Notes under the pieces: model-generated
Seen by the model: the letters and a program-made list of their open reading frames with translations, nothing else
What the model was told of the DNA's origin: nothing
Databases searched by the model: none
Shown here: positions 1-64,000 of the stretch, piece by piece
Numbering within the stretch: position 1 is the stretch's first letter
Layout of the letters: each line of letters begins with the position of its first letter
Position numbers and translations under genes: made by a program
DNA from: Blepharisma stoltei ATCC 30299
Lineage: Eukaryota; Protista; Ciliophora
Assembly (NCBI GenBank): GCA_965603825.1
Contig: CBFDEM010000032.1
Coordinates: 682,001-746,000, forward strand
DNA: 64,000 bases
Direction: 5' to 3'

Positions 1-598
1 GCAATATAATAAAAGGAAAATAAGTTTGAATTATTGCATATTTTTGCTTCCAAATTGTTTTAATATTTTGATATAATGAAGGTCCTAATCCAGCAGAAAT
101 CTCAATTAGTACAAAATACCCAATTCATATAATATTCGTCTGTCTGCAAATTATTGAAAAAAGCCCAATAAGTGCTGATAGTTTATTTTTCTTATTTTTT
201 AAGAATAAATAAGAGAGGAGAATTGATAATAAAGCAGCATTGTCAGTGTAATATAAGCATCCTGATAAGAATAAAGGTGGGTAAAGCATAATGATTTCTG
301 ATGTTTTTGGGTCTTTTAAAGATCTTAATAAATACCAGCACAAGCTTCCAAATAAGGCATTTATCAGTCTTGATGCAAAAACTAAGCCAAGGAATTTATG
401 GATTGGAAAAACTTGGAGTATTATCCATGAAGCAATATAAAGACCTGGCAGGGTTGTAATTTTATCATCCCAAGTTGCGAAATCTCAGTTTAAATATGTG
501 CCTAATTGCTTTATGTGAAAAATTTCATCCATATACGGCTCAGGATATTTTCATGACACTAAAATTGATCCTGCAACCTGCAACAGAAGAAGTGCCAT
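1..598 (-). CDS. ALG10: Dol-P-Glc alpha-1,2-glucosyltransferase (ALG10/DIE2), 3' end runs off the window
   Basis: With TGA=Trp the frame from ATG 598 reads MALLLLQVAGSILVSWKYPEPYMDEIFHIKQ...WDDKITTLPGLY...YYTD...ICRQTNIIW. The PYMDEIFH, WDxKITT.PGLY, YYTD and RQTNIIW motifs are ALG10 signatures. Confidence 0.9.
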
Positions 599-766
599 TT
601 ATTTAAGCAAAATTTTCAAAAAATATTTTTTAAGCTAATTTTTATAATAAATAGAATTTCATTAACCGAAAGAGATCCTGCTTCATCTCCTTTTGGATCT
701 CATCTTCCATCAGGGACAAAATATAAAACTTCTTATCCTAGAACGGCTTCTGTGCGATCATTTTCT

Positions 767-1015
767 ATGAGATCTCCAATTAAAAAAGTCTACCGAGAGC
801 AGTTAAAATGCTCATCAAAATCGAACCTATCCTTGTTTCCAAGCCTCAAGCAAGCTTCTGGGCTTATTTCTAAGCCAAAATATCAAGTTCCTCATAGAAG
901 CTCAACTCTTACCAAAATTCATCTAAATCTTGCTCCTCCTGAGACTTCTCTACCCTTATCAAGACTTCCCCCTACAATTTTGCCTCCAAAAAAACCACGA
1001 AAAAAGCCTAATTAA
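767..1015 (+). CDS. Small basic Ser/Pro-rich hypothetical protein; start uncertain
   Basis: Open frame with coding-like composition from ~645 to TAA 1013-1015. First in-frame ATG is at 767. No recognisable domain. Confidence 0.35.
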   Translation: MRSPIKKVYREQLKCSSKSNLSLFPSLKQASGLISKPKYQVPHRSSTLTKIHLNLAPPETSLPLSRLPPTILPPKKPRKKPN

Positions 1016-1061
1016 CTAAAAAAATGTATTAACTAGTAAAACTAGCCAAATAATCTTGACC

Positions 1062-1910
1062 CTAATCAGTCTGCGTCAACCCACAGATTGTATTTGCATA
1101 TTTTTCAAGCTCAAATCCAGAAAATTCTTCGTTCTTAATTGTGATAAAAGTTTCAAGCGTTACCAAGCTATCACTCCCAGCTTGGTGCATTCTTCCGTAT
1201 CGCTTCACTCCTACCTCTTCTGCAATTCTATTTAGTCCTCCTCTGAATTTATCAATTCCTTGCACCATGAATTTAATATCATAAAAAATCGGAAAATACA
1301 CTGAAAGCTGCTTATAAAATTCATCTTGGGTTTCAGGCAATTTTAGGTTTGTAGCTGCTTTAAGTAAGTAAGCAAAATCATAGCCGCTATGAAAAGTAAT
1401 GTATGTTATGTCTTCATTTAGACATAGCCCAGAGACCGTAAAAAGTTCTGAAAAATCGAAATGAGAAATACCATTCGTCGCATGCATGTCAAAATCTATT
1501 CCAGATTGACGGAGTAGCTGGATTGAGTCTTCTGAGTACGCGTCTAAATTTAAATCAAACTCAAAATTGAATTGCCACGTGCAGACACCAGGTGGAAAAT
1601 TTCCTTGCCCATCTGATAAAGTAATGCCTACTTGGATAAGTTTGAGACGGTCTACGTTGTGGCGGATGTTTTGATATTGAATATCTTTTAACTCCCCTTG
1701 AGCTTTGACAATAATTCCGGGAAATTCTGTGTCCATGGCTACCAAAGGATAATTTTCAAGCAGCCTTGAAATTGCAAGAATTTCGGACTTAAGATTGTGC
1801 TTTCATACGTTTTTTATCATTGATTCGCTTTGCTGAGGAGGGATGAATTTAAATGATAAAGGCTCAAATGCAGGAGTGCTTGGGTTCAATAAGGACATAT
1901 TTGCAAACAT
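1062..1910 (-). CDS. CAF1: CCR4-NOT deadenylase subunit CAF1/POP2 (CNOT7/8, DEDD nuclease) with an N-terminal PAM2-like peptide
   Basis: IKNVW(TGA 1803-1805)KHNL..E...YPLVAMDTEFPG, TWQFNF, TFHSGYDFAYL and HQAGSDSLVT motifs. Frame is open from ATG 1910 when TGA=Trp. Confidence 0.93.
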
Positions 1911-2036
1911 TTTGAATATGGGTTTATTAGAGTTTCTTATTGATTGGCAGATTAATTTAAATTCAGCATTTTTGTGAATTATATGTGGCTTTTTTATTTA
2001 GTATTTTTATAAATGAATAAATTGAACAAAAATTAA

Positions 2037-3188
2037 ATGCAAACTTCGTATGTCTATGGCCAAAGAAAAAATTTTATCATTTCTTTTGACGAAGACAATC
2101 CTCCAGATTTGACCCTGAATTCTGAGAAAAATGAATTAAGTCCAATGCCAAGCTATTACAGCTCTCTTCCTCCTATTTCATCTAATAAATCTTTCATAAG
2201 ACAGAAAAAGAAACCAATGCACTCTAAAAAGGAATTAAAAAAAGCTAATAAAATAAAATATATCACTAAGAAGCTTTATGATCAAGAAATGGAAAAAAGG
2301 CATCAAAGATCAAATAGTTACAACGGTATGAACTATCAAGATGAGCACATTAAAGACGAAATTATAAGGCTAAGGCAGAATAAAAGTAAAACAAAAGACC
2401 AAAATTCAAATGTGAGCAGCATTTATAATATTTCTATGTCCATGATTAATAGAAGAAATTTTGGGTTTAATGAAAATTTGCATAGAAAACAGAGCTCAAT
2501 GCCATTATTTTTAATATCACCAATGGATATTGAAAATCCAATTTTTCATAATGAAAACCCAGGAATTAAAGATCAGAAATTAGATACTCAAGCTTATGAG
2601 CTTAATAAGCTGCGACAGGCAATGGCCAATATTATAACCAAAGAGGAAGAAGATCTGCACAGCTGAAAAGAGCCTGAAAGCAAAAAATCCAATTTTTTGT
2701 TAGATTTGAAGCCTATTTTCAGAAGACTAATCAGTATTGTAATGAAAGCAAAAATCCATAACGAGCTCAAAGAACCTGAAAAAAGAAAATTAATTGAGCA
2801 GTACAAAAACCACTTAAAAGAATCAGACGATAAAATCAAAGTTATTATCGGAACTTTATCCATTTTAGAAGAAAATTTAAAAGACTCAAAAATCCAATTC
2901 CATGACTTGAAAATAGAGATGCTGAATAAAAAAATCGAGCAATACAAAGAAGCCTTAAAAATCTTCCAAATCACAAGAGAAAAACTAAAAGACGCAATCA
3001 AACTTTTTAAGGCAAACTTCAGAAAAGAAGCTCAACAGAAAACTTTTAACGTTTTTAATTTCACTAATGAGTATGACGATGTAAATATCACTGTAAATAA
3101 CCCAGAAAAGAAAAAAACTGATACAAAGCAAGAAGAAAATAAATTCAGAAGAGGAAAAATCAGCCTTGCAGACTTTATGAAGATGTAA
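2037..3188 (+). CDS. Hypothetical 383-aa protein with low-complexity N-terminus and coiled-coil C-terminus
   Basis: ORFs 2037..2666 and 2697..3188 are in the same frame and are joined by one TGA(Trp). Ends at TAA. Confidence 0.7.
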
Positions 3189-3200
3189 TACAATTTTTAG

Positions 3201-5492
3201 TTACACTAATTTTTGTTTTAAATTGCGTAAAGCTTTTTCTAAATTTTCAGGACTTTCTTTAAGCAATAAAATTTCATTTGCAATTTCTAATGATTTTCTA
3301 TTTGTGTTAGCAAGAAATGCATTTTTATTTGATAAAAATGAAAATTTCATACAAATTTCTGAGCTGAATGTTTGAGCGTTTTCTATAAGACTTTTTGGTA
3401 AAGCAGAGCTGGCAGCTAAAGAGATCCCATAGCCATATTCTTGTTCACAACGCCCAGATTCTAGTTTAAATGAAGATGTATGAATATTATTGATCCCTGG
3501 ATAAAAATCTTCCAGAGAAGTAAGCTGGCTGAAATGGGTCGATACAATGGCTAAGCAGCCTATTTGAAGCAAATTCTCACAAATAGCCCATGCCATTGCT
3601 AAGCCATCTTCATGAGAACTGCCTTTTCCCACTTCATCTATCAATATAAAGCTATTTCTTGATGCAGTCTGCAAAATATATGAGCAGTCTTTCATTTCTG
3701 CTAAAAATCCTGACGATTTGTGCTCAAGTGATTCTCTCTCACCAATTCTGGTCAAAATATAGTCAAAAATAGGAAAAATTGATTCTTGCGCTGGGATAAA
3801 ACACCCAGCATGAGCTAAAATTGCAGTTAAAGCAGAGGTTTTGAGGAAGGTAGTTTTTCCACTAGAATTTGTACCAGTTAAAATTTGGAGTGATGTGACT
3901 TCTGTAAATTTGCAATCTAAAGGATGGAATTTTTTGGTTTTTAGCTCTATGAAAGGATTTTTTACTTGTTTTAATAGTAGAACGCCAGGCTGAAATTGAG
4001 GCCGCTTTGCGTTAAAAACAGAAGAAAACTCAGCAAAAGCGATTAATAAATCAAGAGTAGCGATGGCGTGAGAGACGTTGTAGAGGCATAAGATTTTTGA
4101 GCGGGCTTTGCAGATGAGCTCTTCGATGTGATTAAATGTTAAATTCACAATTTCATTTTGAGTGGATTTTAAGCTTTCGTTTAGGCTGATTAAAGATGGA
4201 GTTGAAGCCAGGCATTTTTTCCCTTTCTTTGAAATTTGAACAAAATGTTCACCTATTGCAGCAAGAATATTTTTTTTCAATACTTCTTGGTCAAATGATA
4301 AGAAATACCCTCGACTTTCATTTTGCATTAATTTTATAGACGGCTCATTCAGCTTGTATTTAAAATTGCTTGAAAGCTTATGTATTTCATCTAAATTATT
4401 TGAATATATAAGCCTCGCAATGTCTAATAAAGAATCAATTCCATCTCTTACAAGCGAAATGCAATGAGCTTTATTGATTTTTGGGTTTTTCAATGCAGCT
4501 ATATCAGGATCCATAATTTGGTCAATATCATTAAGCAAATCCTCAATTCTGCTATCATACAAATTATCAATAATACCTCTAAATATAGAAGCTTGTACAG
4601 CATGCTTCATAAGTGTGTCTAACAGCACTTTAGATTGCATAAGGATTTGCCTAATTATAATAATATTCCCTGCCTGAGCTTTCATATATTGTGAACTTGT
4701 CTGCTGAGGTTTCTGCACCAGTCTAGAAGTCACTAATTCTGTATTCGGAATTAACGCTAAAATATTTTTTATTTCAATTCTCAGTGGTGTTGACCGAATA
4801 ATTTCTTCGACTGCGTCTAATCTTCCATTAATAACTCCAATATCTCTACTCGGCTGCAATAAATTAGCTCTCAGCATCCTAAGTCCTGGCTGTGTTTTAC
4901 ATTCGAAAAGCCCTGCTAATGACTCTTTTGTGGACCCTTCTAGGGTAACTACCAATTCTAAGCTTTTTGCAGTCGAAAAATCAATTACTAATAAAGAATC
5001 CAGATGGCTGAAGGTAACTTTTAACGTCTCTCTATATATCATAATATTTTGTGAGGATTCTATATAGTCAATTAACGCAGAAAGCGCAGCCATGCTCACG
5101 TATTTGATTTCTATATCCACTTCATTGATTTTTGAAGCTGAGTGGGAATAAATTTCGCCCCCTTTTGTTTCGTCAAAACATTTTCTGGGTACTAAAGTTA
5201 TAGTAATTTCTTTCATTTGTTCAGAAATTCGGCTTTTTAAGGCACTTTCTTGGGCTGTTTTGCACATAATTAGCTCAATTGGATCTCAGGCGTAGAGGGT
5301 GGATAAGGTGTTTATATAGGTTTGGTTATCGACAAATTGGGTGATAATTATTTGGAAATTTTTCATGTTGATGCAGGCAAGACCGACTTCTCGAGCACGA
5401 TTTTCAATGAGAGATACAATGCAAGGGGCGTCGCCGGGGGTTATAGGGGTTTTTCGTGATGAGCTTGGTCTTTCAGAAATTGGAGTGTTCAT
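3201..5492 (-). CDS. MSH4: Meiosis-specific MutS homolog MSH4
   Basis: ORFs 5286..5492 and 3201..5267 join through TGA(Trp). Starts directly with the connector domain (ENRAREVGLACI...TQFVDNQTY), with no mismatch-binding domain I. ABC ATPase motifs GTNSSGKT, SGFLAEM, LIDEVGKG, STHF and YGISLA are present. Confidence 0.85.
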
Positions 5493-5508
5493 ATTTTTGA
5501 TAAGCTTA

Positions 5509-6447
5509 TTAATTTACATTTATTCGTATCTTAGCTACTTCCATGAAATCTTTTCTCGAAAACTTCTCCTTAATTCCTTCAAGTGGGTTCAATGTTGCAC
5601 CTTGTAAAAGCACATACAGATCCCTTGCACATTCTTTTAATTCGCTTTCGTCCACCCTTGCTTGTCTTCCTAATGCTTTACTCCAATGTGGCTCTATCCT
5701 AAAGATTTTTCTTGCTAAATAAACTACACTCGCAGATATAAGTGAAAGTTTATATCTTAGCATATGATACTCTATCAAGGACAGCTCTAATAAATACCTG
5801 GCAAATGCAAATTCCATTGGGCTCATTTCTGTGATTTTTGAAAGCCTTTCTAAAAATCTTCAAGAAGAAGGGACTGTGATTTTGAAGTCAAGCGTCCTTA
5901 AAATATCGCTTTCCATTAATAAAATTTGCTCTTTTGAGTATGCATTATCAGCGATTTTTACCAAATTAAGAGTTTCTGGGGGATAAATTTCTTCGTATTT
6001 GCTGGCAATGAGCAAAGAAGCTAGACCTACTAGTTGTAAATGCTGCTTATATACAGCTTTTTTCTCTAGGTATCGATCTACTAGATTTACAGCGATAAAT
6101 AATGTTTCTGGTAATAATTTGAATTTCAGATGAGCGCTAATTATTCAATCAATAAGAATGGCGCGCATTTTGCTGTTTATCTCTATATGGAGATCCAAGT
6201 AGTTGTAATTAACAACTGCTTCCGTTTCTGATTGAAATAAATTATCGTAAATTTCTAATGCATAGTTTCCTAATTGATGATGAGAATCATTGTTTTCGTT
6301 AGAATTGTTGTCTTGGTTCTGAAGAGAAATCGATAAAGTTGGCGTTAAAGCTCGGAGAGGCTGTCGATATGTGCTTGATGATAAAGACCGAGCTGGCTTT
6401 GGACGAATGTAAGAAGTATTTTCGTCTTGGTAAGAAAATTTGTTCAT
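5509..6447 (-). CDS. Mitotic (A/B-type) cyclin
   Basis: RQPLRAL D-box-like motif. Cyclin box MRAILIDW(TGA 6145-6147)...FKLLPETLF..VNLVDRYL...LQLVG...LIASKYEEIYPP; second fold YLLELSL. Two TGA(Trp) codons, stop TAA at 5509. Confidence 0.9.
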
Positions 6448-6864
6448 ATTAATTATTTGAAAAAATATTTGAAAATGGAGATAATGAAAAATGAAGTAAA
6501 ATGTAGAGGGAAAGGAAAGGATAAGATGCATAAAAAGCGAAATTTAAGAATATAAATTGATGAAAAGACTTATTAAAATTATATTTGCTTATCGGATTAA
6601 TTTTGGTGGAGAGATTTATTTCTTTGAGAATTTAGGCTGCCTTAAAATAAAAAGCAGAAATATCGTCAAAAATTTATATGAAAAATCGATAATATTTATT
6701 ATATAAAAAAGTAAAGAAAATTGAGAGTATTTTAGAGCTAAATTAGCTAAATAAAAATCTATTTTTAGAAAAATAGTTCATTTTCTCTACGATTTTATTG
6801 TAAAATAAAGAATTCTCAAAACTAAACCCAAAATAAAGTAATTTATTAAGAACATAAATGAAAT

Positions 6865-6918
6865 CCGCGAAACACCATTGCCAAATATCGATAATTTGAT
6901 CAAATTTCTGTTTGGCGG
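6865..6918. promoter_or_regulatory. Two E2F-like elements in the divergent cyclin/RRM1 promoter
   Basis: CCGCGAAA at 6865-6872 (TTTCGCGG on the minus strand) and TTTGGCGG at 6911-6918. Both fit TTTSSCGS and stand out in an otherwise very AT-rich spacer, 10-65 bp upstream of the RRM1 ATG. Confidence 0.45.
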
Positions 6919-6928
6919 CATATTAAAA

Positions 6929-9352
6929 ATGGAGGGAACACCTAGATTCGTGATCAAGCGAGATGGTTCGCGGCAAGAAATAGACACTGAAAAAATCAGA
7001 ATTCGTTTAGAAAACCTCATGGACGGTCTTGATAGGGAGTACATCAAGCTTGACGTCATAGTAAAAAAAGTAAGCGAAGGCATCTATAACGAAGTTCCTA
7101 CTTCCCAACTTGACAACCTCGCAGCAGAAACCTGTGCATATATGAATATAGCTCACCCCGACTACTCCAAGCTCGCAGCCAGAGTTGCCATTACAAATCT
7201 CCACAAGATGACTAAGCCTAGCTTTTTCGAAGTAATCCACGATCTTCACACCATGACTGACAACTTAGGTCGTCCTGCACCACTTATCGGAGCAGACGTC
7301 TACAGCTTTATCAGCGAAAACAGAGAAGCCCTTGAATCTGCAATTGACCATACACGAGACTACAATTACGACTTTTTCGGCTTCAAAACTTTAGAGCGCA
7401 GCTACTTGCTGAAAATTAAAGGAAAAATCGCAGAAAGGCCCCAGCATATGCTTATGAGGGTTTCTGCAGGAATTCACTATGGCGACATTGAAGCTTGCAT
7501 TAGGACTTACAATTTAATGAGTGAAAAATGGTTCACCCATGCTTCTCCGACACTATTTAACGCAGGCACAGTCAATAATCAAATGTCTTCATGCTTTTTG
7601 CTACAAATGCAAGAGGATAGTATAGAAGGAATTTATGATACTTTAAAGCAATGTGCATTAATAAGCAAATGTGCTGGAGGAATCGGGCTAAGCGTCCATA
7701 ATATAAGGGCTACGTCTTCTTATATTAGAGGAACTAATGGAAATTCTAATGGCCTGGTACCTATGCTAAGAGTTTTCAATGATACAGCCAGATATGTAGA
7801 CCAAGGAGGCGGGAAACGTAAAGGTGCCTTCGCCGTTTACCTTGAGCCGTGGCATGCTGACGTTTTTGAGTTTTTGACACTGAAAAAAAATCATGGAAAA
7901 GAAGAACAAAGAGCTAGAGACTTGTTTTATGCACTGTGGATACCAGATTTATTTATGAAAAGAGTAGAAATGAACGAAAATTGGACACTTATGTGCCCTA
8001 ATGAGTGCCCTGGGCTTAGTGAGGTATGGGGAGAAGAGTTCGAAAGGCTTTATAATAGCTACGAAGCCCAAGGAAGAGGTAAAAAAGTAGTTAAAGCACA
8101 AGCATTGTGGGCAGCTATAATTGAAAGCCAGACAGAGACCGGGACACCTTATATGCTTTATAAAGATACCGCAAATAGATATTCAAATCATAAACACCTT
8201 GGGACTATTAAATGCAGCAATCTGTGTACAGAGATTATGGAATATACGTCAAAAGATGAGGTAGCGGTCTGTAACCTTGCCTCTATAAGTTTATCAAGGT
8301 TTGTTACTAGTAATAGGACTTTTGACTTTGAAAAACTCTATGAAGTTACTAAGGTTGTGACTTATAACCTCAATAAAATTATTGACAGAAATTTCTACCC
8401 ATTACCTGAATGCAGAAATTCCAATTTAAGACATAGGCCAATTGGAATTGGTGTCCAAGGATTTGCTGATGCCTTATTAATGTTAAGATATCCATTTGAA
8501 AGCAAAGAAGCTTTAGAATTCAACCGAAGAGTTTTCGAGTGCATTTATTTCTCAGCACTAACTGCATCCTGTGAGCTTGCAGAAAGAGAAGGAACTTATT
8601 CTTCATATACAGGGTCTCCTATCTCTCAAGGATTTTTGCAATTTGATATGAGAGGTGTCGAAGCCTCCACACATCATGACTGGCCTGGCCTCAGAGAAAA
8701 AATTTTTCAATTTGGAGTAAGAAATTCTTTATTAATCGCCCCAATGCCGACAGCTTCCACCTCACAAATTTTAGGAAGTAACGAAAGCTTTGAGCCATAT
8801 ACATCAAATATATACACAAGGAGAGTGCTAGCAGGAGAATTTGTGTGTGTAAACCCACATTTGGTAAAAGACTGCATTGAGTTAGGTATTTGGACTCATG
8901 ATATAAAGAATAGAATTATTGCTAATGGAGGGTCGATACAAGATTTGCATGAAGTCCCAGAAAAAATGAAAAAATTGTATAAGACTGTGTGGGAAATACC
9001 TCAGAGGACGCTAATTGATATGGCTGTATCCAGAGCTCCATTTATTGACCAAAGCCAAAGTCTAAATGTTTATATAGCAGAGCCAAGCTTTGGAAAATTA
9101 ACATCACTGCATTTCTATACCTGGAAAAAAGGCTTGAAAACTGGAATGTATTATTTAAGATCCAGACCAGCCGCTGATGCTATTAAATTCACAGTAGATG
9201 TAGAAAAATTACTAATTTCCTCAGGCTTCAATACAAAGTCAGCAGCTTCATTTGTAGAGGAAAACGACGAAAATTCTCCACCAGAAGGGAATGTTTTGCA
9301 AGAAAAAAGCTTAAATGCTGAAGAAGAAGTGTGCATTTCGTGCAGTGGCTAA
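6929..9352 (+). CDS. RRM1: Ribonucleoside-diphosphate reductase large subunit (class Ia)
   Basis: ATP cone [53 protein letters not shown] and C-terminal CISCSG. The true ATG is at 6929; the ORF track starts at an upstream TTG. Confidence 0.97.
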
Positions 9353-9469
9353 TAAATTAATATTGCTTAATTTTTAATAATCAAGGCTGCTCAAGTAATT
9401 TTTAATAATAAGTTGTATTAATAAAATTAACAATTTATAATTTTATTTCGATTAATAAAATGGTATAAA

Positions 9470-10966
9470 ATGAATTATAAGCATAAGAATAATGAAAGCA
9501 GCTCAAGGAGCAATTATAATGAAGAAATGATAAAAAAGGCCGGTCTAGATTTATACATCTCAGAAAATATTCATCTTACTGACCTGCTACGAGTTGAATA
9601 CAAAATTGAGGCTACTTACCAATTCATTCAACATTACATCAGGTATTTTTTATATAGATTTATTGCCTCAAGAGAAATAATTTTGCTATCAAACATCCCA
9701 GTTGATTTAAATTTGTGGGAAAATTACAATTTTTTAGTTTTAACAGGTGATTGAAAATTCTTTTTATTGAAAAAGGAATTAACAATTATTAAAGTTATTT
9801 GCGTAGGCTTTAAAGATAATTTCACTGAAGAAATTTTAAAAATAGAAGATTCTATTCCTTATAGAGCTAAAATTGAAGTCCAAAAAGTGATTTTAAGTGG
9901 AGAATATCCAAAGTCTTACAGTATCGTCTTAGCGGCAAAATGAATTTTAAATGGACAAAGGATTGGAAATGAAATAAAGGTAACAGAAGAAGGGATACTC
10001 ATGATAATAGAAGAAATTAAAAATTATATTTTATCTTCCTCACAAATTTCCCAAAAAAAATTGTCTTCTTTGCTTCAAGAAGCTGGAATTATTTTTAAAA
10101 ATAAATCTGAAAAGCTGCATGAAAAAACAATAAATCCTATCACACAATGGCTAAATTCTAATCAAAAAATCCCTGAAAAAGTTACTTACAAAATCCTAGA
10201 AAAACCGTTATTTGATCTTCTCTCAATTGAATCTAAAAAAGCTAAATATTTCAGCAGACCAAAAGACTATCAAATTAATTTACAATTAAATCCAGATTTA
10301 TTCGAAGAAGAATTGGATAAAAAATCTGCTTACAAATCAGATACCCCTTTGGAATTTGAAAGAACTCATTTATTTACTTTTGAGCCTAATAAAGATCATT
10401 TATTAACTTGAAGTTCTGATTTAGAATATTCCCACTCAGAAGATATGTCCAATTCTACACAAAAATTAAGTGAAGCCATAACCCCATTTAATTTGTCAAT
10501 TGTTGATAGATTTCCTAAAGTTTTTTCTGATTCTTTAACACTTAGTGAATCTTCCAATGCTCAGCAGCTTTCTCTAGAACAGACAAATCGAAAATCAATT
10601 ATCGATTATACTGAATCTTTAGACCTGGAATATTACCCAGTAGAAGTCGTAGAAATTATCCATAACTCCCCCAAAATAAAGCGCAGCAAAATCAGTAGCT
10701 TTTCAACCCCATTAATTTCTCCTAAAAACTGCAATTTATCAATTCAAGACATCCAGAAACAATTCGCTTTACTAGACTCCCGAATTACAAGCGAAACTAT
10801 AGACGCTTCTCTAAGCGACTTTGGCAAAGGCTCAGCCTCCCCTGTTTCTCGCCTCGAGACAGCTGCTTTTTCTTCCTCCGTTGATGGAAAAACCCCAAGT
10901 ACATCCTACCAATCCCAAGACACAAAATCCAAAAACTGTCGCTGCAACAACTGTGAGATATTTTAA
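9470..10966 (+). CDS. Hypothetical protein with C-terminal Cys cluster/CaaX-like end (CRCNNCEIF)
   Basis: Three track ORFs lie in one frame and are joined by TGA(Trp) codons. Probable 15-nt intron at 9643-9657. Ends at TAA. Confidence 0.7.
9643..9657 (+). other. Probable 15-nt spliceosomal intron (in frame, stop-free)
   Basis: GTATTTTTTATATAG matches the other introns, including the A 6 nt from the 3' end. It is not required to keep the frame open. Confidence 0.65.
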
Positions 10967-10986
10967 ATTGCTAAAAAATAAATTAA

Positions 10987-12120
10987 TTAAAAACTTAATT
11001 TACATGAACCATTTTTTTCATCAATTTTACTTTGAAGACTTCTGAGTGTGTTTTCAAAATCTCTTGGAGAATTTGGGTCAGCTGTGTCTATAAAGCTTCT
11101 ATATAAAATTTACGATAATTGGTCAAGAATGGTTTGTAAACTTTTTTCTGAGTTTTTTCTGCCGTGAATATCAAATGATTTTCCTCGGCTTGGGGTCCGA
11201 TTGTACCTAGATTTAAGCTCTTTGGTGAGGTGCTCTATGACTCTTTGTTGAGATTCGATGATGGACCGCTGCTCTTCAACTTGGTCTTCTAGGGCTCTAA
11301 TAATGATATGGTTTTTTTCGTTATTTATTTTATTTGTATCATTATTTGTAGCATATTCATGAAGCATGCTGTTTCTGTCAAGCTGGTCTCTAAGCTCGTC
11401 ATTTTCTTCATCTTTTATTAATAACTCATTTTCATACTCTTCTCGAATTTGTTCAATTTGCTCATGGTAAAATCCGTGGATTTTGTCGATTTCTTGCTGA
11501 TGGGCCATGTTTAATTTTTCAGTCACCAGTTCTGCAGTTTTTTCATTAAATTCGCCTAATAAAATATTTAATTCTTGTTTAGACCTTTGCATTCTCTGCT
11601 CATGCCGAGCCTGCAGTAACTGTATTTGTAGAGCGTGCTCTTCTTTCATTTTTAAATTTTGTTCTTTATAAAAATTTGCCTCTTTAGTTATTTTTGCAAT
11701 ATTTTCATTAGCAGCATTAAGCTCTTCTTTAAGTTTTGCTGTATCAATTTTATATCTTTTTTGTAATTTTCTAAGCTTGGCTTCTCTATTTTGAAGAAAA
11801 TATTTTATGGATTCCAAGTCTTGCTTCCCTGATGGACTTTCACTGATTTCAGTGATAGTTGGCTTATAAGGGCTCGCAAAGTCTGGATTATAATTCCCAT
11901 GAATAAAAGTAAAGCAAGCTGATTGGTTTATAACTGTATTTGGCTTCCATTCCATCGTAATACTTGTGTCTGCTGAAGGAGTTGGAGATGTGGAATCTGC
12001 GCTTGAACTTCGGCTGTGTTGGCGGTAAACTGCTTGTATATTTGTAGCATCTTTTAAAGAGCGAATTGAAATCCAAGATCCTATCTTAGAAAATTCTTTG
12101 TCAGCGTCTAGAGTGTCCAT
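10987..12120 (-). CDS. Coiled-coil protein of unknown function (one intron)
   Basis: The apparent TAA at 11110 lies inside a 15-nt intron. The spliced frame continues LSSFIDTADPNSPRDFENTLRSLQSKIDEKNGSCKLSF to TAA at 10987. Confidence 0.75.
11099..11113 (-). other. 15-nt spliceosomal intron
   Basis: GTAAATTTTATATAG on the minus strand; contains an in-frame TAA. Confidence 0.8.
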
Positions 12121-12309
12121 TTTGTATTATTTGAAAAATTCAAAATCTTTTTGAAAATAGATAAAAGAGAGGGAGATAACAAAAAGATAAAAAATTAAAA
12201 AATAATTGGTGAAATAGCAAGGATTATAATTTATAAGTAAAATAAAGGTAAAAATCATGAGATTTTATAGAAAATAAATTAGCTATTTTTATAATCAATT
12301 GTTTGCTAA

Positions 12310-13242
12310 TTATTCATGGAGTTTTACTATAATAAGAGTCATATTGTCACATCCTGGGCCTCCTGCTTCCTCAGCTAAGCATTGGTCTAAAATTTCTTCA
12401 GCAATCACGTTAATTGTTTTATTGTTTCTCATCCCTTCATATATCAAGTTTACACAATTTTGATTTGTTAGCATGTCCCAAATTCCATCACAAGCTAAAA
12501 CCAAAAAATCGCAGTCTGGTGTAATTTCATAAACAGCTATATCTGGAAAAGATGTTAACATTTGGCCACATGGTGGGAGTCCATCATTTTTCTTATATTC
12601 CAAATCTCCAATACATCTACTTAAATTCAAATTCCCCATAACTCTCCCGCCTTGCACCCATCCTTTTGCATTTGTAATCCGATTAAATTCTATTTCATTA
12701 TCCGGCTTATGATCATGAGACATTGCAATTGCTTCCCCGTTTTTCGCTAAAATGCACCTCGAATCCCCAGCATTTGCCACAATAATCCGATTATTTTTTA
12801 TAAGTGCAGTTACAGCTGTACATCCAACCAAATCTGCCTCTTGCTCTCCATTGTCTTCTTTTTCGTCTTCAGGCAAATCAGCAACTATTCTTGCTAATTC
12901 TATTTTGGATTCTGTAGAAAATAAAAGCTCGTCCATATTCAAATAGGTTTCCTGCAATGCAAGCTCATATGAGCCTTTCTTATAGTTTTCATTTTGTAGT
13001 AATACATCACAAAAATGACGTGAGACAAAGATTGCGACTTCTTTGCCGCCATGACCGTCATAAACTCCAAATAGCATCCCATCTCCACCTAAGGATAATT
13101 CTATAATTTTGGAGTCTTCCATTGAAGTACGCCAACCTTGCATATCTGAAGCGGCATAGCTGGATAAAAGTTACCTTATTGACTGATGATGGCCTACAAT
13201 AGTATTTTTTTGTATATTGGGAGTAGAGAGATAAGTACCCAT
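12310..13242 (-). CDS. Protein phosphatase 2C (PPM family) with N-myristoylation motif
   Basis: MGTYLSTP...YAASDMQGWRTSMED, GVYDGHGG, ANAGDSR, DHKP, LACDGIWD and GCDNMT motifs. One 15-nt intron. Confidence 0.93.
13160..13174 (-). other. 15-nt spliceosomal intron
   Basis: GTAACTTTTATCCAG; removal joins the MGTYLS N-terminus to the PP2C domain. Contains an in-frame TAA. Confidence 0.9.
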
Positions 13243-13411
13243 TTTAATTGTGATAATCCAAGATCAGCCATATGAGAAATATCAATAATGCAACAGAAAA
13301 TATTGTGGATTGAGTTTTAAAGGTTTTTATATTTAATTCTGAAAAATTTGCTAGAAAATTTAACTATAATTATTTAGCATCTAAAAATTTTTAATAAAAA
13401 TATTGTGTATA

Positions 13412-15421
13412 ATGGACAAAATTGCGAAATCTGAAGAAAGATCACTTAGTGATGAACAAAATCAGTTAATTTCTATTGTTGGGGAAAATGAAAGGCTAAG
13501 AATTCAACTATCAAAAGTTCAAGATGAGTCATATGGAAAAACTTTACAAATAAATGGGCTAAAATCTCAAATAGAAACTCTCCAATCGAAACTTACAAAA
13601 TCCAGTGTCGCTGATGTTAATTCAAGCCTTATCGATCCAGAAATGAACACTATAAAAGAACAATATAGAGAAATTCAGCTCCAGATTTCACAAAAAGAAA
13701 AAGAATTAGAAGAATTGAAATCAGAACACCATCAAGCATTAAATAATAAAGAAAAAAGGATAATATATTTAGAAGGGAAATTAATAGGCTTGGCAAGGAT
13801 AGAAAAAGAAAAAGTTGAGCTTGAGAAAAAAATTAAAGCTTTAATTGAAGAAAATAGTGCGATTCAAAGAGAGCTGGAAAAGGTAAATAAAGTTTCGAAA
13901 GAATTGGAAGATGAGATTAGCGAACATCAAAACAAAAATGAAGAAATTGAATCAGAAACAGAGAAGCCAAAAATTGAAGAGGTCACAGAAATAGAAAATA
14001 GGCCAAATCTCGAAGAAATTTTAAATGAAATTGCGAAGCAAAAAGAAATAATAAAAGAGCTTAAAGAAAAAATTTTAGAGGCCGAAAAAGAACTGAATCA
14101 AAAAAATACTCTTTTGGAGCAGCAAAGTTCTAAAATAAATGAGCTTACCTTATCCCTAAATTCTTATAAAGAATTATGCACAAACTATCAAAAGCAAATC
14201 CTTGAGATCACCCATTCAGAGGAAGAAAAAAATTCAATTTTACATAGAAATTCCACCCTCTCAGCTGATAATGATAAGCTCTTATTAGAACTTTCTACGA
14301 AATCTCAGACTATTGACGAATTAAAACAAATAAACTCAAAGCTGACTGAAGATATGGAAAGATCATCGAAAACCCAAAACTCAGACGAAATTTATCAACT
14401 AAAAATGAAAATTATGCTTCTACAAGCAGAAATTGAAAATAAAGAATCCCAGCTTGAAAAATCCTGAAAAGAAAGAATAATTCATAAAGAAAGAGCAGAC
14501 AGCTTAGAAAAATATTTTCAAGATGAAAAATCAGACCATAAAAAAGAAATGCTATTTCTCCAAACAAAAATCGCGAAATTAGATGAAGATTATAAAGCAA
14601 ATCAGCTGCAGACATTAAGCTTAACAGAATATATCAATAAAATAGAATTTTCCCTTGAAAATAATAAGAAAAAATTAGAAAAAAATAAAGAAAAATTAAA
14701 ACAAATGAAAAGGAAAAATAAAACAAATGAAGAAGATTGCAGAAATATGAATGAAATAATTTCGCAATTAAGTGAAGAAAAAGCAAAGCTGGAAACAATA
14801 AATAAAAAAAATGAAAATAAATATAGAGAAGATTTCAAAAAAAATGAAGCTGTTATTAAACAGCTTTCAACAAAAATAAATAGCTTAGAAGCAAAAATTT
14901 CAGAACAAAGCACAATTTTAGCTTCAAAAGACCAATTAATTTCAGCTGCAAATAAGCAAATTAATATTTTTAAAAAAAGGACAAGCATTCAGCATGGAAA
15001 TTCAAATAAAAATTTTGAAGAGAAAATTGGTGCGCAGAATAGGAGGATTGAGGCTTATGAATCGCAAATAAAAATGCTTAAAGAGATGGTTAAAGGTCTG
15101 CAAAATGATGTAAAAACGAAAACACAAGAAATTATGAGATTTAAAAAATCGAGATCAGAGCATGTTTCTCCACAAATGCTTGTGACTAAAAATAGAATCC
15201 CAGAATTCTCACCGTATAGATTTATGGATAAAAACCCATACGGCCAAGATACTTTTAAGCTTATAATACCTGATCTTGAGGAGTTGAACAGAGAATCACC
15301 GTTTGTGAGAAGGAAAAATGCAGTGAATATTTTTAAAATAACGTCTCCAATAAAACAAAAGTCAAAAATTGATCTTAGAGCAAGTAATGATTTTGCTATG
15401 AGCAAAGGAGAATTAATGTAA
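13412..15421 (+). CDS. Long coiled-coil protein (669 aa)
   Basis: ORFs 13403..14467 and 14549..15421 are in frame and joined by TGA(Trp) at 14465. E/K/Q-rich heptads. Confidence 0.75.
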
Positions 15422-15734
15422 AAATTTAAATAAACATTTGATTATTAGGCATCATGATAATTAATTTTATTAATATTAAATATAGTAAAAAATAACTGTT
15501 ATTCTTTATCATAATTAATTCCGATACCTATGTATCTTGCTTAGAAATCAACTATGCTGTGAAATGCATCACCAGTCCGAAATAAAGACTAATATTTTGG
15601 TTAAAAATTCCAGAACATTAGGCTTTGCCCGAATTAATTTATAAAATTTCTTATAGCCATAATATCATTAACTGTGAAATTTTTTAATTTTTGCATCATC
15701 GACATTTACACAAAAATACATATCAGATAAGAAT

Positions 15735-17099
15735 ATGGAAGAAACACAGAACATAGAGACTTTGAACTTTACAATAGACCCAAACGAGCCAGTTACACAG
15801 ATAGAAAGCTTTTGTCCAAATTGTGAAGGGCAGGGTATTACTCGTTTACTTCTTTGCAGTATTCCATTTTTCAAAGATATAGTAGTGTCCTCTTTCACTT
15901 GTGAAACCTGTGGCTATCGTAACAACGACGTCCAAAATGCTTCCACATTAGCTGAAAAAGGCTGCAGAATTTTCTTAGCAGTCTCCAACAAACAAACGTT
16001 AAATCGTGAAGTCGTAAAATCAGAGTACGCAACCATAACAATCCCTGAAATCCAACTCGAAATCCCAGCATCCACACAAAAAGGTAGCTTAAACACAATT
16101 GAAGGAATTTTGAAAAAATCCAGAGATGATTTATCAGCTCTTCAAGAAGAAAGAAGGCAAGTTGACCCTGAATTAGCCACAAAACTTGACGCTTTCTTAG
16201 AAAATCTAAATAATCTTATTCATGGAAGAATTCCTTTTACGCTCATCTTAGACGACCCTTCAGGAAACAGCTTTATATCATTTGATGCATCAAGATACAA
16301 TATTGCTGAAAATGATCCTGCTTTAAGAATTGAGCACTACACAAGAACCAAAGAACAAATGGTCTCAATGGGATACATGGCAGACGATGTTGACGTTTTA
16401 ACTGACAAACTAGACAACACAAACCTAGAAGACAAAATTTCAGCACAAAACCATGACTTCGCCAAACCTCTTGACGAAAGCAAAATTACTGAAGAGCCTG
16501 TAGAAATGCCAACAGAATGCTATGCTTGCCATCAGCCTGGTACCGTAAAAATGTGTGTCACAAATATCCCACATTTTAAAGAAACTGTTGTGATGGCTTT
16601 TCAATGCGATTATTGTGGGGCAAAATCCAATGAAGTTAAAGGCGGAGGAGAAATTTCACCTTTAGCAAGAAGAATTGAGCTGAGAGTGCAGTCTGTAGAG
16701 GACATGAAAAGAGATATTATTAAGTCAGAGACATGCAGCTTAGACATCCCTGAACTTGGCTTAACCTTACAACCAGGAACTCTAGGTGGATTAATTACTA
16801 CTTTAGAAGGAGCTCTTGTAAAAATCCACCACGAATTATGCAGAAATGTAGGCTTTGGAATGGGAGATAGCGACACACCTGAAGACTCTAATAAGATGGC
16901 AGTGTTTTTGAATAAACTAAAGAACTGCAAGCACGTAAATGAGCCATTTACTTTTATTTTAGATGACCCATTAGCTAATAGCTTTATATCAAGTCCTATA
17001 GAGAATGACCCACAAATAATAATTACAGATTATCCGAGGACTGAAGAACAAAATGAAGAACTTGGCCTAGCAGATATGGTACTAGATAATTATTCATAA
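15735..17099 (+). CDS. ZPR1: Zinc finger protein ZPR1
   Basis: Two C4 fingers (CPNC..CETC; CYAC..CDYC), each followed by a ZPR1 A/B domain (IPFFKD, VVKSE, TIEG, LDDPSGNS; IPHFKE, IKSETC, TTLEG, LDDPLANS). Confidence 0.95.
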   Translation: MEETQNIETLNFTIDPNEPVTQIESFCPNCEGQGITRLLLCSIPFFKDIVVSSFTCETCGYRNNDVQNASTLAEKGCRIFLAVSNKQTLNREVVKSEYATITIPEIQLEIPASTQKGSLNTIEGILKKSRDDLSALQEERRQVDPELATKLDAFLENLNNLIHGRIPFTLILDDPSGNSFISFDASRYNIAENDPALRIEHYTRTKEQMVSMGYMADDVDVLTDKLDNTNLEDKISAQNHDFAKPLDESKITEEPVEMPTECYACHQPGTVKMCVTNIPHFKETVVMAFQCDYCGAKSNEVKGGGEISPLARRIELRVQSVEDMKRDIIKSETCSLDIPELGLTLQPGTLGGLITTLEGALVKIHHELCRNVGFGMGDSDTPEDSNKMAVFLNKLKNCKHVNEPFTFILDDPLANSFISSPIENDPQIIITDYPRTEEQNEELGLADMVLDNYS

Positions 17100-17516
17100 T
17101 TTATAGGATCTTTATATATCAATTTTATAATTTTTCAAATTTTAATTCTGCAAATATTTATATTGATCATAGTAGGGTTATTGACTGAGGGGATTTTGAT
17201 TGGACTCTATATTTGAAAGTGCCTAGGTCAAATGAGCATATTTTTGTAAATAATTAGATCATCACTGATCTATATGCTTTCTTCCTAGCTAAAGGAGGCT
17301 TAGCTCTATGAATTCTGTTATTTAGTTTACTAACGGACCAGTTTTTAGGCTTTTTTGATGCGATATAAACTTAAAGCTATCATGATAGTCACTTAAGCTG
17401 ACAATTACATTAAAATATTTAATAATTTAAAGTAAGCATTTCTTACTAGAAATAAATTATATCTTTTAATAATTTTGATAGTAACCTATTTTTATTTAAT
17501 GATTTTTATTAGTTGT

Positions 17517-19880
17517 TTAAAGCTTACCCACATAAACAACTCCACTCAAATTATTCTCAACAAACACAGTTTTATCTGAAACTATAACTCTATCTATATC
17601 CAAAATCGTATCTGAGTCTGTCCCTATTCTTTTTTGGTGATTTTTTATACATTCTTCAGCATCCCAAATTAATATTATCAGATTATATAGCGTTGATGCT
17701 ATATATCTACCACATTCAGAGAATGAAATTTTTCAAATTCCTGAGAAGCTAACATTCATTTTAGCGATTTTTGCACAATTTGTTGTATCCCATAGAATAA
17801 TATCAGAGCATCTAGCTGTAATGAAATATTGTCCACAAGGTGAAAAGCATGACTCACAAGGTTCATATATTTCGCTTGATTCATGGCTGACTGATGAAAA
17901 TAATTTTGTATCAATATTGAGTATTAAAATTATGCTTTTATTACGGGAATTATGTAATGCAGCTCATTTTTTGCAAGGAGAACAAGTAATACTGCCTATT
18001 TCTGCTCCAAGAAATATGTGCTCAATTTTGATACTGTTTTGCCTTCATATTCTCACAGAATCAGGAGGCACATAATATATAAGATAGTCACCTGTAAATT
18101 TGCAGATTTCACAAAAACCAATATTATTTATTGATTTTATAATTGCACCTGAATCAATGCTATAAATCAAATATGAGTCATCCTGGCAAGAGTACAAAGA
18201 AAATTGATTATATTCTCATGATATTTGTAATTCATAAAATTGGTAGCCAATTTTAATTGATGTGACCAATTTTTGATATTTAATGTTCCAAATTTCAATA
18301 AAATCATCATTTCCAAAGGCATATAAATCGCCGGAGCTTGCTAAATAATTCGATTTCACATTGATGGGTAATTTAGTAGATTTTATAAGTTTTCTGGTTT
18401 CAATATCAAATATTTTTGTAAATCCTGATAGAAAATTAAGAATGATGTTTTCAGAGAAAATCATTGATGAGATATAAAAATTATTTGTCTTTAAATTAGG
18501 TTCTTCAGTGAAATAATAAGATTTTAAAGTTTTCGATGCACATTTTAATCCAAAATAATCATAATTACATAAACCATAAAGCTTGATATCATTATATATC
18601 TCTCATATTTTCTCACTTTTTGATGTTTTTAAAAATTTTTGTTTTTCAATATCAATGATCCACAATTTTTTATAATTCACCTCTTCAATAAATTTATTAC
18701 TTGAATTAAAATACATTTTTACAGTGTCGTATTTTATTTTTCATATCGGCTCATCTCCCTTTATTTTTCATAATTCAAGATAATTGCCCCAGTGATCAAA
18801 ATAAATATCATTTTGGAAACCATGGTTATTTGAATATTTTTTATATTTTTCGCCAGACTCAAAGTACCAGATTTCTATGTTTTTTCGTCTTAGTTTTCTT
18901 CATACAAGAAATTTTTGTGAAAGGTTTACCAAGCTACAATTTTGTGGATTTTCACCAAAGTCAATTTGATAGAGAGTTTTAAAAGTCGCTATTTCTTTAA
19001 TCATAATAAAATTTGGCATAATATAAGCTAGCATAGTATCGCTGATTATTGAGTCTAATGCGTCCTTATCTTCGAACTCGATCACCTTTGAGTCTCCAGC
19101 GAAATTCCATATAGCAAGTTTTGCAGAATTCTTATATAAAATATAAAGACTAGAAGAATCCAATGAAAATTTCAAGTCTTTGATGTCTTTTCAGAAATAA
19201 TTTGATATCTCTACTGTACAGATGATTTTTTCTAAATCAGTGGAAATTAAAAATATGGAATCATCCTTCTCATTAACTACTGCCACATATTTTTCGCATT
19301 TCGAGATAGCAAGCTTCCAAACAGAATTTCCATCAAAAATTAATTTTGAGAGCTTGGAATCCCTCATTTTACAATTCGAAAAATCACAGTGCGCAACTAC
19401 TGACGATGTAAAGTCAGCAAAAGTTAAATCACTATTTGAAAAATTTGCTTTTAAGAAAGAATTTTTTGATAAATCTGCATAAGGGATTTTAATATTTGAG
19501 AAATCTTTATTGTCAAAAATAAATCCTAGTTTATTCAGAATTGTGGCTGCATTGCTAGATGCTTGTGAAATTTCTTCTGAATCTCTTGATAGAAGAATAA
19601 TTTTGTAAAAAAGTTGCAGGTGGTCTTTTGATGCGAATTTTTGAAGATGCCTTGTGATATTTCAATGGTCAGCAAAATTTATGACGTTGAAATATGAATT
19701 TTTAACAGATAAAACAGTTATTCAATTCTTCGCGTCGTTAAGAAGCTTTTGAGCCAAATAGATTTCATGAGAAGATGACTTTTCATGTTTAATAAAATGC
19801 TTTAGCCCTGCAAATGTTTGAAATTGTATTTTGAAAGGATTGTGAGGAACTTTGACAGGGGAATAGTTTTTATTTGCCAT
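17517..19880 (-). CDS. Pentapeptide-repeat plus divergent WD40 beta-propeller protein (787 aa)
   Basis: One frame from ATG 19880 to TAA 17517 when the many TGAs are read as Trp; ends and several internal segments were checked. ASSNAATILN..GFIFDNKDFSNIKIPYADLS...ANFSNSDLTFADF pentapeptides precede WD-like repeats (FSLDSSSL..AIWN, IEIWN, FSPCGQY, ILIWD). Confidence 0.8.
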
Positions 19881-20270
19881 GTATAAATACTATAATGTAT
19901 ATGGTTAAAAGTATCGGATGTATGGCTTATAAAATATAGCAGCTTTTGATTTGCTTTATTGTTTAGTACTAGATAAAATATCATTTATTTTATGGCTTCT
20001 CTAGAATCTTTGATTAACTTAACATAAATTTCATTATGATAGTTATATTTAAGTAATCCAGAGATGCTATTTTATTAATTATTCATCTTTTATTTATATT
20101 AAATGTATGCTATATTGGGCATGACAGGTGCCTAAGCTTTCGTAAGAATTGTTTTATAATTTAATCGAATTAAATTTTATTGTTTCATCAAATTTTAAAT
20201 CTTATTATACTGGCCTTATTGATATTTCACTCGAAATTATTAATAAAGCAATATTTTGCTATTTTTAAAT

Positions 20271-20984
20271 TTATGATGGTTTATCTATAGTCTCACTTTG
20301 AGACTGGTTAATTTCTTTGAGTCTCTCTATTTCTTTTTGTAATTTCCACATTTTAATGCTGTGCAAATTTTCCTCAATTTTTTTTCGTTGTCTTACATTG
20401 TTTACTATAAGATAAACTGTGTAAAAAATTAACCCTGTAACTACAATTGTATAAATAACAGCAAAAGTATCGCTAAGCCAAGTATGTTTTTCTTCTTTAT
20501 TGTGATCTCTTATAAGCATTTGATATTTTCTTTGCCTTTCTTTTTCTTGTTTAAAAATCTCATCGATGCTTTTACCATTATAATAAATATTCTGCCTTTC
20601 TTCAGATTTTTTAGATCGTTTTTCTTTTTGTCTGAGTCATTCTTCATGCAGATTTTTTTGGTCTTGGGAATTCTTGTAAGGGTCTCGATTATTTGTTTTA
20701 ATTCCTTTTGGATAAAAGTTGCCAGAGTCATATAGAGAGCGAAGTGACTTATCGCTAAGGATTTTATATGCTTCATTTACTTGCTTGAATTTTTCAGAAT
20801 TACCTGCAGGGCAATCAGGGTGATGCTTTTTAACTAACCTCAAATATGCTTGGCGAATTTCTAATTCTGTGGATTTCTCTGGTATATTAAGAACTGCATA
20901 ATAATTCTTTGGAGTATCAGTTGTTGTGAATTTTCTGAAAAAAATTGATTTGATATGTTTAGGGAAAAATTGTTTAATAAGCAT
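20271..20984 (-). CDS. J-domain (DnaJ) protein with probable mitochondrial presequence and C-terminal TM helix
   Basis: NYYAVLNI...IRQAYLRLVKKHHPD...FKQVNEAYKILSD...YD. TGA(Trp) at 20637 joins it to the 20271..20519 ORF, which has the hydrophobic segment TFAVIYTIVVTGLIFYTVYLIV. Confidence 0.85.
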
Positions 20985-21034
20985 ATAAATATCCAAAATT
21001 ATTAGAAAATATATAATGAAAATCACAGTTAAAT

Positions 21035-21847
21035 TTATTTACTTTTTTTTTTCATTTTGTATTGATTTTCAATTGAATTTATGTTTGAGTCCAAAAAGTA
21101 GGAATTTGCTTCTATCGTATTGATATTTTCTAATAAAGTGCATAATGAGCCATCAGAATCTCCATTTTCATAATGCATGCAGCCATCTACTTCATCCAGC
21201 ACCTTTTTAATCTCTTCTAAGTTTTTGTTAACTATATTAGCTTTAGCATATATAAGCTTTCGCTCGTCAGACCCCGATTTACTTGAATGTACCTCAAACT
21301 TGCTTAAAATTTCGTCTAATCCTTCTTCAATTTCTTCAAGAGAAGCATTAATCTCTTTCTGCTCTTCCAAAATCATATCTAAATTATCATTAATCCCTTG
21401 GCTTGCGGACCCTATTTTCTGTATAAGTTCTTGCATTGCAATGATTTCTTCTTGGTTTTCATAGAAATTAACTTCGTTTTTGGACAATTTCTCTGAATTT
21501 TTCTTAAAAGCAGCATAAAGCGCATCAAATTTCGATTTTCAATTGGTAAACATTTCCATAATTTTAGCCTTATACCCAGTTGCGATACCAAAGTCTATTT
21601 TTTTAGGCTCAGTTGAAATTTGAGCTGAAAATGCTGATAAAGGCTTTGAATTGTCAGGGAGGGAAGATTTTTGATTCAAAAAGAATGAAGATGAGCTTTC
21701 TTGAGGGGGATTTGTGATAGGCTTGTTTGTAGACTCAGTCTTAGGGTTCATAAAGAATGGAGAAGTATTAGATTGAGTTGTGCTTAAATTTAGAGGTGTT
21801 TTTGAAGATTGAGCTGGATTTGCAAAATTTCCAAATGGGTTTGACAT
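21035..21847 (-). CDS. NUP62: Nucleoporin Nup62/Nsp1-like, FG-poor
   Basis: S/T/N/P-rich N-terminus with NPFG, then IMEMFTNW(TGA)...ENQEEI...NLDMILEEQKEI...DERKLIYAKA. This resembles the Nsp1_C coiled coil (LINKW...ENGEKI...ELDFILSQQKEL...EREKTYKLA). Confidence 0.72.
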
Positions 21848-21935
21848 AATTATTATTTACTTTATTATGGTGATAAATATTTTAAATATAAAATTGCAAA
21901 ATGGTATGCATAAAATTATTAACTTAATCATTTTT

Positions 21936-23144
21936 CTAATTGAATATCAACGCCAAAATTCCCATAGCCAATCCCAAAGCATTATTTGCACAAAAGATAT
22001 TATAAGCGCCTTGAAGAATTGCAAAGGTTGATATATATTTATCTACTTCTCCATACTGTGAAATAAGGTAGACTTTTCCATCCCCATTATCAACTACATA
22101 TAACTCGTTTTCTCCTATGCATAATCCCCTGGCTTGGTTCAGCCCACTCATCATAGATACTGACTCATTTGATTTTTCTCTATAAATTAGCACCTCTTTA
22201 TCAGTACTATAATAAATTCCATAGCTGTTAGCAGTTACTCCCCAAGCAGAATCATAATTTGAATCAATAGTTTGTGTTGAGCTAGATTTTTCATCTAAAT
22301 TTGACTTTATAAGAGTCCCTGATTTTTGCCCATTTTCACTGTTAACCCAATATATAAAATTGTCGTTAACTTCTAAAGCTGCTGGTGAGCTCACTGAAGT
22401 TAAATACAGTCCAGAAAACGCTGTATATCCAGAATCAGAAGTCCCCAAATACAAATCAGAAGCATAAAGCAGATAAATTTCATTTTTAGCTTTATCAGCT
22501 ACATACACATTTCCATAATCGTCAACAGAGCACTCATAAGGTTCATCACCATTATAAACCACTACAAAATTATCTGATTTCAGCTCCAAACCACTATAAG
22601 TTTGTTTATATTCAAATTGATAAACTTTTCCGCTCCCTGAATCTGCAACATATAAAAATTGGTTATCTTCATCTGCACAAATCCCTGTTGGCTTATTTAA
22701 GCCTACAACGATATCATAAGGCTCACTAGTGCTTCCTCTGAAATAAACTGTGACCTTTCCAGAGGCAGATTCTTCTGTAAAACTAGTAACTAATAAATAT
22801 ACAAATCCAGTAGGTAAATCGTCTCTTATGAAATTTTTAGTCTCGATAAATTCAGTTGGTGTTTGCAAAAATGAGGTTGTTTGGCCTGCTTTTATTAAGG
22901 AAATTGACCCATCTACAGAAATCTCATACTGCCGTCCTTGATATTCGACTGTATATATTTGAGAATCTGAATAACCATTGTCAATTCTTGTCGGTTGGTC
23001 ATCAAAATCAGAGTCTGTAGCTACTTTTACTGCATCTCCATCAAAAGTTTCATCTAAAGTAATTGTAGTTGGCTCCTCTATTGTAATTTGGTCTGAATCT
23101 TGAGCGAAAGTTAATGCAACTAAGCAAATATATATCAATTTCAT
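21936..23144 (-). CDS. Secreted, probably GPI-anchored beta-propeller protein (NHL/YWTD/SMP-30-like)
   Basis: Signal peptide MKLIYICLVALTFA; repeats GLNKPTGI..LYVAD, VYVAD, IYWVN and GLNQARGL..LYVVD; hydrophobic C-terminal tail. Confidence 0.8.
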   Translation of the reverse strand: MKLIYICLVALTFAQDSDQITIEEPTTITLDETFDGDAVKVATDSDFDDQPTRIDNGYSDSQIYTVEYQGRQYEISVDGSISLIKAGQTTSFLQTPTEFIETKNFIRDDLPTGFVYLLVTSFTEESASGKVTVYFRGSTSEPYDIVVGLNKPTGICADEDNQFLYVADSGSGKVYQFEYKQTYSGLELKSDNFVVVYNGDEPYECSVDDYGNVYVADKAKNEIYLLYASDLYLGTSDSGYTAFSGLYLTSVSSPAALEVNDNFIYWVNSENGQKSGTLIKSNLDEKSSSTQTIDSNYDSAWGVTANSYGIYYSTDKEVLIYREKSNESVSMMSGLNQARGLCIGENELYVVDNGDGKVYLISQYGEVDKYISTFAILQGAYNIFCANNALGLAMGILALIFN

Positions 23145-23469
23145 TGTAAAACGGATTTAAAAGACATTTTTAATAACTTAGAAAATTTATGCAGTTTCTA
23201 ATCATTTTTTATAATCTTTATCAAATGCACTAATTCAGGCTGAAAATTTTATTAATTATGAATAATAATAATTTTTTGAAATTAATTCGCAAAATTAAAT
23301 AGTAAAAAAATCCTAATGGGTTAATTTATAATAAAATTATATGGCCAAATATAGTCTTATTTTACATAAATTTCTTGCTTATCACTAATGGCATTATTCA
23401 TTCTTTATTTGTATTATTACAAATTTGTCGTAATATTAAAAACAAATCCAGAATAATTAATTTCTAAAA

Positions 23470-25617
23470 ATGAGTAAATCAGATGACGAAGAAAATGTAT
23501 TTTATATATAGATTTCTACAAGGACAGTCGAAATCAGAAGAGAAATAGAGTTATTAAAAAAGGTCCTCATTAAATCCTCAAACTCTCCTTTAGACTTAAT
23601 TTTGAAAAACACCAGTGAAAAACCTAACCAGCTCAATGAGCGAAAAACTCTTCAGCAAGCTGAAAATCTCCAAATTTATCTAAATTCGTGCCGCAAAGGT
23701 CCAGATATTTATGCACTGTTTTCACAATGCTCACAGTCATCAAGAATTAATATAAAAATCCCTGAAACTCTTTTATACGTCCCATCCCAATCCTGCCCAG
23801 TTTTTTTGTGGAATAATTCCTTTGGAAATATTGCTTCCTATATCAATGATCAAGCAATTGATAAATTTTTTGATACTGTAGAACAAATTGAAGTAAAATC
23901 GCGATATAAAGTCCCTAAATACATACACATTGCTATGAATGATAAAATCACCCTATGCTACTCAGCATTTGAAGCTCGCGAAGTTTTTGAGAATTGCCCT
24001 CATTATATGCACAGGCTACAAAGATATATTCCTCCTACCACAAATTTAGCCTCAAAAATCCGAATCCATTGATCAGGATCTCGAATTGAAGCAGTTTGTA
24101 GTATTTCTAATAATATTTCTCTAGGCAAGCTAGAAAGAAAAGGCAACCTCAGCTTTCAGCCAGTCATGAATAACCTAAAACAGACAATTTCTTATAGCTT
24201 TTCTAGCAAAATTCTGCCTACCTCTTTCTCTATGTCAATGCCATTCAAGCCGCTCCATCAAAAACGGTCTTTAAAAGAGAAGCTAAATAAGCCAAAAAAT
24301 CCGTTTAAAACTCATATTATGGTGACTGAGCCTTGTGAGGCTGAATCTCTGCAGATAAAGCCAGGCTCTGAAACATTGATGACTGAAGAAATCCACCCTG
24401 ATGAGGACTCCTTTTTAAGCAGCAATAATCAGAGGAGTTCAGCTGAGGAAAATGCAGATATTGAAAAATTTATAGTAAAGTTTTCAGGATTGCCGAAATT
24501 AAAAATTATTTTTACACATCAGCCGATTCCTGAGCTAGTTAAAGCGGTTAATGCGTTGGTGGCTGTTATAAATCAATTATTTTTGAGAAAAAATAATCAG
24601 TTGCAAGAACTATTTGTGGATTTTATTAAAGATTCTAATGAAAAATGGGTTTTACTTTCATGTAAAGGGTATAAAATAATTGGCGACGAGCTTTCACGTG
24701 TACTCAAGCCGAAATTTCTGCCGAAGCTTGAAAATATTAGGTCAAAAACCCATATAAAGAAGCCTTTTGCTAGAGATTATGAAATTAACGTATCGAAAAT
24801 TGATGATTTGATCATCCCTGAAAGGAAAATAGGAAACGATACTATAATTTATGATAAAAATATAGAGATTTTGGCTCATTCTTTTGAAGAGCAAGCTTCG
24901 AAGCTGGATAATTCTCCTATTGGAAATATTCACCTTAAAGAAATCCAGGAATCAACCACAAAATCATACTTAGAGCAAAAAAAATCAGACCATTTAGGAA
25001 GGATTCCTTGTAATATGATAGGAATTATGCCACACAAATTAGATAATCCTATTACCAGCTTTATAGATAACCACAAAGAAGTGCCAATAAAGCCTCTAAA
25101 ACACAGAGAACGATTTAAGCACTTATATTTAGTAGGCCTAGAAAACAAAAGAATAGATTTAGCATCAAAGCAGCTTGACGAAATCACAAAAAGTTTTGAT
25201 AAAAAACTAAAAGCAGCCCAAGAAGGCAGAAAAGACGCAAATACAATCACTGGGCTTGTGAATTTTTTAAACAGCCATGAAAAATTAATTGAAAAATCTA
25301 TTCAAGAATCTTATGAAAAATGCAAACAAAGCGAAACGCTTTGCCCTTACTTTGAAAGTCGCACCAACCACGAAATGGAAAGAATTCACAAAGGATTTTA
25401 CAGCTGCCTAAAGCCAGGATACGAAATAGGACTTCGAAACAAACTAAAAAGAAGCCATAAAGGCTTGAACATTTCTTCAAATGATTTTGAAGAATTTGTA
25501 AAAAATTTAACTGAAAGTTTGGCAAATAATAACTTTTTTGAAGAAGAAGCGAAATTAATCACAGATCGTGCTCGCAGTTTTGAAAAAGAAATTGTAAGTA
25601 TTCATGATGAAAAATAA
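23470..25617 (+). CDS. ~710-aa protein with a C-terminal truncated (2/2) hemoglobin domain and possible ATP-grasp-like N-terminal region
   Basis: ATG 23470, 15-nt intron and TGA(Trp) at 24070 give one frame. C-terminus SYEKCKQSETLCPYF...KLKRSHKGLNISSNDFEEFVKNLTESL...SFEKEIV fits group I truncated globins. Confidence 0.75.
23497..23511 (+). other. 15-nt spliceosomal intron
   Basis: GTATTTTATATATAG; its terminal TAG is an in-frame stop. Removal links ATG 23470 to the long ORF. Confidence 0.85.
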
Positions 25618-25675
25618 ATATTTTAATATTTCTTAATGGGAAAAAATGTAAAAAATCAAGGACTTTACTATAAAT

Positions 25676-26080
25676 TTACAAAAATTCTTTGTTTAGTCTT
25701 GGGCGAAGTCTTTGATGAATAGGGCTTTCATTTTCAGCGTCTTCTTTTTCTATATTTTCAAGCTGTTTAAAAATTTTAATTCTTGATTTACGCTTACTAT
25801 GCATTGATATAGGTGTAATAGAAGGCAATTTTTTTTCTTTTTCAATATTTATGCTTAAATCATTTGAAAAATCATTTATATCGACTGAAATTTTCAGTCT
25901 GTGGCTTGATATCTGTGGAAGTCTACATGTAGCATTATGAGGAGATATTGACAAGCTGTATCTAAATGGCTGTCGTAAATGCTCTTTGATAACTTTCAAT
26001 GGAATTCTGCTAGATTGAATATTTTTGTGCTTATTGAGTTCAACTGAATCATCAAGGTGAGATAAATAATTAACAAACAT
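25676..26080 (-). CDS. Small basic hypothetical protein
   Basis: 134-aa ATG-to-TAA ORF filling the gap between genes; no recognisable domain. Confidence 0.5.
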   Translation of the reverse strand: MFVNYLSHLDDSVELNKHKNIQSSRIPLKVIKEHLRQPFRYSLSISPHNATCRLPQISSHRLKISVDINDFSNDLSINIEKEKKLPSITPISMHSKRKSRIKIFKQLENIEKEDAENESPIHQRLRPRLNKEFL

Positions 26081-26382
26081 TTACATTTTTGTTTGAATTT
26101 AGAATTGTTATGAATTTATTACTAAAATAAATAAATTATTATTTCATCGACTATTTATAATTAATTATATTTTATTTTAAATTTTTTAGCTATTTATTTA
26201 TTAACTAGTCCAATATATTAAATAAATTTCTATTAAACAGAGTTTAGGTTTAATTCTATTGATTATTTAATTATTTTTATATATCCATTACCAGATACTT
26301 TTAAATCCACCACTTTGCTAAGCCCATAAATTCAAAAATTTCACAATAATCTAGTAGTTATAATCTTGTCTAATAATATAAT

Positions 26383-29300
26383 ATGACAGAAACTTTAAAC
26401 CCTTTGGCTCATTCAAATGACATCAGAGCTATGCCGCCTCCTGATAAAAACCATAAAAGCACACTCATAACTGCAGGTGCTGGCGAAATTGTGCTTACAA
26501 TAATCACGCAATTAAATGAATTATTCACAGAGCATCATAAATCTTTTGTTGAAATTGAAAAAAAGATAATAAACCTATGCAAAAATCTAACTGGCGCTTC
26601 TTGAGTAGAAATTTTGATAAAACAAAATGACAAACTGCAAGTATTAGGAAGCAAACAAATCCATGATTTTTTAGAAATAAATCCAAGCTCACTCCCAGGC
26701 TTTGTTGCAGAGCATAATTTAAGTCAGATAATTAATAACCCACACACATCCACTTTTTACTCAACTTTTACAGAAAAAATTTTGCCTTTTTCTATTATTG
26801 ATAACGCATTAATAGAGCCTACATCGCTATGTGCAGTACCTTTTACAAGCGGGTCACATGAAGTCAAAGGTGTTATAATGCTTTTTGATAAACTTGACCA
26901 AAATAAAGCTTTAAGCTATTTCACTATGAATGATGTGCACATTGTGCAATCAATTGGAATTGTAATGACACAGATTATAGTTACCCAAAGCCATTTTTCT
27001 GAAATTCATAGAAAATTAAATGTTTCAGCTTCATTGAGAGAAGAATTAATTAATATAAATGAAGTGTCAACCCAGATTTTCAAAAGGATGAAACTAGTGA
27101 AAAGATGCCGAGAATTAATAAAAAAAGATAAAATTGTCAATGAGAATATGGTTACACTGATAAAAGACTGTATGCAAGCTCATGGTGTAATTCTACACAT
27201 TAATATCAACAATGATTTAAAAATGAGATTTATTCAAGGCTTTGAAAATTTTTCTCAGGATGTCCACAGCTTTAAAACACAAACCAGCTTTTATTCTGCA
27301 TTTACAACAAAAAAGATGATAAATATACAGGATCTAGCCAGTGAGCCATTATGAGAAGAAGACAAGCCAAAATTATTTAGGAGCTTATTATCATGCCCTA
27401 TTATTAATAAAAATGACTATGTGTTAGGTGTCATTGAATTTTTCAGGCAAGATAAATTTACTACGCTTGATGAAAAAATTGCTAAGTTTTTAATTAGTGC
27501 ACTAGGAAAAATTTCACACGGAAAATGGGCATTAATATGAGAAAAAGAAAAAAATACCTCCCAATTAGCCCAAGAAGCTGAACTGAATAGGCTTGTTATG
27601 TCTCTTTATTCATTTTATGCTAATTTTGATATATTTTATGATTATACAAATTTATTTGAGCAGGCACAAAAAAGCTTAAAAAGAATTATTTCTTATGACG
27701 CTATAGTGATATATATAGTAGATACATCAAGGGAGCTATTTTGGACACACAAAAGTGATAAGGATGAAGGATTTACGTTGCCTATAAATAAAGAAAATTT
27801 AGCTGGGCTTGTATATGAATCAAAAAAAATAATAACTCTTCCAGACGATGATATTTTGATTTCTGACCATCACCATTATTCAGGAAAATTTGTATTAGGA
27901 ATTCCGCTTATAAGCAAGATTTTATGTTCCAAAATAATTGGCGTGGCCATAATATCACGATCCTCACACATATTTGACTATGAAGAAACTGATTACATAA
28001 GCTGTTTTCTTTCCAATATTACCCGCACCTTAGAAGAAATTCATGTGCATACTTTAAAACTTGTCCATCAAACCACAGAAATTGAGCATGAAAGTCCTAC
28101 AGCCTATCTAAAACGTATGCACACTGAAAAAATCCGAGGAGACGAAATCATCAGAAGGCGTAGCTCTTATGAATCTCAAGATATAGCGACACTATGAAAA
28201 AACAATATCATCATTGATTTATTGTTCCACATAGGCACCCTTTCTCCAGACCAGCTTGAAAAAATCACTGATTTTCGGCAAATTATTGACAATGATGAGA
28301 GGCCGCTTCATACTTTTGCAAATAATCTAATGAAAGTTGTAGAGTGCAGGGCAGCGTCTTTATTGCTAAAAGATCTGACTGAAGAGCATTTATTTAGTTT
28401 GCCTTCAGAAACGCTAGTTAAGCCTTCAGGACTAATAAATTATTGCTTACAGAACGGAAAATTAATTTTATATAGAAATGAAGCCTATAAAGCTATGCAG
28501 TTTGATGGGCATGTAGATAGCCTTGGAATCAATGAAAATGTAGAAAGCATATTATGCGTCCCTATTTATAATTTCTGTAACAATGTAGACGGAGTTTTGT
28601 GCTTTGTAAACTCACCTGATAATTTCCCTCCAGAAACCGTCACTTTAGCTAGGTTTTTATCATTGATTCCGAGAGAAATTTTGCAGACTAAGGATATTAA
28701 TATAGAAAGCTGGCAAAATATTTTGAAGGAAAGCAGGAAACATAAAATGCTGCTACAATGGTGCAAGCAAATTTTTACAGTAGGAAATCATGCTCAATAT
28801 AAACAAATTTTAGCTAAAAATATTATTGAAAAATTGACTGATGTTACTGAGGTTGGGATTTTGTTACAGTCTATATTAGAAATTATGTGCTCATTGACAA
28901 ATTCTGAAGACTCAAGAGGGATTTTTGTGTCTGGAGGAGAATTCACTGTTTATAACTCAAGAGGAGTAATTTCTCATTATTTACAGGATTCTGATAAAGA
29001 AAAATACATGAAAATCATAAAGAAAGATAGACCATTGTCTTTATCTAAATATGAAGATAGAGAAAATACTATTTATTTCCCTTACTCTAAGTCTGATAAA
29101 TCCATTGTTATCGAGATGTGGAACAAAAAACACGAAACTTTAGCCTACTATTCCACCTATACAAAAGAAGACGAAATCATCATCAAAGAAATCTCCAAAG
29201 TTATGCTCAGAGTTCTTATAGACGAAAACCCCGAAACAATGCTAAACTTAAGGCAACTTATTAACAGCCACATTTCTAACCTTAACAATCACTCCTTATT

Positions 29301-31428
29301 ATCGACTATACGCTGTGCTGCCCAAAAGCTTTTAGATTGTGACAGAGCTACTTTATTTTTAAAAGAAGGCAAAAATTTAACAGCAAAAGCCCAAGGAATT
29401 GAACAGGAAATTCCAGTGGATTTTACTTTTCCATTAGGAAAAGGGATTATTGGGAATGTAGCGCAGACAGGGCAGACAGAAAATATTAAAGATGTATATG
29501 AGGATTCTCGGTTTAATAAAGAAATTGATGAGCTTACAGGGTATAGGACAACTTCTATGCTATGCATGCCTATTTTTTCGCTACAGGGAGATGTGATTGC
29601 AGCTTTGCAAATGATAAATAAAAATAAAGGAATTTTTGATAAAAATGATGAGGATACATTAGAACTGTTCTGCAAAATAGTGTCGACACAGCTGCAGAGC
29701 TGGTCAGCTTTCCAGAAAGCAATTGAAGAAAGAACGGATTTATTGAATATTTTGAATAGTATTGGGAATTATATTCTTGTTCTGAACAGTCAAGGGGTTT
29801 TAAGTTACTATAATAAATCATTTGAAGACATTATAGGAGTAAACGAAGTAACAGCGACCTCAATGCACTATTCACAATGACTAAAATGTAACCGAGAACT
29901 TGTCATTGATATTACCACAATTTTTAATAATCCTTATAAACGAATTAGGAGAAACTCTAAAAGAATTTCTGTGATGCCTCGAATTAGAAGCAGGACTATG
30001 CCAGCTGTAGGAGGGCTTAGCTTTGGAGAAAATAAGTCAAATGTCTTTAATTACTCATTGGCTGCACTTAGAAATTTGTCTACAAAAGAAGCAGCTGGGG
30101 TTATCATTGTGCTTGAGGATGCATCTGCTATTGAAGAATTAAACGCAAAATTTAAGTCAATGCAAAGCCAGTTTTTAGCCCTCGCAAACCCAATTATGAC
30201 AGAAACTTCACTACAAAAGTGCATTAATAAGCTGTCCTGCATAGCTACAGAAATTGATTCTGCTTCAGATATGCATATACAATTAAAAGACATCATCCAC
30301 ACCTTAAAGCATGGAAATTTAAACCACGCTGAGCTAAGAATCCCAAGCGAGCTAAATCATATGGAAAACGAGCTCCATTCCCGGCTAAAAGAATACATAG
30401 AATGCAATACTATAGAAGAAGCCAAAACTTACCAAATCCCAAAAATCCCTTCAGGCGAAAGAATTGACCAAAACGGAGGAATCGAGCTAGAAAATTTACG
30501 AAATTGGAACTTAAATGCTTTTGAAATTGACGATCATTTTACTTATATAAAAAACATGCTGCAGGACTTTGATTTATTGCTGCAGTTTGGAATTTCATCA
30601 GCAAAACTGCGTGATTTTAGTGAAAAAGTGAAAGAAGGGTACCAGACATACAAGAACCCTTTTCATAATTTTTATCATGGGTTTTCAGTAATGCATTCTA
30701 CTTATGTCCTGCTTGTGAGTACAAATGCTGGAGAAGTGTTTAATGCGCATGAAATTTTATCTCATTTAATTGCTTCGTTATGCCATGATATTGGCCATAC
30801 TGGCCATAATAACTCATTTGAAATAAATCAGTCAAGCTCCTTATCAATCCTTTATAACGACAAATCTGTCTTAGAAAACCACCATTCAGCCAGGACTTTC
30901 CAAATATTGCAAAACCCTTCTTCAAATATCCTAGAAAACGTCCCTCAAGATTTACAAAAAATCGTAAGAAAACTCATAATTGAGTGTATATTAGGGACTG
31001 ATATGGCGCGGCATTTTGGGATGATTTCTTATATGAATACCCGTATGAAAGATGCTTATGAGCACCCATTAGGGACTATAGAAGACGACTGTGAAAAATT
31101 AGCCGCTTTTCTTATACATTCTGCTGATTTAGCACACCCAGCCAAGGAATTATCATTATTCTCAAAATGGTCACATTTGGTTTGTGAGGAATTTTCTCGA
31201 CAATATGAAGAAGAAATAAAACTTGACCTGCCGGCGACTGAGTTTATGAAAGGGCTAGACGAGCCAAAGCTTTATTATAAAAACGAGATAGGGTTTTTAA
31301 CTATTATAGTAAAACCACTATGGGAATGCTTAAACTTGTGGCTGCACCCTAGGATTGACCACTGTTTGAATAATCTTGCTGACAACATTAAATTTTACCA
31401 AAAGAAATTTGAAGAACTCCAAAGATAA
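26383..31428 (+). CDS. Class I cyclic-nucleotide phosphodiesterase with 5-6 GAF domains and a PAS-like domain (1681 aa)
   Basis: Five track ORFs lie in one frame and are joined by TGA(Trp). Repeated GAF cores (SLCAVP..GVI, SLLSCP..GVI, VLGIP..GVA, SILCVP..GVL, SMLCMP..QMINK..FD..DE). Catalytic motifs FHNFYH, CHDIGH, LENHH, GTDM and ADLAHP. Confidence 0.9.
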
Positions 31429-34223
31429 TTAATGAATTATATTATAAGCTAAATTTTTAGGGTCATAATGCCTATTCGACACTTCAAAAGTCAAGCTGCT
31501 TTGGTCTGTAGAGCTCGTCTGGCGGCGATTTCGTCTCGATTTATTAGATTTCATCAATAAGCTGGTCTGCTCTCTCGTTTTTTCAATAATGCTTTTATAT
31601 ATAACTTTTCCATTGACTTCTTTATTTGGGCTTTCTCCTAGCGCTGTAATGATAAATCCTCTGTCTTTTGGGATCCTGGCATCTCTGTCTTTGGTTATTG
31701 TCAATTTCCTGAAGCCGCCTGAAGCTTGTGTTACCCTTGCTATTGGGTTTGGCTTCATTTCAGCTTGCAGCTCACTATTGGAATCTTCAAGCTTATAAGG
31801 CGATATTATATTTATTTGGTCTGGGGCTAAAGGCGCCCTTAAAAAACTTGCTAAATGTAAAGAACCTTTGCGGGTTAAGGTAGAATGGGACGACTTAGTG
31901 CTGTAGCGCTGGTGCCGGTGCTCTTTTTTTAGCTTGCCATTAGGTGATAACGAGCACCGCTTTAGTTGTGCAGAAGGTGGGCGGACTTTTATTTCTGAGC
32001 TTGCAATTTTGAAAGGGTTTTCAGGCTCTTTGGACTTATTTTCTTCAGATTTAGGTTTTTTTACTTTTTTGCGCTTGATTAAATATTCGATTCTTTTGTC
32101 ATCATTGTCAGACGCACTGGAGTCTGTTTCAGTGTCACTTAGGTCAGTTTCGCATTGGATTGTTAAAGGTTCTAATAAATCTTCGTCGACTTCTTTTAAG
32201 ACGTCTCCAATGTCGAATTCTTCGATTTCGTCCTCTTCTTTAATTACATTTAAATGGTCGATTATTCCTTTTTCTATTAAATCAACAGTGGATTGGGCGA
32301 ATTCTTCACTTTCTTCAGATAATTTAGCACTTTTTGAAGGAGAAGAAATAAGAGGCCTAGATCTTCTGTTTATATAAGAACACCCCATTGACCTCCCAAC
32401 TTCGTCTAATTTTTTTCTAAACGCTACTGGGCTTAAAAAAATAGATAATTGTTTACACAAGTCTCTGCCTAAGCTTTCTAAATGAAAAATCCCCATATGA
32501 GAATCGGTAGGACTATCCAGAATATCAGGGCTAGACCTATCAAGAGCAGTGTAACTGCTCGGCCCATAAAATGAAGCTTCCAATGTAAAACTGTTCAAAA
32601 TTCCGCATTCTTTATAAATCACGATTCTTGCCGTGCTTTCTTTACATTTTTCTAGCCGAAAATGTGAATCTCTATATGAAAAAATCGGGTTACGTTTAGA
32701 TAGGAGATAAGGAAATAGACGAATAAAAACATTGGTTTTGGCGTCATCATAGTTTCCTTTGGATTTACAAGCGTACATAAATACATTTTTTTTCATAGAA
32801 TGCCCATGCATATCACAATACATGATGACTTCGTGTTCTTCACTGAAAACTTGGGCTAGTTTTTTTGTATAAAAAACTGTTGGGTGTAAATATTTATTAG
32901 GTTTTTTTCACCTTCGGTTTAGGTCGACACCTAAAAGTCCACAGCGGTAATTTCCGTATATTACACCGTCTGGGTTTAGCATAGGGATTACTTTAAATAT
33001 AAATTTGCTTCGTAGTGTTTTAGCTTCTTTGCTGTCACTTAATAAGAAATCGATAGCACCTTTCATCATGTAAGAGGAATTTGTTTCGCCTGGATGGACT
33101 CTTGCAGTTAATATGACTCCTTTTTTCCTGCAATGCTGCTTCTCTATCTAAATTAAAACTAACCTTCAACAATTTTTATATGTTTTACTTGTTCAAGAAT
33201 CCTCAGCTTTGACTCAACCCTTAATTCTCGTTGTCTCATCATTTTTCTTCCTGCTGTACTTTTCTGCAATTTTGATAACTCCTCGATCCATGGGGTATAG
33301 CTTCCTACATTTTCAGTAATCGTTAAAACAGGGCATGGGTTTCCTGCCAAAGTTTTGCATAAAGTGTCAACTCTCAAAATATGCAAAAATCGTGCATCAT
33401 CTGTATAATTTTTTAAATATTTCATTAAATCTGTATATGTATAAGGAAAACAATGGGCAAAGTAGACTAAATCGTCTGAGTGCTTAAAAGTATAGGTAAA
33501 TGTTAGGGTGTAATAGTAATTCGGCACCTTTGAGTCTGGCAAGTTGTGGGTTCTTGGGATGTTATTTTGAAAATAGCTTATACAAGTCCCATCTCTGTAT
33601 CAATTTATCCCTGTAGAATTTTCTTCTTTTAAAGAGTAGATAAGAGGCTTCATCCCATTATTGTAGAGGGAGTCGTATTTCATGAGGTTTATGATGTTAA
33701 ACCTCACTTTATGGTTGGCTTTGTAGTTTTCTACAGAGAAATAAAACCATTGAGTATATCCTTGAGTTTCAACATCATAATCCAATAATAAATTATATTC
33801 GTCATCGCTTACTTTTATAGCTTTCCTTAAATTCCCAGATTCGAATTTCGAGTTAAATCTAAGTGTACATTCTGTTGGAATCACCAAAGTGTATTCAACA
33901 GGTCACTGCCTAAAAGGAGTGTAATTCTTCATATTCAGATACTGTAATCGGTCTGATTAGTAAATACCGTATTCTTTTGCTGTCTGTATTTCTTTTTGAA
34001 TAAATGAAGAAATTATTCGAGGAGGCGACAAGTTATGATCATGAGTTTCGGCCTCTTGATCAGAAATACGGGCTCGAGAATCATAAACGATAATTCCATC
34101 TCATTCAAATCGATAAAGCAGAGACCTCCCTTCTACCTTCGGTCGAAACATTGCTCAGAAATCATCACCTTCTTGTAATGTATTTTGAAAGCCGTCTTTA
34201 TTTGTGTCAAAGTCAGTTTCCAT
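31429..34223 (-). CDS. Cytosolic carboxypeptidase / tubulin deglutamylase (M14D, CCP/AGBL family)
   Basis: [45 protein letters not shown](TGA), DMHGHS and FTLEAS motifs. Needs the 15-nt intron at 33953-33967 and a second intron near 33144-33163. Confidence 0.88.
33144..33163 (-). other. Intron with atypical length (20 nt restores the frame; the canonical-looking 16-nt version does not)
   Basis: GTTAGTTTTAATTTAG|ATAG. Flanking exon frames differ by 3n+2 nt, so exact boundaries are uncertain. Confidence 0.5.
33953..33967 (-). other. 15-nt spliceosomal intron
   Basis: GTATTTACTAATCAG; contains an in-frame TAA. Confidence 0.85.
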
Positions 34224-34689
34224 GGAAATTGTTTAGTACCATTTTGAAAAATTTGCTTCAAATAAGAGAAGAAGTATTTAATTTCGCTGTTAGAGAAAAA
34301 ATTTGAAGAAAATGATGAGTTTAATATTGCAGGAAAAGACTGAGATAATTTTTAGGATTTTTGAAGAAAAATTGATTTTACAATGGAATAAATAGATATA
34401 TTCGAATTTGGTGAAAAATAAACGAAATTAAATTCTTTCTTACAAGATTTCATTATTTTAATAAGGGTGAGCTTTTCTACATATAGCTGACCAATATTTT
34501 ATTATAAATATCAAAATAGGCTCTTTATTAATTCACTTTGCCAGCTTATCTTTTGAATAAATTTTTGCAAAGAGAGTTTTAGAAAATGAAGAAAAATGGA
34601 GAAGTCCGGATCATTTTCATAATGATAAATAGAGTTTCTGTTTTTGTAGTATTATAATATACCTAATTTTACAAAATATTTATCTCATC

Positions 34690-35238
34690 TTAAAGTAAAA
34701 ATTCATAAATTCCTTCATATAGCAACTGAGTAGCCAAATTTACATTATATCCAGTTTTAGAAGAGCTCTCTATATAAAGAATCCCACATTCATCAGCAAA
34801 TTGTTTTCCTTCTTCATATGAAACTTGCCTTTTATCTTCTAAGTCACACTTGCTGCCTATCAAAATTGCAGCATGACTTTTTATTCCTGAATTTTCAACA
34901 TATTCTCAATATGCTCTAGCACTTTGGAAAGAGGCTCTGTCAGCCACACTAAAAAAAATAAAAATGCCAATAGGAAATTTACAATAAACTAAACTATATC
35001 TTTTTCAAATAAAATCGCCTCCAGAATCTCATATATTTAATTCCAAATGTGCGGTTTCAGATTTTACTACGTTTTTCTTTTTCTATGTAAAATATACACA
35101 ATAAGCTCCTATTGTAGGATTATAAGATTCAATAAAAGAATTATTTGAAAATCTGTTTAAAAATGAGGTTTTCCCAGATTGCGAACTTCCTATAATGAGA
35201 AGCCTAATTTTTTGCCTGAATATGGTTTACTGCTTCAT
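34690..35238 (-). CDS. Divergent Rab-like small GTPase (172 aa) with no prenylation tail; absent from the ORF track
   Basis: After two 15-nt introns and three TGA(Trp): [15 protein letters not shown] (G1), YNPTIG (G2), IWDSGG (G3), [20 protein letters not shown] (G4), [10 protein letters not shown] (G5), then TAA. Confidence 0.82.
35083..35097 (-). other. 15-nt spliceosomal intron
   Basis: GTATATTTTACATAG; in-frame TAG. Confidence 0.85.
35216..35230 (-). other. 15-nt spliceosomal intron
   Basis: GTAAACCATATTCAG, 8 nt into the CDS; in-frame TAA. Confidence 0.8.
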
Positions 35239-35489
35239 AATTTTATATAATAATTTAATAGTGATTTTTTAATTCAATTTAATATATTAATTTAAATGAT
35301 AACTAAGAGAAGACTGGCGAGTAAATTAAAATTAAACAAGCTTATTCAGCATAGCTTATTTCTCTTTGTTACTAAGCTTTCTTCTTACTATTTGAACTCA
35401 TAATAAAATTGGACAGAACAAATAACTGTATTTTCTGAATTAAAAAATATAAAATTGGACCTTGATCACTTTTTCCATTAGATTTTAAA

Positions 35490-38400
35490 ATGAAAAGGCC
35501 AAATTGATTGATTTTTCTTTTTCTACTTTTCTTTACAAATGCAGGTTTAATCACTCCAAAAACGCCTAACCCTATTCAATTATCATATAATAATGCTTAC
35601 TCCTATGCAGACTATACTTTTTCTTTTCAAATAGAAACATTATTACCCCCAAGCTCAGTCTTAAAAATAACTTTTCCTCCTTATGCTTACCCCTCTGGTC
35701 TTGGTATCACAAATTGCCAAGCCTTAGACAGCTCAAAAAATTCTTTATCCTGCACAATTTCTCAAACCACTGCAATAATTACTATTGGCGAACTTTCTAA
35801 TACTCCATCTGATAACACCAATACAATCACATTAAAATCAGTAAGAAACCCTTCTAGTCAAGGCTCAACAGGGTATTTTAAGCTAGAAACTTATATAAAC
35901 AACAACCTTTTAGACTATAATGACATTTTTGGATATATTGGAATTGATAGTCAGGCGCCTTATTTTGTGTCAAGTTCTGTAACTTGTACATCAGGCTGTG
36001 CAGCTGGAAGTTCTGGCACTTATGTAGTTTATTTTTCAGCTGGCTTAAAAATCCCTTCATACAGCCGAATAAATATTTATTTTCCTAGCACCTTAACTTT
36101 ATTAAGCTATATACCTTGTACTTCCAGCTTAGGAAATGTCGAGTGCTATTTATCTGGAACTAGCCTTGCTACCATCCAAAATTTAAGCAGTGATATCAAT
36201 GGGAGTGTCAGTATCACATTTACCTCTATACAAAACCCATCAGTATCAGGAGCTGTTGGGAGTTTTTTTATTGACATTTTAGACAGTGCTGTGAATTCTT
36301 TAATTGCTACATCTGGAGCTGTTTCTGGGCCAGTTTTAACTGCTGGACCCATAACTTCTAAAATTTGTCCTGATAATGGAAATCCTCTATGCACTAAACC
36401 TTACGAAAATATTGCTTATTCTACAGCTGCATACCTAAATTCTTATATTTTTACTATCCAAGCTACAACTACTAATAACATCCCATCAGGTGGAGTCATT
36501 ACTATTTCTTTTCCTTCAGCTTTATCTTTGATTTCTGATACTTGTCAAGTATTGTCTGGGCTAACTAATATAGGAAAATTAGAATCCCAACAAGTAACTT
36601 GTATAATATCATCAAATTCTTTAAAAATTAACAATTTCAGAGCTTTTCCTCAAGGGACTTTTTCTTTACAAGCACGTGCCCAGACCCCAGTTTCTCCAGC
36701 TTCTATAGGAACTTTTACAATTTCTACATATACGACTAGTGCTATGACTGTTTTAATTGATCAAATTACTTCTTCAAGTATTTTTATTGATGAGGTTAGT
36801 CCTGCTACCTATTGGGATATTATGTGGTTTGTTGATGGGGCGGGGAATAATGGGTTTAGGATCACTTTTAAGCCGACGACTGCAATTTCGCCTACAAATA
36901 ATCATGCTTTTAAGATTATTTTTCCAGATGAGTATATAATAGGAGGGACTGTGACTGTGAATTTTACACCTGGAGGAGGATCACTTCAGACGCCTACGTT
37001 TACCACAACAAGCAACAGCCTGCTTATATCGATTCCAAATTCTTTATCAATCCCTACAGGACAAAATAATCGGTTAGAAATCACGTCTTCATTAGGAATT
37101 TCTAAGCCAACAACTCCTGGGACTTATTACATAGAAACAATTTTAAAGAGTTCTTCATCAGATCTCTATGATTATTTATACCCAGACACAATTTTGTCAC
37201 CAACTATGAGCTCAATTTCGTTATCTATATTTTCTCTTGACATAAATAAGCAGACAGTCTATGATTTTTCTTTTGTTCCTACCCTAAAAATACCAAAAAG
37301 TGTTGTCCCTTCTTCACTTATGACCACTTGAGGCACTATTGAGCTGCAATTTCCTATGCTAGACTCGGGAAATAACTTATGGTCAACTGATTTAGGAACA
37401 GGGCTATCTACAGGAAGCTTAATCTCTTGTAAAAGTTTATCGGGGATTGTTCCTGCTACGGGGACTGAAATTACTTGTACTCTTACATTAGCTTCTGGTA
37501 CAACTACTACAGATTATGCTAAGATAAGAATTACAAATTTTGAAGAAATTGCTTCAGGAATCACAATAAGGCTCCAAATCGCAGGGATAACAAATATTGC
37601 GACAGACCAGATTACAGCAAAAATTACTATAAATACTTATTCAATTACCCAAAAATTGGAAAAAAAATTAAATTCAGATTTTTTTGTGACACCTACGTTT
37701 TACTATTCAAATGACCCAAATATACCACCACTTAATGGGAAAGGGCCGATTTCTGAAGGCGGGGATGGGACTAATGTGGCGAATTTAAATCCTGCTACAA
37801 TAGGAGAGATGACAGAGTTAAGTTTCCCTATGTGGCTTGAAAATGCTGTTGCAGTAGGAGATACTATGATAATAAAATTACCTTCTCAGCTTATATTAAC
37901 TGACACGGGAATTTTATGCTATATAAATATTAATACAGCCCAGCCTTGCTACTCATATCCTGTAAATTCCTGAATTGTTGTCCAAGGATTTACAATGGCG
38001 CTTTCTTCACAAACTGATTATACTTTTAGCATAAGTGGTCTGCAAAATCCTGGCAAAAAAATTATTTTATCAGGAATCAAAACAGTAACGATCCATTCTA
38101 ATAAAGAATTAGAATATATTAATTATTCAGATTTTTCTGAGCTAGACCCAGGGAGTATTTTAGTATCTGTGACCCCAGATTCTTATTCAGCCAGCAATAT
38201 TGATACTTCTTATACCTGGCTATTCACTCCAGAGCATGATTTATCGGCTGGATCAACAATAGTTTTAGTTTTTCCAAGAAACTGGTATGTGCTGCTTACA
38301 TCTCCATCATTAGAATTCAGTATTTATGGCAGCCTTTTACCAGGTACAGGCGGGTTTACTTATACAGTAAGCTCAGCTACTATAACAATATCGAATTTCC

Positions 38401-41400
38401 AGGACTATGAAGGTGGGAATCCTATTTATGTAAAAATTAATCATATTTTGAATCCTTTGACCTCTGGTCTTACTGATTATTTTACTATATCTACATATTC
38501 AAATGATGGACATTTAATAGACACTAACCAAGAAGTTACAGGCATTTTAATTACCCAGCAAAACCCTATCCAAGCTATCCAGCATCTTGATTTTTATGGA
38601 GACCCATCTAATGGTAACACCATCAGTAGTTATTTAATATCAATAATTTTACCCCGATCTGCCCCTGCCGGTAGCACACTTGACATAGCTTTTCCATCAT
38701 CAAATTTCCCATCGCTACCCACAAGCCCTATTTGTGCACTTTCAGGGGCTTTAACCACTTTTGCTTCCTGCGTCAAAACTTCGTCATCAATCATCACAAT
38801 TACTACAGATGAAACTCTATTGGCAGAAAATATCCCATTAAATATCACTATATATAATGTCAATAGTTTTGCGGCTGGACTTACTTCTGATGCAATTTCT
38901 GTATCAGTTTCTTATTCTGGTGTCATTTATATGGAAAGCCCTGATGGAGGTTCAAATAGACAAACTACTACAGAAGCGGAAATGACTAGTCTTGATATAA
39001 GTTCAGTTTATTTTTCTCCAAAAACAGCGGCTGAAGCTGCTCTTTATAGCTTTGGGATTACTACAACACATATGTGGTATAAAAATTGCACTTTAAATAT
39101 AGAATTCCCTGATAGTTTTCCGAGAAATTTAGGAAATAATCTGAAATGCACAAGTGACAAACTAGGACTTATAAGCTGCTGGGCTAATAAAAACACCTTA
39201 ATTATCCAAGGAACTAAAGACAACTCCCCCTCCGCATTTATTTTGAACGTAACCTACATTACAAACCCAAATATCCAAACTATTATAGGAACTTTTAACG
39301 CCTTCACAAAGTGCGGCCTAAAAATCCTAGACTACGGCACTCTAAGCCTAGGCACTTATATATCTGATTCCCCACAAAGCATGTATATTTCTTCTCTCTC
39401 TTCAGATTCTCTCTATACTCGCTACAATTCCTCCCTAATTTTTACCATATCCACCACTATAAACCAAGTAGGCTCTCCATCAGACCTAATTTTTATTGAT
39501 TTTCCTATAGATTACGACATAAATAACTCCCAGCTTAATTGCAATTCCTCTATGAGTTCTCTAGTCTCCTGCAGTTCCCTAAACAACCGTTTATCTGTGG
39601 CCGCTTATGACAATTCTATTGACAATTCCCAAAAAAAATCATTTACAATTGGTGCAAAAAATATAGAAAATCCTGAAAATATAGGAATTACCCCATATAT
39701 TTCTTTGGCGATTTATAATAGTGGGACTGATAAAGTTATAGCTAGGACAATGCCGAATTTAAATAGGGTGCATTCTTTGTCGTATGAAGAAGGAAATTTT
39801 GAAATAAACATTAATTATGGACTCGGGTGGACTGTAGGAGCAGGGACTGCGACAGATATAATGTACGCAAGTATTGAAAATGGGGCGCCTGCTGAAGTTT
39901 TTATATCAGGGAATTTTACAAATTTAATTAAATTAAGCCCAGATCCTATACATTTTGTACTGGGGGAGGCTGAAAAACCATTTAGAATTTCTTGTGAGCC
40001 TAGCTTATCAGCTGGAAATTATATAATTGGATGGACAATATCAGGGAAGCTTGCAAAATCTACCTATTCTCCTATAAGAAAAAGCGAATTCTCAGTGATC
40101 TCTACAAATTCTGAGACCATTGAAATAGATTCTCTAGGAATAATCCCACTAGGAGGCACCACTTTGCCATTAAAAATTATCTTTAGCCAACCTCCTAGCT
40201 CCAGCCTAGAAATCCACCTTATCCAGCTGGGCAGTTCTCCTACAAACATCACAATTTTGCCTAAAATTCTCGATTTTTCAGTCAACGACACACAAGAAAC
40301 CTTCCAAGTCACAGTTAATGGAAATTCTGAAGGAGACCAAGGGTCAATTTTTGTATATATATCAGGGGCAAATAAAAATACATATACGCTGTCTAATGAT
40401 ATATTGAAATTTATAGTAGGATCTATAGATAATACTGTACCTTTGCTATATGAAAGCTCAATTTATCATATTGACATGAATTCTGCCAATTTTTCAGCAA
40501 GTTTTAGTGAGCCTGTAGTGATTTATTGGATGGTCGCGCTACAAGGGACAGTTACGCCAAGCTTCAATGAGATTAAATATCAAAATGCAGGGTATTATTA
40601 CACGCCACCTATATATGGGACCTATTATAGTTATATAAATGAGACAAATAAATACAGTTATAATTGAAATACGAATGGGCTTACTGCACAGACTCCGTAT
40701 AGCTTGTTTATTTATTATGAAGATCTTGGTGGGAATCATCCGGATTCTGTTAAAATGATAAATTTTACGAGTAGCCAGAGATTTAATATTGCACAATTTT
40801 CGTTGAAGTTTGGGGTAGAGGCTCTTTCAGAGTCAGAAAAAGGGGTTTTGCTTCAGGAAATCAGCACAATTTTGAAAATTCCTCAAAAACTATTAGATTA
40901 TAGGACAGACTATACCCCAGCCTCATACTCTTACAATAATAAAGCTAACTCTGAGGCAGATTTACCTATTTCTACCACCAGCTCAGATGGGCGCTCATTG
41001 AATTCTTATACAGTCATTGATATTTTAATTTTCCCCTACCCAGAAGTTTATTATCAGAATTCCCCATTAATGTACGCTAATTCTTTTAAAGGCCAAGAAA
41101 ACACTTTATTAAGCTCTTTTCCAGCTTTGGATACCAGCTATGGGTTCTATGCTATGGAGTTGATTGGTAATCTTCCTGAATTCACAGGAAAACCAATAAT
41201 AGCACACATGAATAGCTCAAGTGTGACTATAAGTCAAATCAAAACTAAAGAAATGTCAAATACTTATTATTGTTTAGTCGCAAGCAGTACTGCAAAGCCA
41301 TCATCTTGGCAAGTTTATCACGGCTTAAATGCAAAAAATGAGGCATGCTTAATGAATTCTTCATTTATCTGCTCATCATCTGGAGCAAGTGTTACACTAT

Positions 41401-41582
41401 CAAACCTTAGAAGTGGGGTTTACCAAATCTACTTTTCAGCTGCAAATACAATTCAAAGGTATCCAGACCTCTCAGCATCTGTGCTAAATGTCACATTTAC
41501 CCTTATGAAATCTCTTGACGTCTCTGATTTCTCTTCCCTCCTTATTTTCTGCTCTATTTTACTATTAAGCTTAACTTTTTAA
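35490..41582 (+). CDS. Large S/T-rich cell-surface protein (2030 aa) of repeated beta-sandwich modules, probably GPI-anchored
   Basis: Four track ORFs lie in one frame via TGA(Trp). Signal peptide MKRPNWLIFLFLLFFTNAG; recurring Y.F.F...I.FP and I.NP...G....F.I.TY motifs about every 150 aa; hydrophobic C-terminus. Confidence 0.85.
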
Positions 41583-41591
41583 TGCAATATT

Positions 41592-42794
41592 TTAACTATC
41601 GTTATCATTATTCCACTTCGTCCTTTTCCCTTCTTTCCATTCCCCTTCTCTTTTACTCCCATTCGCTGCATAATAAAGACCTCTCCCATGCTGTTTTCCA
41701 TTAAACCATTGTCCTTCATACTTCCTCCCATCAGGTCATACAAAAATTCCAAAGCCTTCTTTTTTATCATCAACATACTCCCCTTCATACTTCCTGCCAT
41801 CACTCCATGTGAAAAGGCCTTTTCCGTTCATTTTATTGTTTTTCCACTCCCCATGGTACATTCTTTTGTCATTCCAGGTATGGGTGCCTATCCCTTCTAT
41901 ATTATTTTCATTAAAATCTCCTTCATATTTACTTCCATCTGCCCATTCGAATTTCCCTTTTCCATGCTTTTTGCCATCTGAGTAGTCTCCTATATAAACA
42001 GCGCCATCAGGCCATGTTTCTTTGCCTTGGCCACATTGTTTGTCTTCAGCCCACATTCCTTCATATCTGGCTCCATCAGAATGAATATATATCCCAAAAC
42101 CATGGGCTTTATCGTCTTTTCATTCTCCGTCATAAACATCTCCATCCGCATGAATAAGCCGTCCTTTTCCATTGGCTTTATCATTTTTTCAGTATCCTTC
42201 ATATTTACTGCCGTCACTCCAAATTTGAATTCCGTACCCATGGCGTTGGTTATTAGTATTCCACTCGCCAGTATAAATTGAGCAATTTTCTATTTCACAA
42301 GGACCTCGCTTTATCTTTGTGGTCGAGTCATTAGGGGTGTTTGTAGTCACAAATGGGCCTAAAATGCTTTCGACTTGACGGGTAGCAATTGTGGAGTAGT
42401 CTGGGACGAGGGATTCTGGAAGCTGCTTAAGATCGGTTCTTATGATAGGGGTGTCAGGCTCAGAATTGTTATAAGAAGTGAGACGATTAAAAGTTTTTTG
42501 CTGCGGCTGGGTTTCTTGCTGGTGAGGTTTGGGTTCAGGCCGTTTTATTTCTATTTGCAGAGTGGTGTAGATAGTTTTGTGGTTTTTTCTGTCAATGTAG
42601 CCTCGGAGGAAACTTTGAAGCTTGATAAGGTCGTCTATGTCGATTTTTGAAGGAAATTTGGATTTAATTAGAGAAATGTCTTGGGATTTGTTGGAAGAGT
42701 TAAGCTTTTTATCTCGCTCACGAGGGCCGCTTTCAAGAGTTACCTGCTGAGCTTCATTGGATTCTTCTTTTAAGCATGAACATTTCGTACCCAT
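41592..42794 (-). CDS. MORN-repeat protein with IQ motif and N-terminal acylation motif (400 aa)
   Basis: MGTKCSC; IQ-like [12 protein letters not shown]; about 9 YEGxWxxxxxxGxG repeats, several with TGA at the Trp position. Stop TAA at 41592. Confidence 0.88.
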
Positions 42795-43052
42795 TTTATA
42801 ATTATAGTATCGGAGATTCAAATTTCCCCAAATATGGTAAGGTCTTGCATTTAAATTAGCAAATCTTAAGCATTATGAAGAATTTTTGAAATGGCTAAAT
42901 CGTAAAGGCAGAAAAATCAACTAGAAAATATTTTTATAAATAATTTATTATTTTTAATGCTATATTGGAATATTCAATAATGGTTTAATTCTAGCTAAAT
43001 AATTATTGGTATTATTTATAAATAGATTGATATTTAATTAAAACGACTAATA

Positions 43053-43490
43053 TTAATTAGAGTTCAAGGCGGCATCCCAATCAGATAAACACAAAGGTCC
43101 TTTATTTGCAACATCCATCCTGCAGGCATTCTTTTTGATATTTCCTTGCAGATCTATGAGCACCAGAGAAGGAATAGTTTGCCCTCTATATCTTTCAATC
43201 AAAGCGGTTCTAATTTCAACTGCTTCATAAGGAATTGCGAGTCATGGCATTTCGTCATAATATTCGTTGAACTTCTCAATAGTGCGATCTTGGCTGACGA
43301 AAACAACTTCAACCTTCCTTTCATCAAAATTGACTGAATCATAAAACATTGCTAGCTTAGGTGTAAATTCTCTGCAGGGTGGACAATAATGCGCAGAGAA
43401 ATACAAAAGAACATACTTTGCCTCATTTAGTGGTGTCATACCAACGTTCCCGCTTTTTCCAATCAATACAGACCCTAATAATCCCTCCAT
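43053..43490 (-). CDS. Nucleoredoxin/tryparedoxin-like thioredoxin (145 aa)
   Basis: LYFSAHYCPPCREFTPKL, EVVFVSQD, EMPW(TGA)LAIPY and IPSLVLID motifs. Confidence 0.9.
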
Positions 43491-43536
43491 TTATATAAAT
43501 AGATTGATAAATAACATATGGAAATAAAATATTCTG

Positions 43537-44583
43537 ATGAAGATAGCCAAACCAATTCTAAGATGGATGAGCTCTTTTAAGCCAGTTTCTATAAGCTATC
43601 AGAATCTATTAGAAAGCTCTAATATAATCAATTTAATAGAAGAAGCATATGGTGAAGATGGGCTTGGGATATTAGAAATTGAAGAAATACCTGATTATCA
43701 CTCAAAAAGGGTAAATTTATTGAAATTTTCTAGGGATTTAGCTTTGCTTCCACAAGAAGAAAAACAAAAAATAACTCTTCCTCATACAAGGGCTGTAGGA
43801 TGAAGTCACGGGATTGAATCTTTTAAAGGGGAGCCAGAACTTAATAAAGCTTCTTTTTATGCAAATCCTTTACAAGATGAAGGATTTTTAGGGACAAGTT
43901 TATATAATGATAACATCTGGCCTGACAATTTGCCTCAGTTTAAGCCAATTTTTAAAGATTTTGGAACTTTGATTGTAAAAATAGCTACAGATTTAGTAAA
44001 ACACATAGACCTTTATATATCAAAAAAATGCCCAGACTATAAAAAAGGAACCCTTGAAGAGGTCTTAAAAACTCATAACAGTCACATAGCAAGACTAATC
44101 CACTATTTTCCACAAGAAAACAGCGATAAGCATTGGTGTGATTGACATAGTGATTTTAGTATTGTGACTGGGCTTACTTGTGCTTTATATCTAGATGAGC
44201 AATCAGGGCAAATTATTGAGGATAATGAAATAAATGATGAAAGAACTGGACTTTTTATTAAAAATAGAAGAGGAGAAGTCATGAAAGCAAATTTGACTGG
44301 GAAAAATTTATACTTCCAAGTAGGAGAAATTTCACAAATTCTCTCAGGCGGCTGACTGAAGCCTACCCCACACTGTGTAATGACAACTGGTCTCCACTAC
44401 GGAATCTCCCGAAACACATTAGCAGTTTTCTGTGAACCACGTCCTGAATTTTTAATGGAAGTCCCAGCTGAGCATTCCAAACTCTTCGAAAAATACGAAG
44501 GAGTGCCTGCGTTATCTGAAAGATGAAAACCAGGCATGACCTATGGCGAATTCAAAGACTCATCCTTTAGGTATTATTCTTAA
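43537..44583 (+). CDS. 2-oxoglutarate/Fe(II)-dependent dioxygenase (IPNS/DIOX-like)
   Basis: VGW(TGA)SHG.E...KASFYANP, RLIHYFP, WCDW(TGA)HSD (HxD), FQVGE..QILSGG..TPHCV and SRNTLAVF motifs. One frame to TAA 44583. Confidence 0.88.
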
Positions 44584-44618
44584 AATTGCTAATTATTTTT
44601 CATAATTATTTTATATGA

Positions 44619-45573
44619 TTATCTAGCTGACGATAGTTTTGCTTTATAATAGTTCGTCACAAAAATAAGCCCTGCTCCTGCAAAAGAAAGGCAGCCTACC
44701 ACAATATAAAGGATCCCTAAAAAGTTCAGTTTTCCACCAAATGCTGAAGAAGTGGTAATTATGATGCTTTTTTCTCCGCTAAAAGAGCTGACATCATAAT
44801 TATTAGTAATTTGCATGCGGTATTTTCCACTGTCTAAGTCATGCTCAATTTTTCCCCAGAGCTTTCTAAATGTTGGGAGGCCTGCAGTGCTCATCCATAC
44901 AATAAAATGTTCTATATAAAAAATTACCGTCTTCTACATCAGTCCATTGTACAGAATCCCAATGTTTATTTCGCTTGAATTTATCATCTTTGTCGACGTC
45001 CCATGCAATTCCATCATGCTTAACTGTAATAGTATTTTTAGGACTATCAGCTGGCGGCATTAATATAAAAGTGTCATTAAAATATGACTTCGCAATTAGC
45101 CCACAAGGGTTGGCGATCTTAATTTCTTTAGACAAATTGGTGATAAGCCCTAAATCTTTCATAGTCACGACAGGCTCACAATAGGAAGAAATATCACTTT
45201 TTGTTTGGTTGTAACCTAACAGTTGATTAATATCGCGAGATTTATTATATTTCCTGTGATTTTGGTACATATTTTTGATTTCATAATATATAAAGATAGG
45301 AGATTCCATGTGATCGGAAATGTCCATTTCTATTATGCAGGTTGACGGGTGCTTCCAGCTAGCTTTGCATTCATTGAGATTGTCGTAGCGCTTGGCAACT
45401 TCGATTACTTCATTAGACTCATATAAAATTACAGCTCCAAAAGTAACAAAAAAGACACCCATGCTAAGATAAATAATCCCAAGCACAGATGAGGATGGGC
45501 TTAGTTTCCAAGCTTTGAGCCGCTGCTGTTTAAAATCTGAGTCTGAAGGCTTATTTGTCTTTTCTTCCTCCAT
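44619..45573 (-). CDS. CDC50: CDC50/LEM3 family P4-ATPase flippase beta subunit
   Basis: FKQQRLKAW, TM1, YQNHRKY..SR, PCGLIA.S.FNDTF; after the 16-nt intron DEHFIVWMSTAGLPTFRKLWG, GGK..FLGI.Y and TM2. Confidence 0.93.
44912..44927 (-). other. 16-nt spliceosomal intron
   Basis: GTAATTTTTTATATAG; removal corrects the frame shift between the two CDC50 ORFs and rebuilds EHFIVWM. Confidence 0.92.
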
Positions 45574-45849
45574 TTATATAGTCTACAGGCATATTAAAAT
45601 TTTCTTTGAATGACAAAGGCTTTTTATTATTCTCCTGTTAATATTTTAAAATGCTAAATTTTATATGAAATATTATTCCAAAGCGTGCTTATTTAATATA
45701 AAGAAAGCCTTTATATAGCAAAAATAATCAAAATTTACTAAAAAATAATCCGGTTTATTATTTGGCTTAATTTACTATTATTAATTAGCATAAACAGATG
45801 CATTAATCTTCAGATGAATACTATGACTATTAAATATCAATTGTAATAA

Positions 45850-48276
45850 ATGTCTGCCAGGAAATTTGCTGATGAAGAATCAGATCAAGAGTCTTCTAAT
45901 GAAGAAGAAGATCGCAAAAAAGCAGTTTTCCGTAGACAGTTCTTTGAGGACAGTTCAGACGAGGAAGAAGACAAAAGAGTAGTTCGATCTCAAAAGGACA
46001 AAAGATGGGAAGCATTAGCCACACATTGTAAAACCATCAAAAACAAGCTAAGGATCCAAGATTACGTATCGATTTTCTCTGAATGGGAAGAATTATGCAA
46101 GCAGATCCAAAAATCCCAAAATATTATTGAGTCAGCTGGTCTTCCAATCTTCTTTGTCCGAACTTTAGTGCGTCTTGAAGATGCCATCTTAAACGTCACA
46201 AAGGAAGCTCAAAAGAAAATGAGCACGACCAACTCCAAAGCCTACACCAAGCTTAAGCTAAACCTCAAAAAATACAACAAAACCTACGAAGAAGACATCG
46301 CAAAATTCCGAGCCAACCCTGAAGAATCTGAAGAGTCTGAAGAATCCGAAGAGTCTGAAGAAAGCGAAGAAGAAAAAGCCAAAGAAAGCGACAGCGAAGA
46401 AAGCGAAGAATGGGGCTCTGGAAGTGACGAAGAAAGCGAAGAAGGGGAAAGAGACCTCTCAGACCCTACCAGCCGCAGAGCATTCTGGACTATCAAGCAG
46501 CCAAAAGAAGGCGCTGAAGAAAAAAAAGAAAAACCAGTAGAAAAACCTCAAGAAAAGCCTAGACCAAGAGTAGTCGAAGAAGTAAAAAAAGAAGAAATAA
46601 AAATTGAATACACTTCAGATGTGATATCAGCTAAGCTGAAAGAACTGATGGACATAAGAGGAAGAAAAGCCGTTAACCCTAAAGAACAAATTGAACATTT
46701 AAAGACATTACTGAGCCATTGTGAAAACACTGACTTAAGGATTCAGATTTTGCAGCTTATTGTGAGACATGAATTTGATTTGACGAAAAATACAGTCTTG
46801 GTGATTATGCCTAGGGAATTGTGGCTTTCTACGATAAACCACCTTAATAGCTTGCTAAATATTTTCAGCCCTGTGAAAGAAGATTTAAAGGATGACCTTG
46901 ATGATATCAAAAAGTCAATTATTCAGGGATTAGCACATAGTGCAGATAGGCTGCATGATGAGTTGCAAAAAGCATTGAAATTGGCTGACCCACAGACGAC
47001 GGAATATATTGAAAGACTTGGAGACCATCTGGCCTTGGATAAGGTTGTTAGAAGAATTTACAAATTTTATGATAAGCTAGAAGACTTTGAAAATGTAGTA
47101 AAAATGGCTTTAATCCTCATGGAGGAATTTTACTATGTCCATAAAAATCTTTTAGAACAAATGAAGAAAAAATATACAGGGGCTGAAAAAGAGCTATATT
47201 TCCAATGTGAGGACTCTGAAGCTGAATTTTCAAGGTTGGCAGACTTAGTGATCACTCATGGAGACGCAAAGCAAAAAGTAGCTGCTGCTTTAATGCAGGC
47301 TTACAGGTTGGCTTTACATTCAAATTTCACTGATGCTAAAAATCTATTCTTAAAAACAGATTTCAATGAAAAAGTCTTATCAGAACCAAACATCCAAGTC
47401 CTCTACAACAGAGCACTAGTCCAAATCGGCCTTTCTGCATTCTATAGTGGGCTTATTGAAGCTTCTTTTACAATCCTCAACGAAATCGTATCAACTCACA
47501 GGCTTAAAGACCTCCTCGCACAAGCAATTTCAGCAGCCAAAGAAAAAACAGCCCAACAAGAGCGTGATGAAAGAAAAAGACTTGTCCCTTACCACATGCA
47601 TATAAGGACAGATTTAGTCGAAACGGCTTATTTTATATGTGCAATGATCATTGATATTCCTAAAATTGCTCAAAATCCATATGATGCAGACCAGCTTACC
47701 ATTAGTAAATATTTCAAAAAATTATTAGATTATCATCAAAGGCAAGCTTTATCTGGGCCAGCTGAAGGACTTAGAGATTATATTTTGGAAGCTGCTTTAG
47801 AGTTGAGAAAAGGAAAGTGGAAAGAATCAATTCAGCAGCTAAATAAGCTTGACAGCTGGAAATGGATGCCGGATCATGAAAGTGTAAAAAGCAGAATTTT
47901 TTCACGGGTAAAAGAAAGCGCATTGATTACTTATATTTTGACTTATGGAGATAATTATGAGTCTTTCAGCAAAACTCAGCTGTCAAAGAAGTTTGACTTA
48001 TCTGAGGACGAAATCGTGAATATAATCACCAATGCGATTTCTAACTGTGGATTGCAAGCAGGATGGGAAGGAGAAGTCTTGACTCTTCATTTCAATAAGC
48101 AACAAGAAACAGAATATCTAGCTGAACAAATTAAAGAAAAAGCAAAAGAGCTCAAAGAAATCAATGAAAAATTGCAAGAGTTCCAAGGGTTTATAACTCA
48201 AGCAACCCAAGAAATGACGGTGAGGAAGCAGCAACAGCCTACAATTAAGAAAAAGAAAGTTTTTAGTGGAAAATAA
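45850..48276 (+). CDS. EIF3C: Translation initiation factor eIF3 subunit c (NIP1)
   Basis: KRVVRSQKDKRW, acidic tracts, RGRK, QVLYNRALVQIGLSAF, LLAQ, VPYHMHI and GPAE..RDYI motifs, plus C-terminal PCI domain. Confidence 0.93.
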   Translation: MSARKFADEESDQESSNEEEDRKKAVFRRQFFEDSSDEEEDKRVVRSQKDKRWEALATHCKTIKNKLRIQDYVSIFSEWEELCKQIQKSQNIIESAGLPIFFVRTLVRLEDAILNVTKEAQKKMSTTNSKAYTKLKLNLKKYNKTYEEDIAKFRANPEESEESEESEESEESEEEKAKESDSEESEEWGSGSDEESEEGERDLSDPTSRRAFWTIKQPKEGAEEKKEKPVEKPQEKPRPRVVEEVKKEEIKIEYTSDVISAKLKELMDIRGRKAVNPKEQIEHLKTLLSHCENTDLRIQILQLIVRHEFDLTKNTVLVIMPRELWLSTINHLNSLLNIFSPVKEDLKDDLDDIKKSIIQGLAHSADRLHDELQKALKLADPQTTEYIERLGDHLALDKVVRRIYKFYDKLEDFENVVKMALILMEEFYYVHKNLLEQMKKKYTGAEKELYFQCEDSEAEFSRLADLVITHGDAKQKVAAALMQAYRLALHSNFTDAKNLFLKTDFNEKVLSEPNIQVLYNRALVQIGLSAFYSGLIEASFTILNEIVSTHRLKDLLAQAISAAKEKTAQQERDERKRLVPYHMHIRTDLVETAYFICAMIIDIPKIAQNPYDADQLTISKYFKKLLDYHQRQALSGPAEGLRDYILEAALELRKGKWKESIQQLNKLDSWKWMPDHESVKSRIFSRVKESALITYILTYGDNYESFSKTQLSKKFDLSEDEIVNIITNAISNCGLQAGWEGEVLTLHFNKQQETEYLAEQIKEKAKELKEINEKLQEFQGFITQATQEMTVRKQQQPTIKKKKVFSGK

Positions 48277-48756
48277 ATAAATAGGCAGTTAGTCATATAT
48301 TTCTTAGTTATTGATATTAAATCATTAAAAATTATATTATACTATTAAATACATACTTGCCTTAAAAATAAAAAATATAATATTCAAAACTAATAATATT
48401 TTAAGTGCGATAGATGGAATTATTATTGATCTGTGCCTATCCAAGGGCTCTATTCATGTAGATTTAAAATATCTTACCTTCTGACTGTCTTTAGCCAAAT
48501 ATAATAGCTAAGAAATAGGAATTTGGCCTACATCTCTAGCTATATTTTATTTAGAAACAAATCAGAGCAAGAATAATTAGCAAAAGGATAATAATATTAT
48601 TCTTATTGTAGATTCACGTAAGGATAACTACTAGATTTGTTTTAGAAAGTTATTCAAAATTTCACTAATATTTCTTTAATTAAACTCGGCTTACCTAAGT
48701 ACATATTTATTAATTCTAGTCATTTTTTAATGAATAATTTATCCTTATTTAGGTTT

Positions 48757-51072
48757 TTAATAAAACCATGGTTGTAGCTTGATAGATTGTAGATAGTCTT
48801 CATGGACGCTTTGGCCGACTATAAAAGCCAGCTTGTGAGCCATCATTGTAGGTGCTGGGACTTTAATTCCTCCACTCCAGTTGTAGTACATGTAGCACAG
48901 CTTGAATGCAAGTTTTGCATAAGTCATAACATCTGTTTCCCTTACAGGGCAGGTGTTTTCAATAACTCTATATAGAGTTGGAGATGCCATGCCTTGAGTG
49001 ACTGAGTGAGCAATTAAATAGAAAGAATTAGGGTCTGGAACTACTACAGAATTCACAACAGTTCCTGGCAATGGATTACCTATTCCTCTATTAGATGGAG
49101 CATAGAGCTTTGCATTAGTCTTTTTATTCACTATAATATAAGTGAAGTTCGGATGGTAATCTTCAAAGCTGTTTATAACTTTTTTCATTCCTTCTACCTC
49201 GAATATTCTAACAGCTTCTATTTGGGAGTCTGCAACACCATCTCTGTACACAATGACATGCTCAGGCATGAATCTTCTTTTGGTATTTTCGAAGAAGGCA
49301 ACAAGTGCTTCTCTTAGACAGCCGCTCACAGAGGATGCAATCTCTTCTCCGCTTCTAGGCTGCAGCTTTACACTGTTATAGTATTGAGTAAATGCAGGAT
49401 GGATAGATGCTACAAATCCTACAACGCTTTGTGACTTTTTCACGGTGTCGTGGAAAACATCAATTCCAATGACCATTGTTTTCATTAGCAGATTTTCGGT
49501 AGGTGCAAGTGCCCATAGATGAGATCCAGTTTTTGCAGCAATTTGAAGTACTAGCTTAGACATGATTGAGTCAAATCTTTTAGGGTTTCTCACGCTATTT
49601 CCCATTACAACTTGTGTCGGAATGCCTGATGTCAAGCAAGAAGCTTCTTTTATTTCGTGGTATCTGTCTCTCATGTTGCCTGGCAGCAGAATAACACCGA
49701 TTTGAGGAGCTGGACGACCTCCTGGAGGTCTGTTGAGGGCGCTAACTAAGTTTGGCAGTGATTTAGGATTATAGTCAAGCTGATAGGGAGCTCCCATAGT
49801 GACGCCTATTTGTCTAGCTTTATTTTGAAGAGTTTTCACTAGTTTGTCTCTGTCTTCCTGGTCTCTTTGTGTAGAAAGCACAGCCCAAGTGTCAATATTT
49901 ACAGGTGTTAGGATGCTTCCTTTGAGGTTAAATCCACCTTTATCGTCTAAGTCAATTGACTGGTTCCCACCCACTTTGATTTTTTCCATAGGAAGTCTTA
50001 TGGCATCAACTGTAATTGGCTCTGGGTTAATTCCTAAGGAGAATTTATTTGTAATTGCAGACATTTCTCTTCCTCCTAATCTGTTTGCTACTGTTTGACT
50101 TGTTGTCAGACGCTCTTGTGGTTGTAGCCTAGTATATACAGCTATATCGCTCATAACCCTAAAATCGCTTCTCATTTCATCTGAAATCCCAGTGAGCCTA
50201 CAAAGCTCAGGGATTAGCTTGATTGTCTTCTGTCCTCTGTTAATAGTCGTAATAATTAAAGGCTGCCTCATATCCTTGATATTGACATTATGATGAGTTT
50301 TATAGTAGTTTTTATAAGAAACTGGCCCTTCTCTGCCTTGGAAAGTCGAATTGGGATTTTCTTGTGTGTCAATGCCTTCAATTCTATAGCACATATAGTT
50401 CCCATAGCTCGCCATCACTATAAGTCCTTCCATACTTTTCTCCAGCGCTTGGCCTAGATTTCTTGGGCCACTTGCTTCAATTTCTCTAATCATGTCTAAA
50501 GCAGTCATGTTACGGATAATCTTGCTTGCAAAGTCTAAATTTAGTAGCATTTGGTCATAGTGATGCTGAAATACAGCAGTGTAGCCTCTCCATACTTCAA
50601 GCTGATGGGCTGGCACTTGACATGTTTGAGTCCTGTCATAGTATTTCGGAAGACGAGTTACTTGTAGTAGATGAAGCTCTTTCAGCATTTTCTTAAGGAT
50701 GACATTCGAGTACATTTTAAATTGCTCTGGCTTTGAATTGTCAATTGTGCCAACGAGACGAACATTTAAGGTATATTCTTCGTTTTCAAATCCTTTAGCA
50801 AATGCTGAAAAAGGTTCTTGCTTTATCCTCAAAGCTGCGATGTTGGTCCCTAATTTCATAAATTCACCTATCTGTGCTTCGATGGCATCTTTGGCTCCTT
50901 TGATTAGTGTGTCACGAAGACTTCGATTGTTATCCTCGACGTCAGGGGTGAACTCTATGAAATAGAGCCCAACATTCCCAGCTGGAGTGCGGTTCAGCCT
51001 GAAAAAGTTGGTGACAATTTGGATTGGCCTGCCTTGAGAAGCAGCACTTCTTTGTCTTGAAGCTGGCTCCAT
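48757..51072 (-). CDS. Piwi-clade Argonaute (N-PAZ-MID-PIWI) with intact DEDH tetrad
   Basis: TNFF, LIPELC.LTG (PAZ), RYHEIK and PTQVV (MID), GIDVFH, GEEI, YRDGV and YYNWSGGIKVPAP..MAHKLA. Confidence 0.95.
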   Translation of the reverse strand: MEPASRQRSAASQGRPIQIVTNFFRLNRTPAGNVGLYFIEFTPDVEDNNRSLRDTLIKGAKDAIEAQIGEFMKLGTNIAALRIKQEPFSAFAKGFENEEYTLNVRLVGTIDNSKPEQFKMYSNVILKKMLKELHLLQVTRLPKYYDRTQTCQVPAHQLEVWRGYTAVFQHHYDQMLLNLDFASKIIRNMTALDMIREIEASGPRNLGQALEKSMEGLIVMASYGNYMCYRIEGIDTQENPNSTFQGREGPVSYKNYYKTHHNVNIKDMRQPLIITTINRGQKTIKLIPELCRLTGISDEMRSDFRVMSDIAVYTRLQPQERLTTSQTVANRLGGREMSAITNKFSLGINPEPITVDAIRLPMEKIKVGGNQSIDLDDKGGFNLKGSILTPVNIDTWAVLSTQRDQEDRDKLVKTLQNKARQIGVTMGAPYQLDYNPKSLPNLVSALNRPPGGRPAPQIGVILLPGNMRDRYHEIKEASCLTSGIPTQVVMGNSVRNPKRFDSIMSKLVLQIAAKTGSHLWALAPTENLLMKTMVIGIDVFHDTVKKSQSVVGFVASIHPAFTQYYNSVKLQPRSGEEIASSVSGCLREALVAFFENTKRRFMPEHVIVYRDGVADSQIEAVRIFEVEGMKKVINSFEDYHPNFTYIIVNKKTNAKLYAPSNRGIGNPLPGTVVNSVVVPDPNSFYLIAHSVTQGMASPTLYRVIENTCPVRETDVMTYAKLAFKLCYMYYNWSGGIKVPAPTMMAHKLAFIVGQSVHEDYLQSIKLQPWFY

Positions 51073-51518
51073 AATATATATTTATTATCCATTGAAAATT
51101 TAATCCCAAAATCGGGGACAAAAGGGAAAACTGTAGCTTTTATAGATATTTATATAATTCTTATATGAAGTTAGGGTGCTCAGCATTAGCTTGTAAGAAT
51201 TTTAATTTTTATTAATTATTCCCTCTTTCTTTCAATCAGAAAAAAGAAGGGCTACCTTTTTAGTTGAGCTATTTTTATTATTTTTACAATTTCCTCTATA
51301 AATTACAATCATTCTATAAAGAAAATACGTTTTGGAATTCTTATTTCTCTAATTTACTCAATACCAAAATTTTAAAAATTTTTTTTTATTCGCCAATTAG
51401 CCTCTACCATCCTAGTTTACTTCCCAAATTTCCAAAATTTAATACTTAATTCCCTCAAAAAAATACTAAAAAATATCCTTCCAACATACAAAACTCAAAA
51501 TCTCCATTTTCTTCATAA

Positions 51519-52847
51519 ATGGAATCTGTTCAAGTCCTATGCTGTCTTTGCGGACTTCCAATGACATACAGCCAAGCCAAAATGTGTATGAACTGCTTAT
51601 CTCTCCGGGCAACTATCACAGACACAATAGACAAAGAGCAAACCCTGGAAATTTGCCGATATTGTGATCGATATAATCGTCCTCCTTGGCTATCAGCGAA
51701 ACTTGAAAGTCCTGAGCTTTTACAAATTTGTTTATCACGTATAAAAGGATTATCTAAAGCAAAGCTCATTGATGCTGCTTTTGTGTGGACTGAAGAGCAC
51801 TCAAGAAGAATTAAAGTAAGGATTACAATACAAAAAGAGGTAGAAAATACAATGCTAGAGCAGCAATGTATAGTAAATTTTGTAGTTAATGATACACAAT
51901 GTGAAGACTGCCAGAGATCGTTTACTCCACATCAGTGGATGGCAAAGGTGCAGCTGAGACAAAAAGTGAGTCATAAAAGGACAATTTACTATCTTGAACA
52001 AATCATATTAAAAAATCACTATCAAAAAGACTGCTTAGGGGTAAAACCTAAGAAAAATGGCATAGATTTTCATTTTGGAACTAAAGCACACGCTCAAAAA
52101 TTTATCGATTATATCCACTCAGCAGTCCCTCTCCAAGTAAAGATGTCTAAAGAATTGATTTCTTCTGACCCAAAATCAAACACATATAACTACAAATTTA
52201 CATTTTTAGCTGAAATTATCCCTATTTGTAGGGACGATTTATTAGTCCTGCCTAAGTCACAAAGAATTCCTGGCCTTGGCCGTGTTGTCATGTGCTATAA
52301 GCTTGCAAGCTTAATTCGTGTATTAGACATAAGGAACTTCAGGACTGGAGAAATAAAATCAGATAGGTACTGGAAGCAGCCTTTCCACGTCTATGCAGGC
52401 AGAGAATGGCTTGAAGAATTCATTGTTTTGGATATTGACGAGCGCTCAGAAATGCATGAAGACGAGCCTAACCGATTAAAAACTGTTGAGGTAGAAGTAG
52501 CAAGATCTAATGATGCCAGATTTGGGGAGACTACTTATAGAGTAAAAACACATCTGGGGAATATTTTAAGGGCTGGTGATACAGTACTTGGGTATAATCT
52601 AGAAAACATGGTAGGCCATGGGCTTGAGACTGAAAGTTTTGATGATTGTCCACAAGTGGTTTTAGTCAAAAAAATCATATCAAAAGAAGAAAAACAGAAA
52701 CCAAAAATAAAAATAGAGAGGATAGCTGAAGTCGAAGAAGAGCCTGATTTTGGAGAATTTTTAGAAGAGGTTGAAAACGATCCTGAGCTCCAAAGTCAAA
52801 TTTTAGGTGAGCCTTCTACACAACCGACAGAAATTCAGTTAAAATAA
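51519..52847 (+). CDS. NMD3: 60S ribosomal export adaptor NMD3
   Basis: CCLCG..MCMNC, CRYC, LESPELL, LIDAAFVWTEEHSRRIKV, QLRQKVSHKRT..YLEQ, PICRDDL and KTHLG motifs. Confidence 0.95.
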   Translation: MESVQVLCCLCGLPMTYSQAKMCMNCLSLRATITDTIDKEQTLEICRYCDRYNRPPWLSAKLESPELLQICLSRIKGLSKAKLIDAAFVWTEEHSRRIKVRITIQKEVENTMLEQQCIVNFVVNDTQCEDCQRSFTPHQWMAKVQLRQKVSHKRTIYYLEQIILKNHYQKDCLGVKPKKNGIDFHFGTKAHAQKFIDYIHSAVPLQVKMSKELISSDPKSNTYNYKFTFLAEIIPICRDDLLVLPKSQRIPGLGRVVMCYKLASLIRVLDIRNFRTGEIKSDRYWKQPFHVYAGREWLEEFIVLDIDERSEMHEDEPNRLKTVEVEVARSNDARFGETTYRVKTHLGNILRAGDTVLGYNLENMVGHGLETESFDDCPQVVLVKKIISKEEKQKPKIKIERIAEVEEEPDFGEFLEEVENDPELQSQILGEPSTQPTEIQLK

Positions 52848-52869
52848 TATACTTTTTATTAAAATTATT

Positions 52870-53664
52870 ATGATTGATAAAAATCTTAGCAAAACATATA
52901 GGACTTCATTAGAAAATGATTTCCTTAAATCCAGCTCAAGATCCTCTACACCTTCTATATACAGACACACAGATTTAGGCTATGAAATGCATACAGTGGC
53001 TAGATCACGAAAAGAAACTGATAACAAAGTCCAGCTTCTAGATAATCGAATAAAAATGCTGCTAAGAAAAGACAACAGTGTCCAAAAAGCCGCTGAAAAT
53101 GCCCACAAAAAAGCTGATTATTTATTAAAAACTAGAGAACGATACATTAATGACGTAATGGCTGCTCACAAGCTAAAGGTAAAGAAAGAAAAAGAGATTG
53201 AAAAAATGAAAGAAATAGCCCAAATAAGGAAAAAAGTCCAAGAAAGCATGCTAAAAGAAATAAAAGAGGAGGTCGTCATTGATAAAAAATACTCTGCAAA
53301 AGAAATTAAAAAGATTTCTAGCTTAAATGAAGTAAAAGCTAAAGAAAACAAACATTTAGACTTAAGGAAAAAATTAGGAAGCAAATTTATAAAACAGATA
53401 GAAGATGATATGATAAAAAGAAAAAGGAGTGTGAGCCAGTTAAATTATAAAAACGCTATAAGAGAAAAATACGAAAATAAAATCCAGATAGAAAAAGAGC
53501 TCAGAGAAGACTCAGTCAAGAAATTAACAGAGCTGGAAGAGCTAGAAGCAGCCCTACTACTCAAGCTTTCTGATACAATGACACTAAGGAATCAGGCCCT
53601 ATCTAAACTGGAATCAATCTCAAAAATTTCACCTCCATACACCCCTTCACCTGTGATGAATTAA
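52870..53664 (+). CDS. Basic coiled-coil hypothetical protein
   Basis: 264-aa ATG-to-TAA ORF with K/E-rich helices (VQLLDNRIKML; LEELEAALLLKL..T). Confidence 0.7.
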   Translation: MIDKNLSKTYRTSLENDFLKSSSRSSTPSIYRHTDLGYEMHTVARSRKETDNKVQLLDNRIKMLLRKDNSVQKAAENAHKKADYLLKTRERYINDVMAAHKLKVKKEKEIEKMKEIAQIRKKVQESMLKEIKEEVVIDKKYSAKEIKKISSLNEVKAKENKHLDLRKKLGSKFIKQIEDDMIKRKRSVSQLNYKNAIREKYENKIQIEKELREDSVKKLTELEELEAALLLKLSDTMTLRNQALSKLESISKISPPYTPSPVMN

Positions 53665-53715
53665 TTTTACTATAACTTATCAATAATTAACGCTCTTCAA
53701 AATTCCTCATAATAA

Positions 53716-54846
53716 ATGGAAATAAGAAATTCTGATTTTTCCACCCTTCCTCATGAATTTTCCCGTAGCAGCCACAGATCTAACACCTCTTATCTTGTAG
53801 ACCAAAGCGCTGATAAGTCAGCATATAAAAAAGACAAAGCCTGTGCAGTTTGTAATACAAATTTCAGTATTCTGGGGCTGACTCAGAAGCATCATTGTAA
53901 TTTTTGCTATCGTGGAGTCTGCTGAAAATGCTCCTTGCAGCAGGCTTATCATCCTGATATGCATGAAATGACGAGAATATGTGACCAGTGCTATAATAAA
54001 TCAATACAAACAAAAATCAGTAAAGAATTTGAAAGTAGCCTAGGGGATGTAAAAAACGAAATTAAAGAACTTAAAGAAAAACTGCAAAGTGAACAAAGAA
54101 CGTCAAGATCTGAAAAAATTGTAAAAACGCAAATAAAAGGAGAATTAACAAAAATTGTGGAAAAGAATAAAGAAACAGAAAATGAGTTAAGCAAAAAAAT
54201 TGAAGAATCTGAAAAAGCTAATGAGGAAATAGAAAATGAAAACCAAAAACTTAATGAAGAAATTGATGAAATTTTAAAAAATGAAGAAAATATAGATGGA
54301 GAGTTAAAATCAATTCAAAGCCAAATAGAAGAAGGGCTCCAGGATTTAAAAAACTACCAGTTAAAAATTGAGGAAATAAAAAATTTGAATTCAAAAGAAA
54401 TAAATAATAACCAAAAAAAGAACTCAGCTATAAAAAAGGCTGAAAAGATTCAAGAAAAGCTAGATGGAGAAAAGCTTCAAAGAGAAAAAGAAGAAACTGA
54501 TAAAAACCAAAGAATAGAAAGGTCTAAAAAAGAAATAGACGAAGTAAAAAGAATGAATACAAGATTAATTCATAAAATCCAAGAATTACAAGAAAATGAA
54601 GACACTGAAGAAGAAATCAGAAAATCCTTGGAAACGCCAAACAGACTATCAGAAAGGCTATCAATCACACCAAGAATGGGAGACCCATACAAGCTGCTAA
54701 GGGACCAATTGAAGTCTCAAATTGAAGAAATAAGCAAGCTTCAATTGGAAATAAAAAATTCAAAAAATGAAAGCACTTTTACGTTAAATAAAGAAAGCAT
54801 GAGAGATCCTTTTGAAAGAGACCAATGCAAATGTGTACTTCAATAA
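53716..54846 (+). CDS. FYVE-like zinc finger plus coiled-coil protein with CaaX-like end (CKCVLQ)
   Basis: CAVC..F...QKHHCNFCYRGVCW(TGA)KCS...RICDQC; ORFs 53716 and 53935 are in frame. Confidence 0.82.
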
Positions 54847-54880
54847 GCTTGGTAATAATAAAAACGCAATTTAATCCTTT

Positions 54881-55312
54881 CTAATTAGAAATTAAGTTAT
54901 TAATTGCTTCAATGACCTCCGATTTTTCAGTGTCACCTTCCCAAGCTCTTCTCAGTGCATCAATAGCTTCTCCAACTTTGAGCTTTAATTCATGTGGGTT
55001 ATTTAATAAAGATAAAAGTCCTTCATTATCTATTTTCAAAAGCATATAAGTGATTTCCTGCAATCTTTCAGTTCGAATTCATCAGCACAACTGGGTACAA
55101 CACTGCTCCTAGCGGTTTTTTTTGAGCTCTGAGCAATTTCATAGGTATTGATGTCCAAAATTATTGGTATTGGCTTAGGCTGGGATAATTGCTGAGAAGG
55201 GAAAACTGTGTTATAAGGGTAAACTGGCTGCTGAGGGAATGCACGAAGAGGGAATATTTGGGGTGAGAACACTGATTTTCCTCTCTATTTGTTGAGGACT
55301 TTCCATAGGCAT
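54881..55312 (-). pseudogene. Frameshifted 3' fragment of a poly(A)-binding protein (P/Q linker plus MLLE domain)
   Basis: Across three frames: P/Q-rich linker; QKKPLGAVLYPVV...KIAG; ITYMLLKIDNEGLLSLLNNPHELKLKVGEAIDAL. No RRMs. Confidence 0.7.
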
Positions 55313-55363
55313 ATTGGCCAAAAATATATATTTTTGTTTATAAAAATGTAAATTGAAGGAAAA

Positions 55364-55668
55364 TCAATCCCAATCAATTTTGTAAAAAATATTATAAAGC
55401 AATTAGAAATCTCAGGGAAAGTCGAAAGACCATATATAGGATTAAGCTTCACCCAGACTTCTCCAGGCTTAACAGTTATAAAAGTGCAGCCTGATTGTCC
55501 AATTGAAAAAGTAGGAATCAGAGTTGGCGATATTATAGTGGCGGCTGATGGAAGAGAACTAAATAGTGCTGAAGATTTAACAAAGTTTTAGGATTTAAAA
55601 TAGGAATTATTATACACGTAGATATTTTGAGGGAAAAAGAAAAGCTTAGTTTTACTATAGCAACATAA
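55364..55668 (+). pseudogene. Frameshifted C-terminal fragment of an HtrA/Deg protease (PDZ domain)
   Basis: SIPINFVKNIIKQLEISGKVERPYIGL...VIKVQPDCPIEKVGIRVGDIIVAADG; stop/frameshift near 55588, then LGFKIG...VDILR. No start codon or protease domain. Confidence 0.72.
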
Positions 55669-55900
55669 TAATTATATAAAATATTAGTCTTTAATTATTG
55701 AAGAATGTAGCAATTTGATAAATTATTTTTGAATATTCGTAATTTAGATTTTATAGATATAAAGTGCGAATCTGTTAAAGTAAAGTTTGAGATATTGATG
55801 CCCTTTAGAATTTAGCTTAATTGGTGCTTAGAAAAATGATTTTTGAAAATAAGGCAATGTCCTTGGATTCAAATTTTCTGTAGAGCTTATTTATGAAACC

Positions 55901-55930
55901 GTTTTATATATATATATATATATATAAAAC
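55901..55930. repeat. (TA)n microsatellite forming a perfect 30-bp palindrome
   Basis: GTTT(TA)11AAAC read directly from the sequence. Confidence 0.85.
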
Positions 55931-56149
55931 CATTTTTGAAGCGCTGTCCGCTTAAAATATTTATTGAATCAATCATTATAATTTTTTTTATGTAAAATAA
56001 GAGATATTAATTTGCTGCAGATTCTTCAATTTTTAATAATTTATTTACTTCTCTCAATAATATTAGCAAAATTAACCTCAAAGTCCCTATCATCATACAT
56101 TTTATGCATACAATAGAAATCAATAAAAAATAATAATTTAGACTAATTA

Positions 56150-56774
56150 AACGTTTGCTGGCTCTAAACTTGCGGCTTTACTTTTATTCAGCATTTCAGG
56201 AGTATTTTGCATATTACTTTTATCTAGACATGACCCGCATATTTCTGTAAAGAAGGATCTATTTAGACTCTCTAACTTTTGATTGAATACATTAAAGAGC
56301 TTTGCACCGTTGTATCAATCTCTGCTGGCTGTTGTCATCAATTTTACTTTCTCAATAGCTTCTTGAGGCTGTAAACTCAATAACCCTAAAATTGGATCTT
56401 GTTCTGACTTTAATAATTTAGAAGCTTGGGAAATTTTTGCAATGAGGTCCTTTATTTCATCTAAGTAGCAATCCAACTTGGTGAAATCTCCTAAATCTTT
56501 CTCTGAATTAGGAAGACGCTGGCGAAAGGAATCTATAATTTTTCTTCTCAACTCGCTAAATTTTGATTTTTCTTTTGCAAGGAATTCAAGAATTGCTTCT
56601 TTTGTCCCTTCACAAGGCTGCATAAACATTGATTCAAGATTATGAGCTCTATTAGGTAAGTTTACATGCTGCCCAATATGCTCTTCGCACAATAAAGTTT
56701 CAGGAGAAGAGCATTTTGCATGAATGCCCAGCCTCGTTCTTACACCCTGGCACGAAACATTTCTTCACCATCAT
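56150..56774 (-). pseudogene. Copy A of the Zn-finger/Kelch-like/TPR gene: 5' fragment only, frameshifted
   Basis: Near-identical to 59451-60074, but with a 1-bp insertion (GCATTTTGCA versus GCATTTGCA near 56714) and abrupt loss of homology at ~56150. Confidence 0.85.
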
Positions 56775-56922
56775 ATAACAATTATTAGATATCTAATTTT
56801 GTAAAGCTATATGCATTCTAATACTTTTTTCAAATAACTCAGTTTAATATATAGATGGCGCTCTGATAATCATTCGTTTGGAAACATAAAGCTACATTCC
56901 GAAAAATTTGAGGGGAGAATAT

Positions 56923-57020
56923 TACGATTCCATTAAAAGTTTGAAACAAAAAATTCAAGATACTGAAGGAAATACATCTCAAATGATTTATATAATTATT
57001 ATAATGATGACTTATTAGAA
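56923..57020 (+). pseudogene. Possible decayed ubiquitin-like fragment
   Basis: YDSIKSLKQKIQDTEG resembles ubiquitin SDTIENVKAKIQDKEG; short and frame-broken. Confidence 0.35.
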
Positions 57021-57032
57021 TCAAATTTTATT

Positions 57033-60000
57033 CTAAATATGCATTTTTTGGAGTAGCTCAATACGGTCTCGGTCTAATGTGTCGTTAATAAAATTGATAT
57101 CCTCCTTAGAAAGTTTCCATTCATCCCCAGTGAAAACACCACTTACTTGATTTTCTTGCTTCAAATTATAAGCCCTATTAAAGTCCTGCAAAGCTGCTTC
57201 TTCTTGTCTGAGACTATTAAATACTCTAGCTCGGCTGCAAAAATGCAAAGGATTATTGGGTGCAAGTTCGATTGCCTCATTATAGCATTCTATTGCTACT
57301 TGATATCTCTCTAAAGCATAAAGATTATTGCCTTTACGATTATAAAACCTGGCCTTATTTGGTTTGATTTGGATCGCTTTTTCATAGCTTTCTACTGCTT
57401 CTGAGTATCTTTCTAATTTATTTAAAGCATATCCTTTCCAAGAGTAAATATCAGCATCGTCTGGATTGAGTTTGATTGCTTCGTCATAGCATTCGATTGC
57501 TTCTAGATATCTTTTTAGATTAGACAAAGCAATGCCTTTATTATTGTAAAAGGTAGCATTTTTTGGATTGAGTTTGATAGCTTCATCATAGCATTCGATT
57601 GCTTCTAGATATCTTTCTAAATTATAAAAAGCGTCGCCTTTGTTATTGTAAAAGGTAGCAATTTTTGGATTGAGTTTGATTGCTTCGTCAGAGCATTCGA
57701 TTGCTTCTAGATATCTTTCTAAATTATAAAAAGCGTCGCCTTTATTATTGTAAAATTTAGCAGCTTTTGGATCGAGTTTGATTGCTTCATCATAGCATTC
57801 GATTGCTTCTAGATATCTTTCTAAATCAAACAAAGCTTTGCCTTTATTATTGTAAAAGGTAGCATTTTTTGGATCGAGTTTGATTGCTTCGTCATAGCAT
57901 TCGATTGCCTCTAGATATCTTTCTAAATCAGACAAAGCGTTGCCTTTATTATTGTAAAATTTAGTATCTTTTGGATTGAGTTTGATTGCTTCATCGTAGC
58001 ATTCGATTGCTTCTAGATATCTTTCTGAATAAGACAAAGCATTGCCTTTATAATTGTAAAAAGTATCACTGTTTGGATTAAGTTTGATTGCTTCATCATA
58101 GCATTCGATTGCTTCTAGATATCTTTCTAAATCAAACAAAGCGAATCCTTTATTATTGTAAAAGCTAGCATTTTTTGGATCGAGTTTGATTGTTTCGTTA
58201 TAGCGTTCAATTTGTTTTAATTTTTCTCCTAAAGTCTTTAGAGTATTGCCTTTTAGACTTCATTTATCCAGACAATTAGAATCAAGCTTAAAATTGATAT
58301 TGCATTTTATTACTTCAATCTTTTTACCTACTCTTCTAAGTGCGACATGCGTGTCATAGTAAGCAATATCAATAATGATTTTTTGATCTAAACTAAAAAA
58401 ATAATATTCTTCAGCCGATACAGAACTATTTGAGATGTATATTCCTCCTTTATTATATGAACAAAACACTTGATCATCATTGTAATTGACTTTTGATTCT
58501 GCTATTCTTCTCCAATTCGAGTAACTTCCAATTTCGCTTTCATAGATTGATCCAGGGCATTCAATCAAATAGAGTCTCTCTGCATTTATCAGGATCTTTC
58601 TTCCCCACTCTTCAAACTCATAAGGAATTGTCGAGAAAGAGTCAATATCAATTGAGTATAACCAAAGATTTCTACTCTTATATCCAGAAATCAAAATATT
58701 TCCATTAAATATTATACTAGAGCAAGAGTAATCAGCTTCTGGCATTGGAGTTAATTTAACTCATCGATTTTGATTCAAATCGAATCTACTAGACAGAACC
58801 AAATCACAATCATAATCACCTTCATATATTCCTCCAAAGCAATAGACGCTGTTTTTGAAATAGATACATGATGAGCAATAGTAAGGAGTTCCTGATGGCA
58901 GCACTTCGACTCCATCATCCACATCAATTAGCACTGTAATTCCAGAAAGGTTATGATTACCAAAACAGAATAGTTTGCCATTTGGAAGTTGGGTTATGCA
59001 AGTAGAATCGTCTAGTGGTTCTGGAGTCTGCAAGGTTTTGACTTCTTGGGTTTCAGTTTCAGTGTTATAAATAATTAAATTAGTTCTCTTGCTTCCTTTA
59101 TCTCATATAATATTATAAAGAGATATTTTTAGTTGATAAGCTTTGAGATAATCTTGGTAGGCTTGCATTAGTGGTGGATCATAAAGACTAGAATTGGCCT
59201 GAATTGCTGAGCAAGTTGTTCTGAGATCTATCTCTAATTCTCGATTATTCGGTCTACTCAAAATCTCAGCTGTTTTATTTCTTAAGGTATCTATGATACT
59301 TAAAGCACTTTCTGTTTCCTTGGATTTACTGTTGAGATAATTAGAAACAGCCCTTATGTGAGAATTAAGCAACCTTATTGGCTTGTTTGCGTTTTCAGAT
59401 TTTTTTAAAATCTCAAAGTTCTCATTTATTATCAAAAAATTCGAATCCTTAACGTTTGCTGGCTCTAAACTTGCGGCTTTACTTTTATTCAGCATTTCAG
59501 GAGTATTTTGCATATTACTTTTATCTAGATATGCCCCGCATATTTCTGTAAAGAAGGATCTATTTAGACTCTCTAACTTTTGATTGAATACATTAAAGAG
59601 CTTTGCACCGTTGTATCAATCTCTGCTGGCTGTTGTCATCAATTTTACTTTCTCAATAGCTTCTTGAGGCTGTAAACTCAATAATCCTAAATTTGGGTTT
59701 ATTTCTGACTTTAATAATTTTGAAGTTTGGGAAATTTTTGCAATTAAGTCATTTATTTCATCTAAGTAGCAACCCAGCTTGGTGAAATCTCCTAAGTCTT
59801 TCTCTGAATTAGGAAGACACTGGCGAAAGGAATCTATAATTTTTCTTCTCAACTCGCTAAATTTTGACTTTTCTTTTGCAAGGAATCCAAGAATTACTTC
59901 TTTTGTCCCTTCACAAGGCTGCATAAAAATAGATTCAAGAGTATGAGCTCTATCAGGTAAGTTTACATGCTCCCCGATATGCTCTTCGCACAATAAAATC

Positions 60001-60074
60001 TCAGGAGAAGAGCATTTGCATGAATGCCCAGCCTCGTTCATACACCCTGGCACGACACATTTCTTCACCATCAT
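57033..60074 (-). CDS. Copy B (intact, 1013 aa): Cys/His Zn finger (B-box-like), helical region, Kelch-like propeller and ~11 TPRs
   Basis: Five track ORFs lie in one frame joined by TGA(Trp); stop TAG at 57033. CxxxxC..CxC..CxxHxxxH..H; KLFCFG, VYCFGG, NRW.KLTPMP; TPR consensus YNNKG.AL..LERY.EAIECYDEAIKL.P. Confidence 0.85.
57471..58184 (-). repeat. Seven near-identical 102-bp tandem units encoding TPRs (copy B)
   Basis: Exact 102-bp period, with the TTTGAT anchor at 57471 and 58185. Confidence 0.9.
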
Positions 60075-60379
60075 ATGAATAATTATTAGATATCTACTTT
60101 AATCAGAGGGAGGTAATTGTTTTTTAAATTCTTTATAGTACCACTGAAGTGCTATTGTTTTATTAGCAGATAGTGCTTATCTCTCTTTACAGCCTTAAAT
60201 CTATCAAACATAAAAAACCACTATATTGCTATTTATAAATTGAAAGAGCTGCCATAAATTATTTTTATCAAGATTTTTTCTCTTCTATGAAATCTAAAAT
60301 AGCTTTAATATAAGATTTAAGAAGACTAAATTGCTATCAACAAGCATAATAACAAATTCATAAAAAATCTAAACACTAT

Positions 60380-61077
60380 TTAATTCCTTGTAACAGGCTT
60401 TGGCTTCTGACTCGATGTAGGTGTCCTTGAGATTTCAAATTTGGCATAGACTGAGTATTTTGTCTCTTATCTAGCGCTTTATTTTGCTTTCATATACCCA
60501 AATTCACTTGGAAGCCTATAGCTCCCAGGCCCTGGAGTGTTCCAAAACCCTGAGGTTGGAGACGAATCTCTATTAGAGATCGGGAAAGCTCTGTTCCCTG
60601 TAGGCTGAAATTTCGACAAATAATACCCAGACTTCAAGAAATCTTCACTATTATAGTAAGCGCCACAACCAGGCAGTCAATTTTTTTGATCTTCGGAAAC
60701 CTTGGCGATGATAGTGGTGAAAAAGTCGTAATTCCTGCATTTTTAAAAGCGCTTAAACTGTATCTGCCTTTTTCAACCTCACTTTTAGGGTCATAAGCAC
60801 CTGGACCAGGACTTTTTCGGCTGCTAGACATTTCATCTGCTTGCAATTACCTAAAATTGATGTGCGAGGCCTGAATGTGAATTTCCTTCCTCCCTGTCCT
60901 ATCTTTGAAGTAATTGGATAAGTTCCTGAACTAGGAACTGAAGGGTCTGCTTTAAAGTGGCCTTCTACATACCTTTTTTCATAGGCTTCACGAGAAATCC
61001 CAAACGAGTAGGCTAGCCAAAAGGCTTTTGCTATCAAAGTCACTTGATAAATTATAAGCACTTGTGTCTGGGTTTCC
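60380..61077 (-). pseudogene. SHIPPO/ODF3-type (PGPGxY repeat) gene fragment with several frameshifts
   Basis: YSFGISREAY, SPGPGAYD, PGCGAY and TPGPGSYRLPSEFG fall in different frames. The 5' end is cut at the boundary of the copy C cassette. Intron remnant at 60837-60850. Confidence 0.72.
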
Positions 61078-61140
61078 TTATTTGAAAAAAGGATTAGAAT
61101 GCATATGGCTTTAAAAAACTAGATATCTAATAATTATTAT

Positions 61141-64000
61141 ATGATGGCGAAGAAATGTTTCGTGCCAGGGTGTATGAATGAGGCTGGGTATGCATGCAAA
61201 TGCTCTTCTCCTGAGATTTTATTATGCGAAGAGCATATCGGGGAGCATGTAAACTTATCTAACAGAGCTCATAATCTTGAATCAATGTTTATGCAGCCTT
61301 GTGAAGGGACAAAAGAAGCAATTCTTGAATTCCTTGCAAAAGAAAAGTCAAAATTTAGCGAGTTGAGAAGAAAAATTATAGATTCCTTTCGCCCGCGTCT
61401 TCCTAATCCAGAGAAAGATTTAGGAGGTTTCACCAAGTTGGATTGCTACTTAGATGAAATAAATGACTTCATTGCAAAAATTTCCCAAACTTCAAAATTA
61501 TTAAAATCAGAAGAAGATCCAATTTTAGGATTATTGAGTTTACAGCCTCAAGAAGCTATTGAGAAAATAAAATTAATGGCCACAGCCATCAGAGATTGAT
61601 GCAACGGTGCAAGGCTATTTATTATATTCAATCAAAAGTTAGAGAGTCTAAATAGATCATTCTTTACAGAAATATGCGGGGCATATCTAGATAAAAGTAA
61701 TATGCAAAATACTCCTGAAATGCTGAATAAAAGTAAAGCCGCAAGTGTAGAGCCAGCAAACGTTAAGGATTCGATTTCCTTGATAATAAATGAGAACTTT
61801 GAGAGTTTAAAAAAGTCTGAAAACGCAAATAAGCCAATAAGGCTGCTTAATTTTCAAATAAGCGCTGTTTCTAATTATCTCAACAATAAATCAATTGAAA
61901 CAGAAAGTGCTTTAAGCGTTATAGATACCTTAAGAAATAAAACAGCTGAGATTTTGAGTAGACCAAACAACTCAGAATTAGAGATAGATTTCAGAACAAC
62001 TTGTTCAACAATTAAGGCCAATTCTAGTCTTTATGATCCGCCACTAATTCAAGCTTACCAAGATTATCTCAAAGCTTATCAACTAAAAACATCTCTTTAT
62101 AATATTACAAGAGATAAAGGAAGCAGGAGAACATATTTAACTATTTATAACACTGAAACTGAAACCCAAGAAGTCAAAACCTTGCAGACTCCAGAACCAC
62201 TAGACGGTTCTACGTGCATAACTCAACTTCCAAATGGCAAGCTGTTCTGTTTTGGTAATAATACATCTTCAGGAATTACAGTGCTGATTGATGTGGATGG
62301 TGGAGCCGAAGTGCTGCCATCAGGAACAAAAAAATGGTATTTATTTTTTATAATTTAGTAGCACCCATCTGGAACTCCTTGCAAACGCTCATCATGTATC
62401 TATTTCAACAACAGCGTCTATTGCTTTGGAGGAGCACATAAAGATTATTTAACTCTATCGAGTAGATTTGATTTGGATCAAAATCGATGAATTAAATTAA
62501 CTCCAATGCCAGAAGGTGATTGCTATTGCTCTAGTATAATATTTAATGGAAATATTTTGATTTCTGGAAAATTTAGTAGAAATCTTTGGTTATACTCAAT
62601 TGATATTGACTCTTTCTCGACAATTCCTTATGAGTTTAAATATAATAAAAGAAAGATCCTGATAAATGCAGAGAGACTCTATTTGATTGAATGCCCTGGA
62701 TCAATCTATGAAAGCGAAATTGGAAGTTACTCGAATTGGAGAAGAATAGCAGAATCAGAAATCAATTCTGATTTAGTGTTTAGTTCATATAATAAAGGAG
62801 GAATATACATCTCAAATATTTATGCATCGGATAAATATTATTTTTTTAATTTAGATCAAAAAATCATTATTAATATTGCTTACTATGATAGGAATATCGC
62901 ACTTAGAAGAGTAGGTAAAAAGATTGAAGTAATAAATTGCAATGTCAATTTTAAGCTTGATTCTAATTATCTGGATGAATGAAGTCTAAAAGGCAATACT
63001 CTAAAGACTTTAGGAGAAAAATTAGAAAAAATCAAATACTGTGACGAATTCATCAAACTCAATCCAAACAATCCTATTTATTACAATAATAAAGGCTGCG
63101 CTTTTAATGATTTAAAAAGATATCTAGAAGCAATCGAATGCTATGACGAAGCAATCAAACTCGATCCAAACAATCCTATTTGTTACTGTAATAAAGGATT
63201 CGCTTTGCTTGATTTAGAAAGATATCTAGAAGCAATCGAATGCTATGAAGAAGCAATTAAACTCAATCCAAACGATGCTATTTATTACTATAATAAAAGC
63301 AACGCTTTGTTTTATTTAAAAAGATATCTAGAAGCAACCGAATGCTATGAAGAAGCAATTAAACTCAATCCAAACGATGCTATTTGTTACTATAATAAAG
63401 GCAGCGCTTTGTTTTATTTAAAAAGATATCTAGAAGCAATCGAATGTTATGACGAAGCAATCAAACTCAATCCAAACGATGCTATTTATTACTACAATAA
63501 AGGCAATGCTTTGTCTTATTTAAAAAGATATCTAGAAGCAGTCGAATGCTTTAACGAAGCAATTAAACTCAATCCAGACCATGCTAATGTTTACTATTAT
63601 AAAGGATATTCTTTAAATAAATTAGGAAGATACTCAGAAGCACTAGAAAGCTATGAAAAAGCAATTAAAATCAATCCAAATAATGCATATTTTTATAATT
63701 GTAAAGGCGATACTCTTTATGCTTTAGAGAGATATCAGGAAGCAATGCAATGCTATAATAAGGCAATCGAACTTGTACCCAATAATCCTTTGTATTTTTG
63801 CAGCCGAGCTAGAGTATTTAATAGTCTCAGACAAGAAGAAGCAGCTTTGCAGGACTTTAATAGGGCTTATAATTTGAAGCAAGAAAATGAAGTAAGTGGT
63901 GTTTTCACTGGGGATGAATGGAACCTTTCTGAGGAGGGTATCAAGTTTATTAACGACGTATTAGGCCGAGACCGTATTGAACTACTCCAAAAAATGCATA
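61141..64000 (+). pseudogene. Copy C of the Zn-finger/Kelch-like/TPR gene, interrupted by a 48-bp stop-containing insertion; ends a few nt beyond the window
   Basis: Colinear with copy B with TGA=Trp. The only lesion I found is the in-frame insertion near 62328-62375 carrying TAG TAG. Functional status is uncertain. Confidence 0.65.
63055..63564 (+). repeat. Five near-identical 102-bp tandem units encoding TPRs (copy C)
   Basis: AAACTC anchor at 63055, 63157, 63259, 63361, 63463 and 63565. Confidence 0.9.

Follow-up and report, generated by a model that had tools for sequence, protein, structure and literature searches.

A Blepharisma stoltei gene family with a conserved TPR scaffold and fast-changing groove residues and repeat number: a candidate variable recognition repertoire

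A family of genes in Blepharisma stoltei encodes proteins in which a B-box-like finger, a coiled coil and a Kelch propeller precede a TPR solenoid, and in this solenoid the scaffold is conserved while groove residues and repeat number change fast. The family is a candidate variable recognition repertoire. The explanation that we favour, with modest confidence, is that binding specificity has been diversified among the paralogs on a fixed scaffold. Full-text literature on Blepharisma TPR proteins or ciliate B-box, Kelch and TPR proteins yielded no description of such a family, and the B. stoltei genome paper does not mention these domains.

Gene cluster, family and chromosomal location

The window, i.e., the whole 64,000-nt stretch that was analyzed, is MAC DNA from the 41.46-Mb, 64-contig genome of B. 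stoltei and is read with UGA as Trp. This code and introns of 15-16 nt have been published for the species (PMC9942806). Gene B (57033-60074, minus strand) is intact, with 1013 codons running from an ATG at 60074 to a TAG stop at 57033-57035. Its four in-frame TGA codons (starts at 59618, 59105, 58763 and 58262) are read as Trp, and the one at 58763 is the invariant Kelch Trp of the family alignment. Copy A (56150-56774, minus strand) is a 5' fragment of a family gene that covers about codons 1-208 and is cut off at 56150. It is 94.8% identical to the first 650 nt of B and is shifted out of frame by one extra base, evident in the sequence itself, within the run 56714-56717. An insertion in copy F has the same junction sequence.

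Copy C (61141 to 64000, plus strand, extending a few codons past the window end) is a paralog with 86.5% nucleotide identity to B. It contains a 48-nt AT-rich insertion (62328-62375, plus strand), flanked by an 11-nt direct repeat CCATC(A/T)GGAAC and carrying TAG TAG at 62356-62361, both in-frame stops. An intron at this site was considered and rejected: the possible GT..AG introns measure 22 or 25 nt and would disrupt the frame. In the public annotation, just the downstream portion of C appears, as a gene of 499 aa, and the cluster copies are split into fragments. The first-pass annotation had recognized three paralogs, a truncated A, an intact B and an inverted C; this holds, except that C is also broken by the insertion and that three further damaged copies (D, E and F) continue the cluster outside the window. 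Five of the six cluster copies are broken: A, C and D-F are decaying family members, and B is an intact member.

One reading is that an assembly error produced B and C from a single locus, or altered the unit numbers; assembly is hard for tandem repeats and recent paralogs, and on this contig the genome copy analyzed is offset from the public record by about 234 kb. However, the two copies face in opposite orientations, separated by about 1 kb that contains unique sequence, and they diverge by 13.5%, which rules out the two haplotypes of a single locus that had been raised as a caveat. Four separate runs contain contigs that match B-specific and C-specific sequence exactly, the next paralog being at most 93% identical, and the strain is reported to be virtually homozygous and was assembled from HiFi reads (PMC9942806). 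The mis-assembly reading is close to refuted and we consider it very improbable. In the same four runs, which are only guessed to be RNA, nothing was found on the intergenic stretch 60036-60635; expression of B and C is only suggested by this pattern.

The family extends well beyond the cluster. As had been anticipated, further members exist, with at least 150 matches to the N-terminal domain in the genome and about ten full-length open genes, and the many members and many broken copies agree with the proposed birth-and-death dynamics. A search among 1.84 billion database representatives returned 70 clusters, and every named one that was checked came from B. stoltei; outside this species, the databases searched gave only a few weak metagenomic fragments. 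Of the 30 close loci, 13 are situated within 7 kb of a telomere-capped contig end, at distances of 2-6.6 kb (p=2.6e-10). Furthermore, there are sister genes that carry a kinase in place of the finger. In one of these, P0099, residues 13-268 form a protein kinase domain and residues 286-926 (linker, Kelch, TPR and tail) share 55% identity with the paralog P0001. Neither the telomere enrichment nor the kinase-headed sisters were part of the first-pass annotation. The stated lack of a NACHT or NB-ARC domain was confirmed, in that no NTPase family was matched by the pieces of B or by ten longer family members. The B protein is probably soluble since it has no hydrophobic segment.

Domain architecture

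The B protein starts with a B-box-like two-zinc finger (59922-60074, minus strand, aa 1-51). The ligands C6, C11, C19, C21, C29, H32, H36 and H44 are invariant or at least 90% conserved among 54 family members. No Pfam family matched the finger in B, and zf-B_box matched none of the 54 members, one of which gave a weak ANCHR-like B-box match (E=0.0018). The AF2 model of the N-domain, which was built without zinc, has a pLDDT of 90.8, and the closest structures are B-boxes (COL2, Z 6.6, rmsd 1.7 Å over 46 residues; CYLD, Z 6.2). The top Foldseek matches were likewise B-boxes, those of PML and TRIM39, with a probability of 0.82 but an E of 0.37 for the PML B1-box. These structural scores are middling, and ZZ and RING-like fingers are also among the matches. 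No RING was found by Pfam search, and the protein begins with the single finger at residue 6.

A coiled-coil or helical region follows (59103-59921, minus strand, aa 52-324, assigned from AF2 secondary structure). It opens directly after the finger with a 60-residue helix (aa 57-116), continues with shorter helices, and is modeled with a pLDDT of about 90. No Pfam family covers aa 52-324; the structural matches of the region are coiled coils, and the best PDB profile match is the TRIM63 coiled coil (E=0.01). The ratio of non-synonymous to synonymous change (omega) stays at 0.3-0.6 as far as about aa 310 and is higher thereafter. The model and the structural matches, with a B-box-like fold followed by a coiled coil, support the TRIM-like N-terminus that had been suggested.

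The next domain is a six-bladed Kelch beta-propeller (58272-59102, minus strand, aa 325-601). When the pieces of B between in-frame TGA codons were searched, Kelch models stayed below the cut-off (best E=0.0012). In the paralog P0001, about 66% identical to B, they exceeded it (Kelch_6, 27.9 vs 25.3; Kelch_1, 23.7 vs 20.1). The AF2 model of P0001 residues 300-645 (pLDDT 88.8, pTM 0.85) is six-bladed, and Foldseek matched this model, rather than one of B, to KLHL3, KLHL20, KEAP1 and the K13 Kelch domain with E values of 1e-13 to 1e-11 and target TM-scores of 0.70-0.75. Omega is 1.0-1.4 in loop stretches and 0.2-0.5 in strands, and by analogy with the propellers matched, the variable loops may be located on the face that binds substrate. 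In B, TPR_1 (PF00515) scores above its cut-off (E=1.9e-83, 271.6 bits vs 27.8, nine stretches). The order of Zn finger, helical region, Kelch and TPR given in the first-pass annotation stands.

The TPR array and its pattern of change

The solenoid of B has fixed ends and a variable middle, all on the minus strand. A fixed N-terminal TPR cap unit (58170-58271, aa 602-635), found at the same place in most paralogs, is followed by seven core 102-nt (34-aa) units with a variable groove (57456-58169, aa 636-873), three fixed C-terminal units conserved across paralogs (57150-57455, aa 874-975) and a conserved tail (57036-57149, aa 976-1013). The tail ends in ...DRIELLQKMHI and is common to the intact paralogs and the kinase-headed P0099. 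In C, on the plus strand, Tandem Repeats Finder and unit alignment place five core units at 63073-63582, and unit comparison places the first two fixed C-terminal units at 63583-63786. The 102-nt arrays reported by Tandem Repeats Finder span 57265-58212 with 9.3 copies and 82% matches, and 63023-63756 with 7.2 copies and 83% matches. The unit counts of seven and five were correct, and there are no introns inside the arrays.

Positions within a unit are numbered as in Pfam TPR_1. The consensus residues G8, A20, A27 and P32 are kept, and helix B is indeed nearly invariant, with zero or near-zero non-synonymous change at positions 16-22 and 27-30. The residues at positions 9/12/13 had all been read correctly: F/FD, N/SY, N/SD, K/FD, D/YN, D/YN and I/SN in B, and C/ND, F/LD, N/FY, S/FY and N/SY in C. 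These positions are hypervariable as claimed, but positions 1, 2, 3, 5, 6, 33 and 34 vary equally. In the core units of B, identity is 94% at framework codons and 74% at variable ones. The description of the units as near-identical was too strong: at 84-93% DNA identity, and with a mean protein identity of 79% in B and 74% in C, they are similar rather than near-identical. Units of 20 other arrays have a mean protein identity of 55-75%, and neither B and C nor these arrays reach the internal conservation of more than 85% protein identity over at least 100 residues used as a criterion elsewhere (PMC4986451).

Repeat number is also variable. Across about 25 paralogs, the number of core units ranges from 0 to 9, and it differs even between neighbours that are 86-91% identical. 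In 19 cases, where 2.9 were expected, the nearest relative of a unit belonged to its own array, and 14 of these 19 were adjacent units. The arrays are thus copy-variable as proposed, with units that duplicate in tandem. Variation is concentrated, as had been stated, at the positions that canonically form the concave face of TPRs (PMC1261162), and the scaffold is under purifying selection. In TPRs generally, these positions also vary most, so that variability alone is ordinary (PMC1261162).

To see whether change at these positions exceeds the synonymous rate, we estimated omega on trees built from the same 102 nt, ignoring recombination. Tree-based counting on 23 cluster units gave 2.47 for the ten variable positions (p=3e-6) and 0.46 for the scaffold, which is at about 0.4 overall. 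For positions 9/12/13 in the family without this cluster, omega was 1.57 (p=8e-4), and for the literature-defined concave set 2, 5, 9, 12, 13, 33 and 34 it was 1.83 (93 units, p=2e-11). The most conservative test, with 17 independent reciprocal-nearest pairs, gave 1.47 for variable positions (p=0.04) and 0.52 for the scaffold. In the first and second fixed C-terminal units, omega at positions 9/12/13 was 1.04 and 0.48, respectively. Synonymous substitution, too, is elevated about 1.3-1.5-fold at the variable codons, and with this local rate family-wide omega falls to about 1.2 (76-unit set, by arithmetic from the table) or 1.5 (93-unit set), with the young cluster still at about 2.3-2.9. By per-site likelihood, sites 2 and 9 exceed 1 in both the cluster and non-cluster sets and site 12 does so in the cluster, where the fit to the small set drifted between iterations; positions 5, 6, 13, 31, 33 and 34 fit an omega of about 1. 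Omega is clearly above 1 only for sites 2, 9 and 12. Of the three positions first singled out, 9 and 12 therefore show the excess, and 13 is not significantly above 1.

Part of this signal may be neutral decay since most cluster copies are broken. A fully neutral account would hold that a fast-duplicating, telomere-adjacent family is mostly decaying, that the variable sites are the least constrained TPR surface, and that gene conversion keeps the scaffold similar, with no selection for diversity and no recognition repertoire. The broken and fragmented cluster copies, the positions with an omega of about 1, the modest family-wide values at the local rate and the general variability of these TPR positions all fit such an account. 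It is less compatible with sites 2 and 9 exceeding 1 in two non-overlapping data sets, with the high omega of the young cluster even at the local rate, and with the result for independent pairs. The family also has its full-length open genes, and the scaffold, N-domain and fixed units are under clear purifying selection, which indicates that many copies are functional now or were so formerly. We regard the neutral account as unlikely, though it carries some weight.

It is more improbable still that the proteins are scaffolds or substrate adaptors for the cell's own proteins (cortex, cilia or protein turnover), sub-functionalized after duplication, each groove having settled on one endogenous partner of its own. 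In favour of this, TPR and Kelch domains often serve as adaptors between proteins, KLHL proteins bind their substrates through the Kelch domain, expanded families are numerous in ciliates, and unit positions correspond between close paralog pairs. On the other hand, conserved housekeeping roles do not predict a family restricted to B. stoltei apart from weak metagenomic fragments. Gene turnover is high, unit number changes between close neighbours, loci are placed near telomeres, and groove changes are ongoing between the most recent unit duplicates.

The favoured explanation, diversified binding specificity on a fixed scaffold, can be put as a mechanism. The protein consists, in order, of a two-zinc B-box-like finger, a long coiled coil, a six-bladed propeller and a solenoid in which a fixed cap precedes 0-9 consensus-like units of 34 residues, followed by three fixed C-terminal units and the tail. 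New genes would arise by local duplication, often beside telomeres, and many would later decay. Within a gene, 102-nt units would be gained and lost through tandem duplication and unequal exchange. Selection would hold the helix-packing scaffold constant, and concave-groove residues (2, 9 and 12 most clearly; also 1, 3, 5, 6, 13, 33 and 34) and some propeller loops would be free or driven to change. Propeller and TPR array together would most likely act as a binding module with a specificity that differs among paralogs. The signal would be passed on by the head, either through self-assembly of B-box and coiled coil as in TRIM proteins or through the Ser/Thr kinase of the sisters. In this scheme, the domain architecture, the family and its pattern of change, the chromosomal location and the exchange of heads are observed, and ligand binding, oligomerization and recognition of non-self or other fast-changing targets are predicted roles.

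A bolder version is less probable. An early-branching ciliate would then possess an intracellular variable-receptor system independent of NLRs, with Kelch loops and TPR groove as two tandem diversified surfaces and swappable heads (B-box plus coiled coil or Ser/Thr kinase). Its genes, mostly beside telomeres, would duplicate, exchange units and die, and its targets would be fast-changing non-self (intracellular bacteria, viruses or prey factors) or conspecific partners. Overall, the family, the groove variability, the missing NTPase and the TRIM-like head of the first-pass annotation are upheld; the omega excess and the fungal-NLR type of conservation turned out weaker.

Comparison with known systems

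TRIM proteins such as TRIM5alpha and TRIM22 resemble the family in having a B-box-like finger directly before a long coiled coil and a C-terminal binding domain with fast-evolving surface patches; in TRIM5alpha, the SPRY loops are positively selected. Unlike TRIM proteins, the Blepharisma family lacks a RING and thus has no evident E3 activity, its finger has no Pfam zf-B_box match, and Kelch and TPR domains take the place of SPRY or NHL as its sensor. Sequence homology to TRIM was not detected, the TRIM63 coiled coil at E=0.01 being the best PDB profile match. With BTB-Kelch proteins (KLHL, KEAP1), the family shares a six-bladed propeller of the same fold, at 10-15% sequence identity, but it has no BTB or BACK domain and adds the TPR array. 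Lamprey VLRs are LRR solenoids in which fixed N- and C-terminal caps enclose a variable number of consensus-like units with a variable concave face; they are somatically assembled and either secreted or membrane-anchored. The Blepharisma solenoid likewise has fixed caps around variable units and a variable concave face, but it is built from TPRs and its diversity lies in germline paralogs of a soluble protein.

Fungal NLR (STAND) proteins carry internally conserved TPR, ANK or WD arrays, with an identity criterion of 85% (Dyrka et al. 2014, PMC4986451). Like them, the family combines swappable N-terminal modules with a common repeat sensor, and in both the number of repeats varies, the concave face of the TPRs carries variable or positively selected residues, and the genes follow birth-and-death dynamics. 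It differs in lacking a NACHT or NB-ARC NTPase, in having a Kelch propeller before the TPRs, in its ciliate host, and in 34-residue units with an internal identity of 79% at best vs 85%. Of the fungal NLR repeat signature proposed at first, the number variation (0-9 core units) and the concave excess (omega 1.8; sites 2, 9 and 12 above 1, with the caveats given for the selection tests) were found, and the internal conservation was not. The candidate NB-ARC-TPR and LRR-ROCO receptors of Ectocarpus (Zambounis et al. 2012, PMC3341825) also come from a protist and combine clustered, fast-turnover genes, shuffled repeat modules and site-specific positive selection. There, an NB-ARC or ROCO core is present and each repeat occupies one exon, which implies shuffling by exon, whereas the Blepharisma arrays are intron-free and come without an NTPase.

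If the family is a recognition repertoire, it would represent an independent design without an NTPase switch and give a handle on target discrimination by a large free-living predatory cell. Read more modestly, the family still clearly exemplifies the evolution of repeat arrays next to telomeres in a ciliate. Repeat receptors with a diversifying binding face occur in animals, plants, fungi and brown algae, and almost all of them are based on an NTPase switch.

Gene copies and domain architecture

Reading UGA as tryptophan, the AT-rich window (G+C about 33%) holds three copies of one gene, termed A, B and C. The genome analyzed comprises 41.46 Mb in 64 contigs; the somatic genome of B. stoltei is described as 41 Mb in 64 telomere-to-telomere contigs, with UGA encoding Trp and introns of 15-16 nt (PMC9942806). 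Copy B (57033-60074, minus strand) is an open reading frame of 1013 codons with four in-frame TGA codons, one of which specifies the Trp that is invariant in the Kelch blades. Copy A (56150-56774) retains only the 5' part of the gene, at 94.8% identity to B; a homopolymer run in it carries one extra base before the sequence is cut off. Copy C extends on the plus strand from 61141 to just past the window end and is 86.5% identical to B. The first-pass annotation had described A as truncated, B as intact and C as inverted, which holds for all three, except that C is also broken by two in-frame TAG codons, both within a 48-nt insertion at 62328-62375. An intron at this site was considered and rejected, since the possible GT..AG introns measure 22 or 25 nt and break the frame, as opposed to the 15-16 nt introns of the species; no spliced joint at the insertion was present among the contigs of four sequencing runs. 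A contig of one of these runs (X4) tracks C over 62256-62327, the last base before the insertion, and then diverges for its final 9 letters. The divergence at 62327/62328 could reflect a form lacking the insertion, or a paralog, but 9 letters are too few to conclude.

The cluster continues outside the window with copies D, E and F, all of which have frameshifts or truncations and are divided into fragment genes by the public annotation. The copies are mosaic: over the initial 650 nt, both A and F match B at 93-95% identity, against about 86% for the remainder of F. At the same codon (amino acid 207, after ...EPANV), A ends (window 56050-56150) and F, at locus L031, is interrupted by about 98 nt (L031:7378-7475), and the sequence past this junction is homologous between the two. 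Either the two copies share a breakpoint, or an inserted element has its edge here. The position of copy D is 746283 in the contig analyzed here (G000:C32), whereas the public version (L076; 1,102,817 bp) has it at about 980079, so upstream of the cluster the two contigs are offset by about 234 kb. The spacer between B and C contains an open frame (60379-60846, minus strand) rich in PGPGAY-like motifs that recall SHIPPO/STPGR repeats; contigs of the four runs hardly touch this frame, which is probably what remains of a gene.

For domain searches, B was divided at its TGA codons, its full-length translation (UGA=Trp) was generated in scripts, and the two stops of C were masked. The TPR part of B matched TPR_1 (E=1.9e-83), with the unit numbering in register with the model. 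The propeller of B is weak by sequence; that of P0001, a paralog about 66% identical to B, exceeds the Pfam cut-off, and its AF2 model (pLDDT 88.8) matched the Kelch domains of KLHL, KEAP1 and K13 at E values of 1e-13 to 1e-11. With the N-terminal 152 residues, a Pfam search of B alone and of 54 members found no meaningful family. An alignment of 54 family members revealed eight conserved Cys/His residues in this domain, and in the AF2 model of the B N-terminus (pLDDT 90.8) a small beta-beta-alpha zinc knuckle leads into a 60-residue helix. Long helices dominated an all-against-all structural search with this model; the only two non-helix rows were the B-boxes of COL2 and CYLD, with COL2 the best (Z 6.6, rmsd 1.7 Å over 46 residues). 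Foldseek with the same model returned nothing at E ≤0.001, the weak top matches being the B-boxes of PML and TRIM39 and ZZ fingers, and a profile search of PDB sequences gave no significant match (best, the TRIM63 coiled coil, E=0.01). A THAP finger, prompted by the CxVPGC start, was rejected, the distance from Cys to Cys/His being much too small. On the basis of the B-box structural matches and the 60-residue helix, we call the head B-box-like with a coiled coil, a predicted TRIM-like arrangement without RING and without detectable sequence homology. The protein has no hydrophobic segment.

Heads and sensors come in free combination: some members pair the finger with Kelch, some with TPR and some with both, and a Ser/Thr kinase replaces it in three paralogs. 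In the kinase-headed paralog P0099, residues 286-926 (linker, propeller, cap, core units, fixed units and tail) are 55% identical to P0001. At another locus (L068), the kinase gene of P0100 (657 aa, 5873-7861) lies 139 nt upstream of the TPR gene of P0084 (717 aa, 8001-10563) on the same strand; the two may be a single kinase-propeller-TPR gene that a lesion or the annotation has divided.

TPR arrays and rates of change in the groove

Tandem Repeats Finder confirmed the 102-nt arrays in the window. Units were extracted from about 25 paralogs by a unit profile, and in these the array order is constant: a fixed cap, 0-9 core units of the form xxxYxxKGxAFxxLxRYLEAIECYDEAIKLNPxx, fixed C-terminal units and a conserved tail. 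The earlier counts of seven core units in B and five in C were reproduced, and D, E and F have about 4, 9 and 5, respectively. The residues previously read at positions 9, 12 and 13 of the B and C units were also all correct. The units are less alike than the "near-identical" of the first-pass annotation, as DNA identity between B units is just 84-93% in pairwise comparison and mean protein identity is 79% in B and 74% in C (55-75% elsewhere). The nearest neighbor of a unit was found in its own array 19 times, versus 2.9 expected, and 14 of these 19 were adjacent units; other nearest neighbors were out of register in adjoining genes. Tandem unit duplication with unequal exchange would give such a pattern. 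A second TPR subfamily (L051:5576-7140 and L068:2681-3500) has a strict two-unit period of 204 nt, in which ADAYNGIG...RINPN and AIYYNNKGDALYELGRREEAMECYKEAIRIDPNN units alternate about seven times; its helix-A residues vary too, and some stops are present.

Among 76 core units, positions 1, 2, 3, 5, 6, 9, 12, 13, 33 and 34 are variable and positions 4, 7, 8, 16-23, 27-30 and 32 are nearly unchanging; codon identity among B units is 74% at variable and 94% at framework positions. According to Magliery and Regan, TPRs as a class vary most at positions 2, 5, 9, 12, 13, 33 and 34, which line the concave, ligand-binding face (PMC1261162). Since the same positions vary in TPRs generally, the position pattern alone is ordinary, and the rate of change is the question.

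The non-synonymous/synonymous rate ratio (omega) was examined with three self-written tests: tree-based counting, per-site likelihood and independent reciprocal-nearest pairs. The trees derive from the same short unit alignment, with recombination left out of the model and broken copies included. Because Asn-type codons have few synonymous sites, a per-site binomial test against synonymous change at the same site is powerless, and a pooled synonymous rate was therefore used for counting. For the ten variable positions, this gave an omega of 2.47 (p=3e-6) in 23 units of the cluster and 1.57 in the family, with 0.39-0.46 for the scaffold. The concave set as defined in the literature gave 1.83 (p=2e-11; 93 units, nine loci added). 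A subset intended to comprise the added loci alone still included B and C and, not being independent, is left out here. Synonymous change at variable codons is itself 1.3-1.5-fold higher, and with this local rate omega becomes about 1.2-1.5 family-wide and about 2.3 in the cluster. Per-site likelihood, with a synonymous rate common to sites, placed sites 2 and 9 above 1 in two non-overlapping sets, the cluster and the remaining units, with site 12 above 1 in the former set and sites 1 and 3 above 1 in the latter; sites 5, 6, 13, 31, 33 and 34 fit neutrality, and the scaffold was strongly below 1. As the fit on the 23 cluster units drifted across iterations (scale 0.76 to 0.54), ranges are quoted. 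In 17 independent reciprocal-nearest pairs, omega was 1.47 for the variable set (p=0.04) and 0.52 for the scaffold. Control values for positions 9/12/13 in the fixed C-terminal units of the same genes were 1.04 and 0.48.

Positions 9/12/13, initially noted as changing from unit to unit, gave an omega of 1.57 (p=8e-4) by counting in the family minus the whole cluster. We read these alignments as showing groove residues that change at the neutral rate or faster, in sharp contrast to a constrained scaffold, with good evidence for an omega excess at sites 2, 9 and 12. Elsewhere in the protein (17 paralogs), omega is 0.3-0.6 in the head and alternates in the propeller between strands (0.2-0.5) and loop stretches (1.0-1.4).

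Distribution, location and expression

Further members, which the first-pass annotation expected, were found with the B N-domain at no fewer than 150 places in the organism's own genome. Out of 1.84 billion representative proteins, the same domain retrieved 70 clusters; all named clusters checked are from B. stoltei, next to a few weak, short fragments from unnamed metagenomes. Residues 1-620 of P0001 retrieved 35 proteins, all from B. stoltei. Close copies of the B propeller segment occur at 30 loci; 13 of these are within 2-6.6 kb of a contig end, versus 4.6% expected (p=2.6e-10), and all five contig ends that were read carry CCCTAACA telomere repeats. The cluster of the window is about 81 kb from its own contig end. 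Another tandem cluster (L066/L067; CAJZBQ010000019.1, about 65-81 kb) has at least four family genes, of 719, 590, 583 and 671 aa, and its arrays are without one fixed C-terminal unit.

Four runs of one study contain about 20% of the region's words; the runs are stored as contigs (about 32 Mb each) and are RNA by guess alone. Over 57036-63035, contigs cover both B and C, and 60036-60635 is empty in all four runs. Stretches matched exactly by contigs are no more than 91-93% identical to the next paralog. It looks, short of proof, as if both B and the broken C are transcribed.

Relation to known receptor classes

Taken as a whole, the observation of the first-pass annotation was confirmed after these corrections and its interpretation was supported in part. 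What stands is a real, species-restricted birth-and-death family in which the scaffold is constrained, the groove changes fast and the number of units varies; its heads are TRIM-like or kinases, and its genes favor sites next to telomeres. Beyond this, we infer that the family could have an immune-like or ubiquitin-ligase role.

NLRs are defined by an NTPase, which is lacking in this family, and classical TRIMs have a RING and a sequence-level B-box, both of which are lacking as well. For fungal NLR arrays, the internal-conservation criterion is 85% unit identity (PMC4986451), whereas identity in the present arrays is lower. For lack of the NTPase, the RING and the sequence-level B-box, we place the family in neither class, but among the diversifying repeat receptors.
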